A stretch of 64,000 nucleotides of DNA from Octopus vulgaris (Eukaryota), in the NCBI GenBank assembly GCA_951406725.2, contig OX597821.1, positions 51,026,001 to 51,090,000 of the forward strand, read 5' to 3'. A model generated the notes under the pieces. That model was not told the origin of the DNA and made no database searches. It worked only from the letters and a program-made list of their open reading frames with translations. Below are positions 1 to 64,000 of this stretch, piece by piece (the first letter of the stretch is position 1; every line of letters begins with the position of its first letter). A program made the translations under genes and the position numbers.

Positions 1-218
1 GAAGGCGGCGAGCTGGCAGAATCGTTACCACGCCGGGCGAAATACGTAGTCGCATTTCGTCTGCCGTTACGTTCTGAGTTCAAATTCCGCCAAGGTCGAC
101 TTCGGGGTCGATAAATTAAGGACCAGTTACGCACTGGGGTCGATGTATTCGACTTAATACGTTTGCCTGTCCTTGTTTGTCCCCTCTGTGTTTAATCTCT
201 TGTGGGTAGTAAAGAAAT
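1..218 (+). mobile_element. tRNA-derived SINE, family A (Meta-like central domain)
   Basis: A-box-like GGCGAGCTGGCAGAATCG, B-box GAGTTCAAATTCC, central GGGGTCGATAAATTAAG.ACCAG; homologous to copies at 14003, 16667, 21293, 36883, 45290. Confidence 0.85.
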
Positions 219-499
219 ATATATCTTTTAAAAGGTGACAGCACAACAACACACGTGCTTTTCTTAGACCATTTTTTCTTCTCTCCGGACCTTTCTCCTT
301 TCCTCTTTCTGTCGAAGAGCCAGGTTCGTAGCGTCACACACCTCTTTCTCCATCTTAAATTGAGCATCAACTTAATACATTCACTGAGTAGGTCCTATTG
401 ACTTTTAATGTTTTGTTCTTGTTTTTATTATCGATTGGCCTATATGTGTGTGTGTATGTGCGTGTATATTTATTTATATGTATACGTCTCTTCTATTTT

Positions 500-1535
500 T
501 TATTTATTATAAATCTTCAACTGAGGAGGGAGCCAGTTTCCAACAAAGCTACAAGGCCCCATCTTTGGGATGTAGCTAACACAGACAAATTCATATTCAG
601 AACTTGAGAAAAGTCTTGCATATTTCTACAGTTCCACTCGCAGATTGCACTTGTAATGTACGAATTAGCTGGGCGATTTTTCTTTCTGAAAATCCCAGTT
701 TACCCAGATTCTCCTTTAAGCATTCACTAACAAAACACAGTGCTCCAATTATTATAGGTATGAATATGAATTCATAGTCTGGATATAGAAGCTGGAGGTT
801 TCGAATCAGATATCCTATTTTCTTTGATTTTCTAAGCTTATTTCAGGACAGTCTTTTTTGCGGATGGCATTATAGATTGTTTTAGCGACAACATCGTGCA
901 GCATAGGGAGGTAGTATCGTGACGATATTTTGGGACAACTGCTAATCACATGCGTGATGTCTTCCACAGAAACATGACATACCCTACACATGTGGTTGCA
1001 CCTTGGGATTACAAGAGCGTCACTGTCTCTCTTGTTCACCAGGTACTTTGTGGCAATTCCTGGATTACAAATGCATAGCCTTCAAAGTGCGATGTGATGT
1101 CGTGGTCTTATGTCGAAGAGAGGCTGCGCTTTGTGTCAGTTCTACTGTGTCAGTTCTTCAATCTTCAGGCAACAAACCCATGCATAAACTTTTTTAATGT
1201 ATGCTGAGTGCTTTCTATCCAGGTCTCCTCTGAGGTAAGGGAGCCCAGCTATTTTGGGGCTGTATAGGAGATCATCAGGAAGAGAGTGCTTCTTGAGTAG
1301 CTCACTGCCAACTCGTACAATATTGCTGACTTCGCTTTTCAGCACTGCATTTATATAATTACCTTTGCTGCTGTTTTCAGCAGGTGCTGTCTGAGTGATA
1401 CCATACAGATTTCGAAGGCTGCCTGCACTGATCTCAGGCTTTTACCACCTTCATTTCATCTTAGATAGAGCCTGTCAACATCACTGTTTCTGTGGAAGTT
1501 CCTTGATGTCAGGACTTTGCAGATTTTGATATCTA
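500..1535 (-). mobile_element. 3' fragment of R4/Dong-like RLE non-LTR retrotransposon (decayed)
   Basis: ORF 815-1039 has CCHC knuckle CRVCHVSVEDITHVISSCP followed by an RHD-like LHDVVAK; same family as 42060-42680. Confidence 0.85.
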
Positions 1536-1586
1536 TATATTGTTTGTAAGTTTGTATGTATGTATGTATGTATGTATGTATGCTTG

Positions 1587-1620
<34 letters not shown>

Positions 1621-2397
1621 TCTATCTATCTAACTAGTTAGCTATATACATATATATTACGTAAACCATTATATACATATGTGTAAGAGTGTACATATAT
1701 ATGTATTTTCATACATATACATGTACATTCCAATACACATTCATGTATATGTATTTTCATGCATATACATAAATTTATTAAAGATAATGTTTTATCACAT
1801 TATAACGCACGACTGTAATAATATCTAGTAACAAAACAACTGATAGCCTATTATATATACACTTTGAAAATTCCTTCGTAAATAATGAATTAGAGAATGA
1901 TATATTGTTACTTGAACTGTACGAATATTTGTATCCATGTATATGCAACAACACTTCCATAAACTAGTAACCATCTGTGGCAAATATTAGTCTTCTCAGA
2001 ATTAGAATTAGGACACTCACGCAATATATGGTATAATATATATAATTGAATCGCAATAAAATACAAAACATAACTTTATACGAAACTTATAATCTATATA
2101 AAGTTATATCCATCCATCCATCCATCCATCCACCCATCCATCCACCCATACATACATAAATACATACTGACTTATAACTTTAACCCTACAAGAACTATAT
2201 ATAACTTAAACTCTACAAGAACTAGAATTTCAATGATGAATAATTTAGAATCACGAACACACAAAATACAAATGTTTTGTAGTCAATCAGATCTTCACAC
2301 ATATACATCCTATCGTCAGCTCTGCGTCACGGATATTATTATGGTTTCGACACATGAGAAGTACTATTCAAACCGGCGGTTTCTGAAATACTATATA

Positions 2398-2815
2398 CAG
2401 TAATAATTTACCATATCGCGGTTCACCTATCGCGCCCTCAGTACATCGCGGATTTTTCTGACTAATATATGTAAATTTATATCGCGAACATGCTTAAGAA
2501 GGCATGTGGCCTATCACTAGAATGCCTTTCAACTCTAGCAAAAACAGCAAAAGAACTTCAGAGAAAGGCGGACGATTGGGACTCCCAGATGATTCGTGCG
2601 TTGCAATTCAGAAATGCAATTGACGGAACCATGGCAGTTTATAAAAATCTCCTTACACGTTAGAAAATGCACCGCTAGCAACTGTCCATCACTATGTTTC
2701 CCACTCGCAAAAAAAGAGAAGACACGGGTACTCCTAAGAGTGGGTGGGAGTTTATAAAAGCTTAAATATATAAAGATAAAATAAATATATATAAATTATT
2801 AAAAAAATATACAGT
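2398..2815 (+). mobile_element. pogo/Tigger DNA transposon, internally deleted
   Basis: TA|CAGTAAT...ATATCGCGGTTCACCTATCGCG terminus; translation DWDSQMIRALQFRNAIDGTMAVYKNLL...QLSITMF resembles a Tigger transposase C-terminus. Confidence 0.7.
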
Positions 2816-2822
2816 ACATTTA

Positions 2823-2958
2823 AGTTTCCGCCTCCCAAATCCACTCAGAAGGCTTTGGTCGGCCTGAGGCTTTGATGGAAGGCACTCGCCCAAGGTCCCA
2901 TGCAGTGAGACTGAACCCGGAGCCATGTGGTTGGGAAGCAAGTTTCTTACCACACGAC
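2823..2958 (-). mobile_element. SINE family B head (tRNA + CORE-like domain)
   Basis: Minus strand GTGGTAAGAAACTTGCTT...GGTTCAGTC...CCTTGGGCGAGTG; matches 15180-15341 and 46900-47065. Confidence 0.85.
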
Positions 2959-5082
2959 TACATATATATGCATGTATATGCGTTACCATTGTCATTTGTC
3001 TTGAAATTAATTGGTTTTAACTGGTAATGGAAATAGATTTTGAGAAACTTGCTTGATGGAATTTTATTTTAATGTCTTTTGAAAACAGAAAAACAGAACA
3101 TTGAATGAATTTTATGGTATTTTTGTTAGTGAATTTTAGCACTTGAAATAAAACGAACTATTTTCTTAATCTTAAAAATGCGGCTAAGGTTTCCTCAAAA
3201 ATACCATGAAGAAGATGTATCGTCTTAAAGTCGTCATTAAAGCAAGTATTTACTAATATTGCTTAAGAATAGAGCATGATGCAGAACGAAATAGATTTTA
3301 AAATAAAATTTGAAGTTTAAAATATTATAAGTGTTTAAAAAAATTATTGTAGATATAAAGAGAAGAAAAAAATAACACTCAAGATAATACTTTTTTCTGA
3401 AAAATCTCTTTAATAAATAAAAAGCAGTTTAAGATTCTTCGAAAGAAAAAGAAATATTTTGCATAAATTTGGATGGAAAACAATCGTCATTAAATTCACT
3501 AAATCTGGATATAAATAAAATCGATGAAAAACATTTCTAAAGTTTGCGAGGAAGTACATTACTTTTAATGATATTTTTGATAAAATATTTGTTTTGTGGA
3601 TGATTCTCTAATGAGATCATGCACACGCACATATCCGAAAATTTACTACTGCAACACAGTCAAGCATTTTCGACATCTTTCACTCAGTTTAACAAATACT
3701 CATTAAATAAAAAAAATCTGCTCATTCGCACCGTCTCTTCTTGTTTCCAATGTAACCACAGATTCTGTCATTGTGCGCTGCTTATCACCTCTGCCCCGAC
3801 GCCACAAATACTGTCGCTTCTATCCTTCGTAATTTCTATTGTGTTTCGTCCCTTAATGCTGCGTTAAACACTTTAATATCATCCATTAAAGAGTACAGTC
3901 GATTGTAAGTACTTCCTCCATTTTTCACATAGGCATCAGTCTACAGATTTACAAATCGAACATAGGCCTCAATGACCTTTGCCCTGCTTGCGTAAGTATG
4001 TAGATGTAATAGGACCAAAACGTCTCTTCTTATTATTAAATAAAAATCAATCTATGTCGATTATGCCATATATGATGGCATAGTATAATCTTTTACTTTC
4101 TGATGAATCAAGGAAGATGAAAACTGATGTATTTATAGACATACATAATCCATTCATCCATCCATCCATCAATCCATAAATTCTTACATACGTACATACA
4201 AATACATATATATATATATATGCATATGTATATGTATTTATACACACGCACTATATATACACATATATGTATATATATGTGTGTATTCTACAATGTTAAA
4301 GATTTAGCTCCATACACAGTTAATAGTTAACAGGCAATTTTGTAGTGTGCGTATAAGTATATGCATGTATATCTATATCAATGTATATGTACGTATATAT
4401 GTGTACGTATACCTTCCCCAACACAAAGATATATAATAATACGTGATTAACTCTATTTTTGAGGCGAATTTAAAGTATTTTATGCAGTGAATATGTTAAA
4501 CTATGTAATGTACTTGTACACAGTTGCTAATATTTTTGTTTTTTATGTGCCAATATAAATGTCGAGTTACGAAATAAACGAGTTATATTCAGTTTTCCAT
4601 TATTTGGACGGTGATATTATGTGTAATTTCATACATGCTTTTATTAATTCCTTAGTTTATAGAAAGAGTGAAATCCAAAAGAAGTGCCAAATCGAAGAAT
4701 ACATTTAAAAATAATTGGTTATTTTATTTCGTTAGCCTGGAATCCTTTTGAAGAAATATACATAAATACGATAAAATATATTAACGAGTGAGAAAATTTC
4801 CACGAATAGTCTGTTGAATATTAATGAGAGAGAATCTGTATGAGGAATTTTATTACTAATCATAACCAAGTTCTAGCAAGTTTTCTGCCATCATAAATCT
4901 ATAATAATTCTATGACAGAAGATTGTCTTGTTTTTCCGTATTTACGTGTGTTTGCAGATTCAAATTACGTGAATGTGAATTGGTTGTTTACTTATAAAGA
5001 TGTGTATGAATGGTGTGACCCGTCTGCGTTTCTCGTTATTAATTTGATCTCAATACGTTATTGCATTAACCACCAGCGGGAT

Positions 5083-5210
5083 ATTATTATTATTATTATT
5101 GTTGTTGTTGTTGTTATTATTTTTATTATTATTATTATTATTATTATTGTTGTTGTTGTTGTTGTTGTTGTTATTATTATTATTATTATTATAATTATTA
5201 TTATTATTAT
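5083..5210. repeat. (ATT)n/(GTT)n microsatellite, tail/target of the adjacent retrotransposon
   Basis: Directly visible; abuts the 3' end of the minus-strand element. Confidence 0.9.
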
Positions 5211-8200
5211 TTTATGTTTGACTTTATACATTTATACAAGTTGGCTCCAAGTCTCACCCAGAGACATCAAGAGACGAGTTAGAAGTTCATGTTGGTGTTA
5301 TGCCTAGGGTGCCATATATTTGGTTTTGTACATAGTGTTGTTCTAGAGAAAGCTTAAGAAACCATAAGAAAATTATATGTATGTTTTAAAATTTGAGATT
5401 ACATAGAAAGTATTTTGTGTAGGATATGGGCTGTTCCCATGAGCACTTTCTGTTTAATTTCTGCTATTTTGGGGTTTCCTGGTATCTGAGCTAGGTAGCA
5501 ATCAACTCCTTTTGCTCTCATTCATAGGGCACCTATGACAACAGTCATCTTTAATCTTCAGGGTCCACATTAGCGAATTTCTATTTCAAGATCTTTATAC
5601 TTGCTCAGTTTTTGGCAGGTCTTGACAGATATGTTTATATCGATTGGGACAGTCGTATCAATGAGGAGGCATAATTTTTGTCTGAAGTCTTTCAAAATGA
5701 TGTCTGACCTATTTGCATCTATCTTTCTGTCAGTTGGTGAAGTTCCAGAGTAGTGACAAGTGATCATTTTCAAGCACTGGGTGTGGTTTGTGTTCCCACC
5801 AGTTTTTATCATGGAGCAAGTCCACATTTTTGGAAATTACCCAGTGAATATATTGTGCAGCTCTATGAAGCCTGTTGAGATACTCCGTAGGCGCAAGAAG
5901 GTGACAGCATGATCAATAGTCTCATTTTGTTGTTGACATACCCGACATACTGGGGAGCTGCCGTTGTTGGCCTGGTAGTTCCTTGTAGGTAGGCATTGAT
6001 GTTGGGCTGCTACGATAAACACTTCTGTTTCTGATTTTAAGTCAGAAGCCATTAGCCATTAATGGGTAAGCGCTTTGTCAACATCGACATTATTAGCTCT
6101 CTTTGTGTATTTGCGTATTTGCCATTGAGAGGTTTTTCTTGCCATTTGTCAGTCAGAATATCTAAGGCAGCAGTTTTAGCGCGGGTTTTCATGCGCTTAG
6201 CTTTTTCTGCACTTGTTTATAGTACGTCTAATTCTGGAATTTGTTGTATTCAGAATTCCCTTAGATATTCCTTTGCCTGTTTTGTTACTGAGAATGATAC
6301 TTTCTTGTTTTCATGTTTTGAGACAAGTTTTAACATCCAGTCCTTCGAGTTTTTCAGGTAGGTATCTAGGCCAATTGTGGCAATCTTCATTGTTAATACT
6401 AGTTGTAAAAGTCCACGGCCTCCCTCTTTTCTTGGCAGATAAAGTCGCTCTATATCTGCATTAGGGTGGTGCATTCTATGCATTGTCAACAGTTTCCATA
6501 TTTTTCTGTCTAGATGACATATTTCAGTAATATGGCTAAAGCATTGATTGCTTCGATCCTGTTTCTTGCATTCAGCTATGTCTCCAGTATTTCTCTTCCT
6601 GCGATAACATTCTCTTCTGATCCTTTCCTTCATCACTGAATGTTTGATTCCGTCCCATTCAATTACCCCTAGGTATTTGTATCTCTCCGCTGGTTCTAAC
6701 TTTTTTATGACAGTCTGCTAGTCAAGGTTAACGTTAGATGTTTCTGTCAATGTTCCTTTGATAAAGGTATCTTTTGCACATTTATCGAGGCCAAATTGCA
6801 TCCTGATATCATCACTTAATTGTTTAACACTCGCTAGTAAGTCCTTGTGTTGCTGGTGATTTTTTGCAAATAGCTTTAAATCATCCATGGAAATGAGATG
6901 ATATATATTTTTATCAAACATTTTATAACCGTACTGTGCCTCATTGAGCAATTGTGAGAGAGGTATTAAGGTTAGACAAAAGAGAAGTGGTGATAGTGAG
7001 TTACTCTGGAACATGCCACATGAAATTCTTACATCTTCAGCATTTAGAGATTCATTGTCACTGTTCAAAATCAGTGTGCCCCTCCATGATCTCATACTTA
7101 TAGACAAAAAGTTTCGCCCAGTAGGAGCTATTTTATACATTTCCAGACATTTCTTAATCCAGCTATGTGGTAGGCTATCAAAAGCATTTTTATAGTGTAT
7201 CCAGGCTATTGACAAGTTTTTGTATCGTTTGTGACAATCTCCTAAGATCAGCCATAAGTTCCACGTTTACATCCTTTTTACTCATTCGGGAATATACTAC
7301 TCTCTATTAAAATAAACTATAGATATATTCAGTCAGGACAGATGTTAGCGTTTTATACATTGTTGTTAAGCAGGTTATGGGTCGATAATTTTTTGGTTCA
7401 TTTGTTTCTTCATTTTATGGAAGTAGGAATGTTAAACCATTAACTAGCCAAGAGGGTATCATACTAGGATGTTGCAAAACATCGTTGTAAAGTTTTGTTA
7501 GTAGTTCATGGCTCTCTGGGAAGTTCAACCAGAAATTAGGAATTGTATCCTTTCCTGGAGACTTCCATTTGCTTGATCTCCTGAGAACATATCTTATATC
7601 TTCTACCTTGACACCCTCCCACTTTGCTCCTCTAAGGAGTCTAAGTCTGTAGATATTCTATCAATCCAAGGGGCCTTTTTTCATTGTGTGTTTTTTCTTC
7701 TACCCAAATTTTATTCCAAAATTCCTGCACTTCTTCTTTTGATGGAACAGGCTTTAATGTAAAGTGAATCTTCGCTATCTTCCTGTAAAATGTTTCGAGT
7801 TTATTTTTGAACATGTTTTTGTCCTTAAAGAATCTAACACGCTTTTCATACCTTGCCATGCGGACAACTTTAGCACGTACATTGTGCTTGATAGTTTCTA
7901 TGGTGGTATAAATGTCCAATATGATTTTCATATAATTTTTCTATAGTTTTCGGGTTTTTGTAGGTTTGGTAGTCTTGTTAAACTTAAGCTTTTTCAAACA
8001 TTCTGTGTCAAACCTAAGTAGCTTAATTTGGTGTTGAATACGCTCTTGCCAAGAAGGTTTTTTGTGGGAATGTTGTCGTTTTCTAATCTTTTCACCACAT
8101 AGAATCGTTGAGATTTTCACAGATGCATAAGTACAGGTGGTTGAGATCTGTAATATCAACATCATTAGCTGAAATTATATCCTTAAGTGAAAGGCGGATT

Positions 8201-9300
8201 TTGCCAATTATTTTCAGGTTTTAGTTAGAATTACGAATTTTTGGGAGAGTATCGCTTTCATTTATACTAGTTTCTTTAATTTTCAGCCATTTAATCATGA
8301 TTTGATTTTTTTGATCATGTAGCTCTGTTGGGTCAATTTCTGTGTGACTCTCTTCATCTATTTCTTTATTTCATCTATTTCTTAGTGTTTATGGTTGGTT
8401 CAGAGAGCATTTCACTTTGCTTATTAGTTATATTAACACTTTCAATCATTACTGCATTTTCATCAGCCCCGGGCTGGTCTGTAATTATTTCCTCAGTAGT
8501 ATCTTCTTTAGCTACAGCTTCATTCTTTTTATCCCTTACTGCTTGTTTAATTTGGTCAATCTCTACTTCAGTTAGTAATTTTTTTTTCATAATGTTTCTT
8601 CTTACTTTGACAAGTGTGTTACTGTCTACGTAGGGTCTTCAATGTGTTTCTGTCTCCAGTTTAAGTAGGTTTGTACAGTTTTAGATTTATTTGTGGGGAA
8701 ATAAATGGCATGGTAGAAGGCTGTAAGAACTTCTTTATTATCTTCCCTAGACCATTTTTCGTTCTTTTTCTTTTCGCTGTTTGATGACGAGCATGGATGG
8801 CTATATGCTGGAATATTCTGGTTCTGGGGTACTTCCAACTCCTGTGTGTCGGGAAGATTTGAACCAGTAGCTGATTTCTCGTATCGAATCTGGTTCCTCA
8901 TTCGAGTACGTGGCCATTTGTAATGCGGTCGATAATCCTTCCGGTTTGTCTTTTACTTTGTTAACAGTGAGGAATGACGAGCTTCGTCGTTGACATTAGG
9001 GAACGGGTCTATCTGTTTAGGGTTAATTGTAAACATTGCCCGTAACGTAGCTTCTTAAGGCTAACGACTATATCAAGTACGCGGCCCTTTGTGATCCGGC
9101 CGACGACTCATCTGGTTTGTAATTTACTTTGTTATTATTGAGGCATGACGAGCTGCGACGTTGACATTAAGGGACGGATTTGTCTGTATAGGGCCAATTT
9201 TTTGAGACAACACCGTCACCGAGTTCTCTGCATGTAAACATTGATCTACTGTAACTTCTTAAGACTAACAGATCTGTATTCGTCTGTATCTTTTTGTTGA
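5211..9300 (-). mobile_element. Near-full-length decayed R4/Dong-clade non-LTR retrotransposon (N-terminal domain, RT, CCHC, PD-(D/E)xK RLE)
   Basis: Frameshifted ORF pieces: KWSREDNKEVLTAFY, AWIHYKNAFDSLPHSWI, GMFQSNSLSPLLFC, ISMDDLKLFA, RLYLPRKEGGRGL, LKSETEVFIVAAQ, CRVCQQQNETIDH, NRSDIILKD...IDTTVP...KLSKYKDL; ends in (AAT)n. 5' boundary approximate. Confidence 0.92.
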
Positions 9301-9439
9301 TAGGTTTATCTCCGAGCACTGCTTTTTGTGGTGTTTTTAAATTTATGAATGGTTCACTCTGTCTGTGTTAGTTCGAAATCTAAAAAATAAAAAAGAAAAA
9401 AAGTTTCGTTTTTGATTTTTACTTCGTTTTTGACAAATT

Positions 9440-9560
9440 CCAGCGAGGCCAACTTCGTCTTTCATTCTTTCAGAATCAATAAATTAAATACCAGTTAAGC
9501 TCTGGGGTCGATGTAATCGAATAACCGTTCCCCTTACATCTGGGATTCTGCCAAATTTAT
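9440..9560 (+). mobile_element. SINE family A fragment
   Basis: CTTTCATTCTTTCAGAATCAATAAATTAAATACCAG...CTGGGGTCGATGTAATCGA. Confidence 0.7.
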
Positions 9561-9922
9561 AAAGAATCACCATTTCTGTTGTTATTGTTTGTACTTTAAC
9601 TTCATTCTGTTTAGCAGTAGAAACTTAATTAAAGACTTAATCCATGGACCACAGTTATGAAATAATATCTAAGCCAACGCAAAAAAAAAAAAACGATAAT
9701 AGTAAAAATAGTTTCACTGCTCTTAGGTTATAATGTTTCATCTTCTGAAAGTTTAAGAGACCAAATCAGTTGTAATTAACTAATTAATCAAATTCATTCA
9801 AGTGTTCACTACTCGCATGTCATCGTTAGTCTTAAATTTATGCTACTGCCAACATCACAAATAACATCTGATATATTATGCACAAAACTACTATGACGCT
9901 GCCATTGAAGTGCGAATACGGC

Positions 9923-9957
<35 letters not shown>

Positions 9958-9959
<2 letters not shown>

Positions 9960-10247
9960 CCAGGCTATCAGATGTTGCTACACATTGCTGGTCACAATGC
10001 GCTTCGCATTGTTTTAGCCTTCAAATGACGTCACCTCGCTGGCTAAGCGAGCAGGCCAACAGAAGGAAGAGTGAGAGAAAGTTGTGGCTAAAGAGTACAG
10101 CAGGGATCGCCACCACTCCCTGCTGGAGCCTCGTGGACCTTTAGGTGTTTCCACTCAATAAATACTCACAACGCCCAGTCTGGGAATCGAAATCGTGATG
10201 CTACGACCGCAAGTCCGCTGCCCTAAAAACTGGGCCATTGCGCCTCC
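9958..10247 (-). mobile_element. tRNA-derived SINE, family C
   Basis: Minus strand GGAGGCGCAATGGCCCAG...GCAGCGGACTTGCGGTCG...TTTCGATTCCCAGACTGGGCG; head and body shared with 26496-26801. Confidence 0.8.
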
Positions 10248-10286
10248 ACACACACACACACGTGTGTGTGTGTGTATGTATATACT

Positions 10287-10335
<49 letters not shown>

Positions 10336-10522
10336 GTATACACTTATATATATATACTTACACATACTTACTTTTGAAAGCCTAGTATTTATCCTATCGG
10401 TCTCTTGCTGGACCGCTAAGTTACGGGGTGCAAAAACACAAAAAACCCCCACAAAGACGGGGTTAAAGAAGAACAAATAATATATATATATATATGTTAT
10501 TTGTTGTTCTTTCACCACACAA

Positions 10523-10554
<32 letters not shown>

Positions 10555-11379
10555 TGTAGTTATTGGATCATGTAGACTAAGGTAAATGATGTCTGAAAGA
10601 AACTGCTAGTCAAATTTGGAAATCATTTGATCATAGTTCTTTGTTTCATATTATAAAATATTGGGGTAAACAGGAAAAAAACCCAGATTAATAACTAATA
10701 TTAGATAATTATAACGAAATAATTCGTTAGAAAATATATCTTAGGTCTATCATTTTAAAACAGGCTCCGTGACTGTGATAGGCTTCCATAATATTTTTAC
10801 TAGTAAATTTCGCTCAAAGAGTTTTGTTCTTGCCATGGCTTTTGTAGAAGGCAAGTAATGATTCGGATATTAAAACTCATATTTGCAAAGTGGACGTTTC
10901 AACCACAAAGGCAGAGTTGCACTAATACTTCTTTGTTGAATTTATTCTCAATTTTCCCTTCATTTAATCAATAATATGCAACTATATAAATTGGCATAAA
11001 GAAAATGTAACGAATTGTTTTTAGATTTAATTGAGTCAATATTTCATCGTGAACTCATTTACCCAAAATATCTGTTGCTAAGCCAGTGTGATCCCTCACA
11101 TTTCTTCCTGTAATTCATCACGAATTCAATAATAGTAATCATGTGTCATGTGGTTGCAATTACACATGTTAAATGCAATACAAATGTGGATGTGGAGTGA
11201 TGGACGACCGTGCAAACACTTCGGAAGATTTAAACATTTAATTAAAAAGTTAATATGGAAATTTTAAAGAATTAAAGAACGGCCAATTCGATAATGTTAA
11301 TAACACATCTGAGAAAGGTCAGAGAATGAATAAATTCACAGAGATTTGTAGATGTCTCACTCTCTCTCTCACTACGTGT

Positions 11380-11441
<62 letters not shown>

Positions 11442-11486
11442 GTATATATATATATATGTATATATATATATGTATATATATATATG

Positions 11487-11518
<32 letters not shown>

Positions 11519-11548
11519 TATGTATAAATATATATGTATATATATATG

Positions 11549-11583
<35 letters not shown>

Positions 11584-11748
11584 GTATATATAAAATAAAT
11601 ATAAGAGAGTGGTCACTATATTGATCACTCTAGCACCAGTTAATCCAAAAGGTTTCAACCACGAAAATACATGTTTCCCATGAAAGCCAGTACGACTGTT
11701 AGCTCACACGGACAGGGCAAATAAAAAATAACAAAAATACAGATTATT

Positions 11749-11824
11749 TTGGGACAATTGTTTCGCTATCAATGAATTAAATGTAATATTACTTACAATA
11801 ATCCATTTGTAGCTCGTCAGCCAA
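11749..11824 (-). ncRNA. Type I hammerhead ribozyme motif, canonical core
   Basis: TTGG-CTGACGA-GCTA[long hairpin]TAGC-GAAA-CAATTG-TC-CCAA; all core nucleotides present, GUC site. Confidence 0.88.
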
Positions 11825-11986
11825 GACTATCTGGATGAAATCCACTCAATCACACGCCAGATTTTACCATAACGATAAATACGCGTGTGGTTCAATTGAT
11901 TACATCCGACGTTATAATTCAAATGCCCCAACCAACAGCGCGCCAAACTCTCACGGAAAACAAATACAGCATTTAGAAATAAATGC

Positions 11987-12020
<34 letters not shown>

Positions 12021-12021
12021 G

Positions 12022-12052
<31 letters not shown>

Positions 12053-12065
12053 ACATATATATATG

Positions 12066-12096
<31 letters not shown>

Positions 12097-12440
12097 GTAT
12101 ATATATATATATATATGTATAATATATATGTATACGTATATATATATATATATGTATATATATATGTGTGTATATATACATGTGTATATATACATGTGTA
12201 TATATATATATGTATATATATGTATATATGTATATATGTATATATATATATGAATATATATGAATATGTATATATATAAATATACAAAATTTAGATGATT
12301 GACCACTAAAAGTCTATCATTGGATAGTGGTCAGTCCTCTATATGTTGTATATAAAACAATTTTTAATCTTCAGATTTTTAAAAATATGCTAAACCACTG
12401 GTTTTAATTGATTAATATCAATTTCGACTCTTATCTAATT

Positions 12441-12489
<49 letters not shown>

Positions 12490-12959
12490 CACATATATAT
12501 ATAAACTTAATGTCTCTTTAGAGGTATATATCATCCAGACGGATACCTTGTTTTTCTGAGTTATGCTTCAGGCTACTCTGTGCAGCGGAAACAGGTGTAG
12601 GTTGTGGTAACCATAAAAATATGCAGTATGACATACCGTAAAATAAAAGGAAATACTTTCTGAGGATGCACCAGCCTTCATATTCCATATACATGCATAC
12701 ATATGTACATATATACCTCACGTTGATTTGCGGTCACTTCAACATCTGACGTGCAGCACACCATGCCATTATTTCTTTGGAGTAAGAGTGAACATGTGAT
12801 TATTAAAAACATGTGATTACTATAAACAAATCATTTGTACGGATTGTTCAGCAACCAGCTGTGCATTCCGTATCTTTCGTCTACAATACGAGAATCAACC
12901 TTATATTTCTATGCATATATATTTACATAAGTGTGTTAATGTGTGCATGTATGTATATG

Positions 12960-13088
12960 TGTCGAAGAGCGTAGGCTCGAAACGTAAAATACGTTTTCTA
13001 TTTCTATTCCTGAGCGCTATACTAATACATTTGTTTGTTTGTACCCCACCTGCCTTCGTCTTTTGTTTATTTTCGTAAACTTTCCCGT
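12960..13088 (+). mobile_element. Small microsatellite-associated repeat with minimal variant HHR (family H)
   Basis: TGTCGAAGAGCGTAGGCTCGAAACGTA...TTCCTGAGCG...CTAATACA...CACCTGCCTTCGTCTTTTG; homologous to 25205, 38960, 56900. Confidence 0.7.
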
Positions 13089-13153
13089 TATATATATATA
13101 TATATATATATACACACGCTCACACCTCACACACACACACATACACACACACA

Positions 13154-13199
<46 letters not shown>

Positions 13200-13207
<8 letters not shown>

Positions 13208-13369
13208 ATATGGTGAATTTATGGAGTGAAGTCCCTTAAACTCATCAATTTAGTTAAAAATGGAGGAGATAAGTTGCTTATATGTTTTAACAACATATCT
13301 CCTCTATTTTAAAACTAAATTGATGAAATTTATGGGACTTCACACCATAAAGTCAGCATATATTCTATA
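13200..13369. repeat. Foldback inverted repeat (~77-bp imperfect arms, 14-nt loop)
   Basis: TAGAATATATGGTGAATTTATGG...GAGATAAGTTG is complementary to CAACATATCTC...CCATAAAGTCAGCATATATTCTA. Confidence 0.9.
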
Positions 13370-13535
13370 CAAGTACGACTATCTTCGCAAATTTACGCCT
13401 GCAAACTCCCAGCAAAGTATGAAGAAACAACGTTAGAGATCGTTTTAGAAACCTCCGAATTAAAGGACGAATCCACAATCAACCTTTATACACACAAATA
13501 TATATATATACGCATATACACACGCCTAAATATAT

Positions 13536-13965
13536 GCTATATTCAAATGGCAAATATGCGTCACGATGTGTTACCGCTACTGTTTATAACTCGCTCTGAG
13601 ATTTATCATTGTTTGATTTCACTTTTTCAATATCAGTGTCAATCGACACTGGAAAAAGTATATGTATTTGTGAGGGAAACTGAATTCTCGTCGACAACTT
13701 TGATTGTCACACGCTGATGATAGGTAAACACCTTGAAACTCGAGTCCGTGTGTATCATAAGTTGAAGACGGGAAGGATGACTTCCCTTCACAAATACTGA
13801 TAGGGCACAGATAGTGTGTCTATAGCCAGCTGGAGGAGATATCTTCCTGGGGCTATAAACTACAGTAACATCCACCCTTAGGGGTTAGCCATATTCAAAT
13901 GGCAAATATGCGTCACGATGTGTTACCGCTACTGTTTATAACTCGCTCTGAGATTTATCATTGTT
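13536..13965 (+). mobile_element. Retrozyme-like element: 352-bp monomer plus 75-bp direct terminal redundancy
   Basis: 13539-13613 is identical to 13891-13965; internal HHR; AAATATAT on both flanks (13528-13535, 13966-13973). Confidence 0.85.
13708..13752 (+). ncRNA. Type I hammerhead ribozyme motif
   Basis: CACACG-CTGATGA-T AGGT AAAC ACCT T-GAAA-CTCGAG-TC-CGTGTG; predicted cleavage after C13746. Confidence 0.9.
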
Positions 13966-14002
13966 AAATATATTATTTGTGTATATGTGTACATATACAC
14001 TT

Positions 14003-14230
14003 GTTTCTTTATTACCCACAAGGGGCTAAACATAGAGGGGACAAACAAGGATAGACAAACGGATTAAGTCGATTACATTGACCCCACTGCGTAACTGGTA
14101 CTTAATTTATCGACCCCGAAGGGATGAAAGGCAAAGTCGACCTCGGCGGAATTTGAACTCAGAACGTAACGGCAGACGAAATACGGCTACGCATTTCGCC
14201 CGGCGTGCTAACGATTCTGCCAGCTCGCCG
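14003..14230 (-). mobile_element. SINE family A, full length
   Basis: Reverse complement of 1-218 with intact GACTTTGCCTTTCATCCCTTCGGGGTCGATAAATTAAGTACCAG. Confidence 0.9.
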
Positions 14231-14494
14231 GCATACTGTGTATATATACATTATCGTTAATAGGCACGCATTTAGACAGACAGACAGACACACACACACA
14301 TATTTGATTAATGAGAGAATCAGAAGATGGAGGATGGAAGATACAAGAATGTTAACTAATCACTACAATTGTTACGATCCATCTAGCATTTTCCATCTCC
14401 TGCCTCTCCTATTAATCAAATACCCAACAAACACTCTGAAAGTGAACTTGCATTACTGGTAAGCTACCAGGTGAAGATCATACGATTTATTATC

Positions 14495-14578
<84 letters not shown>

Positions 14579-14847
14579 TTGTGAAATTTCTATAATGTTG
14601 CACTACATCTCCTTATTTGAAGCTAAATCTTGCTGAATATGAATTCTCAGTTTCAGATTATTACCTATTGAAACTGTTGTGGCAGAAAACAGTGCAATAA
14701 TATTATTTTGAAACAAATGCAGGATATGATTAGTGATCGAGTTTTAATTAACTGCCTGAAAAATTGTTAATATGTGGTTCGAGCATGCTAGTGTTATATC
14801 CAGAAAACGATATTTTTATTTATCGAAACAAGTTATACTCTGTTACC

Positions 14848-15341
<494 letters not shown>

Positions 15342-16666
15342 TGTTATGTTATATTTTCATTATCAAACACGAAGTCAGCGAGAGTGTTTGTAAGAGTAAA
15401 AGTTGAGTTTGTAATTCTTGTGCTTTAGTCACAGGAAGCAATCCTGATACGAAAGATTGCAAGAAAGTAGTTACTATTCATTTGCCATGTGATTTAAAAT
15501 GGTAGTTGTATGATGTTCATATTTTTCAAATAGTATCCACAGAAACGTTACTCTTCCCTTTTTGGTAAGTTCTGTTCCTCTCGACGACAAATCCCGAACG
15601 TAATAATCCTTGATTAACTCTTGGAATGAATTGCCCCTACTCAATGCTGTTAGTATGAAGCCCCTTCATATTTCAGTCTTCCTAGGTCTCGTTCGAATAT
15701 TTGTTACTAAATGTCTCCTTACGTTCTGCGTTCAAATATCACTAAATTGAAACATAATTTCAATCTTACTAGGGCCAATGAAATAGTCACTTTTATTTAA
15801 TTGTACTCTCCTACATACATATATTTGAGTAACAGAATAACCAACATTTTGTAATGATGTTATCTGCGATTCAACTAGTTGATTATATTTTTCTATAATT
15901 TTATAATTAGTACATTTTTATTCATATTTTCACATTGTTCCAGACAAGCGCTTTAAAGGCGATAATTAAGAATTAAAAAATTCTGAGAGACACTTCGTTG
16001 TTCTGCTTCGTTACATTTGAGAAAACTGTTTCAAGAATTACAGCTTAGTCATTGGTTTGCAAACTTAAATTCATAACATAGCACGTTTGGAGCTAGTGAA
16101 GCAATACAGCTTAAAATATACAAAGTACGCGTTGTAAAATATTGCAAAACACTCCAAAATTTAAAAAAACAAACAAACCAACAAACAGGAAAAAAAACCC
16201 GATTATTCCACGAAACGATAACATGTGATATATAACAAACAGAACGTCATACAATCACCACCAACTGTTAAACAGCGACTCGAGATAGTTACAGCTCATT
16301 TACTGATTAGTTATTGAAGTAATATTTCATGATTATTGAAATATTTTCGTTTCCGCGACTGATGAATCTATCATAATTCTCTCCTCTACTTTCACTCCCT
16401 CTTTCTCGTATAGTGTATTCATGGTTTTGCTAACTATTTACCCTCTCTTTATATAATAAATTGAACTCGCTTTTATAATGTATACTACACCTAATTCATG
16501 TATTTGTTTTTCTATACTTCATACACATTAAATACATACAGGCACAAACACACACACATAGTATAAACTCAATACACATGAGTACTACACACGCTCTCTG
16601 ACACTCACACACAAACACACGCGCACATACATACATACACACATTAATATTTACATGTATGATTGA

Positions 16667-16880
16667 GAGCGGCGAGCTGGCAGAATCGTTAGCACGTCGG
16701 GCGAAATGCATAACGAACAGCATTTTGTCAGTTTTTTTAATGTTCTGAATTCAAATTCCATCGAGGTTGACTTTCATCCTTTCGGGGTCGATATAATAAG
16801 TACCAGCTGAGTAGTGGGGTTGATATAACTGACTTACAACCCCTTGAAATTGCTGGCATCGCGCCATAATCCGAAACCAA
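16667..16880 (+). mobile_element. SINE family A
   Basis: GGCGAGCTGGCAGAATCGTTAGCACG...CTTTCATCCTTTCGGGGTCGAT. Confidence 0.85.
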
Positions 16881-18583
16881 CATGTGTATGTAGAATAGTT
16901 GTAATGACAACTTCAGCTCCGAAATAACTCGATTATTATGCAGTGAGACTCAAAGAAATGTCTTATTTCATCTTTAATCTACAAAGAAAGAATAATTGTA
17001 TCGTAGATTATTCGAGATATTTCATGAAGACTGTTCATCAGGAGTCTGAAAGGAAGAGATTGAAATCTGATAATAGAATATTTCATAGTTATTCTGTTAA
17101 TATTTCATTGTAGTATTTGAATTCATTTTACTTTCCTTGGGGTGATAATATATTTGGAAGAACCATTATTTTGTTTAAAAGGGCCTTTGGTATAATAACA
17201 ATAAAATAATAGAAAATTTTACAGTATTTGAGCAATAGAAACAACGAACAATACATTTTTACCTTTATGTAGAGTAAAACATTCTATATTTATAAAGATA
17301 AAGAATGTGATTATATGACGTTCATGTATTTTTCAGAGTTCGTCGACTTCTTTTCTAATATACACAAATTAATAATGGCTTATTTTCGTTGCTGCTTTTA
17401 ATCTCATGTTTTTAATCTCTACCCTGATTAAACCTACGATTAGATGATTTCTGATTATAATCATCCTGTCATGCTTTCATATAACGTTTTGAAGTCTACA
17501 TTATATAAAGTGATTTTTCTTTATAAAGCTACGGGGAGTGATTTTGAGAGATTTGGTGATTATTTCGACCAGCTGAAGAGACCACATAATGGCTCTGTCA
17601 CCTAGTTTTGAAGAAGGAGAAGTAACATATATTCTTACGAAATGAAATGTAATTTAGAAGGATTTCATTTGCGGAAGTCTTTTCATTTGAAGTCAAGCAG
17701 GAACAGAAGCCAGATGCCGGCTCACTAAAAGCTCATATCATGATCTACAGCTTGCATTCTTTAGGGGATAGATAACCTAATAAATTTAGAATGTACAGAA
17801 TTACCTGCATGTAACACGATAGTCATGGAGTTGAAAGCAAAGGTATTTAAAACGAATAGCGTGGCATTTTCTAGAGAAAGTAGGATCAATAAGGAATATT
17901 CGGATTTCGTTTGGTCCATAATGAAATATTAAATGCTAATTTATTCTCGTTTCATGCAAACAGGTAACAACGAAAACAAAATTTACTAAGAAGGCGAATA
18001 GCTATTAAATTACTTTTATAAGTCAATTGCTTCAAAAGGTTTCATTTAAGTTAAAGTTCGTAAACATCGGATATCAAAATCACAAGATGTCTGTCTCTAG
18101 ATGTCGCTGAAGTCTTCCTTCACAACAACATCCACAGTAAGTGTTGAAATGGAATCCACTGGCATTGTAATATGCAGTCATTAACGCTAGCAAGTATTTA
18201 TATAATTTTAGACTGGTTTTATATATAACTTGATAAAAATTGATGAGTTAAACCATTGTTCATAGATTATAATTAATTAGTACCCTGTACAAATTATCAG
18301 TTATAACTGCCTTAACCGAATAATACAGACAAGAGTACATACTACAGACCGATAAGATTAATTATAGTGAAGAGCGAAGAGCAGAACGTTTCGGGATCAT
18401 AATTTTCGTCTAAGAGTAAAGGGGAGGGAGTATGTTTATGCATTGATCCGTGTTAATTGAAACAGAAATCCAAGTACTATATAGAAGTGTACGAATATAG
18501 ATCATGTCTATATATGAAATAGTCTTATTCCATTGTTTAGCTTGAAGCAAGGCACACTTCAGTAATAAAGGAGTTCTATTTGC

Positions 18584-18900
18584 GTGAGACGACTGTTGTT
18601 ATCGCTAGGCCTAACTCATCGTAAAGTCAATACCACCATGACTGATATCCAATCTACAGTGGAGAAGGCTAGCCACTGGATTTGGTTAAAAAGAGACGAT
18701 GAGCGATGGCTAGAAGTATATTGAGTTCTTCATAACCAGCTGATCTAGCAAGCGGGGCCTCATATCAGTGAAGGGGGCCGGTGCGCATTGATGCCGTCGA
18801 GAGGTAGGCCCCGAAACGGCGCGCATTCTCTCCTGATGACTCCATACACTTGCTAGCTTCCAGTATACGGAGCTTTTAACTGGTAGCACTTGCATGTGCA
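18584..18900 (+). mobile_element. 3' end of a Hero-like RLE non-LTR retrotransposon
   Basis: 18584-18724 translates VRRLLLSLGLTHRKVNTTMTDIQSTVEKASHWIWLKRDDERWLEVY*, matching the A-E-x-A-S-x-W-I/L-W-x-K-R terminus of Hero-type ORFs; GC-rich structured 3' UTR follows. Confidence 0.75.
18754..18839 (+). ncRNA. Rearranged (non-circularly permuted) hammerhead ribozyme candidate
   Basis: GGGGCCT..GTGCGC..TGCCG-TC-GAGAGG-T-AGGCCCC-GAAA-CGGC-GCGCAT-TCTCTC-CTGATGA; helices I, II, III plus an extra helix all pair. Confidence 0.7.
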
Positions 18901-21292
18901 AGTTGTTTGCAAGACATGTTGAGAAGGAATAAACATTTCAAACAATTTTTCATGCTAATTCGGAAAACAATACCAACTATCTCAGAAAACTTGCTTTACA
19001 CCCCCATTCTTAAAGCCATTTTGTCAAACTTTACCACCTACGCTGTGGTCAGAGTAATAAATCATCTCTTATTTAAATAGCTTAGATATATCTCAGTATT
19101 CTCAATATGGTGTTGTAGCTAAAGTATCTTGAGCATGAGAAAAAATATTTAGAAAAATATATGATTATATAATATATCATTGACAGAAACATCGGATATC
19201 GATATCCACTATATATTTCAGTTTAGTACTTATACTATCGATGTCTATTAGATATCTATATACACATTATACACACACATACATGCGCATGCAAGCATAA
19301 GAGAAATTATAAAGTCACTGTGCAAATTTGTTTGTATAACTATAATTCTATATAACAGAAATCGTCTGAGTAAAGTATTAGTGAAATAGTTTGTTACACA
19401 TTTAAATAGATCTAATCGTTAATATTCAACATGTCCGCAATCATAATGTATACAAATCGTGATGCGATTTTGAAGTATTAGAAATAAGTTTTGCAGCTGG
19501 TTTTCCATACTTCTCATCCTATTAGTTATTCTGCACCATAAGTCTTCTCTAATAAGAGATTTATTTGAATAAGCATTAGTCCTTTCATGTCGACATAAAG
19601 TAAAGATGATTTTTAAAAAAATTAATAAACAATTAATAAACAATTTTTTTTATTGCCGAAGTTAAAATGAATGCATTATGATTCTAAATGTTCTTTACAC
19701 TATTTACACATTAATTCTTTATTACATACGACTGAAGTTATAAAACTTAAAACTTAAAACATGTATAAGTTTAAAATAAGCCTATTTAAGTATGTATGAC
19801 TATGAATGTTTGTGTATCCGTGTGTCCGTGCGTGTATGTAACTGCATACATTATCACATTTATATACTTGTCTATGAATAAGCTATACTAAGAAATGCAT
19901 ATTTCTGTGCGTGTAGCTGCATGGTTTCCTGGCTTATAATATTAGTGCCCATGTGTCTGCTCCGACAAATAGCGCTTATTTGTAATTAGGTTATCTCTGA
20001 GAATATTTGTATGCTAATGTTGGTCCATCAGTGCAAATTCTGACCACAATACTACGGATTTAGTTCTTATGACCGGGAAATGGAGAACTAAGAAGTATAA
20101 CAATGAAAGCAGAAATATAGAGAATAAACCAGCTGGATATTGGTTGGAGAATCATATGTAATCTATTCAGAAACTGAATGACGAGAAACAAGGATAATAA
20201 CCTTTTTGAAACTCTATTAACGTTTATATATGTTTTGGTGGGAGAAATGTATTTTGGATTAAGAACAGATACTTTCGTTACAGATCAAATCGTTTCCTTC
20301 TACGTGAAATCCATGGAATATGAAGTGATAGTCAGTTTCCTTTTATTGAGTCGAAAATCACCATGAAGAAACAGTTCTTTTATACTATGAGCCATCTACT
20401 GCTGTAGGAGATAATTCCAAAAGGCCGACATTCTGGGAAGGAAGAAGTGTACGTAGTTCTTCATTCGTACAGAGCCGATTGTTGGATTGATATAACATGG
20501 GTGCAGAGAAAATCAGAGAAAGTCATTTAATGCTTAATCTAAACGGATTGTGCCACTTATCGGTGTTAAGTGATTCACAGTGTTAATAACTATTAATGGA
20601 TTTTATTAATTATTAATGAGTTTCTCCTCTTTCTAATTGCGAGAGTATGAAATATGAGTTTACGCGCCTTTCTGGCCGCTATGATCTAGAGATAAATCTT
20701 TGGCAACGCGCCTGTTGCAACTCCAGTAATTTAACATTAAATAAAATGAATAACATATTACGTTTTAAATAGTTCAAAATACATATATAGTTGTACTCAC
20801 GTAAACACACACACACACACACACACACACAAGTATGTCTATGTGTGTATATGTGCGTGTGCTGTGTGTATGTGTATGCATGCGTATGTTTGTGTCATGT
20901 ACGTGACTGTGTGAGCGTGTGCACGTAGTTGTGCATTTAATGATATGCAAGGTAAACAAAGCTATATTAATCCAAACCACGCTTTCGATCATCCGGCTGT
21001 GAGTCCTTATTTGTAACAGTTTGCAAATATGTGTACAAATATGTAACAGTCTGCAAATATGCGTACAGATATGTGCAGATTGTAATTAGAGAGTAAATGA
21101 AAACGTGATTCACATGTTTAATTCTGCTTTCTTTAAATAATGTGAAGACGCTTTCTTTAAATAAACTTCTATCAGCTATTATACACAGACTTCTAATAAA
21201 GTCAGTACTGAACACTTTAGTGCCCTTGTACCATAAATTATACAAAATAAGCATACAAAGGCATATATGTTTGTAAATATAAATATATCCAT

Positions 21293-21440
21293 ACGTCCTG
21301 ATTTCAAATTCTACCGAGGTCGACTTTGCCTCACATCCTTTCAGGGTTGATAAAATAAGCACCAGTTGAGCAGTGGGGTCAATGTAATCGATTGAATCAC
21401 TCCTCAAAATTGTTGGCATTGTGCCAAAGTTTGAAACTAA
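21293..21440 (+). mobile_element. SINE family A, 5'-truncated
   Basis: CCGAGGTCGACTTTGCCTCACATCCTTTCAGGGTTGATAAAATAAG. Confidence 0.8.
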
Positions 21441-23817
21441 TATAAATACATTCCTCTATATGTATATGCGTGTCTGTGTATGTATATATGTTCGTATATA
21501 TGTATATGTATACATACACACACATACATACGTACATGTATGTATACCACCACATACTTAGTTATATGACTTCAAGATTTGTTCCAGACGTCCAATAAAG
21601 AAGAATTAGTGGAAACATTGTTATTTACATTAAATTCATTTCGCAAACATGTCTTAGGTATAAATGTTGCAATTAAATACATTGCTATCGAAGTAGATAT
21701 CAAGCAGATGTTTTTTACATGGGCATTACTTATATCACATGAAGAAATTCTTAGTCTATAGTGCTTAATAACTCGACAATTTACAATTTCTAGAGAAAGA
21801 CTGTTTGTTTTATGTTACATAGTTCCTTCAGTTGTCATTAGAAATGGCCAGAATATAACATCATTGTTTTTATATACTGAAGTGGTGTGTGGAATTATAT
21901 ATTCTAAAGATACTATTTGTTATGGATAAAGGGCTAGAATAATGGTAAAAAATTGCAGAACACTGAACAAATTGACTTTAGATGTTTAAGTTCATCAACT
22001 TATTCCTTTACGTTCTGAGAAAAAAAATCATCATGATTTTACTTCTTCCACACATTGACTTTACCTCATGAAAGTTTACTCACTGTTGACCATTCATAAT
22101 TATCAATAAAATACTAATGCTTAACTCTGAATTAATGCTACGATTCGAGATTCTTTCATATTATTATTACTATTATATTACCTTGATAAACCTTATGGAG
22201 GAGGGCTCATTCGTTAAGAATAGAATTAAACTCCAATACTTAAGTTAGGGTTAATACATTTATGGAGAAGGCTTCCAAAAGTTTGATATAATTATGTGAT
22301 GAGTGGCTGACAATATTAGTCATAGAACGATATGATTTTGATGTTTCAAATGTACAGAAAACAGTGAGATACTGATGTCAGTCGTGAAAGCGTTCATGCT
22401 ATTCTTCCCCAATGTCCAAACAACACTTTTCAGTGTTCCACAAGGTACTTGTAGCATGACAGCTCTGCGTCGAAACTCCTCCCAATCGTCTCTTGCCAAT
22501 ATTATTTTCAACACGCACTTGCTTGGCAATTTCCTCCTTTGGTAAATGGAACAAAGTGCAAGAAAATAGCTACTATGTACAAAAATCAGTTTTGACCAGT
22601 CAGAAATAATGGGGAACTCTCTACCAAATGACATCCCATAGCCTAAAAAAAGCCAATGAACATATTAAATAATGTTCACCTTGATACGCAATTCATGCGA
22701 AAAGAATGTTTTGTCATGCTGGACTATTTTCATTGTGGTCTGCTCTTTTATGGTTGTCCTTGCAATAAAACCCAAACAACTCAAAACTCTTTAATACATC
22801 TACATACAGGTAAGTGTTTTTAATACAGACCCAAGTTCGGAAATTTTAGAAGAGGATCTAACTAGTCTTTGACTGATTCCTCAATTTCTCGACAGCAGAG
22901 AGTTGAAAACCGAAGCTGCCACCGGTGTAATTTGAACTCAGAACATAAAGAAATGAAATAATATTCCAAGGCATTTTCTCCGAAGCTCTAAGGATTCCGC
23001 CAATCCACAACACGTGCCTGATCCTAAATCTTTATGAAACTAATTTTTTCGATAACTTAATTCTCCTTTTGCCCATATAGTTTGGTATTAGTTTGAAAAC
23101 GAAAGCTTTCTCTGTCACCTAAACAATTATAAGTTGATTCTGATAAAAACTAAAATATCTCTGTGAACGTGGTCATTTTATCCTCATTTAAATAAAATAG
23201 TTAAGTGTTACACAATAAACCTCAGAAAAGAATATTCTCTCCTTCGTACCAGGGAAATGTCCTATGTAAATACATGATTAAAGAAAAATAATCGTTTATG
23301 AATTAAAAGAAATGCAAACCTTTGCGCTACAAAGAAGCATTTTTACCTCCTGTAAAATATACAACTTTTCTGCGAAATGAAAGTTTTGAGATACCTTACA
23401 TAATAATGTACTATTGCAGCATTTGCACAAAATAATACATTATTTCCTCCATGTTGCATAATATGGCTATAAATTAAGTGGCATTTTAATGCTAATAATA
23501 TTATTCCATCAGAGCGGTGTATATTTTAATATTTTCTTATATTTACTTAAATTTTGTGAATCTAATATTAATTGAAGGGTTTCTCCTAATCTTCTAAACC
23601 TTACAAACCTAAAGAAAAACATATGGTTCTTCCTCATTATCAGATGCCTCACTTCTCAAATTGAATAACATTTCCTTCCACTTTCTCTCTCACACGCACA
23701 CATTACAGGCAGTCACGCACTCATGCGTAGGTGTGCATGTATGTGAGTGGAATAGATGTACATATATATAAAACATGCATATACATACATATATTCAAAT
23801 TGCATTTTCAAACTTTC

Positions 23818-23821
<4 letters not shown>

Positions 23822-23889
<68 letters not shown>

Positions 23890-23929
23890 TATATATGTAT
23901 ACATATATATATATATATATATCTATATA

Positions 23930-23964
<35 letters not shown>

Positions 23965-23981
23965 GCATATATATGTATGCC

Positions 23982-24012
<31 letters not shown>

Positions 24013-24046
24013 TGTGTATATATATATGTATGTATATATATGTATA

Positions 24047-24077
<31 letters not shown>

Positions 24078-24134
24078 GCATATATATATATATATATATA
24101 TGCATATATATATGTATATATATGTATATCTATA

Positions 24135-24181
<47 letters not shown>

Positions 24182-24329
24182 CTTACCTATGTTTGTGTCT
24201 GCCTTCCAATTGCTGTTTTTACTGAGATCTCCTTTTTATAGAAGAAATAGCTGTATAAATCTTTGATGTATATTTCTATATATTCGTATGTAGGTATATA
24301 TGCAATTCGTTGCTATAATATTTATTGCT

Positions 24330-24403
<74 letters not shown>
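23822..24403. repeat. (TA)n-rich microsatellite blocks
   Basis: Directly visible; source of many spurious YI-repeat ORFs. Confidence 0.95.
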
Positions 24404-24409
<6 letters not shown>

Positions 24410-24442
24410 AAGTGAAGTTGTAAGGTACCGGACGAGTGGAAT

Positions 24443-24544
24443 TATATATGAAAGAAAGTTTGAAAATGCAATTTTAAAAGATGTTTATTCACTTGTGAAT
24501 AAACATCTTTTAAAATTGCATTTTCAAACCTTCTTTCATATATA
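24443..24544. repeat. Near-perfect palindrome (50-bp arms, TT loop, 1 mismatch)
   Basis: ...GATGTTTATTCAC-TT-GTGAATAAACATC...; part of an arm recurs at 23797-23826. Confidence 0.95.
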
Positions 24545-24581
24545 TATACACTTTATAAAGACGCACCAAAAAATCACAAAA

Positions 24582-24621
24582 ACTGTTACTCAGAGTTTCA
24601 CGTTCCGGTTCGTCGGACAGT
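24582..24621 (-). ncRNA. Type I hammerhead motif with U4>C core change
   Basis: ACTGT-CCGACGA-AC CGGAAC GT-GAAA-CTCTGAG-TA-ACAGT. Confidence 0.75.
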
Positions 24622-25204
24622 CTTGTTTAGAATGGAACAAGATAAATATATATGTATAAATACAATTAATTTGATAGAAACACATTTGGAACTGGTTTTG
24701 TTTCGTTGGTCCTTTCAACTAACGGTCTTTTCAATAACGAGTTGCATGAAAACAAATTACGGCTTAAAATCATATTATTATAAAAATCGAAGAAAACCTT
24801 TAATCAAAAATAGCTTGCAAAGAAGGAAAACTGCTTGAATACCTTGGGTAAATAATTATCTGTAAAAATAATAATAAATTGATAAATTAAAGGATATATC
24901 CGTTTACAAATTTTTCACGCAAGCTTACACATACATTTAGCAATATATACACATACCAAACAATCAATAATATACATATATGCACTAAACATACAGACGT
25001 AGGTACATGGCTATCTACATATACAGATATATATAGGCAAAACAGAAACATATGCATATATATGTATACACACACACACGCGCACAAAATCTCTTGGTGT
25101 ATGCTTATACAAGTTAGTTGTTACAGGCGACAGAAAGAAAAGGAAAAAAAATTAGAGAATAACAAGTGGGTGGGGGAGAAAGAAAATACAATATATATGT
25201 TGAT

Positions 25205-25401
25205 TCGCAAGCCTCTGCACGCATTTTTTTCTCTCCTTGTTTCTCTCCGTGTTTCTTTTCTGTGTATCTTTCTATTGAAGAGCGTAGGCTCGAAACGTAA
25301 AAGACTTGTTTTATTTATATTCCTGAGCGGCATACTAATACAATTGTTTGTTTGTATTCCACCTGCCTTCGTCTTTTGTTTATTTTCATAAAGCTTCCCC
25401 C
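25205..25401 (+). mobile_element. Family H repeat with minimal variant HHR (25267-25304)
   Basis: TCTTT-CTATTGAA-GAGC GTAG GCTC-GAAA-CG-TA-AAAGA. Confidence 0.72.
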
Positions 25402-25407
25402 TATATA

Positions 25408-25455
<48 letters not shown>

Positions 25456-25477
25456 AGAACAAAGTGTACGTACGCCG

Positions 25478-25523
<46 letters not shown>

Positions 25524-26227
25524 CAAAATGAACGCAAAACATCCGGACAGCGAGGTGATACAAAAAGGGACAACAAAACATCCAGATAGACGATACAAAA
25601 ATAAAGGACGGGAAAACAATGTTACACAAATATAAATACAATATATATATATATATATAAAATGTTTAGAGCGTTAAGTGATCAATAGCAATGAAAACAT
25701 GATGATGAAGGACTCAATACTGGTGGGTGGTTTCATCACTCCGTGGTATGTAGTGTGAGACAATATAGAATGTAGGTACTTCAAAATCGTTATAAAACGT
25801 TATGGAGTCGGAGGGACTACTTATTTAATGAATTTACTTTGTTACTTAGAATATTTGGCATTCTTACAAAATGTAGTAGTAGTAGTTGAAAGGGAACTAA
25901 ATGTATATACTTTGGAGAAAAAGATTCATAAATGGTTTGTAGTAGTCGGGTAGTTAATTTAGCGTAGAAAAAACGGAATGCTATTGACATTTCTAGATAT
26001 GACTAATACGGAACACTCTAAAACTAGTGATTAAGTAAAATGAAAAAAGGTAGGTATATAGTTGTGATGGCGAAGGTGGGTAATATGTTTACATATACTT
26101 TTGTATGTGCTAAGGGTGAGGAAATGAGAAAATACCCAAAGGTCTTGCTGGCTTTTCTGTAACCGTGACACTTGTGATATTAGTAATTGTTTTAAGAATT
26201 TACAAGTGGCAGTCGTGGATTTATAAG

Positions 26228-27090
<863 letters not shown>

Positions 27091-29142
27091 AAATAAAAGA
27101 AATCAATATCCGCAGGAAAGACATGAACAGTGAGAGAATGAACACCAAGATTAGTGGCATACCTGGTACAAATCTTTGTTCCTACTTACATGTTAGTGTA
27201 TACGTGAGCGCGGAAATGCTTTAATAGAATGTTTACGCATTCTGTTATGAATGATAATGAGAGCTTCCGAAGGTTTGTAAGAAGTTGACTCACACACACA
27301 CATACACGTACACACACACGCGCGTAATATTTATGAATGTTTGTCACACATTTATGCCTAGAAAATTATTGGTAAATTCAAAGGATCAGGGGAAATTTTG
27401 TTATGGTCTGTATAAGCGTATTCCATTGAAATCGTTTGACCCGTTGTTGCTTAATCACAGGTCAATCGGACTCCGGTCTAAAGAACAAAGTTAAATGCCA
27501 ATATAGCCCTTCTCTACTTTCTCTCTATTCAGTTTTCCTATTCTCGGTGTTCTGCTGCACGAAGCCTGCGTGAGCACAAATGAAGCGTGTTTCAGCTGGC
27601 AAATTTAAAAGGCACCTAAAACGATCAGCAAAAGCATGGTAGACATTAGCAAACCATACTCGCTTACGAATGATAGCCATAAAATAGATAATTTCCTAAC
27701 CAAATTTAGATGGCCATGATCTAGTGATAAAATACATTCTATCTCCAGTGTATGAAGAGTAATTATAATCCTTTCTGTTCAGAGTGAGGAAATATACATG
27801 ATTTTTTCTATAGGAAATATTTTGATACTGGACTGATTGGTTTGCAGTTTTACTAAAACCATAAGGACGGACGAAATGCCACTAAGCATTTTGCCCAGCG
27901 TGCTAACGATCCTGCCAGCTGTAGCACCAGAGTTTTTACAATATTGAAGTTGCTATACTATTGAATGAATCTCCCTTTAAAAGCAATCGCATCGTGGCCA
28001 TCACATCTGTTAAAGTCTTCCTAGATTTAAATCATTCGATCGGTTCTTCCAAGACAGTGTAGTTCAATTTGAGGTAGATTTCACTACTATTGCTAACAAG
28101 TTGAGCGATACCATAGAAGATCATTCATTACTATTTTTCTCATTGTCGAACCTCCAGTTAACATAATTTACTGAACGTCAGAGAATGACACCTATAATTG
28201 AATATGTCCCGAGATCATTTTAGAATATTTACTTCTCGCTTAAGGGCAATCTTTACCTGAATATGAATAGATTTTGTAGTATAAAACTTGAATATATTTT
28301 ACCAATTCGGACGGTGGAATTAAATTAGAGACACATAAATCCATTACTTTAAAACTGTCATCTGTTCGAAATACATTTAGCCTACGGTACTCATTAATAT
28401 AAAAGACTCATTTATCTAAAATATAGTGTGGGGGAGAAAGACTAACTGATGCGGAAGGCATTTGTGTGCAGTGAATTCATATTTTCACGTTTCACTGCGA
28501 AAATTATAATAACGACTCACTCGAATATGTTTTAAACTAAAATATCGATGTTTCAATTTAAAATGTCTCTTTTAGCTTAAATGATCTCTTAAGATGAAAT
28601 GTTGATCGTATATATGAATATAAACGATATATTGAAAGCAAACAATTTGTTATAAACATCAAATTAAATTAAGTTCAACATTTTACAAGCAGAGATTCAA
28701 GGTAGAATCGATCTGTATGAAATCGCCTACGGGAATCGAATCCCAGGTTTGTCGTAATGCAGATAAACGTGGTCATTGTTTGAAATACAAAATATAATTT
28801 AGATATTTCGAATACTTTTTTTAAATAGAAATACTTTATATGAACACTCTATATAGAGATGAGATTTTCTAAGTGAATATAATTTGTATTATTGCTCTTG
28901 ATGATCATGTTGTTGCTGCTGATAATAATAATGATGATGTTCCTCCCGTGTGTCCTGATCTGGTGGACATATTAAGTATTTGCAGATATGATTGCATCGC
29001 CTATTTCAGATACTGTTTACTCTAAAATATATTTTCTAATCTGACTATATTTTATGATTGTTGGGTTTCCTTTGAGAAAGGTTTAGCTGCTATATTTACT
29101 AGGTGGTCGTTGATCCATATAATTTGCATAAATACACTTGAT

Positions 29143-29300
29143 GAAGGTGCGTGGCCTTGTAGTTGGAGTACTGGGCTCACAGTCATAAGATTGTGGATTC
29201 GATACTTGAACAGAGTAGTGTGTAGTAATCTTGAACAAAGAATTGTGTTTCACGTTGCCTCTGTCTACTCAGCTGAGTGCTGGTGCTGCCCTCTCTTCCT
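29143..29300 (+). mobile_element. Old decayed tRNA/CORE-like SINE
   Basis: GGTGCGTGGCCTTGTAG...GGATTCGATAC...CTTGAACAAAG...CTGTCTACTCAGCTG. Confidence 0.55.
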
Positions 29301-31873
29301 GCAGCCATCACATATTCGATGTTCCGCAGTGTCGAGTGTTCGTGGTCCGAGAGAACGTCAATGCCTACTTGAAACTTCACAAGAATCTAAAACAACAAGC
29401 GAAAGCATGGTACATGTAACCAACTGTTATGTCCTTGTGAGTGACAGCTATACATAAAAGAAATTTAATAAAATAACCAGATTTAGATGGACACGCTGTA
29501 ATGAAAAAATACATTCCATGAACAATATAAATAGTCCTTATTTCACTTTCTGCTGAGTGTGCAGAAATATGTATGCAAGAGAGTCTTAGCAGCATTATAG
29601 GCTCATGGGCTATTCATTGCACTGGACTCTATAATATATATTCATTAACAACAAACTGCTGCATACATAGATCAGAATTGGGCCCCCACACCTGTTGGAG
29701 ACTCTGGGCAACTACTCTGTGTGTCATTGCCTTAAGACAGCGCTGTATGCATGACCTGTGTTTAAGAAATATTTGTGAAGAGAGGCTGCGATAGTAGATT
29801 CATTGGTTCACAGTATTATCCAGGTAAGCTAACGTATAGTGAGTGTTTTTTTTATTGACAAGGGAAAGGAATCTCTTCCTGTACTCAGCGTTATATTTAG
29901 TGCTCTTCTGTTAGAATTAGTTTCAGACAGGCTGTAATACCAAAGTAGTTATAGTATTAATGGTCATGGAATACTAAGTTACGCTGCTGGGGTTGCTATA
30001 TTCTCAGAGTTATCAGAGTTTCGGGGTATCTGTAATATCTTTGTAGACGTTATATCAGCACATATATTTTAGTGTTGCTGTAACATCAAATTCACGATTT
30101 GTGCTGCAAGTAATTATTTATCATCATTATTTTTCAAATGGATATTATCATTAATCAAAGTCGTTCCAAACAATGCCAATCTATTTTTTATTGGGTTTTG
30201 CATGACTAAAATTTCAAGAAACAATTAATCAATTACCAAGTTAGGCTGCTATTTCTAGCAGACAAATTAACCCCATAGACTAGTAATTGAGACTCAGATT
30301 AGCGCCAACCAAGTAGAACTATGGTGATTACTTAAATATTTTTATTCACACTATATTATAGTTAAGACAGAAGGTGGTGAGTTGAGGGTATTTTTGTTGC
30401 TATTTCTTGAAAACCAAGCTACCTAGAAGAGATTCCTTTGCTTTCTGACAAAGAAAAAGGGCACAAGTAATTCGAGTCAATCAACAGCACAACTTCGTTA
30501 AAATGAAAACTAAAACATGTGCCTCTAAAATGTTGTCTTCTCCCATTATTTTCAGTTGAGCAAGGCATTGTGGGTAGAAGCTCTGGATACTGTTTCTGAT
30601 CTCAATTTTTTGCCAACGACACCTGGACCACGCGTAATTTTAAAATTTTATCGAGATTCAATCTATTTATAATTCTGCTTCTCATTGTGTTATTTAGCCC
30701 GTCGGAAATGCTTTCATGTGATTAGAGAAAAAGCGGGAGAAAGAAAAGGAGAGTGAAGCATCCATGATGTACGGTAGAAGGAATGTAATTGTAACACTTT
30801 CACGCCATTAATGGAAAGGAAAAAGAGGAGAAAGAGAAAAACGAGAGTAAAATAGTTTAATGTGAAGAGTGAGACAGAAAGAGGCATAGCAAAGCGTCCC
30901 TGACGTGAGGTGGGGGACCGTAATATTCATTACGTGGTTAGAAAAGCTAGTTGAAGGTAGAAGAGGAGAGCTAAAAATTTAATTTTAGTAGAGGGGGTGA
31001 TGTTCTAACGGTGAGGTTAAAAAAGGCAAAGAGAGGGAGAGAGGAGAGAGAAGAGGGAGAAAGAGAGCGATGGGGAGAGATAATGATGATGATGATGACG
31101 GTAGTGAAGGTGGTTGTGGTGGCGGTAGCAGTGGTGATTGGATAATGAAAAGTGTATTTTAAAAAATTGAACTAAATTCTTTTGTATATCACCTATCACT
31201 AAATGCATGCACATGAGTGCAATTCCATGAAATATTCGCGCTTATTTACGTGGCAGATATTTGCAATTTAACTAAATGTTGTATTATATGTACGGGATAT
31301 TTTTTATTTGTTTATGGGGGCAAATGGAAAAATAAGAGTGAATATTTACTTTATGAGTGCTGTGTATTAAGTCTATAAAATTGTACACAAAGTATATAAA
31401 TTGTATATATAAAGCGCATTAAGTAATCATCGTTTTCCAATTTCTCTCACTTTTCAATGAGTAACAGATGAGCGACTATCTTTTCATGCAGACACGACAC
31501 AGGCTATGCTTTCATTTTTTTTTTTGGATAAAGACTTCAGAAGAACGCAATAGGTATTCACGGTTACCGCTAGTCTGTTAATAATATTTGATCCAGGTCT
31601 TTGAGCTCATGGTAACATCGTTTCATGCTTTGACCAGACACAGGGACCCTGAACGGTTCAAAGTTAAATGGGAATTTCCTCCTCCCCGAATCTAATAGAG
31701 GTAAAAATATCCATACTAATTCAATGTTGTTAATCATTTCTTCAGTCGTCTTTCTTTGAAGAGCTACAAACGTCATAAAATATCATTGGTTTACGATCGA
31801 TAGTTACACACTAACAAATACTTTATGTATTATTAGCATATGGTTTAGGGCGGTGAGCTCACAGCATTGGATA

Positions 31874-31906
<33 letters not shown>

Positions 31907-32830
31907 TGTATGTATGTATGTATGTATGTATGTATGTATATGTGTATGTATATGTACGTATGTCTGTATATGTACGTATCTATGCATGTATATATACATA
32001 CATATATAAGTATGGTTATATTTATGTGTTTATATATATCCATGCATATACATACATGCATAAATACATAAAACAAAAATACACTGTTGTTGATGTCGAA
32101 ATTCCAACGGAGGAACCTAGGATCTAGGTTAGAAATCTGTTCTTTCTCTATTGGCAAGAAATCTTGAAATAAAACAGAATTACATACATACATACATACA
32201 TACATGTTTAACTGTGTGTGTTGTGTCACTGAACCACAGATCTGCTCTAAATGCTTTAAAATGCGTGGACCTACTAAAACATGTAAGGAGCAGGTGGCAG
32301 CGGTAAATCGTGTGACCCATGTGGAGCACGATATTTATCTTAGCTGAGAAAACATCTTATTTTTGTGCTACAGATGAGACAGAGTATACATTACGCGCAG
32401 AAATATTGTAGAACAAAATATTGATGTACCTTAATTCTTCTACATCGTTAAATTTTCTTACACAGCTCAGGAATATCTGCCTGATTAAACACTGAAGTGT
32501 CTTGCAGTATGAAAGAACTCGATGCAGCTTATATTGAAGCCTTTGTATAACAACGAATCCAGTTAGGTATAATTTCAATGATACACAATTTCTTCCTGCT
32601 TTTCTAATTAGCAACAACTAAATAGAAAATTATTTCGGATATAATGTTTTTCAATACGATTCTGTATAATGGTTGGATGATAATTTAATAGCATTAAATC
32701 TCATGCAACGAAAGACGACTTGAGTGATATTATCAAAATAAAGTATAGCCTATATCAATAAAGATATAGTGGTCTCATGAAAAGTATATAAATGTATACA
32801 CACACATACACACACATATATACATATACA

Positions 32831-32878
<48 letters not shown>

Positions 32879-32902
32879 TATGTATGTATGTTTAGATATG
32901 TA

Positions 32903-33011
<109 letters not shown>

Positions 33012-33061
33012 TAGATAGATAGATAGATAATCAAAGCAAGTAACAGGACATCAAGTAGTAT

Positions 33062-33147
33062 TGCAGTACGACCATTTCAAACGGCTCCATTTAATTGAGA
33101 AATGCTATCATTACATCAATTTAAGTACAACGCTATCTTCAGCTGCA
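33062..33147 (-). ncRNA. Type I hammerhead motif, partly decayed
   Basis: TGCAG-CTGAAGA-[long imperfect hairpin]-GAAA-TGGTCG-TA-CTGCA. Confidence 0.65.
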
Positions 33148-35356
33148 CAAATATGGATTTTCAACAGACAAAATATTTAAATATAAATTTTCTTAAATAT
33201 TTTAACAGAGCAAGAGGATGGAAGAATTTCATGTTGTCAATCTCGTAGCTAAGAGAACAAATCTACAATTTTTAGTGTAGCATCTGACACAGCAGGGGGC
33301 GGTCATAGAGTTGTAATTTAATACATTCCCAATTTATCTATCTCTTTATCATCTGCAAAAACCTAAGTTTAGAAGTTTGCGTATCTTTAAAATAAAGAGG
33401 AAAGTGAATTGATAGCTCATATAGCTGGCTGTTGGTCATAAAGTTCATACTATAACATGTACACCCCAACCCACAAGAAAAAGAAGCAAAACTTTAGAAA
33501 GAGTGAATTAGATAGCAGTAAATGTCTATAAAAGCGGTAGGGTAGAGGTGACCTTAATTCATGATCTTGTTACCAGTTAAAGGGCAAACACTATAAAACC
33601 TTAGGATGCTACAATGAGATCCAGGTAAATATTAGGGATTCAGTGGGAGGCCGTTTATAAACGGTATTATGATGGTGTATAAAAATAAAAATAAAATAAA
33701 AAATAATTAGTAAGGGATATCATAACGAAGTTAGCTAAAACGGAATTATAGATCAATTTAAACATTAAAAAGATTACTATTATGTACAATAAACTTAATT
33801 CCTCATTTTTATGTATTTAATTATTAGGTGGTCACTATAAAGACCGATAAAACCACTTGCATATGGAATTTATCTGGAAAGGTATACATACTATATACTG
33901 ATTAACAGTAAGGAATCAGAAGTAGAATAATAAGATTAATGATAAAATATAGACATAATTAAATTTAAGTATACAAGAAAAAGTGTTTTTCTGATATAAG
34001 TAGGTGCAATAGTATAAAAATAAGGCATAGAGATACATATACAAAAAGGGATTTATACAGACACATATATATATATATATACACTTATATGAGGAATATA
34101 GTATAATTATTTGGGGTAAATATAAGTAACTGAAAAATATCAATTTAAGAACCTTATTGAGCCACATCTTCACCTACATGCGAGCGGAGAGGAGATGCAA
34201 CATGCTTAATGCTTCATAGAATGCTATACCAGTATATACGAAGGTATATAGGAATGCAAAATATAAAATTCGATACCATGCAAAATTTAACAATATAAAG
34301 GTAAACCATAAAGGATAAGAGATTAATAAGGTAAACACCAAAATACGAAATCAAAATAATAAGAATTTATAGAAAAAATAGGAAATATATTTAAAGACAC
34401 AGGATTAAAATTAAAAGTAGGAAAAGATTGAGGTAACTAAAAAAGGAGTAGTTTGTATGGAAATAATGAGGACAGTTTAAGGTATTAATACCGAAGCGGT
34501 TTTGTACGTTATACTATTACAGATGCTATTGTATGTATGATTGTATAGATCTTCGAGGGTACAAGAATTACTATCTCAAAATCATTACGAATATACTTAA
34601 TATAACTGATAGTGTAGAAATTCATAGAAGGAAAGTATAATGTAATCACCAAGTAGGATGAAGTCCGACTAACTAGTCAGGGATTACCATAGGGTTATAT
34701 TACATGTAATACATTAGATAACGTAATACATAGCATATAATATATGTAATGCAACACATTATACTATATAATATTCTATATTAGAGTGTAAGTTAGAAAG
34801 GATACGACACCTGAAGTTATTTTCCACCATCAAATCCCAAGTATGATAAATCTACTATTATTAGTTTCGAAAATATTTAATTGTACGGGTAATGCTATGC
34901 ACGCATGATACCCTTAGGTCTACTCTATTATTAAAAAGGTTGTTCTTGTCTCTGTACTAAAAATCTCCTAAATTTACATAGAACAAAGTTTACACACACG
35001 CACACACAAACACAATTACTAGTTCGATTTGTTCAACTAAACTATTGAAGACGGTAGCCCAGTAAGGCTGCTGTCCAATGACTGAAACAAAAAAAATTAT
35101 ATATATATACACAGACATAGGTGTGCTTTGTGTGTGGTGTGTATTTATAATTATGTGTAAATGTGTATGCATACGTATGACTATCTGCATACTTGTAGAT
35201 TGTCTGCTGGACAATATATGTAGTCATAAGCAAGTATTTCACGAGAATCACCACAGTTTTTCGTACAAGAAATTGCAATGAAAAGACGCGCCTAGAAATA
35301 TGCATCGTTAATTTCATATAAATATGCATGCTTACATACTGACAATAACTCATATG

Positions 35357-35426
<70 letters not shown>

Positions 35427-35734
35427 CGTGTTCTTGTATGTGATTGTGCGTATGTGAGTGTAGCGTCTAGTATTTGCGTGTCTATATGAAAGTTAGAAAA
35501 TGAGATAGGAGTGAGGTTAGACGAAGATAGAAAAACAAGTTAAGAGAGAGAGAGAGAGGGAGAAAGTCAGATTGAAACATATAGGGCATGTTATGATTAT
35601 GAGAAAGCGATAGGGAATAAAATAAATAAGTACCGAGATAAGAAAATACATTTAAAGCAAACTTATATAACAGGTTATAGACAAAAGAAGACATTCATGA
35701 TGTTGTTAAATTCATACTATAGACATGACCACTA

Positions 35735-35793
<59 letters not shown>

Positions 35794-36882
35794 CATCTAA
35801 ATATATATACATACATATATATATATGTGTGTGTGTGTGCGTGCATGTATATATACATAAGCATAAACACGTGTGGTTATATATATATATATATATATAT
35901 ACATATACACACGATGCGTACCTAGACCGACAGTCACAAATGTCTGGAAATATTTTTCCTTTTTCGCGTGTGTTTTTCGAGAATGTAAAAGATAATCATT
36001 GTTTGTTTGTTTTAAATTATATCGGCTTTTTGAAAAGATTGTTGTTAAAAGCAAAACGTTGTTAAGAATATAATAAAAAGTAATAGATTAAAACTTGAGT
36101 CAGTGAAAATGTCTATATGTGGTTTTAGACTCTGTTAGAAATAAGAGTAAAATGTCACTTTCCTAAAAACTATGATGTATTGAACGGCTTTGAGCATAGT
36201 TCTATTCGATCAGGGCTGACCTAGGACGAAACAACAGCATGAATAACAACAAAACAATACAATAGCAACAAAACAATAGCAACAATTTCAAATATTCTGA
36301 AATCAATTGCTTTTGATTTGGGTAGAAGGCCAGGAAATTCGATACCAACAACCCCAGTATTTGACCGGTGCTATATCTTACCACCTCCATTTTGGATGGG
36401 ATGCAAAGTTTACCTCATCGGGTATTGAACTTGGAATGTAAGTTAATGCAGTCGTTTTCTAATTATCCCTTCAGCGGAAGGAGAGGGATGTATATCTATG
36501 ATTAACTGTTTGCAATTTTTTTCTGTTCATATTGGGTAGACACTCGATTTAACGAACTAAGAGGGGGAAGATGTGTCCATTAATGGTGAAAGCCTGTGTA
36601 TTCGAAAATAATATATTATTGCTTTTAATGAAAAACAACTGTCTTAATATAATAATGCTTTAAGGACTATTATAAAAAAAACTTCTAATGTAAAACAAAT
36701 GCCTTAATTTGATAGTGTGTTAGGTCACTATTATAAAATTGTATAAAAGAATAAAATAATATAATTAAGAGAGATTTTAGAACATAATGAATATTTAATT
36801 TGTACTTGCCTATCTCACAATGTAATTACAGGGTATTTTACTGTGATTCTAGCATCAGTTTACTATTGTATTGATTATTATT

Positions 36883-37097
36883 AAGGCAGCAAGCTGGTGT
36901 AGAATCTACAGCAAATCGAACAAAATGTTTTGCCGCAATTCGTCCGTCTTTACGTTCTGAGTTCAAATTCCGCCAAGGTTAATTTTGCCTTTCATCCATT
37001 CGGCGTTGATAAAATAAGTACCAGCTGCATTGGATTTATGCAATCAACTAGCCATCTCCCTCAAAGTTTCAGACTTCGTGTCTATATTAGGAAGGGT
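36883..37097 (+). mobile_element. SINE family A
   Basis: TTACGTTCTGAGTTCAAATTCCGCC...GCCTTTCATCCATTCGGCGTTGATAAAATAAGTACCAG. Confidence 0.85.
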
Positions 37098-37638
37098 TAT
37101 TATTATCATTTACATTGATAGGAAAAGCATGCTCGATTTCGGCTCTGTAAAATTTTTCAAACTTCTACCTGAACTAGGATGTGTTTGGGTTAAAATCTTT
37201 CTTACCTACATACTGGAAAAAGCTTGACTATTTCGTTTTACTTTCCTCTCTCGAGGAGAGAGTAATTATCTGTGTTAAGTTTTGTTTTGCAAAATTGTTT
37301 ACTTTTAAATGAAAAATATATAACATAATATGAATATTTGGGAAGAAATAATATTTACTATTCAGGAATGTAAGGCAAAGAGAGAGAGGGGAGGTAGAGA
37401 GAAAGGAGGGAAGAGAGAGGAAAGTAGAGTGGGAGAGAGGAGGGGAGAGATAGAAAGGTAGAGAGGGAAAGAGAAGGGGTGAGAGAGGAAGTTAGAGAGG
37501 GAGGAGGGGAGAGAGGGGAAGGTAGAGAGAGAGAGAGAAAGAGTGACAAAGAGTGTATAAATGAAAATGAATGAAAGTGAGAGAGAGAGATAGTTGTATA
37601 AATGAAAAAGAAATAGAGAGAGAGAATGTGTATAAATG

Positions 37639-37693
<55 letters not shown>

Positions 37694-37907
37694 AGAGGAC
37701 CAATTCCTGCATCAAGTGATTAGGAACATCTCTAGCGTAACTATGATAACGACAGGCGACATTCAAGAGGGAAATACTGTCTGTTTTTTATGTGGAAGGA
37801 GGCAATAACAATGACGACGACGATGACAACATTAACAATAGCAACAACGATACCACAACGAAAATTTCATATGGTGCTATGAAATAGCACCATATGAAAT
37901 AGTCAGT

Positions 37908-38644
37908 CAATTTCTTTATTAACCATGAGGTTGAGAAAAAGAGAAGATACGGGGACAGACAAAACAAACATTGGGATCAGGGTATCGAATGAGAAGAAAA
38001 GTATGAATAAACAAACAAAATATATACAATTAAATGAGAATGAATGATTTACAAAAAATGAAGCGGAGGACGTGGTCGACCCCACAAAAAACATACTCAC
38101 ACTGAAGACTTTGCTTTCTCCTTTTTTGTATTCTCGTTTAAACCGGTTCTTTCACTCGCAACATACTTGCTATAGACTTCCATCTTTTACGAAACACACT
38201 TTGCGAAAGGCATTTCTTCTCCAGCCTTATTTTTCGTTTCATGTGGAAAACGAAAAAGTCGATTAGCTCGAGACTGGTTTTAAACATGCTTGTTGCAATT
38301 CCTTTCACTCTCGTCTTCCATTCTACTTCTTTCGCCACAGCAACTACCGAGAGAAAACAGGCTCGCTCCTCCCTATTCAGGGAGGTCGACGGAACGATCT
38401 TAATTACAGATTCGCTCGACAGTTGTACTCTTCTTGAATGCGACAGCAAGTGTTCGACATAAGCCCAGAGTTCAGTCACCTTGGGGCATTGCACAATCGT
38501 GTGCGGGACAGTTTCACTGTCCTGCTCGCATCTAGCATAAAACGGCGAAGGCGCACACCCATGTCTAAAGAGCTTATCTCGAACCGGTAAAGCTCCTCTG
38601 TAACATTGCCAGGCCAAGCACTTTTGGTAGGTGTCAAGAAACAA
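37908..38644 (-). mobile_element. 3' end of an L1/Tx1-clade LINE (zf-RVT region of ORF2 plus 3' UTR)
   Basis: ORF 38138-38644: LAWQCYRGALPVRDKL...RCEQDSETVPHTIVQCPKVTELW; AATAAA near 37915 on the minus strand. Confidence 0.85.
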
Positions 38645-38882
38645 AATGCTAAAAAATAAAAATGAAATATTACATGCCCGAATTTATGAAACTTCCACTC
38701 GATGAATTACAAAGCGTCAAGAAAACAGAAAACTGAAATATCCCTGTCCAGTACAAGTAGTAAAATGGCAACACAAAGTGTGATCCGCAGTAGGATACAA
38801 ACAAGTGGCAAACAAATTAGGAGAGATGTCGCTCTTTGAAATGGCGATTTTAAACCAAGTCTGTTGCTATTAACACTTACAC

Positions 38883-38951
<69 letters not shown>

Positions 38952-38959
38952 TTTCTCTC

Positions 38960-39098
38960 TCTGCTTATTTCTGTGTTCCTTTCTGTTGAAGAGCGTAGGC
39001 TCGTAACGTAAAAGACTTTCTCGCTTCCTGAGCGTTAAACTAATACATCAGTTTGTTGTTTACACGCCCGTCTTGTTTTGTTTTTGTAAATTCCAACG

Positions 39099-39099
<1 letters not shown>
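38960..39099 (+). mobile_element. Family H repeat with minimal variant HHR (GAAA mutated to GTAA)
   Basis: CTTT-CTGTTGAA-GAGCGTAGGCTC-GTAA-CG-TA-AAAG, between (CT)n and (TA)n. Confidence 0.7.
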
Positions 39100-39158
<59 letters not shown>

Positions 39159-39191
39159 ATGTATCTATATGTATATATATGTGTGTGTGTG

Positions 39192-39248
<57 letters not shown>

Positions 39249-40014
39249 ATGTGTATGTGTGTTAATGTATATTCACGTTTTTATTGAAGGCATTATGTAC
39301 CTATTACTCTGGATATATTCGTTGTAAAATTCGTTAAGTAAAATCTATATACTCATCATCCTGCACGAATTCACTGAACACGTGCCTGTGCATTTCACTT
39401 ATTGATTACTATATATTGTATGGTAAAAGATACGCTATCTCTCTTGAACTCATTGCAGATATTAAAAGAATACTTGCTTGTATGGCTGGATTGTAAGATT
39501 AATACTTATTTAAAGAAGAATATCATAAAATGCTGTATCGAGATAACGGATTTTTCCTTTAAGGCGCCTTTATGATGTCTCATACTGTTGATTTCCTTAA
39601 CTTTTAACACTCTTATGTACAGCTATTATTAAAAACTTCATTGTAGATCTGTACTCAGCTGTCGAAAATTTGTAATATCATAGATATTCTCATACTAAAA
39701 TTGAATGCAAACTAACCGTTTACAATCGATGAAAAATGAAAAATAGATTCGAAGACAAAATTTATTTCTGTTTCCTATTATAAGTGTCAGCGCTTTCATT
39801 ACAATTGTAGCGTAAATAATGCATTGGCAAAGAAAGGCCACTAGCGAGAAACACATAAAGTAGGGAGTACGTGACAGGCTGATTTCCAAACTTTCTTTAT
39901 TAGTACGTTTGAGATGATAGTATATATATAATTACATGCACGAACACGGAAACAAACTATCAATCTATGTATCCCTCATAAATACATATATGTATGCATG
40001 CATACATACCTTCT

Positions 40015-40064
<50 letters not shown>

Positions 40065-40190
40065 GCGTGTGTGTGTATATGTTTGTGTATGTCTGTATAT
40101 ATAAATGTATATATATACATATATGTATGTGTATATATATAAATGTATATATATATGTATATATATGTATGTATATATATAGTATATTTA

Positions 40191-40259
<69 letters not shown>

Positions 40260-40369
40260 ATATATGTATATGGTAATCATAAGAATATTTTCTACTCTAG
40301 GCACAAGATCCAAATTTTGGGAGGAGAGGTCCAGTCTATTATATCGACCCCAGTACACCACATTCATTA

Positions 40370-40600
40370 TCATGCAATTCTAGTTAAGTTGCATTTATTT
40401 TTTCGTCTGCAGTTACATGTTACATTATCTCCGGTTTTGTAAGCGGAGTTATTACTGATGGTCACATTTGTTCCTCTTCCTGTAATGGTGCTCCGATTTT
40501 CCTTTGGTATGGATTGCACCGAAAATCGTATGATGCTGTTTGGACCCGTTTCTGTTATGGATGAGCTTGTATTCTTCCTATTTGCAATCATTCCGTCGTT
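40370..40600 (-). mobile_element. Penelope-like element fragment (RT-EN linker)
   Basis: TCNCRRKNKCNL resembles the CNCRxKxxCPL linker motif of GIY-YIG PLEs. Confidence 0.55.
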
Positions 40601-40937
40601 GTTTATCTTGTTTTGCTATGTTTTAACCCGTAAGCCCCATCTTGTTTTATGTTATCGAATTTTATGTTATTTAATTTTCCATTTCTTTTGATATATATGT
40701 TGAGTTTGTTATTGTATTTCATTTTATCAGTTTCTACTGGCTGTCTACTATTTCTGTCTACGTTTGTCGGTCCCTTTCATTCTACCCTTTCCTGCTGCTT
40801 TGTGGGTTCTGTTTTATATCTATCCTTCTTAGCATTGAGGTTCCGTTCTTTTATTTTGGTCCCTATTACATTTAATATATTTTTAGGTCAGGTATTCCGT
40901 GGTTATTTGCGCAGACCGACATACACAAACGCATGCA

Positions 40938-40972
<35 letters not shown>

Positions 40973-41753
40973 TCACACACACACATATACGACATTTTTT
41001 TATTTCTCTTGCCATGTATTAAATCAAAACTTGTTTGAAACCATGACCACATAGAGGGGAAGCAAGCTTCTTAATCGCTCAAACATAAAATCGTGTGTTG
41101 TAACCCATCGTTGCTGATGTAGAGGTTCAACAGTTTTATTTAGTTCTCTATTTATCTGATCACAGAGTTTTGTTATAACTTTTCTGAACGATAAATTGAT
41201 CTCACATGCATATCCCTTCTTTAATGTTTGAAAAATGTATAAACATTGATGGAAAATGAAGATAAATTGTAAACAATAAATCTAAAATAAGCTTCAAATA
41301 CAGTTTTTAATATACTTTGTTAAAATTGTTTCAGAACTTATTAAAGACGACGAAATACTGGATTTTAAAAATTATTCTATCAATAACACGAGTTATTTGT
41401 TTAGACAAGAGACTTGGCATATAATCAGTCATTAACATTATTAAGATGTTTTCAAAGAATGAAATAAAACATGCTGAAACAAAAGCAAAAGTTAACAAGA
41501 AAATTCTTTATCGAAGATTTTATAAATTATAATTTCATTATGATGATGTTATTTACCTTTCGATTTTAATAATTCTACACCGTTTTCAATTCAATATCGT
41601 TAATTATACATAAATAAATACATACATACATACATGCATGCATACATACATACATACATACACGCACTCTTATATCTAATTATATATCCGGTATATATTT
41701 CAAATATATATGTATATAGAAATATATATATATATATATATATGTTATTCACA

Positions 41754-41802
<49 letters not shown>

Positions 41803-42059
41803 GAGAGAGAATATATATGTGTGTGGGTATGTATATATAAGAGTGTGGGTATGTATCTCTGTGCTTCTGTAATGGTGGTAATGTATAATATATTTCATAA
41901 GGGGCACTTGATATAATATATTAAAACGCTCTAATCTCGTATTTATACGGTATGCATGTATGTATGTATGTATGTACGTATGTATGCATGTACGTTTGTG
42001 CATAATTGTATGTTTTGTATATGCACTCCCACGCATATAGTTGCATATCTAGACACGTT

Positions 42060-42680
42060 CATATATATTTAAATGATTAACTTCTGGAGAATTTTATTGG
42101 TTTTTACAACTCCAGTGATGGATTGTATTAGCAAACTTCGAATTAGCTTTTTCCTTTCTGATTTTGAGAAACCTAATTCCTCAAGATTGGCATTTAGCCA
42201 GCGTGTTACATATCCCAGGACCCATATAATTATAGGTATAAACTTGAACTTCTAATCTGGATAGTGTAACTGCAGATTTGTCAATATTTCAGCATAGGTG
42301 TTCTCCTTTTAACTGATCTTCAGCTTTATGTTAACATTCACTGGGCAGCTAATTTCCACAACTGTGGATAATTTCTCTTTTCTCATCCCAATTCATAATA
42401 TCAGGTCTGTTATGCTTACATTTTATTGAGGTATTCACTGGTATATTCCACTAGTATTCCTTTTTATTATAAGCAGCTATGGCTTCTACCATACTGTAGG
42501 TTCTAAATTTCTTTGTCCTCAGGATTATCCTTGCCACTGATTTCATTATAGATTTTCCTAGCTACAACATCATGTCTCATCGGTAGATATAACTTTGATG
42601 ACATTTTTGGACAACTCTTTATGCTGTGGGTGATATCTTCATTGTAAACTCCATAGAGTCTGCATCGGTTGTCACATTAC
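42060..42680 (-). mobile_element. R4/Dong-like RLE fragment
   Basis: DNRCRLYGVYNEDITHSIKSCPKMSSKLYLPMRHDVVAR...VVEISCPVNVNI. Confidence 0.85.
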
Positions 42681-42900
42681 AGCAGTAATTTTATTCAGCT
42701 GAGTACACGTCATTGATTGGTTGAAATTACCTAAATACGAGAATTTTAAGGTGAAATTAATTCGTAAATATAAGTTTTTCTAAAAAATTCTAAGAGTAAA
42801 ACATGTTTTATATGACACATTCTACCAGTGTCCGAAGTTTGAAAGTGTTTAGTTACAAAAAATTATTTTTTAAATCTGTAGGTTAAAAGGTAAGGATCCT
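42680..42900. mobile_element. Probable non-autonomous DNA transposon end
   Basis: CACGTCATTGATTGG motif and terminus ...AAAAGGTAAGGATCC; family not assignable. Confidence 0.35.
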
Positions 42901-43378
42901 AATATTCTTTAGTGACACGTGTTTTGTTATAGGTGCCATTGTAAGATATATTTCCATCCACCCGTAGATACCTGTAACATTCCTCGTCAGATACAGGGGA
43001 AACAATCAAATAATTGATGGAGATGTTACTAGTCCGGTTTATAGTTTTCGTCCTTTCACAACCATATAACAACATTCATCCTGACCAAATTCGAACCTTA
43101 CATCTTGTGAGAATGTAACTAGGTCAAGGTGCTTTTTCATCTCATGCATATTCTTTTCATGTATGTATGTATGTATGTATGTATGTATGTATGTATTTAT
43201 GTATCTATCTATCTATCTATTCGATGTTAACCTAATGCATTTTACATCTATTTTCGTCTTCATAATGTTTTATATATTATAATATAAAGAGTAATAGCCT
43301 CATTTCAACCGGATCCATACACAAGAACTTCAACAAACCAGTCTCAGTAGTCCTAATATACATTTACGCATATTTAAT

Positions 43379-43463
<85 letters not shown>

Positions 43464-44140
43464 CTTTGCGTGTGTATTAAATTTATATATCATACTAAAA
43501 TTTGCAACCAATTTATGACAAAAAAGATGAATCCTTTCATCTTGTTTCCAAATTTTAACATTCAACCAAAAGCGGGATAAGTCGTGTTTGAAGTTTAACA
43601 GGGTATTATGGAAGGTATTGTCAGCTTTGAAGAAGAAATATATCGATTCCTTTGAAGTTTACACATTTCCGAGCATTCGTTATCTATTTTTGTGAGGTTT
43701 CTTTAGTTATGTATTGGGGTTCGATATTGAACGCGATAACTCAAGCATTTTAAACTCAGTTTCAAATGAAATACTGTGATCCCGATGTCATACTCGAAAT
43801 GTATTAAGATTGCAATCTTTAATGGAATTAAGAACAACCATAAGAAGGGGTATAATATAAAAGGTTTTGTAGTTGTTCATAATTAACATTCGTCTAGTTT
43901 GATTTACCTTATTTCTCCTGTATAATATCCTGGCAACAGTCATTAACATCAATTATATGCAGCCAACGTTATATAACAGGGGACTATGAGTTTTATTCCA
44001 TATGAATGACACGCATGCGGTATCTTCAGAAGAAAGATTTCGCCGCGGTTTCGATGATAATCACAAATTTAATAATAATAATAATAATAATGATAATAAT
44101 AATAATAATAATGATAATGATGATGATGATGATGATGATG

Positions 44141-44185
<45 letters not shown>

Positions 44186-44220
44186 GTGATAATAATAATA
44201 ATAATGATAATAATAATAAT

Positions 44221-44776
44221 AAATGCCCTGATGCAGTACCAGGCAGTGGCTCTCATGGCATCTGATCTTAACTGATTGGAAGTGTTATCATGTACATTGT
44301 TTTGTCTTGGTATAAAAGATGGGCTACAGTAAATATTCTGATCCATGCCACAGATTTGCTTGTCAGTTATTTGACCTTAACCAGTTGACCATGTCCCTTG
44401 GTGGTTGACAATATATGCATCTCTTATCACGAGCAGAAGTAGTGGGGGGGTGGCATCATAAACGTGTGTTGAAAGGAATTCTTGGATAATTCACCTTTAG
44501 AAGCATGGGTGGTTCGTTCAACATCCTTAAACAATCCTTATTCAGGGACATTTTGAACGGGATGGGCAACTCGACATGAAGAAAATTCTAACTGGGCCCC
44601 ACATGCAAGGTCATGCGCTGTTTATCTTGATATGAGATCACCATGTCGCGCATATATGGTTGTGATGCATGCGCCTGGTGTACCCTTCTCAGACGTTTAG
44701 TAATGATGGGTATACTGGGCTTCGTATATTTTACCCCAGTGTCACTTTGATGACATGCACTGCTCTCTCACTCAAT
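44221..44776 (+). mobile_element. Interspersed repeat embedded in (AAT)n, likely retrotransposon 3' end
   Basis: Ends CACTGCTCTCTCACTC(AAT)n; second copy inverted at 60961-61367. Confidence 0.75.
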
Positions 44777-45114
44777 AATAATAATACTGATGATAATGAT
44801 AATGATAACAACAACAACAACAACAATAATAATAATAATCCTTTCTAGTATAGGCACAAGTCCTACAATTTTGGGGAGGGGGATAGTCGATTTCATCGAT
44901 CTCTAGTGCGTATTTCATCGACTCTTGAAAGGCACAAGGTTAGCAAGTTTGGGGGAGGGGAGAAGTCGATTATAAGAAGACCATTGTTCAACTGGTACTC
45001 ATTTTATCGACCCCTAATTGATGAAAGGCGGAATTTGAATTCAGAACATAAAGATGGATGAAACGTCGATAAGCATTTTACTCGGCATGATAGCTGTTGT
45101 GGCAACTCACTTTC

Positions 45115-45120
45115 TTAATG

Positions 45121-45212
<92 letters not shown>

Positions 45213-45280
45213 AAGAAGAAGAAGAAGAAGAAGAAAAAGAAGAAGAAGAAGAAGAAGAAGAAAAAGAAGAGGAGGAAGAT
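45115..45280. repeat. (AAT)n(AAG)n compound microsatellite
   Basis: Directly visible. Confidence 0.95.
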
Positions 45281-45289
45281 GAATGAAAA

Positions 45290-45502
45290 TAGTTTCAAAT
45301 TTTGCACAAGACCACCAATTTCGAGGGAGGGGATAAGTCTATTACATCGACCCAGTACTCCACTGGTGCTTATTTTATCGACCCCGAAGGATGAAAGGCA
45401 AAGTAGACCTCAGCGGAGTTTGAACTCAGAAATAAAGAGACGGACAAAATGCCGCTAAGCATTTCGCCCGGCGCGGTAGCAATTCCCGCAGCTCTCCACC
45501 TG
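45290..45502 (-). mobile_element. SINE family A (further decayed copies at 44838-45110)
   Basis: TTTATCGACCCCGAAGGATGAAAGGCAAAG on the plus strand. Confidence 0.85.
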
Positions 45503-45510
45503 AATAATAA

Positions 45511-45541
<31 letters not shown>

Positions 45542-45749
45542 AATAATAACGGAAGCCGAAAATGTATTTAAATTAACTAGATATCCAGGTTAAGAATTGA
45601 TTTTTGTATTTCCTGTTTGTTGAAATAAAACTCATTGAAATGAAATACGAATGTAGATTCTAACAAATAAGAATACAGAATAAATAACTTTTCAAGTCTA
45701 AGATGATCTATTCAGAAAGAAAAAAAGAACCAAAGAAAAATAATTACAT

Positions 45750-45829
<80 letters not shown>

Positions 45830-46647
45830 ATATACATATGTGTGTAAATGTAGACAATAATGCCAATGAATATATTTGATTGTCTGTTGTCGGCTGTCCT
45901 GATGTCTTGACGTAACTAGAAGTTATTCCCAGGCTATTGACTTACCATTTCACATTTTCTCATTTACTATTATTTCTACGACATCGTCTACGATTCTTGG
46001 ATGAATTCCTTCACCGGAAATCGAATACGCCATCCTGCGGAAGAAAACAATGAATACGATTACTGTGGAAAAGAAGTCGAGATTAATTCTACAAAGCGTT
46101 TTGCTATGGCTGTTATGATGATTATTACACACCCATTGTCTGTCGTCAAATATCACAACTTGCTCGATATATTTCTCTGTAGTTAAATATATGTAAATAT
46201 AAGAGAGAGAATGGTTAGTGTTGTAGCAGAAACGGCTGAAGACTAGAATCATCTTATAGATACTTTCAAAGAGCAACCTATTATGTTTTCTATACCATTA
46301 TGGTAATTGATTTCGACTTCCAGCACACGCTGTCAACAAAATAGAGAAAAGCGTTAATTTGGTTTGGGTTTAATAATCATTTTATGTTATATGGAAATTT
46401 GAAATATTTCATACATAGTATATATATGCACATACACGTACACAAGCACGTGTACACATACTGAAACACACATACACATGTACATGCATATCATCAATCA
46501 CCATATATATATATATATATGTAATTTCAGTCTGACGTGTCGTCTATAAGCTAAACGCCTTGTAAGTCCAAAACCAATGGTCACTCTCTGACTAGCCATT
46601 AAAGAACAACCTTCTGAACAACACACACACACACACACACACATACA

Positions 46648-47065
46648 TATACTCTTTTACTCTTTACTCTTTTACTTGTTTCAGTCATTTGACTGCGGCC
46701 ATGCTGGAGCACAACCTTTAGTCGAGCAAATCGACCCCAGGACTTATTCTTTGTAAGCCCAGTACTTATTCTATCGTTCTCTTTTGCCGAACCGCTAAGT
46801 GACGGGGACATAAACACACCAGCATCGGTTGTCAAGCAATGCTAGGGGGACAAACACAGACACACAAACACACACACACACATAAATATATATACATATA
46901 TACGACAGTCTTCTTTCATTTTCCGTCTACCAAATCCACTCACAAGGCATTGGTCGGCCCGGGGCTATAGCAGAAGACACTTGCCCAAGATGCCACGCAG
47001 TGGGACTGAACCCGGAACCATGTGGTTGGTTAGCAAGCTACTTACCACACAGCCACTCCTGTGCC
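46648..47065 (-). mobile_element. SINE family B, full length
   Basis: Head with CORE-like CTTGGGCAAGTGTCTTC, internal microsatellite, (AAAGAGT)n tail. Confidence 0.9.
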
Positions 47066-47761
47066 TATATATATATATATATATATATATACATACATAT
47101 ATATATATAAATATATGGAGAGAGAGAAATAGAGAGAGAGAGAGAGAGAGAGAGAAAGAAAGAGAGAGGGAGAGAGAGAGAGTGTGATTTGCTGATTCAT
47201 CAGAAGCGATAAAGGCTTCTGTTTCCGCTACTCAGAGTTGCACCATTCCAATAGTAAGCAGGTAAACCGAGCCACGATTTCGTTTGAGTAATCAATGTCT
47301 GAGCATTATTTTTCTTTTGAAGTATTAAATGAAAGTTTGAATGAAAGCTTATCCTTATGTTCTTTTGTTTAAATTACTAGTATCCTCGATTGGGGATATT
47401 TCATTTTTACATTTTCCTCGCTTCTTCATCTCTAATGATCATATACCTAGCTTATGGAATCCTTATTCAATATATTTATCCACATGCTTGTCTATTCTGG
47501 AAACAGCTGTAAGAGACTCCACCTCTTTATATTCTCTATCTAAATTGAAATTTTCTAGTGACGCCAAATATATACATAGATTATATATTCATGTATACGT
47601 ATACACATACATATACACATGTACGTATATTCATATATACATGCACCCATATATAGATTCGCCGACATATTAAAACATATACCAATAAAGCCTATGAATT
47701 AAACATTTTGACAACCAATGTATATATACATACATACATACATATATACTTCTATATATAC

Positions 47762-47811
<50 letters not shown>

Positions 47812-47855
47812 ATATGTATGTATATATGTACATACATATATACATACATATATAC

Positions 47856-47905
<50 letters not shown>

Positions 47906-47965
47906 TATATGTATGTATATATGTATGTATATATGTATGTATATATGTATGTATATATACATACA

Positions 47966-48000
<35 letters not shown>

Positions 48001-48009
<9 letters not shown>

Positions 48010-48326
48010 TAAAAGAATTCCAACCTTGTCTGATTTTCACGTTTTATTTACAATCTTATAATGATATATTATAAGATAATATATTATAATTGAATAAAAT
48101 AAAAAGTCAAAAATTGTGAAGCATGACTGTCAACACTACTACATGAACCCGAAGATTGCAGAATTCAATGCATGAAAGTACTAGTTCAATCAGAATGAAT
48201 ATTTAACATTCTACTATTTCATTTTATTTTATTCAATTATAATATATTATCTTATAATATATCATTATAAGATTGTAAATAAAACGTGAAAATCAGACAA
48301 GGTTGGAATTCTTTTTATTAATATAT
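48001..48326. repeat. Inverted repeat, ~104-bp near-perfect arms, ~117-bp spacer
   Basis: 48001-48104 is the reverse complement of 48222-48326 (one indel). Confidence 0.95.
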
Positions 48327-48350
48327 TCTTCTATACACAATCACACACAC

Positions 48351-48405
<55 letters not shown>

Positions 48406-48664
48406 ATATATAATATACATATGTCGGAACATTAGTTATCATATTGTTTTTATTTATGTGACATATATTCATGCTACGTATTAATATATAATTTTTTCAA
48501 TGTGTAGTGTACTTGTATATATGAACTTATAGTTGCAATATATTATGCTTTATATTATGAATTTATCTCAAATATTTACTATCTATATCATACATCATGT
48601 ATTTTCTTTATATGATTAACAATACACACACACACATATATATAAATATATATATATATATATG

Positions 48665-48702
<38 letters not shown>

Positions 48703-48722
48703 GAGAGAGAGAGAGAGAGAGT

Positions 48723-48758
<36 letters not shown>

Positions 48759-48881
48759 TTCTGGTGTATATGGTACTTAAGTTGTGGCACCAGAATTTAG
48801 TACGGTATTATCCATACAATTTCAAAGTAAGGTGATTAAAATAAGCAACCTCTGGATATCTTTGTTGCTTATTTTGATTTT

Positions 48882-48916
<35 letters not shown>

Positions 48917-51018
48917 CACACACATACACATATATATGATGCTGATCATCTATATATTATCATTCATCTATGTATTGTTCGGCATCTGCCTGAAATATTT
49001 TGTATATGACTTTAGTTTATTTTGAGAAATAGTAGTCAAATCTCCTCTACCCCAAACCGCAGCCTTCTGTCTGTCAAAAAATAAATATTCAAGACAAAAA
49101 TATTCAAGAATAGCTTTGTGTGACATCGAACTCTATATCTTCTGTTGTGTTTGTCTCTTTGTCTTTGGAATGGAGAAAACAGAGAGGAAGGGAGAGAGGG
49201 AGAGAGAGGGAGAAGTGGGAGAGGGGGAGACAGAGAGGAAGAGAGACGTCGGGAGCGAATGAGTGACGCGCATGAGGAGAGTGGCATAGCTAGAAAGTAG
49301 GAGTACGATGTTGGTTATGACGGCAGTGACCTCTCTATCAAAATCTATCAGTTTGAATATTAATGGGTACATTAGACCAAAGGTCCTTAACCGTAGACCA
49401 TATGGCCGTTGGAAGTCTATATAACCTTTCATTGTTAAATGTTTTGCACGATAAATTGGTTAAACTTCTACAATAAACAAAATATGTTAATTTTTTATAC
49501 AATACTTAATAAAATTAATTATAAAAATACAATGATTTTTATATACATTAAATGGATATAGATTCCATCAAAATAAAAGAGGAATCAAGGTGTCTATAGG
49601 CAAAAAATGGTTGAGAACTGATACATTAGAAGAAATAGCGTGATGACGGGGATGATGTACGGTGAAACAGTAGCCATAATTCTATTGTCATCATCATCAA
49701 CAGCGACAACAATGAAATCGACTAAAGAGTACGAAATCATATGAATTTAATTACAGAATAAAGAGATATTGCAGTTTTCATCCTTAAAATAAGTTCATTA
49801 ATCATTTCGAGGTGCGAATGTTCTACTTTGACCAGTGTACCTTACCTTCGTTGCATGAATAGAAACTAAAATGTTTTGTTGAAATAGGAAAAAAGGTATG
49901 AATCGTATTTAATCATAATTATATTGTATTTAATAACGAGGTTTTTATAAGCTGTAAACATAAGACATAGAAAAAGATAGCAAGACGGCTTCAACTTTTC
50001 TTCATTCATGTGCGCAAACTCAAGTAAATTTTCATTTCTACGGGCTCATAAATGTGAGAGTCTTCAAAATACAAAGCCAAAAGGGAAGGTACGATATGAA
50101 TTTAGTTTTTCTATAGGTTTAATAAATGGATTTAAATCTAATGTGTGTAATATTAAACAAATAACAATGAAATTAATTTAATAACATCTACGTTTTGTTA
50201 CATTTCATTAATATATCGCATTATGATAAATCTTTTATGAATTTCTTGTATATAGAAAATATGTTGAAAATTACATAACAGCTATGAAAAAATGTTGAAA
50301 ATCACATAACTTTAAACCAAATTCTGTGTTGATTATTTATATCTCAGATCACCACTACCACCTCAACAAAACCTTGGCATCTTCCAGTTTTGTCCAATCT
50401 GTTTACTGATCGTCAAACGTTATCTCTTCATTCCAATCCTTGGTTCAGTATGTAATTTCTAATATCATGGTCTTCTACATTCACTACATTTGGGACAAAT
50501 TGTGACAAGATCAAATAATCTAGATACACTAGATATAGCAAGAAATAATATTTGAGCAATCTGCTTTAAAACAATGGAGACCTGAATAGAGTTTGGAAGA
50601 AACTGTAACCAGTAGCATTGCATCGAGAACTACCCTGTCTTATATTAAAGAAAACATCCACAGAGCTACATTTTCAATTCTAACTTGTTTTCTTTTTAAA
50701 TACCATGGAATTATTAAGAAGGATTTAATAAGTATTCCTGTCAAGTCAAGCCACCACATAGGTTCTTTCTACCTGACTGTGTGGCTGCGATAGGCAGATA
50801 GATAGTTAAGAAGGTCGGTGAAATTCGTTGCAAACTTACAACAAGCAGAGCTTCTTTTAAATATACACACATTTTTGGAGGGACAGCTCCAAAGCTTATA
50901 CAGATGTAATACAATAGTGTGAGTCTTGCTCTGCATTTGTAGTTTCATCGTAGTTTCATTTCTTAGAATTCTATTCGTAATTTTCGTTCCCTACATTATC
51001 TTTCAAAATGTTTTGACA

Positions 51019-51069
<51 letters not shown>

Positions 51070-51169
51070 CACATATAAATGTGTCTGTGAGTGTGTTTGC
51101 TTATTTGTTTGTTTGTGCGTGTGCGTGTGTGTAGCTCCGTTTTTACAAATGCAAAGCTCAGTAATCTGT

Positions 51170-51380
51170 TAGTGTTTGTCACCCCATATACACACCTTTT
51201 GACAAACGACTCTGGTTTGTTTACGCCGACGTTATGTAGCGGTTCAGCAAAAATATCTGATAAAATAAGTACAGGGACTAAAAATCAATACTGGGTTTCA
51301 TTTGTTTGGTTCGACCCTTCAAGACGATGCCCCGGCATGACCGCAATCCAAAGACTGAAACAAGTAAAAACCAAAAGATG
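51170..51380 (+). mobile_element. SINE family B 3' module (other solo parts at 10375-10470, 34990-35090, 55185-55362, 57578-57705)
   Basis: TAGCGGTTCAGCAAAA...ATAAGTAC...GCATGACCGCA...GACTGAAACAAGTAAAA. Confidence 0.75.
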
Positions 51381-51928
51381 CAATTAATCATGTTGGTAAA
51401 TATTACGTCAGCAATATATAGTAAAGCATATTATAGAGGTAAATTGTGTATCTCATTAATCAAAAATGCAATGCTTAATGAAACTTTTTATCCATTATTT
51501 AAAATTTTTCTTCAATGTGTCTCTTATATCAAGAGATAGGAGAATCTTAATGTCTTGGTCATAGCAGTTTGTCGTGTCCCAGCTTAAAAAATCCGAATTT
51601 ATGAATTTCCCTAAATAATTATTTGTCGATGTGAGCTAGCACATTACATGTCCCATCTATTTAATCCATTGCATCAATCATCTGAACGGTAGCCTTGTAC
51701 CAAGTAAATCATATTATCAATTTACATATACAATGTGTTGTTGAATTTAGTTGTTACATTAGTGTTTTCGTAGACGAACATACTTCGTTGAATTTACCAC
51801 AGTACAAAAACGGCACATGTTTTCCTGTCGTGAGAAATGAAATTGTTTTTGACGAAGTAAGATTTGAAATTAGACCATAGTGGTGATTTTTATTGAATCT
51901 ACAATATAAAATGAAGTAAATATATAAT

Positions 51929-52298
51929 AAACAAGAGCACTCAGAGAGCGCAAACCTCCGCCAACGTTCTCTCAACGATTAGCTACAGATGATTTTTGAA
52001 GTGAAAATATCTTAAATAAATTCGATTGCTCTCACTAACGAGACTACTAAAAATGAACTCGACCGCTCTCAGAAATTAAGTAAAAAAACAGGAGAAATAA
52101 TCCAGGATTCTTGTCCGGAACTAGATCGATCCCAAAATCTAATCAATTCGTGCCAGTAACGAGGCATAACATTCCTGAAAGTTTCATCCGAATCCATCCA
52201 GCGCTTCTTAAGTTATCTTGTCCACGGGCAAACTAGCAAACAAACAAACACACACGTCTGAAAACAATACCTCCGCGATAGCGAAGGAGGAGGTAATA
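51929..52298. mobile_element. Non-autonomous Helentron/HINE-type rolling-circle element
   Basis: ACAAGAGCACTCAGAGAGCGCAAACCTCCGCC at one end; (AAAC)n and terminal hairpin TACCTCC...GGAGGTAATAA at the other; subterminal inverted ACCTCC/GGAGGT. Confidence 0.7.
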
Positions 52299-52314
52299 AA
52301 GTAAACATACAACA

Positions 52315-53345
52315 TATTGGGTCACCCCAAAAACATAATGCAGTTTTTCTCAATTACATGAACTAAAAGTCGGAGGGAGCGGGATAAACTACCTGCATCA
52401 ACTTGCTATAAAAGAAGGTAGTAATATTACCTTGTACTTATTATTAGTGCAAGGTTTGAAGAGTATAGTTCAATTTTGACAGCGATTTTTCCAAAGCTAT
52501 AATGGAAATGACAAAGGAGCATATTCGGCATATTGTGCTTTATGAATGCAATAAAGGCAACAACGCAACGATATATGGGGATCAGACAATAAGCGTAAGC
52601 CGATGTTATCGGTAGTTCCAGAAATACCGAGTCGAAAACGACAGCCTAGAACACGAGCCTCGTCCTGGAAGATCTATAGAGCTCGATGGAGGACATCGTA
52701 CAAACACTAGTAGAATAAAATCCTATCGTAGCTGCTGAGGAATTAGCAGAGAAGCTTGGATTTGGTAATTCAACCATTCATCGATAACTGTGTGCCATCG
52801 GAAAAGTTAGCAAATTGGCTCAATGTGTTTCTCACAAATTTTCCAAGTTTAACCGCGCACAAACAGTGAAAGAGTGTTCTTTGCTGTCATGTCTCCCAAA
52901 TGAACCTTTTGGGGACTGGTGACGAGAAATGGGTTCTCTATAAAAATGTCAAGCGCCGAAGACAGTGGGTATAGAAGGGAGAAGCACCGGAAGTCCTGGT
53001 TAAAGCTCTTCACACACATAAGGTGTTATTATCTGTTTGGTGGGATAGGAAATGTTTAGTCGACTTTGAAATTTAAACCCCAAACATACAATAACACAGG
53101 AGATCAACTGCGAGCAGATTGAGCGGCTTAAGTCAGCACTAGAAGAAAAATGCCTATCGTTGGTATCAAGACAAAGCAGGTACTTCGATCGGGATAACGC
53201 TCGGCCACATACAGCAAGGATGATATTCCAAAGGCTGAAGCAGTTTGAACGGGAAATGATGCCTCATCCACCATATCCGCCGGACATTACTCCCATCTGT
53301 TGATAATTTATTTCGTAGACTTCAAATTCATTTGAACGGAAGCAT
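52315..53345 (+). mobile_element. Mariner transposon, 5' part with transposase pseudogene
   Basis: TA-TTGGGTCACCCC TIR; ATG at 52502 MEMTKEHIRHIVLYE; EPRPGR, TGDEKWV, VWWD, DNARPH, HPPYPPD motifs with stops and frameshifts. Confidence 0.93.
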
Positions 53346-53353
53346 ATCTACTC

Positions 53354-55001
53354 GTACATAGATAGTAGGTACATTTCGTAGTTTTCAATATTTATTATGT
53401 TTTTACTTTTACTTTCATGAAGCTTGCTGGAAGTAATATATTTGATGTGCTTTTAATGAACACAACCTCGAATATTACTCAGAAGTTTCAACAATATAAA
53501 GCGTTTACCAAATATAGATCCTCTTATAGTTGATAGAATATAAATTGTAACAATAACTGATTTATCGCTTATATTCTAAACTTAGTACAGCTGTATCAGA
53601 TAAACAGAAATTTCTCTTAATAACATAACTACAGGATGTTCTTAAAGCATTTCCCAACATCATCAGTTAAACAGATAAATCAAAATTATGTTCATTAGAT
53701 AATTGCATATGTAAGTTACACAACATTTTAAAGAACAGAAAACTATGAAAATCTGAAGCTAATCATTGCACCTAAAAATGACTGAGTCAGCAAACTGCTA
53801 CCATCTGATATGTTTATGTGTATAAGAGTGAATGAAGACTTTTACATGGTAAATAGACCTAATTAAAATATAACTGTTTCAGAACCGCAAGTTCTCCTTA
53901 AAACCATTATCTACTGCCTTGTACATACACAGTACACACATTCACACTCACACATAAATGGGTATATATGAGGCAATAAAGGCAATAATAGCTAGATCAG
54001 TTAGCAAAAGCAGTTGAATAATCACATCATACCCTCTTGGGTTTTATATGTACTTATGAACGTATGAATCGTCTAAAGAAAAAAAATCACAATGTAGCTG
54101 TACCTAAGAGAAAAAGATTCCAATTCTCCAAATTATGTCTGTTATCTCACTCATAGAGAGCACCTATAGTTGTTTGAAAATAATAGAAATATTAGGTAAT
54201 TTTTTCTCAGCTCACATTATACTATGCTATTTATGTTAGCATAACAGAACAAACTAAACCTTCATGTGTTAGCTTGACACGAGACGCACACCAACTAATT
54301 CTAAACGTGTTACGTAGATGCAATACCAGGACTTCGACTTGAGGTTTCATTAGAATATTATATATTTACTTTCTATTGGGTCATCCCATAAATAATGCGG
54401 TTTCTATACATTATTTTTCAAAATTAAGATAAAGTTCTTTTATTAATCTAAAATATACTCTCCTTCATCTTCTACAATGCTCTTGCAAGGCACTTTTTCC
54501 AAAATTCATTTGTCCGTGACGAAAATACTCCTCCAGTACTGTTCTGACCTCGTCTGTAGAAGTCATATTCTTTCCGTCCAAATGATTTTGAAGACTACAG
54601 TTTTTATACTATTCTGTCCTTTAAAACTTTGCATAACTTATTTATGCAATTATCTAATGAAATTATTAAGCTTTATCTGTCAAACAGATGACGGTGGTAA
54701 ATGCGTTAAGAACATTCTGTAGTTATATTATTAAGAGAAATTTCTGTTTATCTGATACATTTATAATGACGTCAGAATATAAGCGTATAAATCAGTTATT
54801 GTTACAATTTATATTCTGTCAACTATAAGAGGATCTATATTTGGTAAACGCTCTAGATTGTTCGTTGAAACTTCTGAGTAATATTCGAGGTTGTGTTCAT
54901 TAAAAGCATATCAAATATAATAACTTCCAGCAAGCTTCATGAAAATAAAAGTAAAGCATCATAAATATTGGAAACTACGAAACGTACCTACTATCTAGTA
55001 C
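53354..55001. repeat. Inverted repeat pair, ~400-bp diverged arms (53354-53758 / 54595-55001)
   Basis: Long collinear reverse-complement matches, e.g. TTTACCAAATATAGATCCTCTTATAGTTGA. Confidence 0.93.
54374..54598 (-). mobile_element. Mariner 3' part, inverted relative to 52315-53345
   Basis: SLQNHLDGKNMTSTDEVRTVLEEYF...IVEDEGEYILD*, then TIR ...GGGATGACCCAA-TA. Confidence 0.88.
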
Positions 55002-55681
55002 TATCCAGATCTTATTCCATGATCGAAGCATTTCTGAATGACAATAGAAATATTGGCTTCAGTTTGAACCCTCCTGTAAAAAATTACCTCGTAACTTTAG
55101 AGACAAACACCCCATAAATTTGTCACACTCTGTGTCCCGATGATTCTGTCCGGGAATTACATTACGAGTAAACTAAACTTTTCCTTGTATCAGTCATTTT
55201 GACTGTGGCCATGCTGGAGCACCGTCTTTTAGCCGAAGAAATCAACCCTGGCTTGTTTGTAAGCCTGATACTTATTCTATCGGTAACTTATGGAAAACCG
55301 CTAAGTTACGGGGACGTAAACACACCAACATCGGTTGTCAAGCGATGGTGGGGGAACAAACATGAATATATGCATACATAAGTATATATATATTAAATTG
55401 AAAGTATCTCACATTGCAATAGAGAGATATTATTGTTTCACTTTTGACAAGTAATACTGAAATAATGTAAGATAAGAGATTACTGTGGGCTCATATTAGG
55501 TAAGAGGTTGAAATTTCTTTTGTCCATGACGTTGCATGTGTAAATTTTGAAGGAAATCATTTGGGTAGTTCTTGAGTTTTAGGGATTGACACAGACATAG
55601 AGAGAGAGAGAGAGAATATACATGCACACATACAGATACATATATGTGGGTGTGTGTACGCATATGTAAGTATAGGTATAT

Positions 55682-55712
<31 letters not shown>

Positions 55713-55905
55713 TATATATCTTCCTATATGCTCCTCTCTCTGTGTGTGTATATAGTATATATATATATATACATACATATATATACACGCACACATATAC
55801 ACCGTGGGAAAGAAGAGAGAGAAAGATACAGAAAGAGAGACCGAAAGCGAGACAGAGTTCGATATAAACATATCCCAGTATGTAAATCTCTCCCCCCTCT
55901 CTCTC

Positions 55906-55972
<67 letters not shown>

Positions 55973-56899
55973 GTATATATATATATATGTCTGTGTGTGT
56001 AGGTGTGCGTATGTGTGTTCGGATTTGTTTCGCAGTGATTTTCCAAACCCGTGTATTAAAATCGACGTTATATTTAGGGAGATTTATTTATAAGCCTATA
56101 TTCAGTCTTATTCTTCGGGGCTTACCGGCTGTTATTTTCCTAGAAATTTTAGTCACAATTTTCCTACAACACAAACGGTAGATTTAATGTCTCCAACTGA
56201 TTTTAATTCTATGTTATGGCATTATCTCTCATCATTATTGCAATCATTTTGGCTGATATTGTTTGGTCCCTTTCTATCTTTTCTATCAGTTTACTATTTC
56301 ATTTATTTATTTTATATTTTATTGTATGTTCTTAATCCTGATGTTATCCACATCAGAAGTGCGTGTGCGCGCGCATGTGTGAGTTCATATGTGTATGTGG
56401 GATCTAGTTGGATTTAACCTTATTGATCCCTCATTTGTGCTTATAGGTATATATATATATATATACACATAAACATACAAACTATACATACATCATCTAT
56501 AGGACTACACACAGACTTCATGCTCTAACTCAAACACATACAGACACACAACTGAGAGTCTCTCACATATGTACTATACACAGACCCACACACAAGTACT
56601 CTATATACACCAATACACACAAATATAAATACACAGAATATACTTCAATCCACAGAACGCAGAGACGTATTTACTAATATACATAAACACAAGGCCTACC
56701 ATACGCACACACTGGTTCACACTATTAAAGGCTCGCTCACAAATAAAATCACACGCACTCGCTCCCATTCACAAATACACATTCATATATACCATTCTTG
56801 CATACACACAAATAGTCTTGCGCACCACAGTTCAGCAGTGTCACTGTTATTATCTCCCTTACACTCATCCGCATTCTTCTGGTCAGTTCATGTTAGACT

Positions 56900-57226
<327 letters not shown>

Positions 57227-57229
57227 CAG

Positions 57230-57324
<95 letters not shown>

Positions 57325-57532
57325 ACAAAATATTAAGGAAAGACCCTTACAGGTCGTTCGACTCACTTGAAAAGAGCAGCCAAAACTCAAACCGCAAAAA
57401 TAGTAGTAATTCTGAAAGCTAAAGGAGAAATAAAAACATTTATCATTTTCCTTAATATTTTGTTGATATATTATATACACTATTTCTATTTTCTCACACA
57501 CAGAAAATTTTCTTGACAATTTTTTGCTACCT

Positions 57533-57578
<46 letters not shown>

Positions 57579-57789
57579 GACGTGCTTTCCGTCTACCAAA
57601 TTTAGTGGGACCCGAAGATGTAGTAGATGACCTTTGTCCAATGTGTGACGCAGTGGTATCTGAACCCGGATGCAAATTTCGCAATACACAGTTACATCTT
57701 ACCTCCCCGCCGACACTGATACATTTACAATGCATTTAATACTTCAAATTTACGCATGATGAATATACAATATATACTTAGTGCATGTA

Positions 57790-57851
<62 letters not shown>

Positions 57852-57874
57852 AATATATACTTAGTGCAAGTATG

Positions 57875-57952
57875 ATATATGTGTACAGGACACCAAAAGA
57901 CGTCGAACACATAGAGAGACGAAAAACATATACAGGACAATAAGCACAACGA

Positions 57953-57992
<40 letters not shown>

Positions 57993-58899
57993 AAACATAT
58001 AAACAGTAAAAAAAAAAAAAAATTATATATAAACAGTTGAAAAATAAATATATAACAGTGAGAGACAGGACAAGGAGAACAAGATAAGAAGGGCTGTTTA
58101 CGCCAGACGAAAAAAGTAATGCAAACGCTGGATTATAGTGGACGACGAGAGAGAAAGAATGTCGACCAGTGGCCTTAGAAGGCGGGCGAGAAAAGACAGG
58201 ATAGCAGTTACGACGGAAGTATCGTCGCAGATGGACGACGGGAATGGGGGAGGAGGAGCAAGAGGAAGAGAGAGAGAAGAAGGGGAATGGTGCGAGGAGA
58301 CCATGAAGAATGGTGAGGGGGAGAGAGAGAATGAAGAATGAGAGAGAGAGGAAGAGACAAGTTAAGTGAGGGAAAAAGGACGAAAAAGGGAATGGGAGAG
58401 AAAGAAAGAAAGATGCAGAGTCGCGTGAGAGTTAATATCAAGGCTAACTTGATAAACAGAACAATCTTACTTAATAGGGTGCGTGCGTTTAGTCGTATAA
58501 TATGTTAATAAAATAGAACATATGCATATATATAAACATATATGTACGTACCTACCTCTACATGTACATATACACGCATATATGTGTACAGGACACCAAA
58601 AGACGTCGAACACATAGAGAGACGAAAAACATAGACACAAACCAAGGAACAGGACAAGCAAAAAGAAAAAAAAGAGATACAGGACAATAAGCACAACAAA
58701 AAATCCCCTTCTTCAGTCGCTAAGGTTTCATCTACTCTACGTTTCGAAGGATAAAAGCGAGACGTATACTTCGAAGAAACTTCCTTCCTGCGAAAAGCAA
58801 ATCAATTAAAATTCTGAGATCTTTTCGCAGAGGGGTAAAAAATGGTAAAAAAGCAAGACGGTAACGACAGTACAAACATATAAACAGTAAAAAAAAAAA
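57875..58899 (-). mobile_element. PLE-like remnant with partial direct terminal repeats
   Basis: 57875-58022 repeats parts of 58578-58899; flanked by (TA)n; contains a ribozyme motif. PLE assignment is inference. Confidence 0.55.
58703..58787 (-). ncRNA. Rearranged (non-circularly permuted) hammerhead ribozyme candidate
   Basis: GAAGGA-A-GTTTC..TACG-TC-TCGCT..TCCTTC-GAAA-CGTA..GAAAC..AGCGA-CTGAAGA-AGGGGAT. Confidence 0.7.
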
Positions 58900-58990
58900 G
58901 ATATATATATATATATAACATACAATATTTTATAGAAACGCAGAAAGCTTTGTAGGTTAGGGAGAGAAAGCGACATAGTGAAGGCTTAGA

Positions 58991-59373
58991 GTATAATAAC
59001 ATCATAATAATACTTTATTCTCTAGTTTGAAGCGACAATTTATAAATACAAACAAATGACTGAAAAATGTTGACCTAACCCCATCCAGAATCAAACCCAC
59101 AAATCAACGCTAACACGGCTACCTCTGAATCGGATGGGCGAAACGTTCACCCATCAATTTCAGCCAATTTAAGTTAAAATATTCATAAACTGTCTAATAT
59201 TGAATATAATATTTGTAAACTGATGCGGACGGGTTTGTAAGTTACGGAGAGAAGAATAGTATGGAAGGCTCATAGTATAACAATAACTGGGGTTAGCTCA
59301 TTATTTTTCAGTCGTTTGTATCTATAAATTGTCGCTTCAAATCAGAAAATAATGTTATGATATGTTATTATAC
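58991..59373. repeat. Foldback/MITE-like element with ~80-bp imperfect terminal inverted repeats
   Basis: TTTGAAGCGACAATTTATA.ATACAAAC...GACTGAAAAAT versus ATTTTTCAGTCGTTTGTATCTATAAATTGTCGCTTCAAA. Confidence 0.85.
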
Positions 59374-59376
59374 AAT

Positions 59377-59438
<62 letters not shown>

Positions 59439-59583
59439 CACACACACATATATGTATATATATATATACATACATATATATATATACATATATATATATA
59501 CATACATGCGTATATATATATATATATACATACATATACACACGTATATATATATATATATACATACATATATATATATATAC

Positions 59584-59653
<70 letters not shown>

Positions 59654-59655
<2 letters not shown>

Positions 59656-59753
59656 GACTGGGCCTGATGAAGCCTTCCGGCTTCACAGACCCCAGCTGAA
59701 CCGTCCAACCCATGCTAGCATGGAAAACGGACGCTAAATGATGATGATGATGA
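59654..59753 (+). mobile_element. 3' end of an RTE-like LINE/SINE
   Basis: CCGTCCAACCCATGCTAGCATGGAAAACGGACGCTAAA(TGA)n tail. Confidence 0.6.
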
Positions 59754-60614
59754 TATATAAACATATGTGTGTGTGTGTGTGTGAGTGTATACACACGCAT
59801 GATGTATATATGCTATGCCCGGACGTATGAAGATATCGAGAAGTGCATGCATACATTAATATATTTCATTTTTCCTGTTTCTGAGAATATGTCTGTTATA
59901 TCAATATCTGACGGACCTCCACTCAATCGAACAGAATACATTTGTCACATTGAAGCGTGATGTCAGGAAATCGTGTCACCAATGATTTTACGCTGAAATT
60001 AGTTTCAAGCAGAAGAGAATTAGGTGGCAACTACTTCATTCTGTGATCACTAGCTTCAGCTTGTTAGCAACAATACATCTAGAAAACCTTAAGTGGAGCA
60101 TTCGCAGACAAAAATATAAGACTCTTAACACGTGCCTTTAGATAACCACAGCATTTGCATGAATAGCAGTATCTTACCAAAATCTATTTTTGCCTAATAA
60201 CTGAATCGATAATCTTGAATATTTTATGTGCTGAAAAGAGTCACTGGTTTGTTATTCATCCTTGGGCGAATTAAATGATTTCTCTTTGGTATCTGTGCTC
60301 TGTTTGTTCCAGAAACAGCCTAGAGACAAATATCACTTCTAACCACCATTACTTCGTAAAGATATCTAACGCAATATTCTAATATTTTAAAACTTAGTTA
60401 TAACCCTACATACATGTCTGTTCGATTCGCACGCATTTGTATACTATTAAAACGCACATGCACACTCACGCACATATACACACAAACACACATACTCACA
60501 CATACACAAACTTATACGCACGAGAATACATATTATCATTATACATATATTTTATATGCAATGAAAGATAATTATGCACATGTTTCTGCTTCTACACAAA
60601 AGAATACTTGTGCG

Positions 60615-60650
<36 letters not shown>

Positions 60651-60697
60651 GATATATATGTATATATACACACATGCATACACACTCATGTATATAC

Positions 60698-60745
<48 letters not shown>

Positions 60746-60960
60746 CCAGCCTGTGGCGGTGGAATGATAGAAAAACTAAAGTCTCATATTGTTATCATTG
60801 TGTGGTATTCTAGTCTCAATCTGTATATCACCTGGGAGGTATAAATCTCTTAACAGCATAACATACTCAGTTTGTTCCACTGGTTTTGCTTTGACTGCTA
60901 TAACACTTACCAAGTCTCTCCAAATAATATTTTCTAAACCTTCTCCAAACATTGTTCTCA

Positions 60961-61367
60961 TTATTGAGTGAGAGAGCAGTGCATGCCATCAAAGTGACTC
61001 TTGAGTACAAATATACGAAGCCCAATGTACCCATTATGACTACTTGTCTGATAAGGGTACGCTAGGCACATGCATTACAACCATGTGTGCGTGACATCGT
61101 GATTTCATATGAAGATAAACAGCGCATGAACTTTTAAGTTCATGCAAGTGGAGCCCAGTTAGAATTTTCTTCAGGTAAGTTAGCCCACCCAGCTGAAAAG
61201 CTCACTGAATAAGGGTTGTTTACAGATGTTGAATGAAACATCTATGTTTCCAGATGTGAATTATCGAAGCCCCAAATAATTCCTCTCAAGACACGGCTGT
61301 GATGCTCCTCCACTACTTCTCCTCGTGATCAGAGCTGCACATATTGTCAGCCACCAAGGGGCATGCT
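60961..61367 (-). mobile_element. Second copy of the 44221-44776 repeat
   Basis: TTATTGAGTGAGAGAGCAGTGCATG... is the reverse complement of its 3' end. Confidence 0.85.
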
Positions 61368-62340
61368 TTCTTTATTTGAGCACTCAGGCACATACACAGA
61401 GGGGGACGGCACAAGGACAGACAGAACATCACAGTGGGGACAAAAAACATAAAACGAATGAAAAATGAAAAAAGTATAATGAATTCGATGGTAATGAAAT
61501 GGCTGCATGCGCCGCGTCGTGTGTGTGGGAAGAGACTGCCACTACTAGAAATGCAAAGAAGATATCAAGGAAGTTGGTGATGAGTTTCGAGAAATACTTA
61601 CAGGCACAGAAGTTGGCACATTTGTAGAACTAGAAGTAAAATTATATGGTGCAAGTATAGAATGTTTGTATGTGTACGTTGGTGGCAATAAGGAGGAGAA
61701 GGAGTAATACTGGATGGTAAGGAGAGTTACTGGATGGTAAGGAGACACATTGTTCGTAGCAAGGGCTGAGGAGGGAATCGGACAAAGGACGATCGAGGAA
61801 GATATTCCGACTTCAGGAGTCCAGCTTTAATCACTACAAACATTCTTCTTCGGCAAACATTCAATTTTGTGGTTTGCTTTTTTTCAAACGCAGTCGGAAT
61901 CGTACACTAATATAGCAATAAGAAACAAGCGAACACTAGACACCCCTATTCTCTCAAAGCCCATTCACTTTAAAGCTAAAAATATATATCCAATCTGTTA
62001 CACTGTATCTCCTTACTTCGACCAGGAAGCAAATATGTGTTCACTTTTTTTTTTAAAGAGACATAAACAGAGAAGAAAGTGTTTTGTGTATAAATTAACA
62101 GCAAAGATATAGTTTAGTATGACAGGCTTACAATATAATTCCCGACAAAATGAGAAATATGTGTTGATTCATAAAGGATACATTCTCAGAACTACAAATG
62201 TATGTATATATTGAAAAAGTGTCCTACTTTACAAAGTTTTCATCTTTAGTTACAAATATTTTATTGTCGATTGTTCTGACAAATTCTTTGTTGAATGAAG
62301 TAGGTACAGTTTTTAATCTGCAGATGAATGAGAACATGTG

Positions 62341-62402
<62 letters not shown>

Positions 62403-62516
62403 ACTCTGACATATATCCATTTCTATATCTATGTACTTATGTAGGTATCTATCTAATTATCCATATAAATGCATGTATATGCATATGTATGGAATGTATG
62501 TATATATATATTTATG

Positions 62517-62581
<65 letters not shown>

Positions 62582-62635
62582 GTGTATATAAATATATATG
62601 TATATATACATATGTAACATGTGATAATTAGTTGG

Positions 62636-62709
62636 TTGTCATAATAAACTCCGAGTTTCAGATGCCGAGGCTGAAGTCTGCTGCGGCATCTCATCAGTTA
62701 TTAAGACAA
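62636..62709 (-). ncRNA. Type I hammerhead motif with indels at the core
   Basis: TTGTCTTAATAA-CTGATGA-GATGCCG..CGGCATC-T-GAAA-CTCGGAG-T-TTATTATGACAA. Confidence 0.72.
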
Positions 62710-63584
62710 ACAAAAACGCTATGAAGCTGTTGAATGAAGGGAAATTACTCCAATAGGCATGGGGAAAGTAAATCTTCGTTCATAGAATCCGCATATGCAC
62801 ACATATACACACATACACACACATGTATGTATATATATCTATATGCATACCCACTCACGCGTGTACATATACATACAAACACACATATATGCGTATATAT
62901 GTCTACGCATACATGCACATACACACACATATACCCATGCACGCATCACTTCGCTCATATACACATTTCTACACACATACAAACGCAGATATACAAAACG
63001 TAGTTTATACGCACATGCATATACATACGCGGATAGACGTATATACAAATAAAAAACATACGCAAAAACTCACGGAAGATTATGTTCATATATACATCTC
63101 TATACGCCGATAAACATACATACGCGGATCTACAAAACGTAGTCTATACGCACATGCACATGCATACGCGGGTAGACGTATATACAAATAAAGACACATA
63201 CGCAAAAAACATAAACCGTAAAACATTCACATTCGCCGCAAAACTTGAATATACAAATGAGTTATTTATGTATATACACAAATATACCCTTCTGTCTCTC
63301 AAACACATGCAGATATATAAACGTATATACATGCATATATGTATGAAGGAACGAGACAAATACAACAGGTATAGTCTTGCACTCGTATATATACAATCAT
63401 TCGTACATATGTATATATGCACGCACATACACATTAGAATTACACTACACGCGTATAAGTTACTCAATTATAAAGCGTGAAAAATAATATACAAAAAATA
63501 TATAAAGCAATAAAATATATATAAGAAATATATAGATGTTGAGACATATGAAAGGCGTGTACGCGGACATAACATAAAAAGCAG

Positions 63585-63900
63585 GTTCTATCTGTGATCA
63601 TTGGGACTCCAAAAACGTAGCAAATGTTTTGTCATATCTGGACATGACCCAAAAAGTTCATTTCTTGAATTTAGACATGTAGTGGGGTCGAAAGAAATTT
63701 TCCAGATTAGCCATGTTTCTACATCGCAAAAACCGCATTTTCCACTGCCGCTGGCGTAAGGCCAAGATTCATTGGAAGATCTGATATATTTCACATACTT
63801 TCTTTCGCTGTCTCTTCGTATGAATTCGTTTGAAGTTTGTGTTTAAATGCCATCCTGTCTACTCAAACATTTACATGTTTATGTGCGTCCTGGAGTATTC
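63585..63900 (-). pseudogene. C-terminal part of a Penelope-like GIY-YIG endonuclease domain (decayed)
   Basis: ...PYASGSGKCGFCDVETWLI...CLNSRNELFGSCPDMTKHLL matches the Y-x4-K-C-x-L-C-x2-E...LNxRxEL-x3-C-x-H-x2-K-x-LL terminus of PLE ORFs; upstream LSR..WHL. Confidence 0.72.
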
Positions 63901-64000
63901 CGTCCCAACTATCTTATGCGAGTCTATTTTTATTTATTCGCGTGACTCTTTTGGTATACACGTGTGTGTTTGTGCAGGCGCATATATGTGTACGTGCGCG

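Follow-up and report, generated by a model that had tools for sequence, protein, structure and literature searches.

A 131-nt element with the strands of a rearranged hammerhead ribozyme lies on the minus strand at positions 58705 to 58835 of the window (the whole 64,000-nt stretch of DNA that was analyzed). The RNA is classed as hammerhead-type because it combines the core elements CUGANGA, GAAA, and UH, where H is not G, with the three stems I, II, and III, the G10.1-C11.1 pair being formed with an upstream strand. At this site, the strand order is P0a-[P5]-II5'-P4-III'-UC-I-II3'-GAAA-III-P4'-I'-CUGAAGA-P0b, and across families it generalizes to P0a-[P5]-II5'-P4-III'-UH-I-II3'-GAAA-III-P4'-I'-CUGANGA-P0b. 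The individual features are as follows.

58705..58835, minus strand: whole predicted ribozyme, 131 nt (strand matching, pairing, family support)
58831..58835, minus strand: P0 5' strand, pairing with 58705-58709 (5/5 pairs, pair probability 0.81-0.98)
58788..58830, minus strand: P5 hairpin, a 10-bp stem of 58830-58821 with 58797-58788 (probability 0.98-1.0)
58782..58787, minus strand: stem II 5' strand, with G10.1 at 58787, displaced 5' of the cleavage block (pairing and covariation)
58776..58780, minus strand: P4 5' strand (pairing, family support)
58763..58766, minus strand: stem III strand before the cleavage site (pairing, covariation)
58760..58762, minus strand: U16.1-C17 at 58762-58761, with cutting predicted between 58761 and 58760 (analogy to hammerhead cores)
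58756..58760, minus strand: stem I strand after the predicted cut (pairing, covariation)
58746..58751, minus strand: stem II 3' strand, with C11.1 at 58746 (pairing, covariation)
58738..58745, minus strand: GAAA core and stem III strand (GAAAC invariant in 44/44 rows of the alignment described below)
58725..58729, minus strand: P4 3' strand (pairing)
58710..58721, minus strand: stem I 5'-side strand, 58721-58717, and CUGAAGA core, 58716-58710 (pairing, alignment)
58705..58709, minus strand: P0 3' strand, immediately 3' of A9 (covariation, pairing)

Helices II (6 bp), P4 (5 bp), III (4 bp), and I (5 bp) are free of mismatches. The original prediction had placed the minus-strand strands within 58703..58787; all of them were found where it had put them, and every helix pairs. 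The helices were thus given correctly, but the description was incomplete, as the motif is longer by 48 nt on its 5' side and by 5 nt on its 3' side. The missing parts are two helices, P0 and P5, with which the motif spans 58835-58705 and which close the break between CUGANGA and stem II. The P5 hairpin touches both P0a and II5' with zero spacer.

Copies of the fold in the window

A descriptor of the core pairing finds exactly two sites in the 64-kb window, the one at 58.7 kb and one at 18797, and a looser pattern finds four sites where 0.05 would be expected, among them a decayed copy at 2313-2380. At the fourth looser-pattern site (44023), helices were looked for by eye and none was seen.

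18745..18856, plus strand: family B copy of the fold (pairing, family copies), with P0 at 18754-57/18840-43, P5 at 18758-73, II at 18774-79/18807-12, P4 at 18782-86/18821-25, III at 18793-96/18817-20, UC at 18797-98, I at 18799-803/18828-32, the CUGANGA core at 18833-39, and an outer helix at 18745-52/18849-56
2313..2380, minus strand: decayed copy of the same fold, derived from an octopus Naiad 3' UTR (looser pattern; text match by eye to Naiad_Obim/Naiad_Ovul)

The same helices are present in the 18.7-kb copy, where P0 contains one G-U and P5 one mismatch; in most family B copies, these two helices are perfect. The pairing bears out the claim that the strand order and the extra P4 helix at 18754-18839 match those at 58.7 kb. 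The real window holds two core matches; 100 dinucleotide shuffles of it gave on average 0.13 core and 0.01 full matches, with a maximum of one. In this comparison, only the 58.7-kb site was parsed as full, because two strands at 18.75 kb are identical and the greedy parse picked the incorrect one. An Rfam scan of the window yielded no hammerhead model among the best 150 of 373 rows, which were microsatellite-driven matches.

Genome-wide occurrence and sequence families

Across the genome, two core patterns gave 2,410 and 4,383 matches, compared to 8 and 320 for the respective reversed controls, and the sequences studied for each pattern were drawn from the first 100 matches listed. The retrieved loci contain 121 distinct cores, with truncated and decayed copies kept in, of which 68 have all four outer helices (II, P4, P0, and P5), against 11 of 600 controls with a shuffled 100-nt upstream region. 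At least eight sequence families in this genome carry the fold, located in Penelope-like tandem units, the 3' UTRs of two RLE elements, and Naiad remnants. We grouped the copies by short sequence rules of our own into A, A2, and A3 (kin of the 58.7-kb site), B, C, D, E, F, a decayed G, and a Naiad group. Markers of family A (17 nt) and family B have 1,129 and 1,291 genomic matches, respectively.

P4 forms with at least 4 pairs in 24/25 family A and 22/22 family B copies, and in most families, the best copies have junction spacers of 0 nt. Under a stricter scan, the 19 copies of the Naiad group contain stem II in 16 cases, P4 in 13, and both P0 and P5 in 8. When upstream regions were swapped between families, the family's own region ranked top in seven of nine columns, the others being one tie with a related family and one loss for a decayed copy. 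We have little doubt that the fold is real.

The triplets typical of the families are GUC, GUA, or GUU. A control pattern with G17 revealed no G17 family among the first 100 of its 791 matches, which were mostly register artefacts with about six single mutated copies, so that this control is largely confounded by shifted register. Family C (for instance, L242 and L254) has a P5 capped by a GAAA tetraloop, and its stem II is the weakest of all families, with at least 4 pairs in 3/13 copies and a variable G run.

Covariation of the stem II strands

All 44 distinct A, A2, and A3 copies without TA runs in the flank were aligned using MAFFT, leaving out 6 of 50. The structure with the upstream stem II strand is paired in 92% of 990 cells and shows 128 two-sided changes, values obtained on related copies and for a structure derived from the same rows. 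None of 500 shuffles reached either value, and slid controls were paired at 41-46%. The predicted pairings are kept in this alignment, with covariation above all shuffled and slid controls. The core nucleotides do not vary in any of the 44 rows, whereas both strands of stems I and III show changes; stem I is paired in 97.7% of cells, with two-sided changes in 4 of its 5 pairs. Upstream stem II reaches 96.8%, with four two-sided changes, all at the fourth pair, and G10.1-C11.1 is paired with the upstream strand in 41/43 rows. At P0, the junction pair switches from U-A to G-C in 3/42 rows; P0 and P5 are 84-85% paired, with columns that are partly misaligned for A2. The strand after CUGAAGA covaries with P0a, and II3' covaries with the upstream strand. 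Taken together, the alignment favors the upstream partner as the strand that forms stem II, in line with the pairing originally proposed. The downstream GGGGAT/ATCCTT alternative offered alongside it fared less well, its strand being the 3' strand of P0.

Host elements

The three elements that carry or delimit the two main copies are listed here.

57988..58913, minus strand: host element of family A, one ~882-bp non-coding unit and 44 bp of the following unit, flanked by (TA)n runs
58496..58500, minus strand: the 3' end usual for the family, located ~264 nt 3' of the predicted cut and internal in the window copy (27/29 other loci)
18582..18917, plus strand: 5'-truncated 3' end of an RLE non-LTR (Hero-like) retrotransposon, the element ending 116-119 nt after the predicted cut

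The family A unit at 57988-58913 contains no credible ORF. Other copies form head-to-tail arrays with a spacing of 824-883 bp and one ribozyme per unit, among them a four-unit array (L570). Of 29 loci, which include two overlapping pairs, 27 end at the position of 58496-58500, fused to (TA)n, while their 5' ends scatter; the remaining two comprise one with a tail of ~30 nt (L018) and one running off the locus. From this insertion pattern of partial tandems, a fixed 3' end, a microsatellite target, and a short tail, we infer that the family A host is a non-autonomous Penelope-like element. The permuted fold was originally assigned to two retroelement types, and it does recur in both RLE and Penelope-like hosts, although the 58.7-kb host is itself non-coding and its Penelope-like nature is deduced. 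An 80% identical fragment of a family A relative lies directly 3' of the main unit (57812-57958, minus strand), with (TA)n in between.

As for an autonomous partner, blastn comparison of family A with 40 loci of an active Penelope-like element (PLE) with a C-terminal GIY-YIG and with 19 Naiad remnant loci gave no match. This PLE (955-aa ORF) was rejected as a partner, as the motif is absent from its 40 loci and 30 more show a 5' repeat of its own. A family D unit beside the start of its ORF suggested a partnership, which is explained by the shared (TA)n target. Family A likewise has no detectable similarity to the Naiad remnants and lacks an ORF. The PLE itself (L335:2414-5278; G000:C2, about 168.27 Mb) has a C-terminal GIY-YIG-like end, was recently active, was missed by Pfam, and has ~1,190 matches to its 5' end, often in inverted pairs and with (TA)n insertion.

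In families B and C, the hosts are RLE non-LTR elements, and the fold is 110-119 nt away from the element's 3' end. The host element type at 18.6-18.9 kb combines in one ORF RVT_1 with a zinc knuckle and PD..E nuclease motifs, the latter two recognized by eye, and homologues of its protein are named R2-type or RT. We provisionally label it Hero-like, after the original prediction and the C-terminal motif. Pfam returned nothing in 10 fragments, and the viral contigs hold no relative of the Hero-like protein. R2-type elements carry HDV-like ribozymes at their 5' end; it is unusual for an RLE non-LTR element to have a ribozyme in its 3' UTR. Family B copies also occur in clusters, 4-10 kb apart, at 18.62-18.65 Mb and 20.69-20.72 Mb of G000:C29 (L032-L044, L221-L224), where their 3' ends join the same downstream sequence, which suggests insertion into, or amplification with, a tandem repeat.

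The family of the 2.3-kb copy adjoins RT fragments on their 3' side. For this Naiad-type remnant, a first look at the genome returned 413 candidates.

Naiad elements in other animals

Naiad PLEs share with family A a (TA)n preference and partial tandems, and they have tails of 30-40 bp (PMC8557442). By eye, the window copy at 2313-2380 matches the published octopus Naiad 3' UTR, which has the same fold as the 58.7-kb site; family A is ORF-less, unlike Naiads. According to Craig et al. (2021; PMC8557442), Naiads are without canonical hammerheads, relaxed descriptors found none, and only the labels 'HHR_core/half_core' are given for them. The full layout was recognized by eye in 9 of 54 published Naiad records (File S5 of PMC8557442), a lower bound. 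The carriers are three Acropora elements, one from Clytia, Naiad-2_Movir, Naiad_Plae, Naiad_EuTe, Naiad_Obim, and Naiad_Ovul, the last two with only three firm P0 pairs by eye. Their hosts are cnidarians, an acanthocephalan, a crustacean, and octopuses, and thus belong to four animal phyla. The text search used short words and was blind to line breaks, covering 58/62, 29/43, 15/23, and 15/25 places for the core words and 81/81 for CGAAAC.

Judging by sequence, variants of the layout are probable in Naiad_Bfor and in a squid-region record, whereas nematode and one arachnid-region Naiad records appear by eye to hold a plain type CSG in their 3' UTRs, with long P4 and stem III. The Naiad_Plae core resembles that of octopus family C, an RLE element, a likeness that hints at exchange or convergence. 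Provided that they cut, permuted hammerheads missed by standard descriptors would explain the supposed lack of a hammerhead in Naiads. This offers a direct test of the open point in Craig et al. (2021) that Naiads proliferate without a hammerhead, since many appear to carry permuted ones.

Relation to known hammerheads

The closest relatives of the fold are types SGC and CSG, described by Eckert et al. (2023; PMC10085705), which cleave in vitro at 0.004-0.19 per minute and need all four helices. All 583 published type SGC examples are metatranscriptomic, type CSG was published from two metagenomic sequences, and neither is reported there from the genome of a known organism. Type SGC (HRIMA-1 and variants) shares the S-G-C block order, in which the cleavage site comes first, GAAA second, and CUGANGA last, a linker of 3-5 nt that connects stem I with stem II, the full core, and P4, which in both folds ties the far sides of stems I and II. 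It differs in that II5' and its P4 strand follow CUGAnGA, leaving 5' products of only 15-18 nt, as is also the case for shortSGC-1. In the present fold, these strands precede the cleavage block, and P0 and P5 occupy the A9/G10.1 position. An intact block C, with II5' within 0-2 nt after CUGAnGA, was found in 0/122 cores and 0/44 closing pairs. Type CSG shares the contiguous run II5'-P4-linker-III'-UH-I-II3'-GAAA-III but places P4'-I'-CUGANGA first and joined to II5', whereas here this segment comes last (PMC10085705). Where CSG units stand in tandem, the stretch that begins with II5' in one unit and finishes with CUGANGA in the following unit has exactly the present order, and the fold may have originated from such a tandem.

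Stems II, III, and I cross one another, so that the three-way junction without crossing stems of types I, II, and III does not arise. As in PLE hammerheads and non-LTR retrozymes, the ribozyme is situated close to the 3' end or within non-coding units in tandem, and the hosts have partial tandems and presumed mobilization by PLE proteins. In these sources (PMC4209133; bioRxiv 10.64898/2026.07.22.740005), those ribozymes belong to type I, are for the most part minimal and dimeric, and have no more than one additional nucleotide separating position 9 from 10.1. In contrast, the present fold is non-circularly permuted and complete as a monomer, which sets it apart from the type I retrozymes.

The suggestion of an undescribed system goes too far, as the S-G-C order with P4 was already described and shown to cleave in 2023 (PMC10085705). 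The novelty lies in the A9/G10.1 opening, in the P0/P5 clasp, and in finding the fold in retrotransposons and animal genomes. No description of the present strand layout was found in the open-access literature that was searched. PMC10085705 treats CUGAnGA and its flanking strands as inseparable, with only 1-2 nt tolerated between CUGAnGA and stem II in published hammerheads, and the list of six possible permutations rests on that rule. If the RNA cuts, it breaks the rule, and non-circular permutations move from obscure environmental RNAs to animal genomes, with thousands of copies. A site between A9 and G10.1 that accepts whole helices would also be useful for ribozyme engineering.

Folding, predicted cleavage, and proposed life cycle

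At the 58.7-kb site, a nested folding model, which is unable to score pseudoknots, forms P0, P5, and stem I; it assigns a probability of 0 to stem II and of about 0.1 to P4 and III, and it folds the II 5' strand into a competing local hairpin. Folding energies are unremarkable at both sites (z of -1.68 and 0.13), and a PDB search returned nothing. A depth peak over the core, seen in contigs of 4/23 sequencing runs guessed to be RNA, was set aside as an indication of RNA level because it reflects subfamilies stacking there. One stem III variant of the core pattern was searched for in other collections: at least 121 stretches of viral contigs gave no full match, and at least 119 stretches of metagenome contigs gave one chance-level full match and none convincing, results that do not imply absence.

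By analogy with known hammerheads, the motif probably cleaves itself. Catalysis is supported by a core that is invariant across unrelated hosts, by retention of H17 (partly confounded, as noted above), and by the fact that the nearest published types cleave. Our main reading is that of an S-G-C hammerhead-core RNA with the stem II 5' strand upstream, cutting after the C at 58761; together with the full life cycle set out here, we give it a probability of roughly 0.65. The RNA would keep the strand ring of the non-circular types SGC and CSG and be opened additionally between A9 and G10.1, with P0 and P5 holding the opening shut, and self-cleavage after C17 would be slow or switched. For family A, transcripts through the head-to-tail ~880-nt units may be cut once per unit, and the unit-length RNA may be re-joined or stay clasped by P0, II, P4, and III. 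A Penelope-type reverse transcriptase acting in trans would then prime at (TA)n from a fixed internal point and cross the cut site for more than one unit, producing arrays whose 3' end is fixed and whose 5' ends are random, a pattern that fits the PLE circle model of PMC4209133. Hero-like 3' UTRs would be cut ~110-120 nt from the element end; in these and in Naiad 3' UTRs, cutting is likely slow or switched, because the copies are made from continuous templates.

A broader account would make this the seventh natural hammerhead layout and the missing ribozyme of Naiads, derived from CSG by partial tandem duplication and exchanged between PLE and RLE elements, the cut 3' end being held on its own body as a nicked, still-paired RT template. 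We put it forward tentatively and think it could well be wrong as a whole.

A hammerhead-derived structure that cuts barely or not at all, and that serves as a 3' UTR recognition signal for reverse transcriptase, is the alternative that survives best, though it is unlikely. It would explain why genomic copies run through the predicted cut, with none of 59 beginning there (0/29 family A and 0/30 family B loci anchored 3' of the cut), and why a position near the 3' end is common to all hosts. A cut in Hero-like elements, moreover, would sever the last ~118 nt needed for priming. However, the catalytic nucleotides and a non-G17 are kept in all families, though two unrelated RT clades would have to read them, and canonical PLE hammerheads, too, are copied intact and cut slowly (PMC4209133).

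Assembly of the strands between two tandem copies or two molecules, as in the dimers of minimal PLE hammerheads, seems quite improbable. Family A does occur in tandem arrays, a CSG tandem would bring II5' of one copy together with the following copy's core, and metazoan PLE hammerheads have been proposed to act as dimers (PMC4209133). Against this, a span of 131 nt contains every partner, spacers at the P0/P5/II junction have zero length, and single-copy Hero-like and Naiad 3' UTRs have the full strand set.

Slightly less credible still is an ordinary type SGC, in which stem II would be made from the strand right after CUGAAGA and the upstream strand would be a decoy or a switch. At 58.7 kb, an A-C mismatch can be followed by 6 pairs with the downstream strand, and if a mismatch is tolerated at 10.1-11.1, this strand pairs at least 4 bases in 22/25 A, 12/14 A3, and 11/13 C copies, so that a downstream-strand switch in these copies is possible. 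Yet strict pairing from 10.1-11.1 yields 4 bp in 0/122 cores, and a downstream stem II is impossible in B (0/22), D (0/26), E, F, and the 19 Naiad remnants. Across the A-superfamily alignment, this alternative is 72.7% paired, with its closing pair in 0/44 rows, and the covariation described above ties the downstream strand to P0a. Chance pairing in repetitive DNA, for which one could cite short helices with G-U allowed, the single metagenome match, and the one full match in 100 window shuffles, is already refuted by the counts against controls and by the covariation.

Hammerheads of other kinds also came to light. A separate repeat with a canonical-order minimal hammerhead core, likewise beside (TA)n runs, occurs in the octopus at L335:2195, L342:1229, and L509. 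The viral contig L163 (IMGVR_UViG_3300000228_000061) carries, by eye, two identical canonical type II-like hammerheads with a pseudoknot, ~450 bp apart.
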